In this document: positions 1-47,669 of the stretch, piece after piece
Position numbering within the stretch: position 1 is the first letter of the stretch
Layout: every line of letters begins with the position of its first letter
Assembly (NCBI GenBank): GCA_963544615.1
Contig: CAUUGB010000002.1
Span: 1-47,669 of the forward strand
DNA: 47,669 bases
Source of the DNA: an uncultured bacterium
Lineage (GTDB): Bacteria > Patescibacteriota > Microgenomatia > UBA1400 > PJMF01
Direction of reading: 5' to 3'
The notes under the pieces: model-generated
Database searches by the model: none
Seen by the model: only the letters and a program-made list of their open reading frames with translations
What the model was told of the DNA's origin: nothing
Made by a program: the position numbers and the translations under genes

Positions 1-55
1 TACTGCATCTTAACAGCTGACTAAGTTAAAAAATTTTGTTAGTTACCTACACTGT
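1..55. repeat. 55-nt direct repeat, copy A (identical to 507..561)
   Basis: Perfect match of tactgcatcttaacagctgactaagttaaaaaattttgttagttacctacactgt to 507..561. The copy touches the left window edge, so it may extend further left. Confidence 0.95.
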
Positions 56-162
56 AACATCAGTTTGCCCCTACCCTCGAGCATGAGCGCCTCAACTTAC
101 CAGCTAACTACTATCCTCAAGAGTTAAGTGTTCGCTCTCGCCTAGAGCAAGCGATTTCTTAC

Positions 163-501
163 TTGCTGCCTTTAGTCTCTACTGCTGGTGATGACTCTGC
201 TCCAGCAGAGCGCCGACTCTCTTGGCAGCTGGGTTACTTTTTGGTGCGAGCCGAGCGGGCTTTAGCTTACTTGCAGCCTTTTGCCTTTATTGCCACCATT
301 CTCTTGCTGCTTTTTACCTCTCAACCCTTATATCTGCTCTCCTTGGTGCTTTATCTTTTAGGCATCGCTCGTCGCTTGGTGATTATCCCAGCTAGACCTC
401 CAGAAATGCCCCCATGGGATAGTGGTGAGGGGTCAAGTGGAGACACTACCTTGCCGCAGGTGGAGGCAGAGAATTTGTCCACTGAAAATGATTTCAGCTA
501 A
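163..501 (+). CDS. hypothetical small membrane protein on a GC-rich insert
   Basis: ORF-track ORF with a TTG start; the frame is open from nt 58. Two hydrophobic helices (FAFIATILLLLF, LYLLSLVLYLLGI). Visibly GC-richer than the flanks. No clear promoter or RBS and no family recognised. It may be a gene fragment. Confidence 0.35.
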   Translation: MLPLVSTAGDDSAPAERRLSWQLGYFLVRAERALAYLQPFAFIATILLLLFTSQPLYLLSLVLYLLGIARRLVIIPARPPEMPPWDSGEGSSGDTTLPQVEAENLSTENDFS

Positions 502-506
502 AAACT

Positions 507-561
507 TACTGCATCTTAACAGCTGACTAAGTTAAAAAATTTTGTTAGTTACCTACACTGT
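507..561. repeat. 55-nt direct repeat, copy B (identical to 1..55)
   Basis: Perfect 55/55 identity with 1..55. Similarity stops abruptly at 56 versus 562. The copy lies 20 nt from the alaS stop codon. Confidence 0.95.
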
Positions 562-581
562 CTGTAGAGTAGAACTAAATC

Positions 582-2411
582 TTAGGGGGTTAAGCTAAAT
601 TCCAGATATAATCGACGTACTCCAGCCCCAGCACTGCCTTGTTTACTAATTTTAATGGGAGGAATTTCACCAGTATGTGTTACATGAGGTCCAGTGCAGA
701 TTTCTTGACTAACTTGACCAATTTGAAAAACGGTAACTTTATCGGGATAGCGAGCGGCAAAGCTGCTGCCACCCACCAAATCTAAGGCTTCTTTTTTGTC
801 ATATATTTGGTGACTAACTGGTAAATCTTGTTTAATCCAGTCATTGATTTGTTGCCCAATGGTATCTAATTGAACTGCACTTAAAGCCTGAGGAAAATTA
901 AAATCAAACCGAGCTCGCTCACTGGTAATATTAGAGCCTTTCTGTCTGATACTATCATCTAAATGTTTTCTTAAAGCTGCCAAAAGTAAGTGAGCCGCAG
1001 TGTGAAATTTAATTGTGTTATCTTGATGATCAGCTAAACCACTTTTGAATTTATGTTTTTCGCCACCTTTGGAGATTTGTTGGTGGTGTTTTTTAGCTGC
1101 TAGATAATCCTGGTAGTCAAGTTGTTGTCCGTTTTTGGCGGCTATTTCTTGGGTAATTTCCCAGGGAAAGCCATAGCTTTCATAAAGAAAAAAAGCTGTT
1201 TCACCGTCGAGAACGGCTGTTTTTTGCATGCGTTTGATGCCTTTTTCTAAAGTAGCTTGAAAATGGTTAACTTCTTTTTGCAAAATGCTAGTAATTTGCT
1301 GTTGTTTTTTGTTAATTTCTGGGTATGAATGAGCATAAAGTTGGCCAATAGTTGTGACTAAAGCAACTAGTTTGTCAGTTGACAGTTGCAACTCATGGCA
1401 CATTACGACACTGCGGCGAATTAGGCGGCGCAGCAAATATCCCTGCTCTTTATTACTGGGGGTAAGATTTTCACTCATTAACATCACACCAGAGCGCAGG
1501 TGATCGGCAATAATTCGCAAACAGCGCTGTTGCTCAGGGTGAGCACTGGCGTAATGAAGATTGGTGTTGGCAGTTAATTGCTGCATAATTGGGGCAAATA
1601 AACTAGTTTGAAACAAATCATTTTGATTTTCTACTGCCATTAAAGCTCGCTCTAAACCACCACCATAGTCAACGTTTTTGGCTGGCAAATTAACAAATTT
1701 ATCAATTTGTTTTTGATATTGCATAAACACACTGTTGCCAATTTCAATAAAGCGACCGCAATCGCAATTGGGGTGGCAAGGTTTTTTAGCCCAAACTGAA
1801 GCTTGATGGAGTCCCAGTTCACTGCCAAAATCATAAAATATTTCGCTGTCGGCTCCGCCCGGTTCATTGGGGGGCATTTTAGCTGGTGTACCAGAGCGGC
1901 TCCACCAATTTTTATCGTCACCATAGGTAAAAATACGCTCACCTAATTTGGCTGCTATGCCGTGTTTAGCAAAAATAGCTTGCCATAATTGAATAGCTTC
2001 ATCATCTCTTGGTAGAGAAAATTTTTTATTACCGGCATAAACGCTCACATAAAGTCTCTGGGGGTCTAAACCAAGCTCACTAGTAAAAAAATCAAACACC
2101 CAAGGCAATTGTTCTTTTTTAAAATAATCACCAAAAGACCAGTTGCCCAACATTTCAAAAAAAGTACTGTGACGAGCATCGCCAACTTCTTCAATATCAA
2201 CACTGCGAAAACATTTTTGACAGTTGCAAACGCGCTTGCCAGCAGGATGGGTTTGGCCTAAAAAATATGGTAAAAGTGGTTGCATGCCACTAGAAGTAAA
2301 CAGAGTAGAAGAGTCGTTTTCGGGAATTAAGGGTGCTCCGGTAATTACGCTGTGAGCACGATGTTTATAAAAATCTAAAAATTTTTGGCGAATTTTATCA
2401 ATGGTTTGCAT
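582..2411 (-). CDS. alaS: alanine--tRNA ligase (short form without C-Ala domain)
   Basis: Class II AlaRS core motifs (FTSSGMQP, FFEMLGNWSFGDYFK). Editing-domain motifs HTAAHLL and CTGPHV. At 609 aa it is well below the roughly 870 aa of canonical AlaRS. Confidence 0.95.
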   Translation of the reverse strand: MQTIDKIRQKFLDFYKHRAHSVITGAPLIPENDSSTLFTSSGMQPLLPYFLGQTHPAGKRVCNCQKCFRSVDIEEVGDARHSTFFEMLGNWSFGDYFKKEQLPWVFDFFTSELGLDPQRLYVSVYAGNKKFSLPRDDEAIQLWQAIFAKHGIAAKLGERIFTYGDDKNWWSRSGTPAKMPPNEPGGADSEIFYDFGSELGLHQASVWAKKPCHPNCDCGRFIEIGNSVFMQYQKQIDKFVNLPAKNVDYGGGLERALMAVENQNDLFQTSLFAPIMQQLTANTNLHYASAHPEQQRCLRIIADHLRSGVMLMSENLTPSNKEQGYLLRRLIRRSVVMCHELQLSTDKLVALVTTIGQLYAHSYPEINKKQQQITSILQKEVNHFQATLEKGIKRMQKTAVLDGETAFFLYESYGFPWEITQEIAAKNGQQLDYQDYLAAKKHHQQISKGGEKHKFKSGLADHQDNTIKFHTAAHLLLAALRKHLDDSIRQKGSNITSERARFDFNFPQALSAVQLDTIGQQINDWIKQDLPVSHQIYDKKEALDLVGGSSFAARYPDKVTVFQIGQVSQEICTGPHVTHTGEIPPIKISKQGSAGAGVRRLYLEFSLTP

Positions 2412-2420
2412 ATAACTTTT

Positions 2421-2495
2421 TGGAGCCCCCTACTGGTAACGCTCCAGTTCCTAGGGGTTACAAAACCCTTGTACTAACTTTTATACTAAGGGGGC
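2421..2495 (-). ncRNA. tRNA-like cloverleaf (Thr-UGU-like anticodon loop, non-canonical D and T loops) with encoded CCA, 9 nt upstream of alaS ATG
   Basis: Hand fold of the minus strand. Acceptor GCCCCCU/AGGGGGC, U8 A9, and D arm GUAU/GUAC with loop AAAAGUUA. Anticodon arm AGGGU/CCCCU with loop UUUGUAA, and variable region AGGA. T arm ACUGG/CCAGU (G53-C61 present) with loop AGCGUUA. Discriminator U, then CCA. G19 and the UUC of the T loop are absent. Confidence 0.5.
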
Positions 2496-2507
2496 TTTTA
2501 AGCTTTA

Positions 2508-2513
2508 ATTATA
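2508..2513 (-). promoter_or_regulatory. -10 box (TATAAT) for the tRNA-like element / alaS transcript
   Basis: The minus strand reads TATAAT 12 nt upstream of position 1 of the cloverleaf. A weak -35 (TTCGAT) lies about 17 nt further up and overlaps the divergent yvcK -10. Confidence 0.45.
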
Positions 2514-2542
2514 ACATTGCCTAGAGTATAATCGAAGACAGA

Positions 2543-3538
2543 GTGAAAAAAGTAGTCGTTATTGGTGGTGGTACTGGCACGGCAACAGTGCTGAGTTCTT
2601 TGGTAGGGGACGAAGAGTTAAGTTTAACAGGAATTGTTTCTATTGCCGATTCTGGTGGCTCTACTGGTAGACTACGTGATGAATTTGGTTTTATTCCGGT
2701 GGGTGATGTCAGGCAGTGTTTGGGAGCTTTGGCAGTGGGAGAAAATAGTAATTTGGTCAGAGAACTTTTGCTTTATCGGTTTCCTCAACAATCAAGTTTG
2801 GTAGGTCATAATTTGGGTAACTTAATTTTAACTGCTTTAACTGATTTATATCAAACTCCAGGTAAAGCTATTGAGGTAGCCAGCAAAATTCTTCGCCTCA
2901 AAGGGCAAGTTTTTCCCATTTCACAAACTCCAGCCGATTTAGTAATTGAATATAGCGATGGGAGCATGGTGGTGGGTGAAGATTATTTAAATTACCACCA
3001 GCATGGCGGCAAACAAATTAAGCGCATTAGTTTAAAGCAAAAACCAGCTATTTATCAGCGTGCCAAACAAGCTATTTTAGCTGCGGATTTAATTATTTTT
3101 GGACCGGGAGATTTGTATGCTAGTTTGCTACCTAATACCTTAGTGAGAGGTTTTAAGCCCACTTTGCGCCGGTCAGTGGCAACTTATGTTTATATTGCTA
3201 ATTTAATGACCAATTACGCTCAAACTCACTTAATGACTGCTCGTGACCATTTGCAAGAAGTCATTACTTATTCTGGGAGAGTGCCAGATTGGGTAGTCAT
3301 TAATCAGCAACCGATTAAAAATCAGCGCTTGGTTGCCAGTTACCAGCAGCAAGGTTCTAGTCCTTTAGTAGATGATTTGAGTTTTTTACCCTTTAAGATT
3401 AAAGTGTGTCGTGCCAATTTACTTGCTGCTACTCTAGCAGCGCAAAATAAAAATGATCAACTGGAGCGTAATTATTTGCGTCACCACGCTAAAAATTTAC
3501 ATCGAGTGATTAAAAATATTCTCAATGAAAAAAAGTAA
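2543..3538 (+). CDS. YvcK/CofD-family protein (UPF0052, gluconeogenesis factor-like)
   Basis: N-terminal VVVIGGGTGTATVL glycine loop and the SIADSGGSTGRLR motif typical of the CofD/YvcK family. GTG start 10 nt after TATAAT (2527..2532). Confidence 0.85.
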   Translation: MKKVVVIGGGTGTATVLSSLVGDEELSLTGIVSIADSGGSTGRLRDEFGFIPVGDVRQCLGALAVGENSNLVRELLLYRFPQQSSLVGHNLGNLILTALTDLYQTPGKAIEVASKILRLKGQVFPISQTPADLVIEYSDGSMVVGEDYLNYHQHGGKQIKRISLKQKPAIYQRAKQAILAADLIIFGPGDLYASLLPNTLVRGFKPTLRRSVATYVYIANLMTNYAQTHLMTARDHLQEVITYSGRVPDWVVINQQPIKNQRLVASYQQQGSSPLVDDLSFLPFKIKVCRANLLAATLAAQNKNDQLERNYLRHHAKNLHRVIKNILNEKK

Positions 3539-4250
3539 AATAATTAAACCAGCTTGGCGAGAACTTGTTTTTTTTAATGCTAATGCAAATGAACTCAATT
3601 TTGCCGCGAAAAAAGACAGTGGTTTTTTATTAACCCAAACTCTAGATTTGGCGCAGTCAGCTGGGGTGGAAAGTTTAATTTTTATCTCTCATCCTGAAGC
3701 CACTAGTTTCAAAAAAAAGCTGCGTCTTTTAGCAGTGCATTATCCGCTACGGATAGTCACTCACCCTTGGCAAACTGCCTACGATGTGTGGGGTAATTTA
3801 GAAAGCATTAGCGGGGAGCTGAGTTATACTTGGGTACTGAGTCCCTGGCCTAATTGGCAGTTCGCTTATCAATTTGCCCAACTGAGTGCCTTTGCTGCTC
3901 CAGTGGTTTTAGCAGCTGCTGCTACTTATCATCCCAAGTGGTGGTTTACTGGTAATTGGCTGACACTGGAGAAAACATATGTCAAAAAAGTAACTTGGCT
4001 ACCTGAAAGAGGACTTTACCCAGTTTTGCCGATAGCCAAATATTCGCTAGACTTTAATAAATTTGGCTTAAAGCGTTTGGTTGCTGGTGAAAAATTAGCC
4101 ACAGTTTTAACTGCTTTTGCCAAAGATAATTTGCTTAAAGCAGTTATTTTTGAAAAAAGCAGTCAACAAATTTTGTTTACCCAAAAGAATTACTATCAAG
4201 CAAGTTTAGCCCAAATTCAACTTGCCTGGGCAAATTTGTCGCCAAAATAA
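3525..4250 (+). CDS. hypothetical protein, translationally coupled to the yvcK-like gene
   Basis: Its ATG overlaps the upstream gene by 14 nt. There is only a faint resemblance to a nucleotidyltransferase-fold N-terminus (KIIKPA..., LDLAQSAGVESLIFIS), with no glycine-rich loop. Confidence 0.55.
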   Translation: MKKSKIIKPAWRELVFFNANANELNFAAKKDSGFLLTQTLDLAQSAGVESLIFISHPEATSFKKKLRLLAVHYPLRIVTHPWQTAYDVWGNLESISGELSYTWVLSPWPNWQFAYQFAQLSAFAAPVVLAAAATYHPKWWFTGNWLTLEKTYVKKVTWLPERGLYPVLPIAKYSLDFNKFGLKRLVAGEKLATVLTAFAKDNLLKAVIFEKSSQQILFTQKNYYQASLAQIQLAWANLSPK

Positions 4251-4343
4251 TTAAGCCGATAATTTTAAATATTATTACCATTTTCTCCTTCTTTGTGGTA
4301 AAATAACTCCTAAAGCTCTCTAAAATCAAAGGAGGAGAAAAAC

Positions 4344-4826
4344 ATGAAAAAGTTTTTGTGGGCGCTGATGTTGGTGGTAGTACTTGCTGGTGTAAGTATG
4401 GCTAGCGAGTATCGTTTGGAACCCTATCAGTACTATATTGCTGATAGGGGTAGGGAACGGGTAGTTCTCTATACGAAAGTGGCAGCCTATTTTGACTACG
4501 AGGAGATGCCTGGAGTGCTGATTTCCTCGGTGGAATACGAGTGGGTGCGCCACATGGGTTATGAACGCTCGGTGACTATCGTCACTAATCAGCGTCTAGC
4601 CCGACACCTGCCCTCCGGTTGGGTGCGAAAAATGCGCGTGATTGAGCCGCCGCGCTACAGTTCACCGCGTGATGGGCGGCGGGAAGAGTATCGACCCTAC
4701 AAGAGGCGTCGACCTCGTCCTTATTACGAAGATGAAATTGAGGACATCATCGCTAATAGAGGATTAGATTTCCTTGACGATGTTGTCCATCGCTCGCTCG
4801 ATGATTTGTTCGAGCGGATGTTTTAG
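4344..4826 (+). CDS. secreted hypothetical protein with Arg/Pro/Tyr-rich and acidic C-terminal half (GC-rich cassette)
   Basis: Strong SD (aaaGGAGGAGaaaaacATG). Signal peptide MKKFLWALMLVVVLAGVSMA. GC-rich codon usage unlike the neighbours. Followed by a strong intrinsic terminator. No family recognised. Confidence 0.7.
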   Translation: MKKFLWALMLVVVLAGVSMASEYRLEPYQYYIADRGRERVVLYTKVAAYFDYEEMPGVLISSVEYEWVRHMGYERSVTIVTNQRLARHLPSGWVRKMRVIEPPRYSSPRDGRREEYRPYKRRRPRPYYEDEIEDIIANRGLDFLDDVVHRSLDDLFERMF

Positions 4827-4844
4827 TTTTTTTAGAGAGAGCTT

Positions 4845-4873
4845 GCCGAGTGGGAAATCCACTCGGCTTTTTT
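4845..4873 (+). terminator. intrinsic terminator
   Basis: Stem gccgagtgg / ccactcggc (9 bp) with loop gaaat, followed by TTTTTT. Confidence 0.85.
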
Positions 4874-4909
4874 GTGCTTTATCAGCAGCAATAAGTTATA
4901 ATAGCAGTC

Positions 4910-5812
4910 ATGTCAGTGACTACCCAATATGACTTAATTGCTCGCAATCAAAGACGCAGCGTGGTGGTAATTGCTTTTTTTGTCATTTTTGTTTCTTTAC
5001 TAGGTTTTTTGGCTTTACATGGTGGTTTGATTAATAGTCAGGAATTGTTATTTATTTCTCTAGGGAGTTTGCTTTGGTCGCTGGGAGCTTATTTTTTTTC
5101 TTCTCGGGTAATTTTAAGTTTCTCCCAAGCTAAAAAAGCCACTAAAAGTGAATTTTATCATTATTATACAGTGACAGAAAATCTTTGCTTGGGTGCTAAT
5201 ATGCCTATGCCTAAATTATACGTAATTGATGATCCAGCTTTGAATGCTTTCGCCACCGGCTTAAGCCCTCAAAGCGGAGTGATTTGTGTTACCACTGGAT
5301 TGTTGGCTAAGCTAGACCGCCATGAATTGGAAGCAGTTGTGGCTCACGAACTCTCACATATTCGCCATTTTGATATTCGTCTAGCCAGTTTAATTGCGGT
5401 AATTGGTGGAGCAGTTTTAATGCTGGTTGAAATTGTTTATCGCTCTAATTATTATGGCAGAAAAAAATCAAACAACCGGGACAATAACCCTATTTTGGCA
5501 CTAATATTTTTTGTTTTGGCAATTTTTGCCCCTTTAATTCTTAATCTTTTACAATTAGCTTTGTCGCGGCAAAGAGAATATTTGGCAGATGCTGGTAGCG
5601 CTCAGATGACCCGTAATCCTCAGGCTTTAATTAAGGCACTAAAAAAAATTAGCAGTGACCACACTCCACTGCAGCGAGCTAGTGCTGCTTTTAGCGAGAT
5701 GTATATTAGCGACCCCTTCAAAAAGAAAGACTTTTTAGCTAGAATTAGTCATCTCTTTTCTACCCATCCTAGCATCACTGAGCGGATTAAAGCATTAGAA
5801 AGCATTAGCTAA
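4910..5812 (+). CDS. htpX: HtpX-type M48 zinc metalloprotease
   Basis: HELSHIRHFD (HExxH) motif, multiple TM segments, and a C-terminal FSTHPSITERI motif typical of HtpX. TATAAT lies 7 nt upstream of the ATG. Confidence 0.9.
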   Translation: MSVTTQYDLIARNQRRSVVVIAFFVIFVSLLGFLALHGGLINSQELLFISLGSLLWSLGAYFFSSRVILSFSQAKKATKSEFYHYYTVTENLCLGANMPMPKLYVIDDPALNAFATGLSPQSGVICVTTGLLAKLDRHELEAVVAHELSHIRHFDIRLASLIAVIGGAVLMLVEIVYRSNYYGRKKSNNRDNNPILALIFFVLAIFAPLILNLLQLALSRQREYLADAGSAQMTRNPQALIKALKKISSDHTPLQRASAAFSEMYISDPFKKKDFLARISHLFSTHPSITERIKALESIS

Positions 5813-7056
5813 TTAAAGTTAACTCCAGCTGTTAAAGTTTGCAGTCTCTCCGTTAAGGCTTGAAAGCGAGCCGATGATTTGTAAATGCTGGTAAGTTGGC
5901 GATAAAAATCGCCATAATTTAAGCGAGCGTTTGCTTGCCAAGTGTAAGTTGTCGAATCGATTTTACCATTACTGGTAAATAGTTCATATAGCTGGGGAAA
6001 TTCTTGCAAAGCAAAGCATTCACCTACATATGCTTTGGCTAATAAAGAATTGTCATTACTCAATTTGCCTTGATTAGAAATGGTGACACAAAATTTATTA
6101 GCATAATAATTACTGCCATCTTCACTATTGAGGTAAATTTCTAAATTATCTTGTGGAGAGTGATAGCAAAGATTGCTTTGATTGCAGACAATCTGATGAG
6201 GAAAAGCTAAAACATTGTCTGTTACTTGAGTGCTAGAGGTGGCAGCAGTGGAGTTAGCATGGACAAAATAAAAACGATCAATATTACTGCTTGATGGGGG
6301 ATTAGCAAGAAGAACATAACGAGTGCCGGCGGCAATTGTTTGCCGGCGCAAATCAACTTGTCCAGTACAATCAACGCTGTCAGCTAAAAGCAAATTAAAG
6401 TTATGTTTAATTTCACTTGAGAGGGAAAAAGGCAACTCCGCCCAAGCTATAGTTTCTTTGCCTTGACCACTAGCAACACAGTTCATGTCTAGACTACGGC
6501 TAAAATCTTTGGCAAGTACAGCGGTCATGGAACTCACCGGTGGGAGTGAGCTATGGGAAACAGTTACCTCATTATCATCACTACTAGTGTCGGCAAAATC
6601 AGCATTTTTCTCTGCTTGTTTATTTACTACAGTTAAATAAATAATTACTCCTAAAATGATTAATAAAACTACCATGATGGCAATTATTGCTGGCAATGGG
6701 AGTTCTTTTTTACCGACTAAAGGTTGTTGAGGAGCTTGAGGTTGGTGAGGTGATGGGGGAGCCGTTGGTGAGAGCTCGTCGGTAGGATTAACACTGCCGG
6801 GAACTGCGGGGTTGGTATTTGCAGGAGTTGGTATTGAGTGGTCAATTGGTGCAGTAGGAGAATTATTTGCTGCTGAGATGGGTGTGGCTGGTGCCTGAGC
6901 CGTTTCGGCACTAGCAAGATTAACATTATTTAGAGAATTGGCAGCAGTAGCGGGTAGTGGGGCAGGGGCGCTAGGTACCGGAGTAGAATTGCTAAAAGGT
7001 AAATTAACAGGAGCAGACTGATTAGTGTCTCCTGAAGTTGGAGTGGAATTATTCAT
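5809..7056 (-). CDS. membrane-anchored protein: Pro/Ala/Ser/Thr-rich N-terminal region, one TM helix, Cys-containing C-terminal domain
   Basis: About 125 aa of low-complexity PATS-rich sequence, then the TM helix IIAIMVVLLIILGVIIYLTVV, then a roughly 270 aa globular part with several Cys. It has its own TGnTAAAAT box 6 nt from the ATG. No family recognised. Confidence 0.6.
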   Translation of the reverse strand: MNNSTPTSGDTNQSAPVNLPFSNSTPVPSAPAPLPATAANSLNNVNLASAETAQAPATPISAANNSPTAPIDHSIPTPANTNPAVPGSVNPTDELSPTAPPSPHQPQAPQQPLVGKKELPLPAIIAIMVVLLIILGVIIYLTVVNKQAEKNADFADTSSDDNEVTVSHSSLPPVSSMTAVLAKDFSRSLDMNCVASGQGKETIAWAELPFSLSSEIKHNFNLLLADSVDCTGQVDLRRQTIAAGTRYVLLANPPSSSNIDRFYFVHANSTAATSSTQVTDNVLAFPHQIVCNQSNLCYHSPQDNLEIYLNSEDGSNYYANKFCVTISNQGKLSNDNSLLAKAYVGECFALQEFPQLYELFTSNGKIDSTTYTWQANARLNYGDFYRQLTSIYKSSARFQALTERLQTLTAGVNFN

Positions 7057-7106
7057 ACTGTTATTTTAACAGCTATTAGGAGAACAGGCAAGTTTAAGGT
7101 AATAAT

Positions 7107-10100
7107 TTATTGCAGTTGCCACCTTTGTTGCCAACGCTTGTTTTTTTCGGCTAATCTTTGGGGATGAAACATCAGGACAAATAAAGCCGGCACATATAAA
7201 AGTAGTAGCACTCCAGAAAAAGTTAGTCCAGCGATAATCGATCCACCCAAGCCTTGCCACATCGGATTAGATAAGGTAATAGGCACTAAACCAATAATAG
7301 TGGTGAGGGAAGTCAGCAAGATTGGCTGGAGTCTCTCCACACTACCGTCAATAACACTTTGGGCAAAAGATTTGCCGCTGTCTAAATTTTGATTAATTCG
7401 CTCCACTATTAAAATAGAGTTGTTGACTACAATTCCAAATAAGGCCAAAATACCTACAAAAGCAGGCATTGATAAAGCAATCCCAAAGAGAGCAAAAATA
7501 ATAAAAACTCCCGAGATAGCTACAGGAATAACTGTCATAATAATAAAAGCTTTGCGGAAAGAGCGCATTTGCATTACTAAGGTAAATAAAATTAAAAATC
7601 CCGCAATTCCCATAGCAAAATAAATTTCTTGAATTGCATCCTGATTGGTTTTGCTGGCTCCTTCACTCACTGGTCGGTAACCAGAAGGCAAATTAAGTTC
7701 ATTGACAATATATTGTTGCAGTTGCTGGTTAACGCTGGTAGCTGAATAACCTTCAACTACATTCGCTTTAGCATTGACTATTCTTTGGTAATTGTTGCGA
7801 TTGATTTGTGCTAAACTAGGTTCAAGTACAAATTTACCCAAACTACCTAAAGTCACCTCACTACCAGTATTGGTAGGGATGACTAAATTAGTTAATTCAC
7901 TTAGTTGTGGATTGTCATTTTGGGTGCGCCAATTTATTTCTATTTCTTCACCATGGCGCATAATTTTGCCTAAAGTAAAACCACTGGTAACACTGCGCAG
8001 ATAACCACCAATTTGATTAAGACTCAAACCATAGGCAATTAATTGTTCTTGATTGGGAACAAAAATAATGCGCTGATTATTATCATCAACGTTATTGCTA
8101 GCCTCGCTGACACCAGGATGCTTTTTAAGCCAAGAGGTGATTTGTTGAATTTTTGCTGTTAAAACTTGCAAGTCATCACCGGCAATGCCAATGCCAATAT
8201 CAGCTTCGCCAGTAATGCTAGAATTATCGTCTAAGACACGCATTTCTCCATAGGGGTTAGTTTTCCAGCGTTCACGCAGTTGAGTGGCTATCTTAAATGA
8301 GGGCAGGGGGCGGTTTTCCTCTAAATTAATAGTAAAAAGAATTTTATTTTCATTGCTTGAAGCACTCACTAAATTAGAATTGCTGCCGCGATTAGTTTGG
8401 GCGGTAGCATAGGTAAGATATGGAGTATCGAGCAGTTGGGGAAGAACTTCTTTAGCTACTTGAGCCACTTTTTCTTTATTAGTGCCTATGGGTAAAACCA
8501 GTTGCATTTCTATTTGGTCGTCATCTTCTTTAGGAAAAAACTCATTTTTTACTTGTCCAAAAATTGGTAAAGCAAATGCGGTAAGAGTTACTACCCCAAT
8601 GGCGAATAGCAGTTTTTTGCAAGTGGGTAAATGATTGACAAATTTATTTAATAAAGTGCGGTAATAATTTTCTAAAGTGGTGGTAGTTACCCAACCTGTT
8701 TGCAGTTTGTGAGATATTTTACTGACCAAATTATTGCGAGCAAATTTAGTTTTGAGTTGTAAACGAAGAATTATAGCTACGTAAAGGAGTAACCAACTTA
8801 GAGGAATTACTAAAAATGAAAAAATATTTTTGGGTAATACCAGTAACAGTCCGCTAGAACTGCCAATAAAAAGTAAACCTAAGCATAACTTTTGCACTCT
8901 AGTAGGCAGTTGCGGTTGCAGTAGAAAAATTCCCAAAGGTAGCGTGAGTAAAAAGGCAATCAGTGCTGAACCTAAAATTGCCAAAGTTACTACAATGCTT
9001 AAGGTTTTGAAAAACACTCCCATCACTCCGCTCATAATAACAAGCGGCAAAAATGCCCACACTGTGGTGAGATTAGTAGCTAACAAAGCCATAAAAAATT
9101 CTTGCCAAACTTTAATGCCAGCAGCGAGAGGGTTTTGTTTTTGCTTGGCATATTCTCGGCTTAAGGAGGTAGCAACTACAATGGCATTATCTACCAGCAT
9201 GCCTAAAGCGAGCAGGAGTGAAAAAAGAGAAATAAAGTTTAAAGTTAACTTAAAATAAACAATGCCACTAAAAGTAAACAGCATCACTAGCGGAATGCTC
9301 ATAGTAGCAATCACTGCTTCTTTAAGACCCAAAAATAGCAACATGACTAAAAACACCAAAATAGCGGTAGTAAGCATGTTATTTTCTAATTCTGAAAAAA
9401 TATCATTGATTTCTTTGCCGTAATCAGTTAAAGATCGCAGCGTAAATTGAGGATAGTCTGCCAGCAGTTTAGTGGCAGTTTCTTTAGAAATCTTGGCATT
9501 TTTATCAATTGGGGTACCGGCAGCTTTATAAACATTAAAAGTTACCACTTCATTGATTTGCTGCTGGTTGTCAATTTGCCAAGCATTGCTCTTTTCTGGT
9601 TTATCTTGTTCATAGATTTGCGCTAATTCACCCAAGCGATATGTTTTGCCGCCAGCACTAATAATGGTGGCGCGCAAACTTTCAATATCTTTAATTTGTT
9701 TGTTAACTCCTAGTAAGTAGTCAAAACCTTGAGTTTGCACTTTTCCTAGAGGCAGATTTTCGGTTAAACTATCAATGGTGCTGGTGAGTAAAAATGGACT
9801 CAAGCTAGAGCGAGCAAGTTTTTCTCTGTCAAATACCACCGCAATTTCGCGCTCACCAAATCCTGATGTTTCCACACGGTCAATAGTGGGCAATTGTTCT
9901 AATTGTTTTTTGAGTTTTTCTGCTACTCTATCCAATCCTAAGCGATCTTGTCCTTCAATGGTGAAACTCCATACTGGCAGTTCACTAAAATCAATTTTAT
10001 TAACTGTGGGGGTTAAAGCTTGAGCAGGGAGCGAGGTAGCAGCTACTTTTTGTTGGACTTCACGTAGGGCATCATCAGCATTAATGTTTTTGCTAAAACG

Positions 10101-10385
10101 GACAATAATTAAAGACATGCCTTCAGCACTGGTAGACTCTACTTCGTCTATTTCTTTAATGCCACGAATTTTATCTTCTAAGGGAATGGTTAAAAGTTCT
10201 TCAGTATCATTGGGACTGGCTTTAGGTAGCACACAAGAAACCACAATCACGGGTAAATCAATGGTGGGCATTAATTCGCGAGAAAGAGTAAACCAAGAAT
10301 AAAGACCTAATAAAATTACCGATAAATAAGCAAAAATAATTAAGCGCTTATTGCTTAAATATTTGCTAATTAATGAGTTTGACAT
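7107..10385 (-). CDS. RND-family efflux transporter (AcrB/AcrD/AcrF-like)
   Basis: 1092 aa. The N-terminal TM helix followed by a large loop, and the repeated TM bundles, match the AcrB layout. The start codon is 3 nt downstream of the adaptor gene. Confidence 0.9.
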   Translation of the reverse strand: MSNSLISKYLSNKRLIIFAYLSVILLGLYSWFTLSRELMPTIDLPVIVVSCVLPKASPNDTEELLTIPLEDKIRGIKEIDEVESTSAEGMSLIIVRFSKNINADDALREVQQKVAATSLPAQALTPTVNKIDFSELPVWSFTIEGQDRLGLDRVAEKLKKQLEQLPTIDRVETSGFGEREIAVVFDREKLARSSLSPFLLTSTIDSLTENLPLGKVQTQGFDYLLGVNKQIKDIESLRATIISAGGKTYRLGELAQIYEQDKPEKSNAWQIDNQQQINEVVTFNVYKAAGTPIDKNAKISKETATKLLADYPQFTLRSLTDYGKEINDIFSELENNMLTTAILVFLVMLLFLGLKEAVIATMSIPLVMLFTFSGIVYFKLTLNFISLFSLLLALGMLVDNAIVVATSLSREYAKQKQNPLAAGIKVWQEFFMALLATNLTTVWAFLPLVIMSGVMGVFFKTLSIVVTLAILGSALIAFLLTLPLGIFLLQPQLPTRVQKLCLGLLFIGSSSGLLLVLPKNIFSFLVIPLSWLLLYVAIILRLQLKTKFARNNLVSKISHKLQTGWVTTTTLENYYRTLLNKFVNHLPTCKKLLFAIGVVTLTAFALPIFGQVKNEFFPKEDDDQIEMQLVLPIGTNKEKVAQVAKEVLPQLLDTPYLTYATAQTNRGSNSNLVSASSNENKILFTINLEENRPLPSFKIATQLRERWKTNPYGEMRVLDDNSSITGEADIGIGIAGDDLQVLTAKIQQITSWLKKHPGVSEASNNVDDNNQRIIFVPNQEQLIAYGLSLNQIGGYLRSVTSGFTLGKIMRHGEEIEINWRTQNDNPQLSELTNLVIPTNTGSEVTLGSLGKFVLEPSLAQINRNNYQRIVNAKANVVEGYSATSVNQQLQQYIVNELNLPSGYRPVSEGASKTNQDAIQEIYFAMGIAGFLILFTLVMQMRSFRKAFIIMTVIPVAISGVFIIFALFGIALSMPAFVGILALFGIVVNNSILIVERINQNLDSGKSFAQSVIDGSVERLQPILLTSLTTIIGLVPITLSNPMWQGLGGSIIAGLTFSGVLLLLYVPALFVLMFHPQRLAEKNKRWQQRWQLQ

Positions 10386-10388
10386 CGC

Positions 10389-11630
10389 TTACTCCAAGCT
10401 AATTTTTTCACCATCTAGCAAGAGATTATTTAAGATTACCCGGTCGCTTGCTTCTAAACCTGCTTTAACAATTACAGCGTCACCAATAATCTCTCCTAAT
10501 TCAATTTGTTTCTGCTTGGCAATCAACTCACCTTGTTGGTTTTGTCCCACCACATAAAGGTAACTTTTATCATGAGATTGATAAATACATTTTAGCGGCA
10601 GCAGTTGCTGTCCGGGGGTATTTAGCAAAGGCAGATAAATTTTAAGTCTGGCGTTGTGAGCTAGTTGAAGAGCAATATCTGGTGCCACACTAAAAGTTAA
10701 TTGATAAGTGTTTTCTTGTTTGGGCGCATAAGAGATATAATCAAAAGTAGCCGGATAGCGCTGCGTGCCAAGTTCAAAAGTGGCCGGTTGTTGCGGATTA
10801 AGATAGCGAATAACATTTTCGCTGGTAATAAGCTCTAGTTTAACTTCATCTTTTTCGGCTTTAACAATGGCCACTACTTGTCCTGGATTGACAGTTTGCC
10901 CTTGGTGAACAGTAATTTTTTCTACCACCCCTTTAACCGGTGAACTCGGGCGCATTAAGCCAGCGGTAATGCTAGCCAATTTAAGATTAAGTTCAGCGCT
11001 ATCTAAGCCTAATTGCTGCTGTCTTTTACTCATCTCTTCTTGAAGAGTTTGCAGTTGAGAGTTTTGTTGACCAGAGTAGGCAGTGTAAGCATCACCATTG
11101 CCACCATAACCAGAGCGGGTAGGATTGGTTTCCCAACGAGTTACCCAAGCAGTGTTTTGGTTAAGCTCACTGTTAATTTCGTTAATTTCGCTTTGATTCC
11201 AATAATTAGCATGAGTCGCCAACCATTGTTTTTGGGCTAATTCCAGTTGCACAGCGGGAATATTATGACCTTGGTAGGTGCTAGATAATTGTACTAAGGC
11301 GCCACCTTTGGTAATTTTTTCACCTTCTTTAGCGCGGACATGCTGAACCACTCCTGCTTGTTGAGCACTAATTTCTAAAACACCGCGATGATTAACTTTA
11401 GCCACTGTTTCTAATTGATGACTGCCGGGTTGATAAACACTCACCAGAGTGGGTTTACTGGTGGTTTGTTTATCACCGGCGAGTTTACTTTCTCGATAAT
11501 AGTTACTAAGTAAAATTAAAGCGAGCAAAATTGCTAAGCTAAGATAAAAAATTAGCCAAGATTTACCAATCACTAACTGACGTAAACCTCTAAGCATATT
11601 TTTAATTAAATTAATTATTTTATTTAGCAT
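10389..11630 (-). CDS. membrane-fusion (HlyD/RND adaptor) family protein
   Basis: N-terminal TM anchor, a Gln-rich coiled-coil hairpin region, and C-terminal beta-rich domains. Positioned immediately upstream of the RND pump. SD AAGGAA and an extended -10 (TGATATAAT, 11687..11695 minus). Confidence 0.75.
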   Translation of the reverse strand: MLNKIINLIKNMLRGLRQLVIGKSWLIFYLSLAILLALILLSNYYRESKLAGDKQTTSKPTLVSVYQPGSHQLETVAKVNHRGVLEISAQQAGVVQHVRAKEGEKITKGGALVQLSSTYQGHNIPAVQLELAQKQWLATHANYWNQSEINEINSELNQNTAWVTRWETNPTRSGYGGNGDAYTAYSGQQNSQLQTLQEEMSKRQQQLGLDSAELNLKLASITAGLMRPSSPVKGVVEKITVHQGQTVNPGQVVAIVKAEKDEVKLELITSENVIRYLNPQQPATFELGTQRYPATFDYISYAPKQENTYQLTFSVAPDIALQLAHNARLKIYLPLLNTPGQQLLPLKCIYQSHDKSYLYVVGQNQQGELIAKQKQIELGEIIGDAVIVKAGLEASDRVILNNLLLDGEKISLE

Positions 11631-11798
11631 TAAATTCCTTAAAAAATGGACTTGTAGCTGCTATTTGTGGGAAAGTAAAAGAGAATATTATATCACAATA
11701 AAGTGTTTAGTAAATAGTTTCGCGTATTGTGACAGATACATATTGAACACCGATGAGCATAAACACGCTAGAATGGTCAATACCAGTGAAGTTTCTAC

Positions 11799-12458
11799 CT
11801 AAATACTAAGAAAAGCACTCACTACCGATATGGTGTTGACTATCACATCAAACGGTACCAATAAAAAATCATCACCACTTACTATTCTCATCATCACTAT
11901 CACTATTATGATAGTTAGTGGTATCACCATGATTACTGCTACCACTGTGCTCGCCAGCATTAAAGCAGAAATTGGCTGGCGATATTTAGTTATCATTGCT
12001 ATTTGATAACACACATGCCCTACACCCGTTAATAGTAAAGCTAAAGCAAAAACTATCAACGCTGCCGCCATTTCTGCCACAATAATAAGAGCATCAAAAC
12101 CTTCATAATGATTATAAGTAATTTCTAAATAAATTGCTCCCACCACGGGTAATATACTTACCAAGGTAATCACATAAAGGGGGATATCAGTATCTTTGAG
12201 TTGACGATAAACCCGGCGAATAATCATAAAAGCCAGCGGAATAGCTATGGGGATTAACCCCAGGGAAAACTCCCCTAACCACCCCATCAAGAAATTAGCT
12301 AAAATAAAAGCTAACAATAGCGCAATGGTGATTAAGAGCATTAATAAGCTAATTTTTCTGACAAGCAAAAACCGTCTCAATAAATTATCTGTGCCTTTAT
12401 TTAAAATATGACTCTTTTGCTTGGAAGCAAGAGTGGTGAGAGATGATTTTTTCGTCAC
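11799..12458 (-). CDS. hypothetical polytopic membrane protein
   Basis: GTG start and 5-6 hydrophobic helices. No family recognised. Confidence 0.5.
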   Translation of the reverse strand: MTKKSSLTTLASKQKSHILNKGTDNLLRRFLLVRKISLLMLLITIALLLAFILANFLMGWLGEFSLGLIPIAIPLAFMIIRRVYRQLKDTDIPLYVITLVSILPVVGAIYLEITYNHYEGFDALIIVAEMAAALIVFALALLLTGVGHVCYQIAMITKYRQPISALMLASTVVAVIMVIPLTIIIVIVMMRIVSGDDFLLVPFDVIVNTISVVSAFLSI

Positions 12459-12583
12459 CCTGTTATTTTATAAAAAAAAGTTGATAAAAGCAATATTTTG
12501 CATAACCTCACTGTAATTTTTGACTTTGATATCTATTCCTTTATAATGAACAACTACTAATAGCTAATAGGAAAGTTTTATAG

Positions 12584-13438
12584 ATGAATAAATCTGGCCT
12601 CTCTTTTTTTTATGTTTTATCTGGAGCCGCTGTGCTCTCATTAGTGGGGATTTTTTTTCTTTGTCGCTCTCGTTTGGGTGGTTTGCCCCATCAAGCTACT
12701 GGATCGCAGGAGCAAATTGCAGACTTGCCAAAAAAAGCTCCCCAATCTCAACAAACTGAGGTGCAAACACCTAACTTATCCGCACCAAATACTCAAGCTC
12801 AACCTCAAGATACGTCGGCAATCGCTGATTTTTATGATATCTCACCACCTAATGAAGATATTATTTTAGAGGCATCAGCACAACAAGTAAGTCCTGGCGA
12901 CACTGTCCATATTAGAGCTAGAGCTAAAAATGACCAAGTTTTAACTGAGGTTAGTTTTGTGCCTGTTGGTGATGGCACTGCTATTAGTAATGATAATTAC
13001 CAATTAGATGCCGATGGGCTAGGATTTAAGGTGACCATACCTGCAAATTTTACTGGGGTACAAGAGTTTGGCGCCGTGGGACTGATTAATGGTGAAGTAG
13101 CTATATCTAACAAGCTGGCAATTGTTTCTAGTCCTGAGCCCAATCAACCGATTGCTTATATTAGTTTTTATGGCTTTAATGGACCGACAGCTTCCTTTCT
13201 TCAAGGAGCAGAAATTCCCTTAATGGTGCGCGGTTGTAATGGCAGTAGCCAATGCTACGATATTTCCCATCATCAATTGGGTACCACTTATAGTGTTAGC
13301 GATCCTGCTATTGGTAAAATCTCTCCAGATGGCATGTTTGAAGCACTTTCTCCTGGTGTAGTAACAGTAACTGCTTACTATAAACACTTTAGTGCCAACA
13401 TGGAAATTACCGTGAGACCTGAAATGACATTGCCGTGA
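12584..13438 (+). CDS. membrane-anchored or secreted protein with C-terminal bacterial Ig-like (Big_2-like) domain
   Basis: N-terminal signal anchor, a Gln/Pro-rich linker, and a C-terminal VSDPAIGKISPDGMFEALSPGVVTVTAYY motif typical of Big_2. Promoter TTGACT-17-TATAAT upstream, with SD AGGAAAG. Confidence 0.6.
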   Translation: MNKSGLSFFYVLSGAAVLSLVGIFFLCRSRLGGLPHQATGSQEQIADLPKKAPQSQQTEVQTPNLSAPNTQAQPQDTSAIADFYDISPPNEDIILEASAQQVSPGDTVHIRARAKNDQVLTEVSFVPVGDGTAISNDNYQLDADGLGFKVTIPANFTGVQEFGAVGLINGEVAISNKLAIVSSPEPNQPIAYISFYGFNGPTASFLQGAEIPLMVRGCNGSSQCYDISHHQLGTTYSVSDPAIGKISPDGMFEALSPGVVTVTAYYKHFSANMEITVRPEMTLP

Positions 13439-13646
13439 AGTTTCAAGACATTATTAGTTCATGTTTACTTTTTATGGTCAGAGATAGTGTGATCTAGGAT
13501 GAGAAATATCGCTAGATTTCATCATCATCTTGCCACCAACTACTAGCTCTCTTGCCTACTGGTAGTCAAATCTCCCTAAGCTCTTGGTTTCGCTTTAACT
13601 AATAGAAATATAGGCGAATGACTATATATTTAAGGACACAAAAACT

Positions 13647-14972
13647 TCAAGAATGTTTCAATTTGAGAGCAGCAAATTTTTTTTGCATAGTCGGGTTAGC
13701 ACGCACTAATTTTTTAATAGTTAAATCTGCGGCTTTATTATTTGCCAAGCGCAAATTATTTTCTGAGGAAAGTAGTGCTTCTTTGGTTTTTTGTAAATGG
13801 CCAATAGTTTTGTCTATTTCCTCTATAGCAGTTTTAAATCTGTTGCTCGCAATTTGATAATTTTTGGCAAAAGCTTTCTTAAAAGAGAGCATATTTTCTT
13901 CAAAAGAAGTAATATCTAAATTTTGAGCTTTAATAAGAGCTAATTCCTTTTTGTATTGTAAAGATTTACTAGCAGCATTGCGTAAAATGCTAATTAGCGG
14001 GATAAAAAATTGCGGTCTAATAACGTACATTTTTTCAAAACGATAAGAAACATCAACAATGCCGGTGTTATAAAGCTCATTGTCAGTTTCTAGTAAAGAA
14101 ACTAAAACCGCGTATTCACAATTTTTTTCTCTACGGTCTTTATCTAATTCTTTCAAGAAATCTTCATTTTTTCTTTTGCAGGCAGTTTGATTGTTTTCAT
14201 TTTTCATCTCAAACATAATGCTGACTAACTCTAAATTTTGTTCATCATATTCGCGAAAAATATAATCTCCTTTACTACCAGTACGCGCATCGTTGTCTTT
14301 TTGAAAATAAGCGTGAGGAAAAGCAGTGGCACGCAGTTTATTAAATTCAATTTCGCAGTGTTGTTCTAAGCTTTCCCCCAACATTTTGGTGGAAAGCTTA
14401 GTTTTTAAGTCCTGATAATATGCAATCAAATCATCTTTGTTTTTGAGTTCCTGCTGAAATTTTTCTTTGAGTAAATTTTGGGCTAATTGTGCTTGAGCAC
14501 TGTTTTGTTCCAGTTGATGTTGCAATTGACTGCATTGTTTTTCAATTTGTTTTACCGATTGACTAATGGCAAGTTTTTTCTCGGCTTCACTGGTAGCTAA
14601 TTTGGCTTGCAATTTAACAATTTCATTATCTTTAGCTGCTAAATTTTTTTGCCAATTACTAGTTGCTTGAGCTTGGGCAAGTTGAATTGCTGCCTCTTTT
14701 TCTTTCTTGAGAGTGGCGATTTGACTAAGATATTGTTGTTGGTGTAATTGCTCTTCTAGTTGACTTTTTTCTTTTAGAGCTTGGGTAGCTTTAAGCAGTT
14801 TGGCATTAAAAGCCTGTTTTTTAATTGAAGCCACCACGCTTTTAATGGTGCTTTTGTCAATATCAATTTCGTGTAAACTATTTAAATCAATTAGATCGCC
14901 CTTAGCGCCGTCTTCTTGCAGTTGGAGCGTGTTTTCATCACGAATACTAACTTTTAGTTTTTTGCCCCTCAT
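13647..14972 (-). CDS. DUF2130-like protein (long coiled coil plus C-terminal PD-(D/E)xK-like domain)
   Basis: The N-terminal half is a Gln/Lys/Glu coiled coil. The C-terminal block ([38 protein letters not shown]) matches my recollection of DUF2130 proteins. The ATG lies 16 nt downstream of tRNA-Ser. Confidence 0.6.
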
Positions 14973-14988
14973 AATTTTAGTGCTCTAG

Positions 14989-15074
14989 CGGAGGTAGTGG
15001 GAGTCGAACCCACGAAGCCGTTGCCGGACTCACGCTTTCCAAGCGTGTGCAATTGACCACTATGCGATACCTCC
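14989..15074 (-). tRNA. tRNA-Ser (GGA)
   Basis: Acceptor GGAGGTA/TACCTCC, anticodon stem CACGC/GCGTG with loop TTGGAAA, a long variable arm, and T arm GTGGG-TTCGACT-CCCAC. Discriminator G. CCA is not encoded. Confidence 0.93.
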
Positions 15075-15190
15075 CAAAATGTGTGCGCATTATCAATACC
15101 AATCTTATTATAGCGTATAAATGTTGTTTTTTAACGCCTCAAGAAAGTGAAAATTAGGATAAATAAAATCTTATCGGTTATAATATCAAC

Positions 15191-15907
15191 ATGCTGAGAA
15201 TATTTTTGGCCAGTTTTTGGGTTTTCTCTTGCAGTCTGTTACTGCTGACTGTCACCACCTTTTATGCTAATGCTTTTGTCCCAGATAATTGGCAAGCATT
15301 AACAACTAAATTTCATCCTCAAACTCCTCAAGTTAGCCAAACTATTGAGACTGGTGAGACAAATCTTCAAGAGGAGTTGCCACCAGAGACTAATTTAGCC
15401 CAAACAGCTGACGCCCGGGCTCATTTGGTGGCAAATTTTATTGCTCGAAATGATCATGGCAAAAATTCTCCTCTGCAACCATATGCAGAGTGGGGAGTTA
15501 AATTTGTGGAAATTGCTGATGAATTTGGGATAGATTTTCGGCTCCTGCCAGCCATTGCTAGAAAAGAGAGTACTTTTTGTAAAAGCAATATTGCCCGTAA
15601 ATATTACAATTGTTTTGGTTTTGGGGTGCCTGCTAGTGGGATTACCGAGGCGGGTAAATTTAGCTCTTTTGAAGAGGGTGCTAGGGCGGTGGCGGCGGCA
15701 CTCAAGCGCAATTATTTGGATAAAGGCTTAACTGACCCAGAGGCAATTATGAATAAGTATTGTCCGCCTTCAAATGGTGCTTGGGCCAGCGACCTTAATA
15801 AATGGTTAGCGGAAATGCGCTATGACCAGAAAGGCGTTGTTGATACACAAATTAAGAATGCCAATTTAGAGGAATTTGTCTCTAGTAGTGCCGCTCAAGA
15901 GTTGTAG
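15191..15907 (+). CDS. secreted peptidoglycan hydrolase-like protein (GH73 glucosaminidase-like)
   Basis: Signal peptide, plus AIARKESTFCKSNIARKYYNCFGFG, which resembles the GH73 ES...NN(L)FG catalytic region. TATAAT lies 6 nt upstream of the ATG. Confidence 0.45.
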   Translation: MLRIFLASFWVFSCSLLLLTVTTFYANAFVPDNWQALTTKFHPQTPQVSQTIETGETNLQEELPPETNLAQTADARAHLVANFIARNDHGKNSPLQPYAEWGVKFVEIADEFGIDFRLLPAIARKESTFCKSNIARKYYNCFGFGVPASGITEAGKFSSFEEGARAVAAALKRNYLDKGLTDPEAIMNKYCPPSNGAWASDLNKWLAEMRYDQKGVVDTQIKNANLEEFVSSSAAQEL

Positions 15908-15941
15908 TTAAAGATAGAGTTTGTTAGCTTTACAACATATA

Positions 15942-15969
15942 TTGACACCATAATAATTTGTGTTATAAT
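15942..15969 (+). promoter_or_regulatory. near-consensus sigma70-type promoter (TTGACA-16 nt-TGtTATAAT)
   Basis: TTGACA at 15942..15947 and TATAAT at 15964..15969, preceded by a TGn extended -10. Confidence 0.6.
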
Positions 15970-15975
15970 ACACTT

Positions 15976-16051
15976 ACCTAGGAAGGTCTTGCTCCTCACC
16001 GGGCTTGTACGTTCCTAGACTAAAGCTTCGCACCAGCGGGTGCGAATTTTT
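15976..16051 (+). ncRNA. candidate small RNA or attenuator leader (promoter, hairpin, terminator)
   Basis: Stem CTAGGAA (15978..15984) pairs with TTCCTAG (16012..16018). A terminator hairpin CGCACC/GGTGCG (16029..16044) follows, then aaTTTTT. No Rfam family recognised by eye. Confidence 0.35.
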
Positions 16052-16057
16052 ATAGCT

Positions 16058-16135
16058 ATGAGCAATAAGCCAGTAATCATTTTCTTGGTAGTTTTAGTTT
16101 TACTCTTGATTTGTATTTCACCAGTTAGGGCGTAG
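16058..16135 (+). CDS. possible 25-aa hydrophobic peptide (MSNKPVIIFLVVLVLLLICISPVRA)
   Basis: Hand-translated ATG..TAG ORF lying between the terminator and the acyltransferase promoter. It has a single TM-like core and no obvious SD. Confidence 0.2.
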   Translation: MSNKPVIIFLVVLVLLLICISPVRA

Positions 16136-16157
16136 GGTTTTCGGTTATAATGCCCTT

Positions 16158-17240
16158 ATGGCAAAAGGACGTTGGCAGATTTTGGATTTTTTCCGTGGCG
16201 TAGCGATTATTTGCGTAGTTTTGGATCACTGTTTTGCTTGGGTTAATCCGCCTACCCCGATTGCTGATTATAAAAGATGGCTAATTTTTTCTACCGGACC
16301 ATTATTTTTTTTAGCTGGGATTACTTTTGCACTTTCTTTTTATAGCCGCTTGCCAAAGTTTATTACCCAGCCTTGCCATGGCATTGATTATTTAAAGCAA
16401 TATTTTGCTTATGTGGGTAAAAAAGCGAGCAAATTGGTGGGAGCTTATTTATTAGCGATGCTGCTGATTACTAGTTGGCAAGAGAATTTTTCTTTAAGTT
16501 GGTATTTTCATCAAGTCTTAACTTTTCCTCACCAATTTTATTTTATTAGTATTTATCTGCAGCTTTTGTTAGTAGCGCCTTTAATTAGTTACAGCTGGGT
16601 ATTTTACCAGCACAAATTTAATTTTTCTTTATCTCAAGTATTGGTATGGGGCAACCTAGTTTATTTAACTATGGCTCTGGCAGCTAACACTTGGCCAATT
16701 TTAGCTGCCACTTGGTGGCGTCCGGCTCAGTTGCTTGGTGGTGGGATACAATTGTGGCTTTTTTCTTTGGGTACTTGCTTTACTTATGCTTATTTGCACG
16801 GTTGCTTTAATGAAAAAAAATTCAGTCCAGCCCTAGCTTTATGTTTGGGTATCACTGACATTGCTGTAGTAAAATTTACTCCGATTAACCAACATATTTT
16901 TGCTCATCCGCCAAATTTTTATACTATTTTTTATTTAGTGGGAGTCTTGGTGCTCTTGTGGGGGATTTACCAATATCAAGCTGCTAGCTTAATAGTTAAA
17001 CCAATTAGTTTTTTAGGTAAAAATTCTTTAAGTATTTTTCTTTATCATAGTTTTTTTATGGAAAAAATATATCAAAATTTATCTTTTTTCACTACCCATC
17101 ATTTCAAGTGGCAATTGGCGATTTTAGCCATTTTGTCAACTGCTGCTTCTTTACTGTGGTGGCTGGGATTAACTCGGGTATGGCAACTTGGTAAGTTTTT
17201 ATTAAATTCCCACCAAAGCAGTCGTTACCGTCTTAAATAA
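16158..17240 (+). CDS. acyltransferase family 3 membrane protein (OatA/OafA-like, no SGNH domain)
   Basis: N-terminal ILDFFRGVAIICVVLDHCF motif and about 10 TM helices. TATAAT lies 6 nt upstream of the ATG. Confidence 0.75.
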   Translation: MAKGRWQILDFFRGVAIICVVLDHCFAWVNPPTPIADYKRWLIFSTGPLFFLAGITFALSFYSRLPKFITQPCHGIDYLKQYFAYVGKKASKLVGAYLLAMLLITSWQENFSLSWYFHQVLTFPHQFYFISIYLQLLLVAPLISYSWVFYQHKFNFSLSQVLVWGNLVYLTMALAANTWPILAATWWRPAQLLGGGIQLWLFSLGTCFTYAYLHGCFNEKKFSPALALCLGITDIAVVKFTPINQHIFAHPPNFYTIFYLVGVLVLLWGIYQYQAASLIVKPISFLGKNSLSIFLYHSFFMEKIYQNLSFFTTHHFKWQLAILAILSTAASLLWWLGLTRVWQLGKFLLNSHQSSRYRLK

Positions 17241-17255
17241 TGCTATAATAGGCAC

Positions 17256-18653
17256 ATGAGTGCATATAAAAAACTTGAAGAATTGGTTTCTTTTTGTAAG
17301 TCACGTGGTTTTGTTTATCCTTCGAGTGAAATTTATGGTGGTTTAGGGGCTATTTATGATTATGGTCATTACGGCACCTTGCTAAAAAATAATTTGCGCG
17401 ACCGTTGGTGGCGAGAAATGGTTACCCTACACGAAGATGTAGTTGGCTTAGATAGTGCTATTTTTATGGCTCCAGTAGCGTGGAAGGCTTCAGGTCATCT
17501 GGACAATTTTGATGACCCCCAAATTGATTGTAAATCTTGTCACTCTAGACTTAGAGCCGATCATCTACTAGAAAAATATGGGATTAATGATGATAAACAA
17601 ACCTTAGAGGTGATTAACCAACATTTAGATGAGCTCAAAGCGGCTGGCAAACTTAAGTGCAGTGAATGCGGCAGCAAACAGTTAACCAAGGCTAAGCGCT
17701 TTTCTTTAATGGTGAAATCTAATATTGGTTCTCCCACCGATGATTTTTGTGAAGAAAATGTGGTTTATCTGCGTCCTGAGACATGTGGCGGTATTTATTT
17801 GGAGTACAAAAATGTACTTGACTCACTACATTTACAATTACCTTTTGGAATTGCTCAAGTGGGCAAAGCATTTCGCAATGAAATTATTGCCAGACAATTT
17901 ATTTTTCGCACGAGAGAATTTGAACAAATGGAAATGCAGTATTTTCTCCATCCAGAACAAATGGAGGAGAAATACCAATATTGGCGACAACAACGTTGGC
18001 GTTGGTATCTGGAATTAGGCATTGCTCCAGAAAAACTGCGTTGGTTTAAGCATGTTAAGCTTTCTCATTACGCTTCGGCTGCTTTTGACATTGAATATGA
18101 TAGTCAGTTTTTAGGTGGCTTTAAGGAAATTGAGGGCATTCATGCACGAGGTGATTGGGATTTATCGCAACATCAAAAATTCTCTGGAGTAGATTTGAGT
18201 TATTACGATCAGCAAACTAAAAAGCGCTTTATTCCTCATATTATGGAAACCTCAGTGGGGCTTAATCGCTTGACCTTAATGGTTTTAGATCATGCTTATA
18301 CTCTTGAAGACATTGGGGAGAGTAAACGTTTGGTGCTTAAAATTCATCCCCAACTTGCTCCGGTGAAAGTGGCCGTATTTCCTCTGTTGCGCAATAAAGC
18401 TGACTTGGTAGCAAAGGCACGCGCTTTATCTGGTAAACTAAGGCCGCTTTATCAAATTGAATTTGATGACCATGGTAATATTGGCAAGCGCTATCGGCGG
18501 CAAGATGAAATTGGCACCCCCTTTTGTGTGACGGTTGATTTTACCACTTTAAGTGAGCAAACAGTTACCGTGAGAGATCGCGATAGCATGGTTCAAGAGC
18601 GAGTGAGTATAGCTAAATTAGCTAATTACTTAAAAACTAAATTCAAATTTTAA
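17256..18653 (+). CDS. glyQS: glycine--tRNA ligase (dimeric alpha2 type)
   Basis: N-terminal SRGFVYPSSEIYGGLGAIYDYGHYG and class II motifs (FRNEI, GLNRL). TGcTATAAT lies 6 nt upstream of the ATG. Confidence 0.95.
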   Translation: MSAYKKLEELVSFCKSRGFVYPSSEIYGGLGAIYDYGHYGTLLKNNLRDRWWREMVTLHEDVVGLDSAIFMAPVAWKASGHLDNFDDPQIDCKSCHSRLRADHLLEKYGINDDKQTLEVINQHLDELKAAGKLKCSECGSKQLTKAKRFSLMVKSNIGSPTDDFCEENVVYLRPETCGGIYLEYKNVLDSLHLQLPFGIAQVGKAFRNEIIARQFIFRTREFEQMEMQYFLHPEQMEEKYQYWRQQRWRWYLELGIAPEKLRWFKHVKLSHYASAAFDIEYDSQFLGGFKEIEGIHARGDWDLSQHQKFSGVDLSYYDQQTKKRFIPHIMETSVGLNRLTLMVLDHAYTLEDIGESKRLVLKIHPQLAPVKVAVFPLLRNKADLVAKARALSGKLRPLYQIEFDDHGNIGKRYRRQDEIGTPFCVTVDFTTLSEQTVTVRDRDSMVQERVSIAKLANYLKTKFKF

Positions 18654-18654
18654 C

Positions 18655-19893
18655 ATGCAACTCCTGCTAAAAAATATTATTTATCGCTTAAAACGTGTTT
18701 ATCATTGGTTAATTACGGGAGTGAGAACTGGTTTGGTGTATCAGCTTTATTATGGTTTTCCCGAAAAAAAATTAAAAATAATTGCCATCACTGGCACTGA
18801 TGGCAAAACCACCAGCGCTACTTTGGTCTATCAATTACTCAAACAAGCCAATTTTAAGGTGGCTTTAATTTCAACGGTCGCCGCCTATATTGGCAGTGAA
18901 AAAATTGACACGGGTTTTCATGTGACATCGCCAGCTCCTCATCAACTATATGCTTTTATGGCACAAATGGTGAAAAAAAAAGTGGAATATTTAGTGCTGG
19001 AAGTGACTTCACAAGGTGCTTATCAGTGGCGTGATTGGGGTATTCACCCTTTAATTGCTGGAGTCACTAATGTGGAGCGTGATCATTTAGATTATCACTT
19101 AACTTGGGAAAATTATTTAGCGGCTAAAATGCTAATTTTAAATAAAGCCAAAACTGTAATTGCCAACAGTGACGGCAATTATTTCTCTGCTTTAAAAAAA
19201 AATTTGCACAATCATATTAACCTGTTAACTTTTAGTAAAAATACACGCTTTAGTGCTTCTTTGGAAAAAATTATTCGCACTAAATTTAGTGAAGATTTTA
19301 ATCGTTTAAATGCCTATTTAGCTTTAAGCATTGCTAAACAATTAGGACTAGCTGATAAGCAGTTAATTGCTGGTTTGAGTCAATTTCAATTACCCCCAGG
19401 CAGAATGCAATTTATTCCCAATAAATTAAACGCTGTAGTCATTGTTGATTTTGCTCATACTCCAGCAGGACTAGAAGCTGCTGTTAAAAGCATTCGCCGC
19501 AACCACTGTCAAAAAGGCAAAAAGTTAGTGGTAGTTTTTGGTTGCGCTGGTTTACGTGACGCGAGTAAAAGACCAGTAATGGGACGGTTGGGAGCTGGTT
19601 TGGCAGATTTGGCAATTTTTACTGCTGAAGATCCACGCAGTGAAAATATATGGACAATTATTAATCAAATGAAAAGTAACCTCACTCCTTTTGAAGCTAA
19701 AGTGATGTCCATACCTCATCGGGCACAAGCGGTTAGTTTTGCCTTAAATCATTATGCTAAAAATGGCAATACAGTGGCAATTTTTGGCAAAGGACATGAA
19801 AATAGCATGAATTATGATGGCAAAAGTGAAACACCTTGGAATGATATTGAAGCTTGTCAAAAATATTTACGCCGTTTAGAGAAAAAGAATTAA
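18655..19893 (+). CDS. murE: Mur ligase, MurE-like (short N-terminus)
   Basis: P-loop ITGTDGKTT, NVERDHLDYH, DFAHTPAGLE, and GCAGLRDASKRPVMG..FTAEDPRSE, as in MurE. The start is 1 nt after the glyQS stop. At 412 aa, the usual N-terminal UDP-binding domain is reduced. Confidence 0.8.
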   Translation: MQLLLKNIIYRLKRVYHWLITGVRTGLVYQLYYGFPEKKLKIIAITGTDGKTTSATLVYQLLKQANFKVALISTVAAYIGSEKIDTGFHVTSPAPHQLYAFMAQMVKKKVEYLVLEVTSQGAYQWRDWGIHPLIAGVTNVERDHLDYHLTWENYLAAKMLILNKAKTVIANSDGNYFSALKKNLHNHINLLTFSKNTRFSASLEKIIRTKFSEDFNRLNAYLALSIAKQLGLADKQLIAGLSQFQLPPGRMQFIPNKLNAVVIVDFAHTPAGLEAAVKSIRRNHCQKGKKLVVVFGCAGLRDASKRPVMGRLGAGLADLAIFTAEDPRSENIWTIINQMKSNLTPFEAKVMSIPHRAQAVSFALNHYAKNGNTVAIFGKGHENSMNYDGKSETPWNDIEACQKYLRRLEKKN

Positions 19894-19894
19894 G

Positions 19895-21247
19895 ATGCAC
19901 TATCATTTGGTGGGGATTAAAGGTGTGGCGATGACAGCTTTAGCCGGCATTTTAACTGATGCCGGTCACCAAGTTACCGGCAGTGATGTGGCCGAAAATT
20001 TTGTCACCGCCAAGGTACTAGCGAGTTTGCCCATTACCCCTCAAATAGGTTTTGCAAAAAGTAATTTACCAGCCACTACTCAAGCGGTAGTTTTTTCTGG
20101 AGCTCATGGGGGTAGTAGCAATCCGCAAGTAGTAGCAGCAAAAAAACTTTGTTTGCCAGTTTTTTCTCATATGCAGTTTTTAGCTACTTTATTTAACCAC
20201 AAGCAGGGTTTGGCTGTATGTGGGGTGGGGGGTAAATCAACCATCTCTGCGATGTTAGCTTTTGTTTTAGAACAAATTGACCCGCAAAGCTACAGTGTGG
20301 GTGTGGGGGAGATTTTAGGTCTACCTGCCACTGGCAAATACCGTCAAAACCAACCACTTTTTATAGTGGAAGCAGATGAATACGTGGCTGACCCGAGTGT
20401 AAAAAGCCAACCAATTATTCCCAGAATGAGTTTTTTGCAACCAGAAACCATTATTTGTGCCAACTTAAAATTTGATCATCCCGATGTATATGAAAATTTT
20501 GCTCACACCAAAAGTGTTTATGCCAACTTTTTTCTTTCTCTAAAACCCAATGGCAAGCTAATTTATTCTCTCGATGACGCTAATTTAGCTAAGTTATGCC
20601 AACAGGTGAAACAAAAGCGCCCCGATATTACTCTGCTTAGTTTTTCTCGCTGTCATCCTGGGAGTAATTATACTCTGGCTGATTTGGCAATTGATTTGCA
20701 AGTGCCGGGTGAATTTAATCGTCTTAATGCTTTAGCTGCTTTGGCTGCTTTAGAAAGTTATGGTTATAAGCGGTCAAAAATTTTCTCTGCTTTAGCAAAA
20801 TATCGCAGTGTTAAAAGACGTCTAGAGTTAATTAAGAGTAAAAATGGGATTGTTTATTGGGATGATTATGCTCATCATCCCAGTGAAATTAGTGCTGCTA
20901 TTGAAGCAATTGTCAGTAAATATCCAGGGCAAAAATTAACAGTGGCTTTTCAACCCCATACTTATTCGCGAACTAAAAGTTTATTAACTGAATTTGCCCA
21001 CTCGCTTGCTGGTAATTGGCAAACTTTACTGGTAGACATTTTCTCCTCAGCCAGAGAGAGTGTTGACCCTAGCATTAACGCAGAAATGTTAGTGGCAAAA
21101 ATTAATCAACTCCACGCTGGTCCACCAGCAATCAACGTGCACAACAATCAACAATTAGCCGCTTATTTAAGGAACAATTTAAGAGAACATGAGGTATTTT
21201 TAAGCTTAGGGGCGGGTGATATTTACTTAGTCCATCAGCAACTCTAA
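19895..21247 (+). CDS. murC: UDP-N-acetylmuramate--L-alanine ligase-like Mur ligase
   Basis: N-terminal HLVGIKGVAMTALAGIL Rossmann motif, P-loop GVGGKSTISAM, and DDYAHHPSEI. The start is 1 nt after the murE stop. An Mpl assignment cannot be excluded. Confidence 0.8.
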   Translation: MHYHLVGIKGVAMTALAGILTDAGHQVTGSDVAENFVTAKVLASLPITPQIGFAKSNLPATTQAVVFSGAHGGSSNPQVVAAKKLCLPVFSHMQFLATLFNHKQGLAVCGVGGKSTISAMLAFVLEQIDPQSYSVGVGEILGLPATGKYRQNQPLFIVEADEYVADPSVKSQPIIPRMSFLQPETIICANLKFDHPDVYENFAHTKSVYANFFLSLKPNGKLIYSLDDANLAKLCQQVKQKRPDITLLSFSRCHPGSNYTLADLAIDLQVPGEFNRLNALAALAALESYGYKRSKIFSALAKYRSVKRRLELIKSKNGIVYWDDYAHHPSEISAAIEAIVSKYPGQKLTVAFQPHTYSRTKSLLTEFAHSLAGNWQTLLVDIFSSARESVDPSINAEMLVAKINQLHAGPPAINVHNNQQLAAYLRNNLREHEVFLSLGAGDIYLVHQQL

Positions 21248-21256
21248 ATTTTAGCG

Positions 21257-22138
21257 CTATAAAACAGCATAAAAGTAACCATCAGAAAGAGGAGTTTGGC
21301 TCAAATCGCTGACTTGTTGCCAACTTTTGCCGTCATAAAACATCAATTTGCTACCAGCATATTCTTTTGGCAAAGTAACCGTCATCACTCCATTTTCAGG
21401 GCTGGTAGTAAATTTTAATTGCCAGGCTAAAGGCCTGCTACCACCATCTTTGCTGGCAGTGTCTGGTAACATCACCACTTCACCATCTAAACCCGCTGGC
21501 AAACCCATGGCTTGCATGAGCAAAAAATCTTGGCTATTTTGGAAAATTTTACTCGCTAGAGTAATTCCTAAAGACTCAATAGTTAAAGTCTGTTGCCCAG
21601 TTTGAAAATAAAACCATGGTGAACTGACAGCATAAGGGGTGCTACTGGCAAAATTAATCAGTAATTGACCTTGTTTAACCAAGTGATTAATACAAGCTCC
21701 CCCAGCACTGCAAGTTCCAAAGCGATTTTTAGTTTTGGTTGGCAGTGAGCTTAAATCTAGTTCCCCCATAAAGGCTTGCTGTCCACCTTCGCGCTCGCTT
21801 TCGGGAACTTTAATTTTAGCCCCACTGGCAGAAACAGCGGCTACGTCATCAACATCATAAACAATTTCATACTCAGCTCCACTGCTTTGTTGAGGTATTC
21901 TCTCTACTTGAATACTGACAAAACGACCCCCAGCTTCACTAAAAGGTTGCAAACTCACTTGAGGGCGCTCTGATAAGGGCAAAACATTTTCTGGGGCTGA
22001 GAGGCGTTTTTTTGGTTTGCTAGCTGCTGGTTGTTCGGGTAGTGGGGTGTTTTTTTCTTTAGCTTGCCACCAAAAAATGCCCGCGATGATGAATAATAAA
22101 ATTCCTGCTATTAAAGTAAAAGTTATTTTTTTGTTCAT
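21257..22138 (-). CDS. membrane-anchored hypothetical extracytoplasmic protein
   Basis: N-terminal TM anchor. TGcTAAAAT lies 6 nt from the ATG. No family recognised. Confidence 0.55.
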   Translation of the reverse strand: MNKKITFTLIAGILLFIIAGIFWWQAKEKNTPLPEQPAASKPKKRLSAPENVLPLSERPQVSLQPFSEAGGRFVSIQVERIPQQSSGAEYEIVYDVDDVAAVSASGAKIKVPESEREGGQQAFMGELDLSSLPTKTKNRFGTCSAGGACINHLVKQGQLLINFASSTPYAVSSPWFYFQTGQQTLTIESLGITLASKIFQNSQDFLLMQAMGLPAGLDGEVVMLPDTASKDGGSRPLAWQLKFTTSPENGVMTVTLPKEYAGSKLMFYDGKSWQQVSDLSQTPLSDGYFYAVL

Positions 22139-22217
22139 ATGCTTATTTTAGCATGAAAGTGACTAATATGAATTCACAGGCGAGCTAATAATCTCATTGA
22201 GATAAAATCATGATTAA

Positions 22218-23153
22218 TTATTTAGTGGCTGCTTTGATAGCATGGCGATAAACCCGCCAAGGTTTAGGGCCAATATAGGCTTGAGAATTAATAAAAACTA
22301 GCGGTGTACCATATAAATTAGTTCGCGAAATTTCTTGCAGCAAGTATTGCTGTCGACCATTTGTTAAGGAACTTTGCAAACATTCACCCAATGATTGTTT
22401 ATTAAAACCAAAGCTCTCCGCTTGAGCGAGTACCGCCTCACTACTAGCATTAACTTGAGGGTCATTGGCAAAAAGTTGGCTTAAAAAAAGCCAGAAAGCT
22501 GCTTGACTCTCTTTATTCAAGCAGTCAAATAAGCTGACTAAATAATCAGTTTCTGCTTTCACGGGATAATGAGCAAAAATAAAATTAGCTTGATACTCCT
22601 TTGCCAAATTAAAAACACTTTGATACACTTGGCGAGAATAATTACAATTAACACAGCCAATAAAAATTACCTGCTTATTGCTTTGCGGATTTGTCTGAGC
22701 AAAAAGCGACCAGTCAACTCCTGCCATCGTGGGAGTATGATTGGCGGCTGGTTGGCTACCACAAGAAGTCACACTATTGTTTTCTCCACTCATATCCAGC
22801 AAGCATACCCCTGTATCGTTAAGACCACGACAGCTACCATATAAATAAAAATTCATCATGCCTCGAGTTACCCAAAACAAACTTCCTAAAGTGAGAATGG
22901 CAAATATCCAAGACAAAAGTTCAAAATTTTTGGCTGCCAATTTTGCTAGCTGGGGAGACTTAAGGATTAAGCGTGCTACAAAAGCAGCTTTAATTTTTTC
23001 TCTAAAGCCAGTGTTGCAGGGACGCAGCGTAATTCGCCTAAAAACACAATCAAAAGCTTCTTTGGCTAATTGACGATGAGTAGCAGAAAAAATACTCATT
23101 AACCCTAAAATAATAAAGGCAATAATACATGGCATGTTAACGTAAGATATCAA
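22218..23153 (-). CDS. membrane protein with C-terminal thioredoxin-fold (DsbA-like) domain, CxxC = CVNC
   Basis: Two TM helices with paired Cys motifs (CVFRRITLRPC; CRGLNDTGVC). A thioredoxin-like domain follows with FIGCVNCNYS. The gene overlaps the upstream sufS-like gene by 17 nt. Confidence 0.6.
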   Translation of the reverse strand: MISYVNMPCIIAFIILGLMSIFSATHRQLAKEAFDCVFRRITLRPCNTGFREKIKAAFVARLILKSPQLAKLAAKNFELLSWIFAILTLGSLFWVTRGMMNFYLYGSCRGLNDTGVCLLDMSGENNSVTSCGSQPAANHTPTMAGVDWSLFAQTNPQSNKQVIFIGCVNCNYSRQVYQSVFNLAKEYQANFIFAHYPVKAETDYLVSLFDCLNKESQAAFWLFLSQLFANDPQVNASSEAVLAQAESFGFNKQSLGECLQSSLTNGRQQYLLQEISRTNLYGTPLVFINSQAYIGPKPWRVYRHAIKAATK

Positions 23154-24357
23154 TCACCTTTCTTAAAGCTTGTGCAAATTGTTCTGCTTCATCTAAAGTA
23201 TTATAAAAATAAAAAGAAGCTCGCACACTTCCGGTTATTTTTTTCTGCGCAAACCAAGAATGCACACAATGCTGCCCAGAGCGGACGGCAATATTAAAAG
23301 TTTTATCAAGCAACATGGCAATTTGGTGACAATCAATACCAGGCAGATAAAAAGAAAAAATACCACCGCGAAGTTTAGGGTCAGCCGGTCCTAAAAGACG
23401 CAGGCCTTCAATTTGGCCACATTGAGTGGTTAAATATTGGTTAATAGCTAATTCTGTTTGTTGAATTTGCTTCATACCCACTTGTTGAAGATAATCCACC
23501 GCTGCAGCTAAGCCAACAATCCCAGCATAGTCTTGCAGCCCAGCTTCAAATTTTTCTGGCGCTGGTAAAAACTCCACACTATGGTAAGTAGTGGCTGCCA
23601 CTGTGTCACCACCCACCATAAAAGGCTGTAAAGTTTGTAGTAATTTTGCTTTGCCATAAAACACTCCCATACCTGAGGGACCCAACATTTTATGACCAGA
23701 AAAACTCAAAAAGTCAGTGTCTAGTTTGTTAACATTAATACTCTGATGAGGAACTGCTTGAGCACCATCAAAATGCACCAGGGCATGTTTTTGGTGAGCT
23801 AATTGAACAATTTTTTCTGCTGGAATACTCACGCCATCTAAATTAGAAGTCAGTCCTAAGGAAACCAAGCGTACTTGAGAGTTTTGCTCTAAAAGTTGTC
23901 TAAAATTATCTAAACTAAAAGTGCCATCATTATTGCTATGGCAAATTAATAATTTAATTTTTTTCTTTTGAGCCAAACGCAACCAAGGCACTAAATTAGA
24001 ATTGTGTTCTTTATCACCAATAATTACTTGGTCGCCATTTTCCCAAGCAAAACTATTGGCCAACAAATTAATACCTTCGGTAGTATTACGAGTAAAAATA
24101 ATTTCTTGGGAAGTTTTACTCCCTAAAAACTTAGCCAATTTAGCTCTGGCAGTTTGCACTTCTTGCTGGACTCGCGCTGCTAAGTGATGCATGCTTCTAC
24201 CTGCACAAGCAGGGTAATCGCGCAGATAAGCTAAAACAGCATCAATTACCTTTTGTGGTCGCAGCGTTTGACAGGCATTGTCAAAATAAATCGGCGGTTT
24301 ACTAGTTTGCAAAATAGGAAAATCATCTCGATAAAATTTACTTTTGCCAAACATCAT
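23137..24357 (-). CDS. sufS: class V aminotransferase, SufS/CsdA-type cysteine desulfurase
   Basis: FDNACQTLRP, PLP-lysine region SFSGHKMLGPSGMGV, and active-site loop RSGQHCV. TGaTATGAT lies 6 nt upstream of the ATG. Confidence 0.85.
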   Translation of the reverse strand: MMFGKSKFYRDDFPILQTSKPPIYFDNACQTLRPQKVIDAVLAYLRDYPACAGRSMHHLAARVQQEVQTARAKLAKFLGSKTSQEIIFTRNTTEGINLLANSFAWENGDQVIIGDKEHNSNLVPWLRLAQKKKIKLLICHSNNDGTFSLDNFRQLLEQNSQVRLVSLGLTSNLDGVSIPAEKIVQLAHQKHALVHFDGAQAVPHQSINVNKLDTDFLSFSGHKMLGPSGMGVFYGKAKLLQTLQPFMVGGDTVAATTYHSVEFLPAPEKFEAGLQDYAGIVGLAAAVDYLQQVGMKQIQQTELAINQYLTTQCGQIEGLRLLGPADPKLRGGIFSFYLPGIDCHQIAMLLDKTFNIAVRSGQHCVHSWFAQKKITGSVRASFYFYNTLDEAEQFAQALRKVIDILR

Positions 24358-24504
24358 TTTTATATCATATCACAGAATTTACTCAGGAAGATAAAGGGGT
24401 GATAATTTTTGTTTAATGTTGACCTGCTTGAACCTGGTAAAGTTTTGTCCACTTTAAGCGAAATTTCTCTTGCATAATTAAAACTTCACCGCTATAATAC
24501 TTCG

Positions 24505-26703
24505 GTGAAAAAACTAAATTTGAGTTTATATCAAGCAATTGGCAATAAGCAGCAATTAGCTGCCCAGGTTAGTGATGTGAGTGGTACCAGCGATAACAAT
24601 AATTTAGACGATAGTGGTGTCTTAATGCAAGCTTTCAAAAAACAAAACAATTCCTTTACTTCAAGTGACAACAATAAACAAGTAGTTAAACCAACAAAAC
24701 AGAGAGAAAATGCCGTGATTAGCGCTAGCAGTCAGACAAAAAAAACTAGTCAGTTAAAATCACCTCCTAAATATTTATTACCATGGTGGGGGTGGTTGTT
24801 CGTGCTTCTTTTGGTTATTTTCTCAGCTACAGCAACTTTTTTCTTTGCTTTTATACAAAATTTCAAGCGCGAAGTCATTGCTTTTCAATTTCAGGTTAAC
24901 ACCACTGCAGCCTTAGCAAAGGAAGCTTTTAGCTTGCTGAAAACTCAAAACCTGCCAGCAACTAAAGAAAAAATGCTGGAGGTAAAAAGTAATTTAGAGC
25001 AAACTAAAGCATTATACGCTAACCTTGAGTCTGGAGCTAAAATGTTGGGTTATGGTAGTTATTATCAAGATGGCTTGAAGGCACTAACTTTAGCCGATGA
25101 GGGGATGAAGCTAGCAGATAAGGTAATTTTACTGATTGAACCTTATAGTGAAATGTTAGGTTTTAATCAGGATGAGCAAAATCAGGGCACTGCCGAAGAT
25201 AGAGTCAAAAAAATTCTTGCCGCTTTGCAAGTAGTCGGACCAGAAATTGATTCCTTAATTGTCGATTTAGAAAAAATGCAAACCGAATTAGCAGGTATTA
25301 ATGCCGATGCTTATCCGGATACTGTAGCCGGTTTTTTTGGCGCTAAGTTGGTGCTTAAAAGAATGGGTAAAGCAGACTTACTAAGTAAACCAGTCAAAAG
25401 TAAAATTGTCAATGCGCAGCAAAATTTTACTCAAATGGTTGCCACCCTTAAAGAGTATCGTCCTTTAATTGACCAGCTGCCAGCTATGATGGGTGGACAA
25501 GGTCAACGACGCAAATATTTAATTCTTTTCCAAAATAACAACGAGTTGCGTCCCACTGGAGGCTTTTTAACGGCTTATTCTATTGTTTATGTGGAAGATG
25601 GTAAAGTAACTCCAGAAAAAAGTGATGATATTTATGAATTAGATAAGAAGTTTGGTAAAAAAATTACCATTCCTGCCGAATTAGGACGCTATTTAACTAC
25701 CGAAAAATATTGGCATTTGCGCGATATGAATATTAATCCTGATTTCAAAGCTTCAATGGAAACTTTTTTACAAAATTATCAAACAGTTAAAGGGGAGCCG
25801 CAAGATATCGATGGTATTATTGCTATTGACACTAAAGTCCTCACCGATTTAGTTGAGGTATTAGGACCAATTCAAGTAGAAGGTTATGGCCAATTTTCTA
25901 TTGAACCTGACAAAAAATATCAAGCCCCCCAAATTGTAGTTGCTTTGTCTGAAATTATTACCCGACCCACTCCTTATCTTCGTCAAGATAGAAAAGGAAT
26001 ACTTGGTCCAATGATGAAAGCAATTTTGGAGCGGACTTATGGAGCGGGCAGAGAAACTATTCCCAAACTTTTTGAGTTAATGATTGCCAATATTGCCCAG
26101 CGACACGTGCAAGCTTACTTTTTAGACAACAATTTACAACAAGCAGGAGAAAAAATTAATTTAGCTGGGCGCATGAGTGCTCCCAATGATGGCAGTGACT
26201 TTTTGGCTATTGTCGACGCTAATTTGGGTGGAGCTAAGTCAAATTTATTTATTGATTACTCGGTTAAACAAACTATTTTGCCCCCCGAAGATGGGGTGAT
26301 TACCAAACAAGTGACCATTGATTATAAAAATTCTCGCCCTGGTGATAATTGCAATTTGGAAGCAGGGCTACTTTGTCTTAATGCTGTCAACAACGATTGG
26401 AATAGAATTTATTTACCTTTAGGCAGCAAGCTTGTAAGTGCCAAAGGTTATAAAGGCGAACCACAGGTTTATGATGATAAAGAAAAACAATTAACAGTTA
26501 TTGATGGCTTTTTTAGCTTAAATCCTAATAGTAATGCTAAAATTGACTTAACCTATACCTTGCCCTACAGTCAAAATACTTATCAGTTAAAAATTTGGCA
26601 GCAAGGAGGGTTGCGCAGGGTTAAACATTTGCTAGATGTTAATGGTAATCAAGAGGAGATAATTGTTGACCGGGATACAAATTATCATGCCTCATTCAAT
26701 TAA
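24505..26703 (+). CDS. DUF4012 domain-containing membrane-anchored protein
   Basis: TM helix near residue 95 and the RKYLILFQNNNELRPTGGFLTAYS motif characteristic of DUF4012. GTG start 6 nt after TATAAT. Confidence 0.7.
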   Translation: MKKLNLSLYQAIGNKQQLAAQVSDVSGTSDNNNLDDSGVLMQAFKKQNNSFTSSDNNKQVVKPTKQRENAVISASSQTKKTSQLKSPPKYLLPWWGWLFVLLLVIFSATATFFFAFIQNFKREVIAFQFQVNTTAALAKEAFSLLKTQNLPATKEKMLEVKSNLEQTKALYANLESGAKMLGYGSYYQDGLKALTLADEGMKLADKVILLIEPYSEMLGFNQDEQNQGTAEDRVKKILAALQVVGPEIDSLIVDLEKMQTELAGINADAYPDTVAGFFGAKLVLKRMGKADLLSKPVKSKIVNAQQNFTQMVATLKEYRPLIDQLPAMMGGQGQRRKYLILFQNNNELRPTGGFLTAYSIVYVEDGKVTPEKSDDIYELDKKFGKKITIPAELGRYLTTEKYWHLRDMNINPDFKASMETFLQNYQTVKGEPQDIDGIIAIDTKVLTDLVEVLGPIQVEGYGQFSIEPDKKYQAPQIVVALSEIITRPTPYLRQDRKGILGPMMKAILERTYGAGRETIPKLFELMIANIAQRHVQAYFLDNNLQQAGEKINLAGRMSAPNDGSDFLAIVDANLGGAKSNLFIDYSVKQTILPPEDGVITKQVTIDYKNSRPGDNCNLEAGLLCLNAVNNDWNRIYLPLGSKLVSAKGYKGEPQVYDDKEKQLTVIDGFFSLNPNSNAKIDLTYTLPYSQNTYQLKIWQQGGLRRVKHLLDVNGNQEEIIVDRDTNYHASFN

Positions 26704-27520
26704 AAAATCTCTCCAGCCACTGCTGCAATTGCTCATGAGCATGTCGGCTTTAAGTATTTCTTGGTTAGTGCTTTATTTTCCTCAAACTAGTAAATATGCT
26801 TTGCAATTTTTTTGTGCCTATATTGCCATTTTTTTTATTTTTAATTTATATTGGCGTAAAAAAAATCGCTCCCGCTCGATTGTAGCTGAAGAGCAACCTT
26901 TAAAACAATCTTGGGAAATTTCTCTAGTAGCGGGGGCAATTTTTCTTTTAGTTGGCAGCACTCAAGGGCTGAATTCTTTTCTTTTGCCACTTTATTATAT
27001 TTATTTTTTCTTTGCTATTTTTGTTAATTCCAGCTGGATTACTTGGCTGCGAACCATTTGTGAATTAACTTTTTTAATTTTTTTTACTCCAGATTTTGGT
27101 CCACCACATTACTCAAATATTTTCTCTTTAGCTGTATTTATCACCATCAGTTATTTTGCTCAACAATATTATCAGCGAGCTCTTAAAGACAACTTACAAC
27201 TTCAAGATGAAAAACAAAAGGTCAGCTACTACAATATGTATGCGGAAAAAAAACAAAATGAGCTTTTAGCCCAAGAAAATCAATTACAACATCAATTAAG
27301 CAGCGCTAATGATTATTTAACTGATTTAATTACTCAAGTAGACAAACTACAAACTCAAAGCCGTTTTGCTTATAATCAATTAATTATCTCAGCAGGATTA
27401 ACTAAGGTGGGTTTGCTGCTACGTCGTTTGCGCCAAAGCATGCAAAAAGACCAATCTTTACTAAGTGTTAGTAATAATAATGATAATGTTGGCATAATCA
27501 ATGAAATTAAATCAAGTTAA
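26663..27520 (+). CDS. polytopic membrane protein with C-terminal coiled coil
   Basis: Five or six hydrophobic helices followed by a Gln-rich coiled coil. The TTG start follows AAGAGGAG; an alternative ATG is at 26687. It overlaps both neighbouring genes. Confidence 0.55.
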   Translation: MLTGIQIIMPHSIKKSLQPLLQLLMSMSALSISWLVLYFPQTSKYALQFFCAYIAIFFIFNLYWRKKNRSRSIVAEEQPLKQSWEISLVAGAIFLLVGSTQGLNSFLLPLYYIYFFFAIFVNSSWITWLRTICELTFLIFFTPDFGPPHYSNIFSLAVFITISYFAQQYYQRALKDNLQLQDEKQKVSYYNMYAEKKQNELLAQENQLQHQLSSANDYLTDLITQVDKLQTQSRFAYNQLIISAGLTKVGLLLRRLRQSMQKDQSLLSVSNNNDNVGIINEIKSS

Positions 27521-28079
27521 AGTTGGTATTAGTAATCGTCATTTACATTTGTGTCAAAATGATTTAGAAATTCTTTTTGGCAAAAATTATCAGTTAAATA
27601 TTAAGCAAAATCTAACTCAACCAGAACAGTTTGCTGCCCAAGAAACAGTCAGCCTCATTGGTCCACGCGGTAAAATAGAGGCAGTACGGGTGGTGGGACC
27701 GGTTCGCTCTTTCACTCAGGTGGAAATCTCTTTAACTGACGCTAGACACTTGGGGATTAAGCCACCACTGCGTCTTTCTGGTGATTTAGCTAATTCGCTT
27801 GGTATTACCATTGTGGGCACAGTTGGCCAACTTACCTTAAATAGCGGGGTAATTATTGCCAAAAGACACTTACATTTGCATTCCAGTCAAGCCCTAGCTT
27901 TGGGTTTGAGTGCTGGTCAAGCAGTCTCGATTGCCTGTGAGGGAGAGCGAGCTTTAGTTTTTCACCAGGTAATAGTGCGTCCAGGTGATAAGCAACAGGC
28001 GGAATTTCATCTTGATACTGACGAAGCAAATGCTGCCAATTTAGTCAGTGGTGATTTAGTAACAATTTTATTGCCTTAA
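27501..28079 (+). CDS. pduL: PduL-type phosphate acyltransferase
   Basis: VGISNRHLHLCQNDLEILFG and a second AKRHLHLH repeat, plus VRVVGPVRSFTQVEIS, typical of PduL (PTAC) proteins. Confidence 0.8.
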   Translation: MKLNQVKVGISNRHLHLCQNDLEILFGKNYQLNIKQNLTQPEQFAAQETVSLIGPRGKIEAVRVVGPVRSFTQVEISLTDARHLGIKPPLRLSGDLANSLGITIVGTVGQLTLNSGVIIAKRHLHLHSSQALALGLSAGQAVSIACEGERALVFHQVIVRPGDKQQAEFHLDTDEANAANLVSGDLVTILLP

Positions 28080-29629
28080 AAAAGAGGTGCCACCAAACGC
28101 AAAATACTGCGAATGATGTGAGTATGCCAGCGCACTTCATTAACTCTGGAAAGAGGCACTAGGCTGGATTCAGTAATAATGTTATCTAAATCAGCTTGGA
28201 GTTGTTTTAAGGCTGCAGTCTTATACATTAGCACTCCAGCTTCAAAAAGCAAAAACAAACTGCGAAAATCTAAATTAATACTCCCCACCACCCCAATTTC
28301 ATCATCAACTAAAATAGTTTTCCCATGAATAAATCCAGGTAAATATTCATAAATTTTTACTCCAGCTTCAAGCAAATTAACATAAAAAGCCTGCGAGAGT
28401 AAACGTACATACCACTTGTCATAATGGCTAGGAACTACAATAATAACTTCTATGCCAATTTTTGCTGCCAGACAAAGAGCGGTTAATAATTCATTATTAA
28501 GCACTAAATAGGGAGAGGTAATTACAATTTTGTTTTTAGCCTTGGTAATTAAATTAAAGTAGACACTTGCACTGACATATTCATTGCCTTGTGGTTCACT
28601 GCCAAATGGTTGGACAATGCCGTCATCTTCAAATTTGGTTTTTGGGGGTAAAAAATAATTAAAATCAAGGTCACTTTGAAAAGTGGCATTCCACATTTGC
28701 AAAAATAAAACAGTTACCGACCAACTAGCTTCACCTTTAAGACGCACTGCCATATCTTTCCAGTGACCATAAGGATGAATAACATTAATGTACTCATCAG
28801 CCAAATTAATTCCCCCTAAATAACTAGTCACCCCATCAATCACTACAATTTTGCGATGGTCACGATTATTAACTTTAGTTTGCAAAAAAGGACGAAGACG
28901 ATTAAAACATTTAGCTTCTATGCCAACTTGAGCCATTTTTTTAGGAAAATTATTCGGCAGTAAAATAGAACCTAAATCATCATAGAGAATGCGCACTTGG
29001 ACGCCAGATTTTGCTTTGGTGGTTAAAATACTTAAAATTTCACTCCACATTTTACCCTCGCGAATAATAAAATATTCCAAAAAAATATATTTCTTAGCTA
29101 ACTTTAATTGTTGCAGTAAATCAGTAAAATAATCCTCCCCACAACTGAAATATTTACTTTGGGTGTTAGTGTATGCCAGGGCTGCACCGCTTTGACTTAA
29201 ATAATAAAACTGACTGCGCACCAATGGACTTAAATGTGCTAACTTTAAGCCAACCTCATCTTGGGGAGTTAATTTAGCGCGCAGCCTTTGATTAAGTAAA
29301 GTATAACGGCGGGGTTTTTTATGTGGCAGTTGTCGCCAACGAGAATACAAATAAATTAACGCTCCAGTGGGTGGAATAATAAAAATCACAAACAACCATC
29401 CCAACTTATAAGCCGGGTTATCTTTGCTGGAAATTAAATATAGCGAAAATAAAAAATTAATTAATTGAAAAACAAAATACAGTTGTGAACTAAAAGGAAA
29501 AATATTCAGAGTAAAAATAAAAATGAAATAAATTTGCAAGCTAATGAGTAAAATAAAAAAGAAAGCCCGAGTAAAAATTAAGCCCAATAATTTAGTGAGA
29601 CTAAAACGTTTATTATCCATATTCATCAA
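28076..29629 (-). CDS. cls: cardiolipin synthase (PLD superfamily)
   Basis: Two HKD motifs (NRDHRKIVVIDG; IHGKTILVDD) and N-terminal TM helices. TTG start at 29629, with an alternative ATG at 29626. Confidence 0.9.
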   Translation of the reverse strand: MMNMDNKRFSLTKLLGLIFTRAFFFILLISLQIYFIFIFTLNIFPFSSQLYFVFQLINFLFSLYLISSKDNPAYKLGWLFVIFIIPPTGALIYLYSRWRQLPHKKPRRYTLLNQRLRAKLTPQDEVGLKLAHLSPLVRSQFYYLSQSGAALAYTNTQSKYFSCGEDYFTDLLQQLKLAKKYIFLEYFIIREGKMWSEILSILTTKAKSGVQVRILYDDLGSILLPNNFPKKMAQVGIEAKCFNRLRPFLQTKVNNRDHRKIVVIDGVTSYLGGINLADEYINVIHPYGHWKDMAVRLKGEASWSVTVLFLQMWNATFQSDLDFNYFLPPKTKFEDDGIVQPFGSEPQGNEYVSASVYFNLITKAKNKIVITSPYLVLNNELLTALCLAAKIGIEVIIVVPSHYDKWYVRLLSQAFYVNLLEAGVKIYEYLPGFIHGKTILVDDEIGVVGSINLDFRSLFLLFEAGVLMYKTAALKQLQADLDNIITESSLVPLSRVNEVRWHTHIIRSILRLVAPLF

Positions 29630-29680
29630 TTAAAACGCTATTATAGCAGTTTTATATAAAATTGGGGTTTTTATTTTGAT

Positions 29681-31072
29681 TTAACTGGAGAAAATAGCTT
29701 GATGGCGTCTTTTGACATGAGCTTTTTTACCAAAGCGATGGGCTTCATCACGCAGTTGCTCTAAAAGTTGTAAAGCCAAATTTTCACCACTCAAAGATAA
29801 TACTTGCCAGTCTATTTTTAGCTTATTAGTCAAACCAGCCAAGCTAACTTTTTGTGGTATCACTATGCGGTCGGGATCTTTAGCCAAACCAATCACAGGT
29901 ATCTTTTGCCAAGCAGTTTGCCACAGGGCGGTTAAAACAGCTCGTACTTGCCCTTTACCACCATCAATTAACAATAAATTTGGTTCTGGCCAATCACGGT
30001 GTTGACTGCGGCGCAACAGTGCTTCTTTTAACATGGCAAAATCATTGGGAGTGTCTAAAGTTTTAATATTAAAAAGTCGGTATGAGTTGGGGTCACTTAC
30101 TCCATTGGTAAAAACCACTTGAGAAACTACTGCTAGTTTACCACTGGTGTTACTCACATCATAAGCCTCAATTCTCTCTAGGGGATAAGCTTTGGGTAAA
30201 CTTAAATATTGGCGCAATAAACGCCGCAACATTAGCAGAGCTTGCTGACTTTTAATTTGATTAAGGTCGGGTAAATATAAATCATTTTTCAGCCGATAAT
30301 TTTTTTGGGTAATTTCTTTAATCATGACTAATTGATCACGCAGCCGGGCTGCTTTTTCAAATTCAGCCTCATTGGCTGCCTGCCACATTTGCTTTTTAAG
30401 ATTAGCACTTACCAAACTAGACTTGCCCGCTAAAAAATTTGCTAAGTTGGCAATTAGCTTGTGATAATCTGCGGCACTAATTTTACCCGTGCATACCCCA
30501 GGACAAAGTTGCAAATGATTTTCTAAACAACGACGCATATTTTTTTTTCTTGGCGCATTACACCAAGGTAAAATTGGACGAATTAATTTGAGAATTTGCT
30601 TAACTTTATAAGCAGAAGGAAAAGGACCAAAAATTTGACCTTGATATTTAATTTTATCTAAATTTCTTTTGCGCATCATTAACACTCGAGGGAATTTTTC
30701 TTTGGTTAAAAGAATATATAAGGGGCTTTTGTCATCTTTGAGTAAAGTATTGTATGGTGGTTGATGTAAATTAATCAATGCGGCCTCTACAAGGAGGGCT
30801 TGCAATTCACTCTCTAAGATTGCATAGTTAAGATAAACTGCCTTGCTAGTCATTTCGGCAATTTTTAAGGAAAGCTTAGTGTGCCTATAACTGTTAAGGC
30901 GATTTTTTAAGTTTTTGGCTTTCCCTACGTAGAGCACGCGCTTTTTTTCGTCTAGCCACCAATACACTCCCGGTTGTGATGGTAACTGCGCAAAGCAGTC
31001 CCATAAGCGCAAAGGCTGGGTAGGAGATGAGCAAACTTGGCATGACAATGGTTTGGATAAGTTTGTTTTCAT
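29681..31072 (-). CDS. uvrC: excinuclease ABC subunit C (short form, no C-terminal HhH2)
   Basis: GIY-YIG (GVYWWLDEKKRVLYVGKAKNLKNRLNSY), a UVR motif (FEKAARLRDQL), and an endonuclease V-like domain (IEAYDVSN). The true start may be the TTG at about 31012. Overlaps the upstream ORF. Confidence 0.85.
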   Translation of the reverse strand: MKTNLSKPLSCQVCSSPTQPLRLWDCFAQLPSQPGVYWWLDEKKRVLYVGKAKNLKNRLNSYRHTKLSLKIAEMTSKAVYLNYAILESELQALLVEAALINLHQPPYNTLLKDDKSPLYILLTKEKFPRVLMMRKRNLDKIKYQGQIFGPFPSAYKVKQILKLIRPILPWCNAPRKKNMRRCLENHLQLCPGVCTGKISAADYHKLIANLANFLAGKSSLVSANLKKQMWQAANEAEFEKAARLRDQLVMIKEITQKNYRLKNDLYLPDLNQIKSQQALLMLRRLLRQYLSLPKAYPLERIEAYDVSNTSGKLAVVSQVVFTNGVSDPNSYRLFNIKTLDTPNDFAMLKEALLRRSQHRDWPEPNLLLIDGGKGQVRAVLTALWQTAWQKIPVIGLAKDPDRIVIPQKVSLAGLTNKLKIDWQVLSLSGENLALQLLEQLRDEAHRFGKKAHVKRRHQAIFSS

Positions 31073-32297
31073 GACTGATAGTTAAGACTAATTCACTCTG
31101 TTGATAAGGCAGCCACCAAGATTCTGGAGTCAGTGCTGCTATTATAGCTAATTTTTGCCAACCTAAAAGAGAAATCTCTTCTAAAGGATAAATTATTTTG
31201 CCTTGTGCTCCTTGGGCTTGAAGTTGTAGCCTTAGTCCATTAATTTGTTTGGGGGAATTGTTAAATAAATTTATTTGATAATAATTTAAGATGGGGAAAA
31301 TGCCAAACTGGTGCAAATTTAAGTTGACTTGAATTTTTTCTTCTGGATTAAGATTGAAAATCTCATCAGGAATTTGTTCAATATGCCAAGCATTAAAATT
31401 CCCGCTTAAATAGGGAAAATAATTACTGGCTTGGAAATCTATGGTAGGATTTTTAATCACTAGATAACCTTGAGCATACAAATGAGTTTTTTGTCCTGCA
31501 CCCAATAAATAGTATGCTTGCCAAGTGTGGGCACTATTAAGTTTCCAAACTGTTGGTTCAGGGCTAATACTTTGATACCACACCGCTACCTCACCTGAGT
31601 CACTGGGAAATTGATAGGCACTGTAGGCAGCTGAATTAGCCTTATTTTCTATCACCCCCTCATAGGTAAACTGCAAATATTGTTCTTGACCATAAACCAG
31701 GCTAATAGTTTCACCCAAACTTTGATCAAATTCATACATTGCCTCCCCAGCTTTAACACTAGATTTTTGTACTTGATGAGAAAATTTTGGCACTCCCCAA
31801 CTAGTAGGCACACGCACTCTCAGGATATAGCTGGCAAAATGTTGGGCTTCACCTAAAGGAGGAATAGTAATAACTTTATTTTCACCTCGATTTTTAAGTA
31901 ATTGGTGGGCACTCATTTCCACATTAAAGTGGCGTTTTTTTCCTTGTCCAACTAAGTCATTGACAAAAGCTAATTCTACCAAAGTTTGCCCATTGGCTTC
32001 TTTAATATTTTTGTCAATTTCTTCTCCTTGAGGAACAACTACTAAGTTAGCTAAATTAGTTCCAGGAAAAACCAGCTGATAATTTTTAACATATTTAACC
32101 GGATTAGTGTTGGTGAGGGTAAATTGATAAACACCACTACTACTGCCAAGTGCAGCAAAAGTGAATTCTGCTACCACCTCACTGCGATAATTATCTGCCA
32201 ATTTGCCAGCAGCACTGGCAGGATTTTCTTGGGCGTAAATTGGCGGAGCAAAAAGACTTAAAAAGCCTAAAATAGCAACTATTTTTTTTATTTTCAT
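30894..32297 (-). CDS. secreted surface protein with C-terminal TM helix and basic tail
   Basis: Signal peptide (MKIKKIVAILGFLSLFAPPIYA) and a C-terminal AFALMGLLCAVTITTGSVLVARRKKA. The last 60 or so codons overlap uvrC in another frame. Confidence 0.6.
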   Translation of the reverse strand: MKIKKIVAILGFLSLFAPPIYAQENPASAAGKLADNYRSEVVAEFTFAALGSSSGVYQFTLTNTNPVKYVKNYQLVFPGTNLANLVVVPQGEEIDKNIKEANGQTLVELAFVNDLVGQGKKRHFNVEMSAHQLLKNRGENKVITIPPLGEAQHFASYILRVRVPTSWGVPKFSHQVQKSSVKAGEAMYEFDQSLGETISLVYGQEQYLQFTYEGVIENKANSAAYSAYQFPSDSGEVAVWYQSISPEPTVWKLNSAHTWQAYYLLGAGQKTHLYAQGYLVIKNPTIDFQASNYFPYLSGNFNAWHIEQIPDEIFNLNPEEKIQVNLNLHQFGIFPILNYYQINLFNNSPKQINGLRLQLQAQGAQGKIIYPLEEISLLGWQKLAIIAALTPESWWLPYQQSELVLTISHENKLIQTIVMPSLLISYPAFALMGLLCAVTITTGSVLVARRKKARALRRESQKLKKSP

Positions 32298-33280
32298 TTC
32301 AAGTAATTATCAATATTGGCTTGATGTTGCTCCAAGGTTTTGCCATAATGTATTTGCCCAGCTGAGTCATGTAAATAATAAAAATAATCGCTCTCAAGTG
32401 GTGAATAGGCAGCCTTTATAGCGTCTAAGCTCACCGCACAAATTGGGGCTGGGGGCAAATTGGGGTGAAGATAGGTGTTATAAGGAGAAACTACCTTAGT
32501 ATCAAGAACACTAGGAGGTGTCCACCAAGAGCCAGTTTGGGGATTTTTACCCACTGCGTACTGTGCGGTCGCACAAAGTTGCAGAGGATAATTGGCAGCT
32601 AAGCGGTTATTAATGATCCCAGCAATCATGCGCATTTGTTCGCTATCACGTGCTTCTCTTTGTAGCAGAGAAGCAATAATAATAATTTCATCTAAGCTTT
32701 TGTGACTATTTGCCACTCCTTTTTGAATTTCAGCATTATTTAAAACTGCTTTGGTAAATTGTTGGCTTAAAATATTAACCACAGTTGCTGCGGTACTTAA
32801 AGGGGCAATTTTGTAAGTATCTGGCATAAGTTTGCCTTCTAACCCAGCAGTTAAACTCATAAATTCGTCACTTGAAAAAGCACTCAGCGGCTGTCGGCTT
32901 AAATATTCAGCAATTTCTTCTCGGCGCCAGCCAGGTAAAATAGTAATCGTTACTTCTTGAGGGGGTTGGTGAAGTTCACTGTAAATTTGTGCCAAAGACA
33001 TCTTGGAGTGCAAAACATGAGTACCAGCTTGAAGAGGAATTTGGCTAGTAAAAAGCCAATGATAAAGTTTTAAAGCAAACGCAGAGCGAATTAAATTAGC
33101 TGTCTTTAACTCGGGAGCAAGGCTATACAAACTATCTCCCGATTTGATGAGTAAATTAATTTTTTCTCCTGTAGACAAGTTTTGCGGGGCAAAAAAAAGC
33201 CAGTGTCCCAGAGCGTAAGTACCTCCAATTGCTGTCAAAAGAAGCAGCAAAAAAAAGGCAGCATAAATAATTTTTTTCAT
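32294..33280 (-). CDS. mltG: endolytic murein transglycosylase MltG (YceG family)
   Basis: N-terminal TM anchor, ILPGWRREEI, ASLLQREA (catalytic Glu region), and NTYLHPNLPPAPIC motifs. Confidence 0.85.
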   Translation of the reverse strand: MKKIIYAAFFLLLLLTAIGGTYALGHWLFFAPQNLSTGEKINLLIKSGDSLYSLAPELKTANLIRSAFALKLYHWLFTSQIPLQAGTHVLHSKMSLAQIYSELHQPPQEVTITILPGWRREEIAEYLSRQPLSAFSSDEFMSLTAGLEGKLMPDTYKIAPLSTAATVVNILSQQFTKAVLNNAEIQKGVANSHKSLDEIIIIASLLQREARDSEQMRMIAGIINNRLAANYPLQLCATAQYAVGKNPQTGSWWTPPSVLDTKVVSPYNTYLHPNLPPAPICAVSLDAIKAAYSPLESDYFYYLHDSAGQIHYGKTLEQHQANIDNYLK

Positions 33281-33288
33281 TTTTTCTA

Positions 33289-33759
33289 TTAACTGGGTTG
33301 CTTTTTCCCAGTCAGAACATCCGCAAAATAATTGTTAATGTCTTGATCGCCTAAAATACAGCGTCCACTGGGATGAAGTTTTTCATCATTAAGATACAAA
33401 AAGGGGACAGCAATTCTTTTATTGTCAATTTGACAAACACTGGCGAACTCTCGCAGTTTAGCAGTGTTGCTGTTACCAGTAACTGGATTGTCTAGCGGCA
33501 CTAAAGCCAAATCTAAATGAGTGTATAAATTGTTGTTTTGATTTAACCAGTTGTGGACATTTTTGCAATGTGGGCAAGTGGAAGTGGTAAAAAGATAAGC
33601 GCTGCGGGTGGCAAAATCTTGTTCGCTAAACTGCTCATTGGAAGTAATTTGGCTAAATTCTTGACTAGAGTTACTTTTGTTAAGTTTAATAAAAACCAAA
33701 CTCACAAACATCACTATTCCTAAAATAGTTATCCCAATCAGAGTAAAATTTTTTTGCAT
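33289..33759 (-). CDS. membrane-anchored thioredoxin/glutaredoxin-like protein (CPHC)
   Basis: N-terminal TM helix and a TSTCPHCKNV redox motif. TATAAT lies 9 nt upstream of the ATG. Confidence 0.65.
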   Translation of the reverse strand: MQKNFTLIGITILGIVMFVSLVFIKLNKSNSSQEFSQITSNEQFSEQDFATRSAYLFTTSTCPHCKNVHNWLNQNNNLYTHLDLALVPLDNPVTGNSNTAKLREFASVCQIDNKRIAVPFLYLNDEKLHPSGRCILGDQDINNYFADVLTGKKQPS

Positions 33760-33831
33760 AGAGAGAAAATTATATCATTTGCACCACCAGCGTCAATTTG
33801 TCAAACCTGTTTTGGCATCAAGTATTTTTTT

Positions 33832-33909
33832 TGGGGTAGCTGACGGGAGTCGAACCCGCGACCTTCGGGACCACAACCCGACGCTCTAACCAACTAAGCT
33901 ACAGCCACC
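33832..33909 (-). tRNA. tRNA-His (GTG) with encoded G-1 and CCA
   Basis: G-1 plus acceptor GTGGCTG/CAGCTAC, anticodon loop TTGTGGT, and T arm GCGGG-TTCGACT-CCCGT. Discriminator C followed by CCA. Confidence 0.93.
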
Positions 33910-33919
33910 AACCTCCTAG

Positions 33920-34002
33920 TGCCTCGGGGGAGACTCGAACTCCCATGGTATTGCTACCGGCAGATTTTAAGTCTGCTGTGTCTACCATTCCACCACCAAG
34001 GC
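33920..34002 (-). tRNA. tRNA-Leu (TAA)
   Basis: Acceptor GCCTTGG/CCGAGGC, anticodon stem GCAGA/TCTGC with loop CTTAAAA, a long variable arm, and T arm GGGAG-TTCGAGT-CTCCC. CCA is not encoded. Confidence 0.93.
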
Positions 34003-34055
34003 ACACCAAGACAATGATTATACCATTTATTTAAGCAACTGTTTATAATAATGCG

Positions 34056-34664
34056 ATGATAAAAATAGGCTTGACTGGCAATATGACCACCGGCAAAACT
34101 TTAGCATTAACCAAACTTAAAAGTTTGGGAGTTAAAACTCTTGACTTAGATGAATATAGTAAAAAAATTTGCCAATCAGCAGAAATTAAAGACTTACTAC
34201 AAGAGCGCTTTAGTTACCATGTTTTTTATCCCAATGGGCAAGTTAATTTAAGCAAATTGCAACAAATAATTGCCAGTGACGATTATTATCGTTTTTGGTG
34301 GCATAAATTATTGGTAAATCGGCTAAATTTATTTTTACCATTATGGCTTTTTGGCCAACAAAAACAAGGTGTGCCTTTAGTAGTAGTGGCGTTTGCCCTG
34401 ATTATCGAGGCTAATTGGCAACATCATTTTGATGAAATTTGGTTAATTTATTCCACCAAACAAGCAATCTTAGAAAGAGTGCAAGCCAGAGAAAAAATTG
34501 ACCTTGAGTTGGCCAGCCAACTTTTAGCTACCCAAATGAGTGATCAGAAAAAACGCCCTTTAGTTCAAGCAATAATTAATAATTATGGTACAATACCTCA
34601 ACTAGAAGAAGCAGTGGGGGATTTTTTGACCACCCACTTTGGAGATAAAAATTATGCGTGCTGA
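34056..34664 (+). CDS. coaE: dephospho-CoA kinase
   Basis: N-terminal IGLTGNMTTGKT P-loop and length typical of CoaE. TATAAT lies 6 nt upstream of the ATG. Confidence 0.75.
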   Translation: MIKIGLTGNMTTGKTLALTKLKSLGVKTLDLDEYSKKICQSAEIKDLLQERFSYHVFYPNGQVNLSKLQQIIASDDYYRFWWHKLLVNRLNLFLPLWLFGQQKQGVPLVVVAFALIIEANWQHHFDEIWLIYSTKQAILERVQAREKIDLELASQLLATQMSDQKKRPLVQAIINNYGTIPQLEEAVGDFLTTHFGDKNYAC

Positions 34665-35226
34665 AGTTGTTTTAATGGGTTTTGCTGTTTACGACCAGCA
34701 AAAAAATGTGGAATATAGTTTTGGTTATCAGCCAGATGTTATCAATGAATTAGCTTATTACAATGACCCCAATTATGTATGGGGAGGACACACCGACACT
34801 GGCGCCTATACCTGCGAAAAACGCGGTTTTAGTAGTACTCCTTTTGAAAATTGTCCCGGATATATTCGCTATCAGTATTCCGAATTTGAAGGCATTAATC
34901 GCAATATTCGCCTGCAGCGCACTCAAAAACTTGCTGGCAGTTTGGGGGGAAGTGTTTACCCCACTGTTGCGCTAATTTTTCAAGTCGGCAGAAATAATTT
35001 AATGGGCATGATTGTTTTCCCCGATAAATCTTGGACATCTTTTAAAGGTGAATTTTATGCCAGCTTAAATTTTTTCCTTCACCCTTTAGACAATCGTTAT
35101 CCTCAGCTAGACCCTAGTTTTAAGTTGGGTTGCAAACCACCGCGCTCTAGTCAAATTGAAGCGCTTGATTTGTGTCCCCTAGAGCGTGAATGTGCTCAAA
35201 AACTCGAGCAATTAAAAAATCACTAA
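34654..35226 (+). CDS. hypothetical cytoplasmic protein
   Basis: The ATG at 34654 is preferred over the track's TTG at 34639 because GGAGA lies 8 nt upstream. It overlaps the coaE stop by 11 nt. No family recognised. Confidence 0.55.
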   Translation: MRAEVVLMGFAVYDQQKNVEYSFGYQPDVINELAYYNDPNYVWGGHTDTGAYTCEKRGFSSTPFENCPGYIRYQYSEFEGINRNIRLQRTQKLAGSLGGSVYPTVALIFQVGRNNLMGMIVFPDKSWTSFKGEFYASLNFFLHPLDNRYPQLDPSFKLGCKPPRSSQIEALDLCPLERECAQKLEQLKNH

Positions 35227-35236
35227 GCACCAATGA

Positions 35237-35800
35237 TTAACCGCGAGAAACATACTCGCCGGTAGTGGTATCGATAATTAAAGTTTCGCCATTTTTAACA
35301 AAAATGGGGGCTTGAACAATTAAGCCTGTTTCCATTTCTACCGGTTTTTTGCCCGCAGTAACTCTATCACCCTTAATTGCTTCTGGTGCTTGAGTCACTT
35401 TGAGAGCAACTTTGGGAGGTAAATTAACCCCAATCGGGTTATCCTCATAAAAGAGGACATAAACTAAAGTTTCTGGAGTTAAATAATTAATCCCGTCTCC
35501 CACCAGTTGCCGAGGAATTTCAAATTGCTCATAAGTTCTCATATCCATAAAAGCAACAATTTCTTCATCGTGATAAGCGTAAGCCAATTCACGGCTAGAA
35601 ATATCTAAAATGGGTAAATTTTCATTGGACTTAAAGGTAAACTCAATGGTATTGCCGGCCCGAACATCGCGCAGTTTAGCTCTGGTGAAAGCTGACCCTT
35701 TGCCAGGAGAGACAAACTGTGTCCCCGTCACCTGGTAAGGCTTAGCGCGAAACTCAATGTACATGCCTTTTTTAAGATTGCCGCCATTAACTGTTGCCAT
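35237..35800 (-). CDS. efp: elongation factor P
   Basis: 187 aa with the SPGKGSAFTRAKLRDV loop typical of EF-P. SD AAAGGA upstream. Confidence 0.95.
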   Translation of the reverse strand: MATVNGGNLKKGMYIEFRAKPYQVTGTQFVSPGKGSAFTRAKLRDVRAGNTIEFTFKSNENLPILDISSRELAYAYHDEEIVAFMDMRTYEQFEIPRQLVGDGINYLTPETLVYVLFYEDNPIGVNLPPKVALKVTQAPEAIKGDRVTAGKKPVEMETGLIVQAPIFVKNGETLIIDTTTGEYVSRG

Positions 35801-35868
35801 AAAAATCCTTTGCTTTATTTAAGCTATTCTACACCATTAAATCTATGTGTGAAACTTAGGTAAACAGT

Positions 35869-36741
35869 TTAGAGAGTTTCGATTCTAATTGAAGCGTCGT
35901 ACTCAGGAATTTTGACAAAAGTTAAATATTTTTCGGTGGTGGTGAGGCGCTTGTGTCCCACAATCTGAGAAACATAAACCATGGGTAGGCCAGCTCGAAG
36001 TTGTTCCACAATAAAAGTGTGGCGCAAATCATTGACCTTAACCCCAGTACCTAAGCCAGCTAAGCGAAAGTAACGATCTAAACTTTTTCTAATATTGCGC
36101 ACTAAAAATGGCTTACAAGTTTTGGTTAAAAAAACAGTTTTTTCTCTGGCACGAGGACGAGATTTCAAATAAGCTTGCAGAGTTTTTTTAGCAGTTTCAT
36201 TCAGTGGTACTTTACGATTAACCCCAGTGTCTTCAGTTTCAATATTAACAATACTGCGATCAAAATCTAAATCATCTAATTTTAAGCCAGCTAATTCGCT
36301 GATACGCATCCCAGTTTGCAATAGTACTTCCACTATTGCCAACATCCGCACGTCACCACGACAAGCATCACGCAAAGCACGATATTCAGTTTTAGTCAGT
36401 ACTCTGGGGGGAGTTTGCTCACAAGCAGGCTGTGAAACTAGGCGACTGGGATTATCGGGAATAAATTTATTATCTGCCAAATAGCGAAAGTAAGATTTCA
36501 CCGAATTAACTTTTCTGGAAACAGTTTTATCGGAACGATAAACCTGAATTAAATAGTTTTTATAAGCTTCCAAATCAGTGGCGCTAACTCCAGTAATTTC
36601 TACTTTACCCCGAGAAGAGAGAAACTCAGTTAACTGTTCAATATCTTTAGTATAGGCAACAATGGTAGCCTGAGCCTTACCACTAGCGTGAAGGTATTCA
36701 TTAAATTGTTTCTCGCTATCTTGTATAGTCATATTTGACAT
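35869..36741 (-). CDS. tyrosine recombinase, XerC/XerD-like
   Basis: An N-terminal SAM-like domain. The catalytic residues sit in GMRISEL, NDLRHTF and GHKRLTTTEKY. The ATG at 36741 is preferred because AGAGG lies 5 nt upstream. Confidence 0.85.
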   Translation of the reverse strand: MSNMTIQDSEKQFNEYLHASGKAQATIVAYTKDIEQLTEFLSSRGKVEITGVSATDLEAYKNYLIQVYRSDKTVSRKVNSVKSYFRYLADNKFIPDNPSRLVSQPACEQTPPRVLTKTEYRALRDACRGDVRMLAIVEVLLQTGMRISELAGLKLDDLDFDRSIVNIETEDTGVNRKVPLNETAKKTLQAYLKSRPRAREKTVFLTKTCKPFLVRNIRKSLDRYFRLAGLGTGVKVNDLRHTFIVEQLRAGLPMVYVSQIVGHKRLTTTEKYLTFVKIPEYDASIRIETL

Positions 36742-36855
36742 CACTACCTCTTTTTTCTATAATGATTTTAATATAAATATTATCAGCCACAAATATATTA
36801 GTTTCGACCACTTATAACTCACTGGATAGACTCATAATATCACAAAGAGGATTTA

Positions 36856-37248
36856 TTGTCAAGAATGAAACTTATTTTTCGCCCCATATTTATTGTTTTT
36901 TTTGTTATTTTAACTGCTACCTTAGCTGTGTCTATGAGTAAAAAATTAACTAGCCATCAAGATAACAATTTAGCCTTAGAACAAATTAAAAATAGAAACC
37001 AACAGTTGTTAAATGAGCGGCAAAGCTTGCTTTATCAAACCGAAATGCTTAACAATGATGAATTTTTACGCGAAAAACTCCTCCGCGATCAAAAATGGTT
37101 AAAAAAAAATGAAGAAATAAATTTATCACTCAGCGGTTATCAATATACCCCACGACCAATTATTTTCCCCAAGCAATTAGAAATTACCCCAAAACAAAAA
37201 TGGCAACAACTGTGGCAAACTGCTTTTAATCAAACTTATTTGCCTTAA
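36856..37248 (+). CDS. small bitopic protein, possibly FtsB/DivIC-like septum factor
   Basis: N-terminal TM helix followed by a coiled coil with NDEFLREKLLRDQ, reminiscent of septum formation initiator proteins. TTG start 5 nt after AAGAGG. Confidence 0.35.
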   Translation: MSRMKLIFRPIFIVFFVILTATLAVSMSKKLTSHQDNNLALEQIKNRNQQLLNERQSLLYQTEMLNNDEFLREKLLRDQKWLKKNEEINLSLSGYQYTPRPIIFPKQLEITPKQKWQQLWQTAFNQTYLP

Positions 37249-37290
37249 CTCTCTGGGAGACAAAGTTTGCCAAACAGCTTTAATCGGCTA

Positions 37291-37319
37291 TTGACTAAAA
37301 ACCAAACAAGAAGTATAAT
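37291..37319 (+). promoter_or_regulatory. near-consensus promoter (TTGACT-17 nt-TATAAT) upstream of rpoB
   Basis: TTGACT at 37291..37296 and TATAAT at 37314..37319. A 14-nt perfect palindrome, CATAAAATTTTATG (37327..37340), sits at the predicted +1. Confidence 0.55.
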
Positions 37320-37373
37320 AACGGTTCATAAAATTTTATGATGTCGGTAATTTAGTTTGGGGCTAACAATACA

Positions 37374-37406
37374 GGGGTCACCCACATGGGTGAGTCCTTT
37401 TTTTTG
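37374..37406 (+). terminator. intrinsic terminator or attenuator between the promoter and rpoB
   Basis: Hairpin TCACCC-acat-GGGTGA with flanking GG/CC pairs, followed by eight T. It lies 52 nt upstream of the rpoB ATG. Confidence 0.6.
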
Positions 37407-37457
37407 TTTTGTCTTAATCTGAAATTTCGCACCTAGTGTTTATTTTGAAGGGAACTT

Positions 37458-40400
37458 ATGAAGACTGCGGCACCAACACGTCTCATTTGGGGCAAAAAAA
37501 GGAAAGTAATTCCACAATTGGATTTTTTGAAATTACAGCTGGAGTCTTACCAAGATTTTTTAACCAACGGCATTAGAGAAGCACTAGAAGAAATTACTGG
37601 CGACAAAGGTATTGAGGACTACACTAACAAAAATTGGTGCCTTAAATTTGGTAAACATTATTTTCGCCGTGGTGAATACGACATTAAAACTGCCAGACTT
37701 AAAGAAACCACTTATTCCGCCCCCTTATACGCTGAAGCTACCTTAATCAACAAAAAAACTGACAAAATGCAGACTCAAGAGGTTTTTTTGGGTGATATTC
37801 CCATGATGACTCCTGAGGGAACTTTTATTATCAACGGGATTGACCGTGCTGTGGTGACTCAGCTGGTGCGCGCTCCAGGAGTATCTTTTTCTGGTGAAGT
37901 TGACGCGATTTCAGGTCGTTTTTTACATAAAGCTGAATTGCGCCCCATGCGTGGCTCGTGGATAGAAATGTCCATAGGTCGACGAGATTTAATCACTGTA
38001 AAAATTGATAAACGGCGCAAAATGCCAGTTACAGTATTGTTGCGCGCTCTAGGATATGGCAGTGATGAAGAATTAAAAGAAGCCTTAAAACAAGAAATTA
38101 GCCACGATAAATCTAATTTAATTTTAAATACTTTAGAAAAAGACCCCAGCAAATCACAAAATGCGGCTTTACTGGAAGTTTATGACAAAATGCGTCATGG
38201 TGAGCCAGCAATTTTAGATAATGCTCGTGAATATTTTAAACAAATGTTTTATGAGCCCCGGCGATTTAATTTAGGTGAAGTGGGTCGCTATAAAATCAAT
38301 CGTCGCCTGCACATTGAGGTAGATCCTCAAAAAACTACCCTTTCTGCCCTAGATATTTTAGCTACAGTTAAATATTTAGTTGCTCTACATAATGGTCAAG
38401 GCAAAATGGATGACATTGACCATCTTTCCAACCGCAGAGTACGCCGAGTAGGTGAGTTAGTGCAAACCTCAGCACTCCGTTTAGGACTCACTCGTTTAGA
38501 GCGCTCCATTCGCGAAAAAATGTCGATGACTAAAGTGGACGAAAATCTCACTCCCACCATGTTAGTCAATGCCAGACCAGTCATTGCTGCTGTAGCCGAT
38601 TTTTTCCGCCGCAATCGTTTGTCTACTATTCTCGATCAAACCAATCCCTTATCTGAAGTAGACAATTTAAGACGCTTATCAGTTATGGGCAGTGGCGGGG
38701 TGACCAAAGAAAGAGCTAGTTTCTCTATGCGCGACATTAACGCTTCACAATATTCACGTATTTGTCCAGTCCGCTCTCCAGAAGGCCCCAACATTGGTTT
38801 GGTAACCTATCTCTCCCTTTATACTCATATTAATAAATTTGGTTTTTTGGAAGCACCTTATTTTAAGGTAGAAAAGAGAGGCAAGAAAATTAAAATTTTA
38901 GACGATAAAATTATTTATCTCTCTGCTGATGAAGAAGAAGATTACAAAATTACTCACGCGAGTATTGGCATTAATGACCAAGGTGAAATCACTGATGATT
39001 GGGTACCTTTCCGCTATATGAATAATTTTACCGAAGGGCCAGCTTCACAAGTACAATTTATTGATGTAGTGCCACAACAAGTCATTGGCACCTCAGCTTC
39101 GCTCATTCCTTTTATTGCTCATGACGAAGCTAACCGGGCGCTGATGGGCACTCATATGCAGTGTCAAGCAGTCCCCCTCCTTAATCCTCAAGCTCCCATT
39201 ATTGGTACTGGCATGGAAAAAAGTATTGCTACTGCCATGAATCGCACTGTCGCGGCCAGATTTCCTGGAGAGGTTACTTATGCTGACTCCACTAAATTAA
39301 TTGTGGCTATCAAACCGAGTGCGCTAGCTAAAGCCACTAAATTTTACGAGAACCGCTTTGAAGATAATTTGGAATTTGACGGTCAAAATGAAATTTATAG
39401 CCTGCAAACTTATGCCAGAACCAGTCAATCCATGTCATACACTCAAAAAGTGATGGTGCAAAAGGGAGATAAGGTTAACCAAGGTGATATTTTAATTGAT
39501 GGTCCTTCCGCTGATCGCGGGGAGCTTTCCTTGGGCACTAATTTGTTGATTGCTTACATGGCTTTTGACGGCTTAGGTTACGAAGACGCAATTGTAATTT
39601 CTGACCGCTTGGTTAAAGATGATGCTTTAACTTCAGTTACCATTTCTGCCCATAAAGCCAGAGTGATGGACACCAAACTTGGCAGCGAAGAGTTAACCAA
39701 CGATATTCCCAATGTATCCGAAACCGCCTTAGCCAACCTTGATTTAGATGGTATTATTCGCGTTGGCTCCACGGTGCGCTCCGGAGATATTTTGGTGGGC
39801 AAAGTTGCTCCCAGAGGAGAAACTGAACTAACTCCAGAAGAGCGTTTACTGCGAGCTATTTTTGGGGAAAAATCCAAAGAAATTCGCGATACTTCGCTGC
39901 GTTTACCTCACGGTGAGTCGGGCACAGTAATTGGAGTAGATATTTTAGATCGTGATTTAGGTGATGAACTTGATCCTGGAGTTAATAAAGAAGTGATTGT
40001 ACGAGTGGCCAAAATTCGCAAAATCACGGTAGGAGATAAATTAGCTGGACGTCATGGTAATAAAGGAGTAATTTCTAAAATTATGCCTGAGGCAGATATG
40101 CCTCACTTAGCTGATGGTACTCCAGTGGATATTATTATTTCTCCCTTATCGGTGTTAGCGCGGATGAATTTAGGACAGCTTTTAGAAGCTCATCTAGGGA
40201 TTGCTGCCCAAAAACTTAACTATCACGTTGGCATTCCTGCCTTTGAGGAAATCAATGAAGAAAAAGTTTTTGAAGAATTAGAGAAAGCTGGTTTTCCCAA
40301 ATCTGGCAAAATGCAACTTTATGATGGTCGCAGTGGCGAAGCCTTTGCTAACCCTTCAGTGGTGGGAGTAGCTTATATCCTCAAGCTCTCACACATGGTG

Positions 40401-40922
40401 GAAGATAAAGTTCATGCTCGCTCTACCGGTCCTTACTCCTTGGTAACTCAGCAACCCTTAGGGGGTAAAGCCCAAATGGGTGGGCAGAGACTGGGAGAAA
40501 TGGAAGTTTGGGCGCTAGAAGCACATCAAGCAGCTCATACTTTGCAAGAAATGTTAACCATTAAATCTGATGATATTGCTGGCAGAGCCAAAGCTTTTGA
40601 GGCCATTGTCAAAGGTTTAGAAATTCCCGCTCCCACTGTACCTGAGGCTTTCAAAGTGCTCATGCGCGAGCTTAATGCTTTGGGTATTGAAGCAGTGGCT
40701 CTAGAGCCTAATATTCGCGAAGAAACTGACTCTACCACCAACAGTGAAACTAGCTTGCCAGAAGCTAGCGTGCAAGAAAGCCAACTCTCTGAGGAAGAGC
40801 TTTTAGCTAATCAAGCTCAAGCTGCCAGTGAGGACGTAGCTATCATTGACGCTGATCAAGATGATAATGAGTTAGTTATGGCAGAGGACGAAGGTAAAGA
40901 AAAAATGCTTGCCAGTAGTTAA
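37458..40922 (+). CDS. rpoB: DNA-directed RNA polymerase subunit beta
   Basis: Conserved beta-subunit blocks are present throughout (GRHGNKGVISKI, NLGQLLE, MNVGQ-like and others). 1154 aa with an acidic C-terminal extension. Confidence 0.98.
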   Translation: MKTAAPTRLIWGKKRKVIPQLDFLKLQLESYQDFLTNGIREALEEITGDKGIEDYTNKNWCLKFGKHYFRRGEYDIKTARLKETTYSAPLYAEATLINKKTDKMQTQEVFLGDIPMMTPEGTFIINGIDRAVVTQLVRAPGVSFSGEVDAISGRFLHKAELRPMRGSWIEMSIGRRDLITVKIDKRRKMPVTVLLRALGYGSDEELKEALKQEISHDKSNLILNTLEKDPSKSQNAALLEVYDKMRHGEPAILDNAREYFKQMFYEPRRFNLGEVGRYKINRRLHIEVDPQKTTLSALDILATVKYLVALHNGQGKMDDIDHLSNRRVRRVGELVQTSALRLGLTRLERSIREKMSMTKVDENLTPTMLVNARPVIAAVADFFRRNRLSTILDQTNPLSEVDNLRRLSVMGSGGVTKERASFSMRDINASQYSRICPVRSPEGPNIGLVTYLSLYTHINKFGFLEAPYFKVEKRGKKIKILDDKIIYLSADEEEDYKITHASIGINDQGEITDDWVPFRYMNNFTEGPASQVQFIDVVPQQVIGTSASLIPFIAHDEANRALMGTHMQCQAVPLLNPQAPIIGTGMEKSIATAMNRTVAARFPGEVTYADSTKLIVAIKPSALAKATKFYENRFEDNLEFDGQNEIYSLQTYARTSQSMSYTQKVMVQKGDKVNQGDILIDGPSADRGELSLGTNLLIAYMAFDGLGYEDAIVISDRLVKDDALTSVTISAHKARVMDTKLGSEELTNDIPNVSETALANLDLDGIIRVGSTVRSGDILVGKVAPRGETELTPEERLLRAIFGEKSKEIRDTSLRLPHGESGTVIGVDILDRDLGDELDPGVNKEVIVRVAKIRKITVGDKLAGRHGNKGVISKIMPEADMPHLADGTPVDIIISPLSVLARMNLGQLLEAHLGIAAQKLNYHVGIPAFEEINEEKVFEELEKAGFPKSGKMQLYDGRSGEAFANPSVVGVAYILKLSHMVEDKVHARSTGPYSLVTQQPLGGKAQMGGQRLGEMEVWALEAHQAAHTLQEMLTIKSDDIAGRAKAFEAIVKGLEIPAPTVPEAFKVLMRELNALGIEAVALEPNIREETDSTTNSETSLPEASVQESQLSEEELLANQAQAASEDVAIIDADQDDNELVMAEDEGKEKMLASS

Positions 40923-40931
40923 GGAGATAAT

Positions 40932-43900
40932 ATGAAACAAATTGTAGATTTTTGCGCATTACAAATTAGATTGGCAGACCCTCAAGCAATTCTTTCTTGG
41001 TCACATGGCGAAGTCAAAAAACCAGAAACCATTAATTACCGCTCACTTAAAGCCGAAAAAGACGGTTTGTTCGATGAGAAAATTTTTGGTCCCACCAAAG
41101 ACTTTGAATGTTATTGTGGCAAGTACAAAAGAGTGCGCCACAAAGGTATTATTTGCGATAAGTGTGGAGTTGAAGTAACTCAAGCAAGAGTACGCCGGGA
41201 GCGAATGGGTCACGTGAGCTTGGCTTCTCCAGTTGCTCATATTTGGTTCTTTAAAGGTGCTCCTTCTAAATTGTCATTGCTTTTAGATCTCTCACCTAAA
41301 AATATTAATTCAATTGTTTATTTTTCGCAGTACATTGTCTTAAGTGTGGATGATAAAAAACGCGCTGCAGCATTAGACAACTTAGATGAACAAGAAAAAC
41401 AAGATCTAGCTAAAATGATGGCAGAGAGTTCTCAGGAATTGGAAAAAATTAAAAAAACTTGGCAAGAAAATAAAGCTAATTTAAAAAAGAAAGTTAAAAG
41501 CAAAGAAACTCTAGAACTCAAATTTGCTGAAATTGAAAATAAAGCTAAAACTGCCATTGCTTCGGTTAAAGCTGAACTAGAAAACACCACTGCGCAAAAA
41601 AGTGAAATTTACAAAGCCATTAAAGGGAGTGTCAGACGCTTGCAACCTGGTAGTACCATGAGTGAGGAAGAATACTTAAAACTTGATGAATACGATGTTA
41701 CCGACTTTTTTAAGGTAGGCATGGGAGCGGAAAGTTTACTAGAAATGGTAAAAAGTGTGGATTTAGACAATCTGGCTACTTCTTTGCGTCAAGAAATGCT
41801 CCAAAGTACGGGAGCGAAAAAAATTAAAGCTATCAAACGGCTAGAAATTGTGGAAGGCTTTAAGAAATCTGGCACTAATCCTGCTTGGATGTTTTTAACT
41901 GTTTTGCCAGTTATTCCTCCAGATTTGCGTCCCATGGTACAACTTTCTGGGGGCAAATTTGCCACCAGTGATCTTAATGATTTATACCGTCGGGTTATCA
42001 ATCGTAATAATCGCCTGCGTCATTTAATGGATTTGGGTGCCCCCGAAATTATTCTCCGCAACGAAAAGCGGATGCTGCAAGAAGCGGTAGATAGCTTAAT
42101 TGATTCTGCGCAGGTAAAACGTGCGATTAACAGAGCTAATCGCAAACCACTTAAATCTCTGTCAGAAATGCTTAAAGGCAAACAAGGTCGCTTCCGACAA
42201 AACCTTTTAGGCAAGAGAGTAGATTATTCTGGTCGCAGTGTGATTGTGGTTGGTCCAGAACTCAAACTTAATGAATGCGGTATTCCCAAAGATATGGCTT
42301 TGGAAATTTTCAAGCCTTACGTGCTGCACGAACTGATTAAAGATGGTTTTGTCCCCAATGTCAAATCAGCGCGCAAATTAATTGATTCTATGGAACCGAT
42401 TGTGTTTGATATTTTAGAAGAAGTGACTAAAAATCATCCGGTGATTTTAAACCGTGCCCCAACCTTACACAAATTAGGTATGCAAGCTTTTTATCCTATT
42501 TTAATTGAAGGTAATGCTATTCGCCTCCACCCCTGCGTATGTTCTGGCTATAACGCTGACTTTGACGGTGACCAAATGGCAGTCCATTTACCCCTCACCG
42601 ATGAAGCTCAGAGTGAATGTCGGGAGCTAATGATGGCAGAGAGCAACTTGCTCAAACCCGCCAATGGCGATCCAGTTACCGTACCTAATAAAGAGATGGC
42701 GATGGGACTTTTTTATTACACTAGTATTGATGAGCAGCTAAAAGAGAGCCAAACTATTTTTGCTAGTGTGGATGAAGCATTCCATGTTCACTCTGAAGGA
42801 CTGATTAAAACCAGGCAAAAAATTAAAGTTCGCCTCAGTGATGGCCAAATTGTCCAAACTACTATTGGCCGAATTGAATTTAATCAAATTTTGCCCGATA
42901 AGGTTTTTTTGAATGAAGCCATTAATGCTAAAAAAATTAAAGAAATTGTCACCAAAGCTATTGATCTTTATGATAAACAAATAGTAGCTAAATTAATTGA
43001 CGACATTAAAGATTTGGGTTTTGTAGCGGCAACTTACTCTGGCTTATCGGTATCGGTTTCTGATTGTCAAATGATTAAAGAAAAAGACAGCATTATTCAA
43101 AAAGCCAATGAAAAGGTAGAGGAAATTCAGCAAAAATACTTAAATGGTTTTATCACTAACGAAGAAAAGAAAAAGTTGTCTTTTGAAGTTTGGATTCAAA
43201 CTACCGACGAGGTGGCCAATAAAACTTGGGACTCTTATAGCGAAAGCAATGCCGTGAAAGTGATGATTAATTCTGGTGGCACTCGGGCGAGTCGTGATCA
43301 GGTAAAACAACTGGCAGCAATGAGAGGTTTGGTGGTGGATCCCTTGGGCAACATTGTAGAAATGCCCACCAAATCTAATTTCCGTCAAGGTTTATCTATT
43401 TTTGAATATGTGACTTCTGCTCGAGGTTCGAGAAAGGGTTTAACCGACTCGGCTCTTAAAACTGCCGACGCTGGTTATCTAACTCGTCGCTTAGTTGATG
43501 TTTCTCATGACGCTATTATCAGAATGGATGATTGCGGCACTCATGAAGGCATTGAAATTAGCAAAGCTAAAAGACGCGCTAGTTTTGCCTCACGCATTAT
43601 TGGTCGCTTCTTGGCAGCTGATGTGGTGGTAGCCGGGAAAACTCTTTATCAAAAAGAAACCTTAATTAATGAAGAAATTGCCCAAGCACTGGACAAAAAT
43701 GAACAAGTTTCTAGTGTTAAAGTTTATTCACCCCTAACTTGCAAATCACCCAAAGGTATTTGTGCCAAATGTTATGGTTGGAATTTATCCAATCATACCC
43801 GAGCCAAAATTGGTCTGCCCGCGGGAGTGCTCGCTGCCCAATCCATTGGAGAACCGGGTACCCAGCTGACCATGCGAGTCAAACACTCCGGAGGTATTGT

Positions 43901-47669: not shown

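Follow-up and report, generated by a model that had tools for sequence, protein, structure and literature searches.

A threonine tRNA gene of unusual structure next to alaS in a patescibacterial genome

The locus

The window, by which we mean the whole stretch of 47,669 nucleotides that was analysed, a complete contig, comes from an uncultured bacterium that its alanyl-tRNA synthetase (AlaRS) homologues and related contigs place among the Patescibacteria (CPR), near Microgenomates-type groups. The segment of interest lies on the minus strand and consists, from its 5' end, of an extended -10 element, TGtTATAAT (2508..2516), which its sequence and its counterparts in relatives mark as the probable promoter of a tRNA-alaS unit; a tRNA-Thr(UGU) gene of a variant-elbow class (2421..2495), recognised by ARAGORN, the Rfam model RF00005, its homologues and covariation within its family, with the tRNA body at 2424-2495 and an encoded CCA at 2421-2423; a 9-nt spacer, AAAAGUUAU, from the CCA to the alaS AUG (2412..2420), which by its sequence holds neither a Shine-Dalgarno motif nor a -10 element; and alaS (582..2411). 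On the plus strand, a divergent yvcK/cofD-like gene (2543..3538; TIGR01826) has a TATAAT of the leaderless type at 2527-2532. The product of alaS is a short alanine--tRNA ligase of 609 aa, which the first-pass annotation had named correctly (NCBIfam NF002436 at 573 bits, with the cutoff at 529). This enzyme ends after the editing / second additional domain and lacks the C-terminal C-Ala domain; all close AlaRS homologues in Patescibacteria are likewise short, at about 600-630 aa, and without C-Ala.

Structure, detection and identity of the tRNA

Positions 2495-2421, read on the minus strand (GCCCCCUUAGUAUAAAAGUUAGUACAAGGGUUUUGUAACCCCUAGGAACUGGAGCGUUACCAGUAGGGGGCUCCA), fold into a cloverleaf that the first-pass annotation had drawn from the letters alone, and each stem, loop, base and coordinate of that drawing holds against the sequence, as do the TATAAT that it placed 12 nt before position 1 and the alaS AUG that it placed 9 nt past the CCA. 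The acceptor stem consists of 7 bp, GCCCCCU (2495-2489) with AGGGGGC (2431-2425), and is followed by U8 and A9. The D arm is GUAU/GUAC with the loop AAAAGUUA; the anticodon arm, AGGGU/CCCCU, includes a U31-C39 mismatch and closes on the loop UUUGUAA (2458-2464), which holds U33, the anticodon UGU (2460..2462, minus strand) and A37; the variable region is 4 nt long; and the T arm, ACUGG/CCAGU with G53-C61, bears the loop AGCGUUA. The 3' end has the discriminator U at 2424, then CCA at 2423-2421. Most of these features are those of a canonical bacterial tRNA-Thr(UGU), namely the 7/4/5/5 cloverleaf with its 4-nt variable region, U8, A14, A21, U33, A37 and G53-C61, together with G1-C72, C2-G71, G35 and U36. 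The departures are the T-loop AGCGUUA, a D-loop with AG in place of GG, and the mismatch at 31-39.

Two of the kinds of detector that had been proposed for this region in the first-pass annotation recognise the gene: ARAGORN calls a tRNA-Thr(tgt) at 2421-2495(-), and the Rfam tRNA model RF00005, run with permissive filters on 2300-2620, scores it at 45.4 bits (E = 9e-9), where the gathering score is 29. The same model is silent on 2421-2495 when the whole window is scanned at Rfam default filters. The minimum free energy fold of 2421-2495 is the cloverleaf, with an energy (z = -1.84 relative to shuffled sequences) that is unremarkable alone; the weight of evidence for a tRNA lies with the covariance model and the homologues, as thermodynamics alone proves little. 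The three other tRNA genes in the window, for Ser-GGA, His-GUG and Leu-UAA, have D-loops with GG, GGUUCGA T-loops and scores of 57-67 bits, and only His-GUG has an encoded CCA. Since these three have ordinary loops, it is the tRNA-Thr that stands apart from the other tRNAs of its genome.

In E. coli, the identity set read by threonyl-tRNA synthetase (ThrRS) comprises G1-C72, C2-G71, G35 and U36. All of these are present in the window tRNA, and the two acceptor pairs, G1-C72 and C2-G71, are retained in 32 of the 35 members of the wider family described below; aminoacylation with threonine is predicted. The G3:U70 wobble pair that would mark a tRNA-Ala or a mimic cognate to AlaRS is absent, as had been reported before, with position 3:70 being C:G. 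The feature at 2421-2495(-) is thus a genuine threonine tRNA gene, ordinary in kind and an unusual variant in structure. Its identity as a tRNA, and the conservation, covariation, synteny and leaderless surroundings described in what follows, are direct observations.

Homologues and the locus in related Patescibacteria

The variant tRNA recurs in several related contigs, with much the same neighbours. In L081, whose AlaRS is 67% identical to that of the window, the tRNA body is identical and lies between cofD and alaS; its tail is U-CAG rather than U-CCA, and the alaS ATG follows 8 nt past the discriminator. The same order of cofD, tRNA and alaS is found in L200 and L106 (AlaRS 58%), with a 35-nt spacer to alaS and a tRNA that differs from that of the window at pairs 4:69 and 6:67 and by G5.U68. 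In L001 (AlaRS 61%) C4:G69 has become U4:A69; the tRNA there comes after a normal tRNA-Gln and ahead of yvcK/cofD, with 6 nt between the discriminator and the yvcK/cofD ATG, and alaS is found 3 kb away with a TATAAT of its own upstream. Three further contigs with AlaRS about 60% identical (L198, L202 and L203) have no tRNA close to alaS. The yvcK/cofD gene is accordingly a conserved neighbour of the variant tRNA, as judged by synteny in L081, L200, L106 and L001. A search for compensatory changes in relatives had been suggested at the outset, and such changes exist: within the CPR clade, acceptor pairs 4:69 and 6:67 (in L001 and L200/L106) have been altered on both sides. The UUUGUAA anticodon loop is the same in every CPR copy of the variant. 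The encoded CCA, which had been given a place in the title of the first-pass annotation, is present at 2423-2421 and is not conserved among the closest relatives.

These comparisons bear directly on a suggestion in the first-pass annotation that the cloverleaf might be a tRNA-mimic regulatory leader of alaS, comparable in principle to the E. coli thrS operator. In such a scheme AlaRS or another factor would bind the RNA and control translation or transcription, as at the thrS operator or with a T-box. The location invites such a suggestion, with the RNA directly 5' of a synthetase gene, on the same strand and 9 nt away, and with a like arrangement in L081 and L200. Against it, the RNA carries threonine identity, the anticodon UGU and C3:G70 rather than G3:U70; in L001 it precedes yvcK, and alaS there is without a leader of this kind; L198, L202 and L203 have alaS and no tRNA close by; the spacer to alaS varies from 8 to 35 nt; a canonical tRNA occupies the same slot in sister lineages (below); and other family members reside in phage-type tRNA arrays that are unrelated to alaS. 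Nor does Rfam recognise a T-box or any other leader family here: between 2300 and 2620 there is no T-box match at the gathering threshold or with E values up to 10, in agreement with the earlier statement that T-box sequence is lacking. The window RNA, moreover, is a complete tRNA, whereas the thrS operator is a mimic of an anticodon arm and the T-box a tRNA-binding riboswitch, and it differs from both in being neither cognate to the enzyme encoded downstream nor linked to the same gene in all relatives. The Thr-type acceptor stem and anticodon, taken with the loci of relatives, rule out a tRNA mimic specific to alaS, and we consider regulatory leaders of this general description very improbable. 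For annotation, the consequence is that a supposed regulatory RNA gives way to a plain tRNA gene.

Other relatives at a comparable distance (L199, L201, L204 and L205; AlaRS 58-61% identical to that of the window) carry a canonical tRNA-Thr(UGU), with AGCUCAGNUGGUAGAGC and GGUUCGAGUCC and a score of 68.6 bits, so that the window tRNA stands about 23 bits below its canonical positional counterpart. In all four, this canonical gene lies beside a gene for a left-handed-beta-helix (LbH) protein, and in L201 it shares a strand with alaS and lies 72 nt upstream of it. The variant carriers have the same LbH gene just past cofD. Because this gene is common to both types of carrier, the locus made up of LbH, (cofD), tRNA-Thr(UGU) and alaS can be regarded as homologous between them, and the window tRNA shares its chromosomal position with the canonical gene of sister lineages. 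None of the loci examined holds both forms of the tRNA. It appears that in some Patescibacteria the variant has displaced the canonical gene at the same locus. The two forms differ in all four stems, which makes a gradual conversion in place unlikely. Variant carriers are not monophyletic on a neighbour-joining tree of AlaRS, and this implies either more than one replacement or transfer, or a tree that is unreliable at such depth.

A wider family, mostly in tRNA arrays

The family was extended by scanning for the pattern TTTGTAA-N11-14-GGAGCGTTACC, which gave 92 matches in metagenomes and 23 in IMG/VR, and by retaining the sequences in which all four stems are paired, which left 35 distinct tRNA-Thr(UGU) sequences. 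The level of pairing (95%) and the invariance of the loops are partly built in by the pattern and the filter, including the UUUGUAA anticodon loop, which the pattern imposes on all metagenome members; the diversity of pair types is not. That diversity is considerable, with 2-6 pair types per variable stem position. When 25 members are given to RNAalifold, the cloverleaf emerges de novo, with compensatory double changes in 18 of its 20 pairs, and the tertiary pair 8-14 also covaries in the family, as U-A, A-U or U-G. An encoded CCA is found in 22 of the 35.

Most family members lie within arrays of 8-20 tRNA genes. Phage-type genes accompany them on several contigs: a large terminase in L185, homing endonucleases and thymidylate synthase in L085, and a phage-type DNA polymerase in L136. 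BLAST comparison of two family members with 50,697 GenBank phage records returned only weak partial matches, to a 735-kb uncultured phage and to Pelagibacter phage HTVC008M, and no named relative. The viral contig L185, which also carries the variant tRNA-Thr, has a group I intron (2841-3057(+); Rfam, 76.8 bits) between genes for an HNH endonuclease and the large terminase.

Phage and other mobile tRNA arrays are therefore one known setting with which the window gene can be compared, as the same variant Thr(UGU) family occurs there, in sets of 8-20 genes that mostly encode CCA. The window gene differs in that it stands singly on the chromosome, within a conserved neighbourhood of cellular genes, and is stable in several lineages of Patescibacteria; in its closest relatives the encoded CCA has been lost.

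Such tRNAs are easily overlooked. ARAGORN detects 19 of the 35 family members (contigs L085-L185), and six of those that it misses score 43-48 bits with Rfam, with others unreported in the same scan. Together with the failure of Rfam at default filters in our window, this indicates that tRNAs of the variant class are probably under-annotated, and flags a blind spot in tRNA detectors.

A proposed alternative elbow

In cytosolic elongator tRNAs, the G18-Psi55 and T54-A58 pairs are regarded as near-universal. The usual signature of the elbow where the D- and T-loops meet, G18 G19 with U54 U55 C56 ... A58, is missing from the window tRNA except for C56 and, probably, G19. Its T-loop (2437..2443, minus strand) reads A54 G55 C56 G57 U58 U59 A60 and replaces the usual UUCRANY, and its D-loop (2475..2482, minus strand) has no GG; comparison across the family leads us to take a conserved AG as A18 G19, since an internal AG occurs in every D-loop of the family. 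The AGCGUUA loop is shared by the 35 distinct Thr(UGU) tRNAs and, within phage arrays, by some of the tRNAs for Ile and Asn.

The 223 other distinct tRNAs that ARAGORN finds on the family contigs were not selected for their loops, and in these the elbow positions covary. With the position of the dinucleotide fixed relative to the end of the D-loop, tRNAs with U55 have GG at 18/19 in 118 instances and AG in 1, and those with G55 have GG in 2 and AG in 71 (Fisher p = 4e-49, relatedness ignored). The typical D-loop of the G55 class is AAYAGYA. Positions 54/58 are U/A in 193 of the array tRNAs, A/U in 18 and G/G in 5. A search of one ORF from L090 against PHROG gave no match; this contig is one of several with a GC content of about 0.6 (the others are L090's fellow metagenome contigs L097, L100, L112, L145, L158 and L168) in whose arrays G55 and A18 are found in all of the detected tRNAs.

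The coupling of G55 with A18 suggests a coherent alternative elbow, produced by coordinated substitutions rather than by decay. In the geometry that these covariations predict, an A18-G55 pair would apparently take the place of G18-Psi55, A54-U58 that of the reverse-Hoogsteen U54-A58 pair, and the outer pair G19-C56 would be retained; the window tRNA probably combines both swaps with an intact G19-C56. By analogy with established tRNA structure, such an elbow may still offer the stacking platform on which RNase P, the ribosome and other partners rely. Because AGCGUUA has no U54, U55 or A58, the enzymes TrmA, TruB and TrmI would be left without a target. If all of this is true, the elbow tolerates a different, covarying solution, tRNAs of this class cannot receive m5U54, Psi55 or m1A58, and they might escape nucleases and other factors that read the canonical T-loop.

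The loss of the near-universal G18G19 and T54-Psi55 signature, a score of 45 bits against 57-67 for the other tRNAs of the window, and the U31-C39 mismatch could each be seen as signs that the tRNA is a decaying pseudogene or was left behind by phage integration, or that the cloverleaf arose by chance. This view is already contradicted by a tRNA body that is identical, or altered only by compensatory changes in the acceptor stem, in relatives with AlaRS 57-67% identical, by deviant loops that are conserved and that covary across hundreds of tRNAs, and by a promoter conserved upstream, and we give it very little credence.

The term "mitochondrion-like", applied to this tRNA in the first-pass annotation, is misleading in that the D- and T-loops follow a conserved alternative pattern and are not degenerate. 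The tRNA does resemble tRNA-Pyl and the type II mitochondrial tRNAs in departing from the universal D-loop/T-loop signature, but these lose or shrink the loops and lose G19-C56 (PMC7609411), and the window tRNA keeps both. Normal loop sizes and coordinated substitutions suggest an elbow that has been preserved rather than lost. A review of non-canonical tRNAs names only tRNA-Pyl, tRNA-Sec and mitochondrial types (PMC7609411), and a non-exhaustive search of the literature yielded no account of bacterial or phage tRNAs with an elbow of the A18/G55 or A54/U58 kind.

Role in the cell

Demand for a tRNA-Thr(UGU) in this genome appears to be low, in that ACA (10%) and ACG (4%) together make up only 14% of the threonine codons in the coding regions of the window. 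The ACA share is the lowest of any NNA codon among the four-codon boxes, the others having NNA at 14-29%. Codon usage was also considered as a means of separating the two types of carrier and was set aside: ACA makes up 10-17% of threonine codons in variant carriers and 14-22% in canonical carriers, a small difference drawn from a single locus in each case.

As this is the slot that sister lineages fill with a canonical tRNA-Thr(UGU), the window tRNA is most likely the working tRNA-Thr(UGU) of the cell, and may be the only copy in the genome. We therefore favor, with a probability of roughly 80%, a functional elongator tRNA-Thr(UGU) with a rewired elbow, located in the slot of the canonical gene, probably serving as the working copy and probably sharing a transcript with alaS. 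It would read ACA, and ACG by wobble. This agrees with the first of three readings offered in the first-pass annotation, that of a divergent tRNA-Thr(UGU) gene transcribed together with alaS, a reading now supported by the detectors, threonine identity, compensatory changes and a covarying family.

An alternative, which we consider unlikely, is that the gene is an extra of phage origin beside a canonical tRNA-Thr(UGU) elsewhere in the genome, with a side role such as a back-up unseen by elbow-directed nucleases or modification enzymes of host or phage, or a donor of aminoacyl groups outside the ribosome. The cell-wall tRNA-Gly species of staphylococci lack T-Psi-C, and by analogy the G55-C56 T-loop of the window tRNA may be likened to theirs; the neighbouring yvcK is tied to the cell envelope, the family is found mainly in phage or mobile tRNA arrays, its carriers are patchy on the AlaRS tree, and the codons ACA and ACG are rare. 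Against this alternative, the gene shares a syntenic slot with the canonical gene of sister lineages, and no locus examined holds both; its sequence is very strongly conserved, with compensatory stem changes, across AlaRS identities of 57-67%; and in phage arrays the variant supplies Thr(UGU) within decoding sets that are otherwise complete.

Beyond this one gene, the elongator reading can be carried further, to a second self-consistent tRNA elbow (A18-G55, with or without the A54-U58 swap, and with G19-C56 kept) that is widespread in phage arrays and poorly detected, and that in some Patescibacteria has taken over the locus of the canonical tRNA-Thr(UGU) as the sole decoder of ACA and ACG. 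We offer this fuller proposal tentatively, as less likely than not. Its appeal is that an elbow abundant in phage arrays would here have become fixed in a cellular chromosome, at the locus of the canonical gene.

Transcription and the tRNA-then-ORF layout

The TATAAT at 2513-2508 lies 12 nt upstream of position 1 of the tRNA and is preceded by TG; a simple -35/-10 scan passed over this TGtTATAAT because it lacks a good -35. Relatives have a matching TATAAT 13 nt upstream of the tRNA in L081, upstream in L200, and before the tRNA-Gln in L001. The alaS gene, with its ATG at 2411, lacks both a promoter and a Shine-Dalgarno sequence of its own, the nearest promoter element being the one before the tRNA, and it is thus probably co-transcribed with the tRNA. 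Transcription would start from the TGtTATAAT, and once RNase P and 3'-end processing had freed the tRNA, a very short leader would remain on the alaS mRNA; this course of events is what the layout points to. Within the tRNA, at its positions 11-16, a TATAAA that resembles a -10 element could provide an alternative transcription start for alaS. The possibility that the 3' strand of the acceptor stem (AGGGGGC or AGGAGGC) serves the gene that follows as a Shine-Dalgarno sequence was considered and rejected, as its distance from the start codon is 8-14 nt at three loci and about 37 nt in L200.

Such a layout has to be seen in a genome in which, as had been stated earlier, most units of the window are leaderless: at least 10 first genes have a TATAAT 6-7 nt before the start codon, as at 4910, 15191, 16158, 17256, 24505, 34056 and 44695 on the plus strand and 33759 on the minus strand, and internal genes (e.g., 4344, 40932 and 36744) carry Shine-Dalgarno sequences of the GGAG type. 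The window holds a second unit in which a tRNA stands in the position of a leader, where, about 15 nt past tRNA-Ser(GGA) (14988-15074(-)), there begins a DUF2130 ORF (13647-14972(-), 441 aa) that also has neither a promoter nor a Shine-Dalgarno sequence of its own. The first-pass annotation had put forward, as another of its readings, a tRNA-like processing handle from which cleavage would release an almost leaderless alaS mRNA. The layout fits such processing, which is plausible, with a leader of 9-12 nt that is not strictly leaderless, but the RNA is a tRNA and not a dedicated handle.

The arrangement recalls the tRNA punctuation of mitochondrial transcripts, in which an ORF that lacks a promoter and a Shine-Dalgarno sequence likewise follows flush after a tRNA, and excision of the tRNA would make the 5' end of the mRNA, and it does so in a genome that is otherwise leaderless. 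It differs in being bacterial, in involving only some of the units, in its spacers of 6-35 nt, and in that processing is here deduced from the layout. This order of tRNA and then ORF, in a genome of leaderless units, suggests a part for tRNA processing in setting the 5' ends of mRNAs in these reduced bacteria. Elsewhere on the minus strand of the window, two long ORFs (29681-31072 and 30894-32297) overlap by 179 nt, which could reflect a frameshift, a start codon set wrongly or a true overlap.
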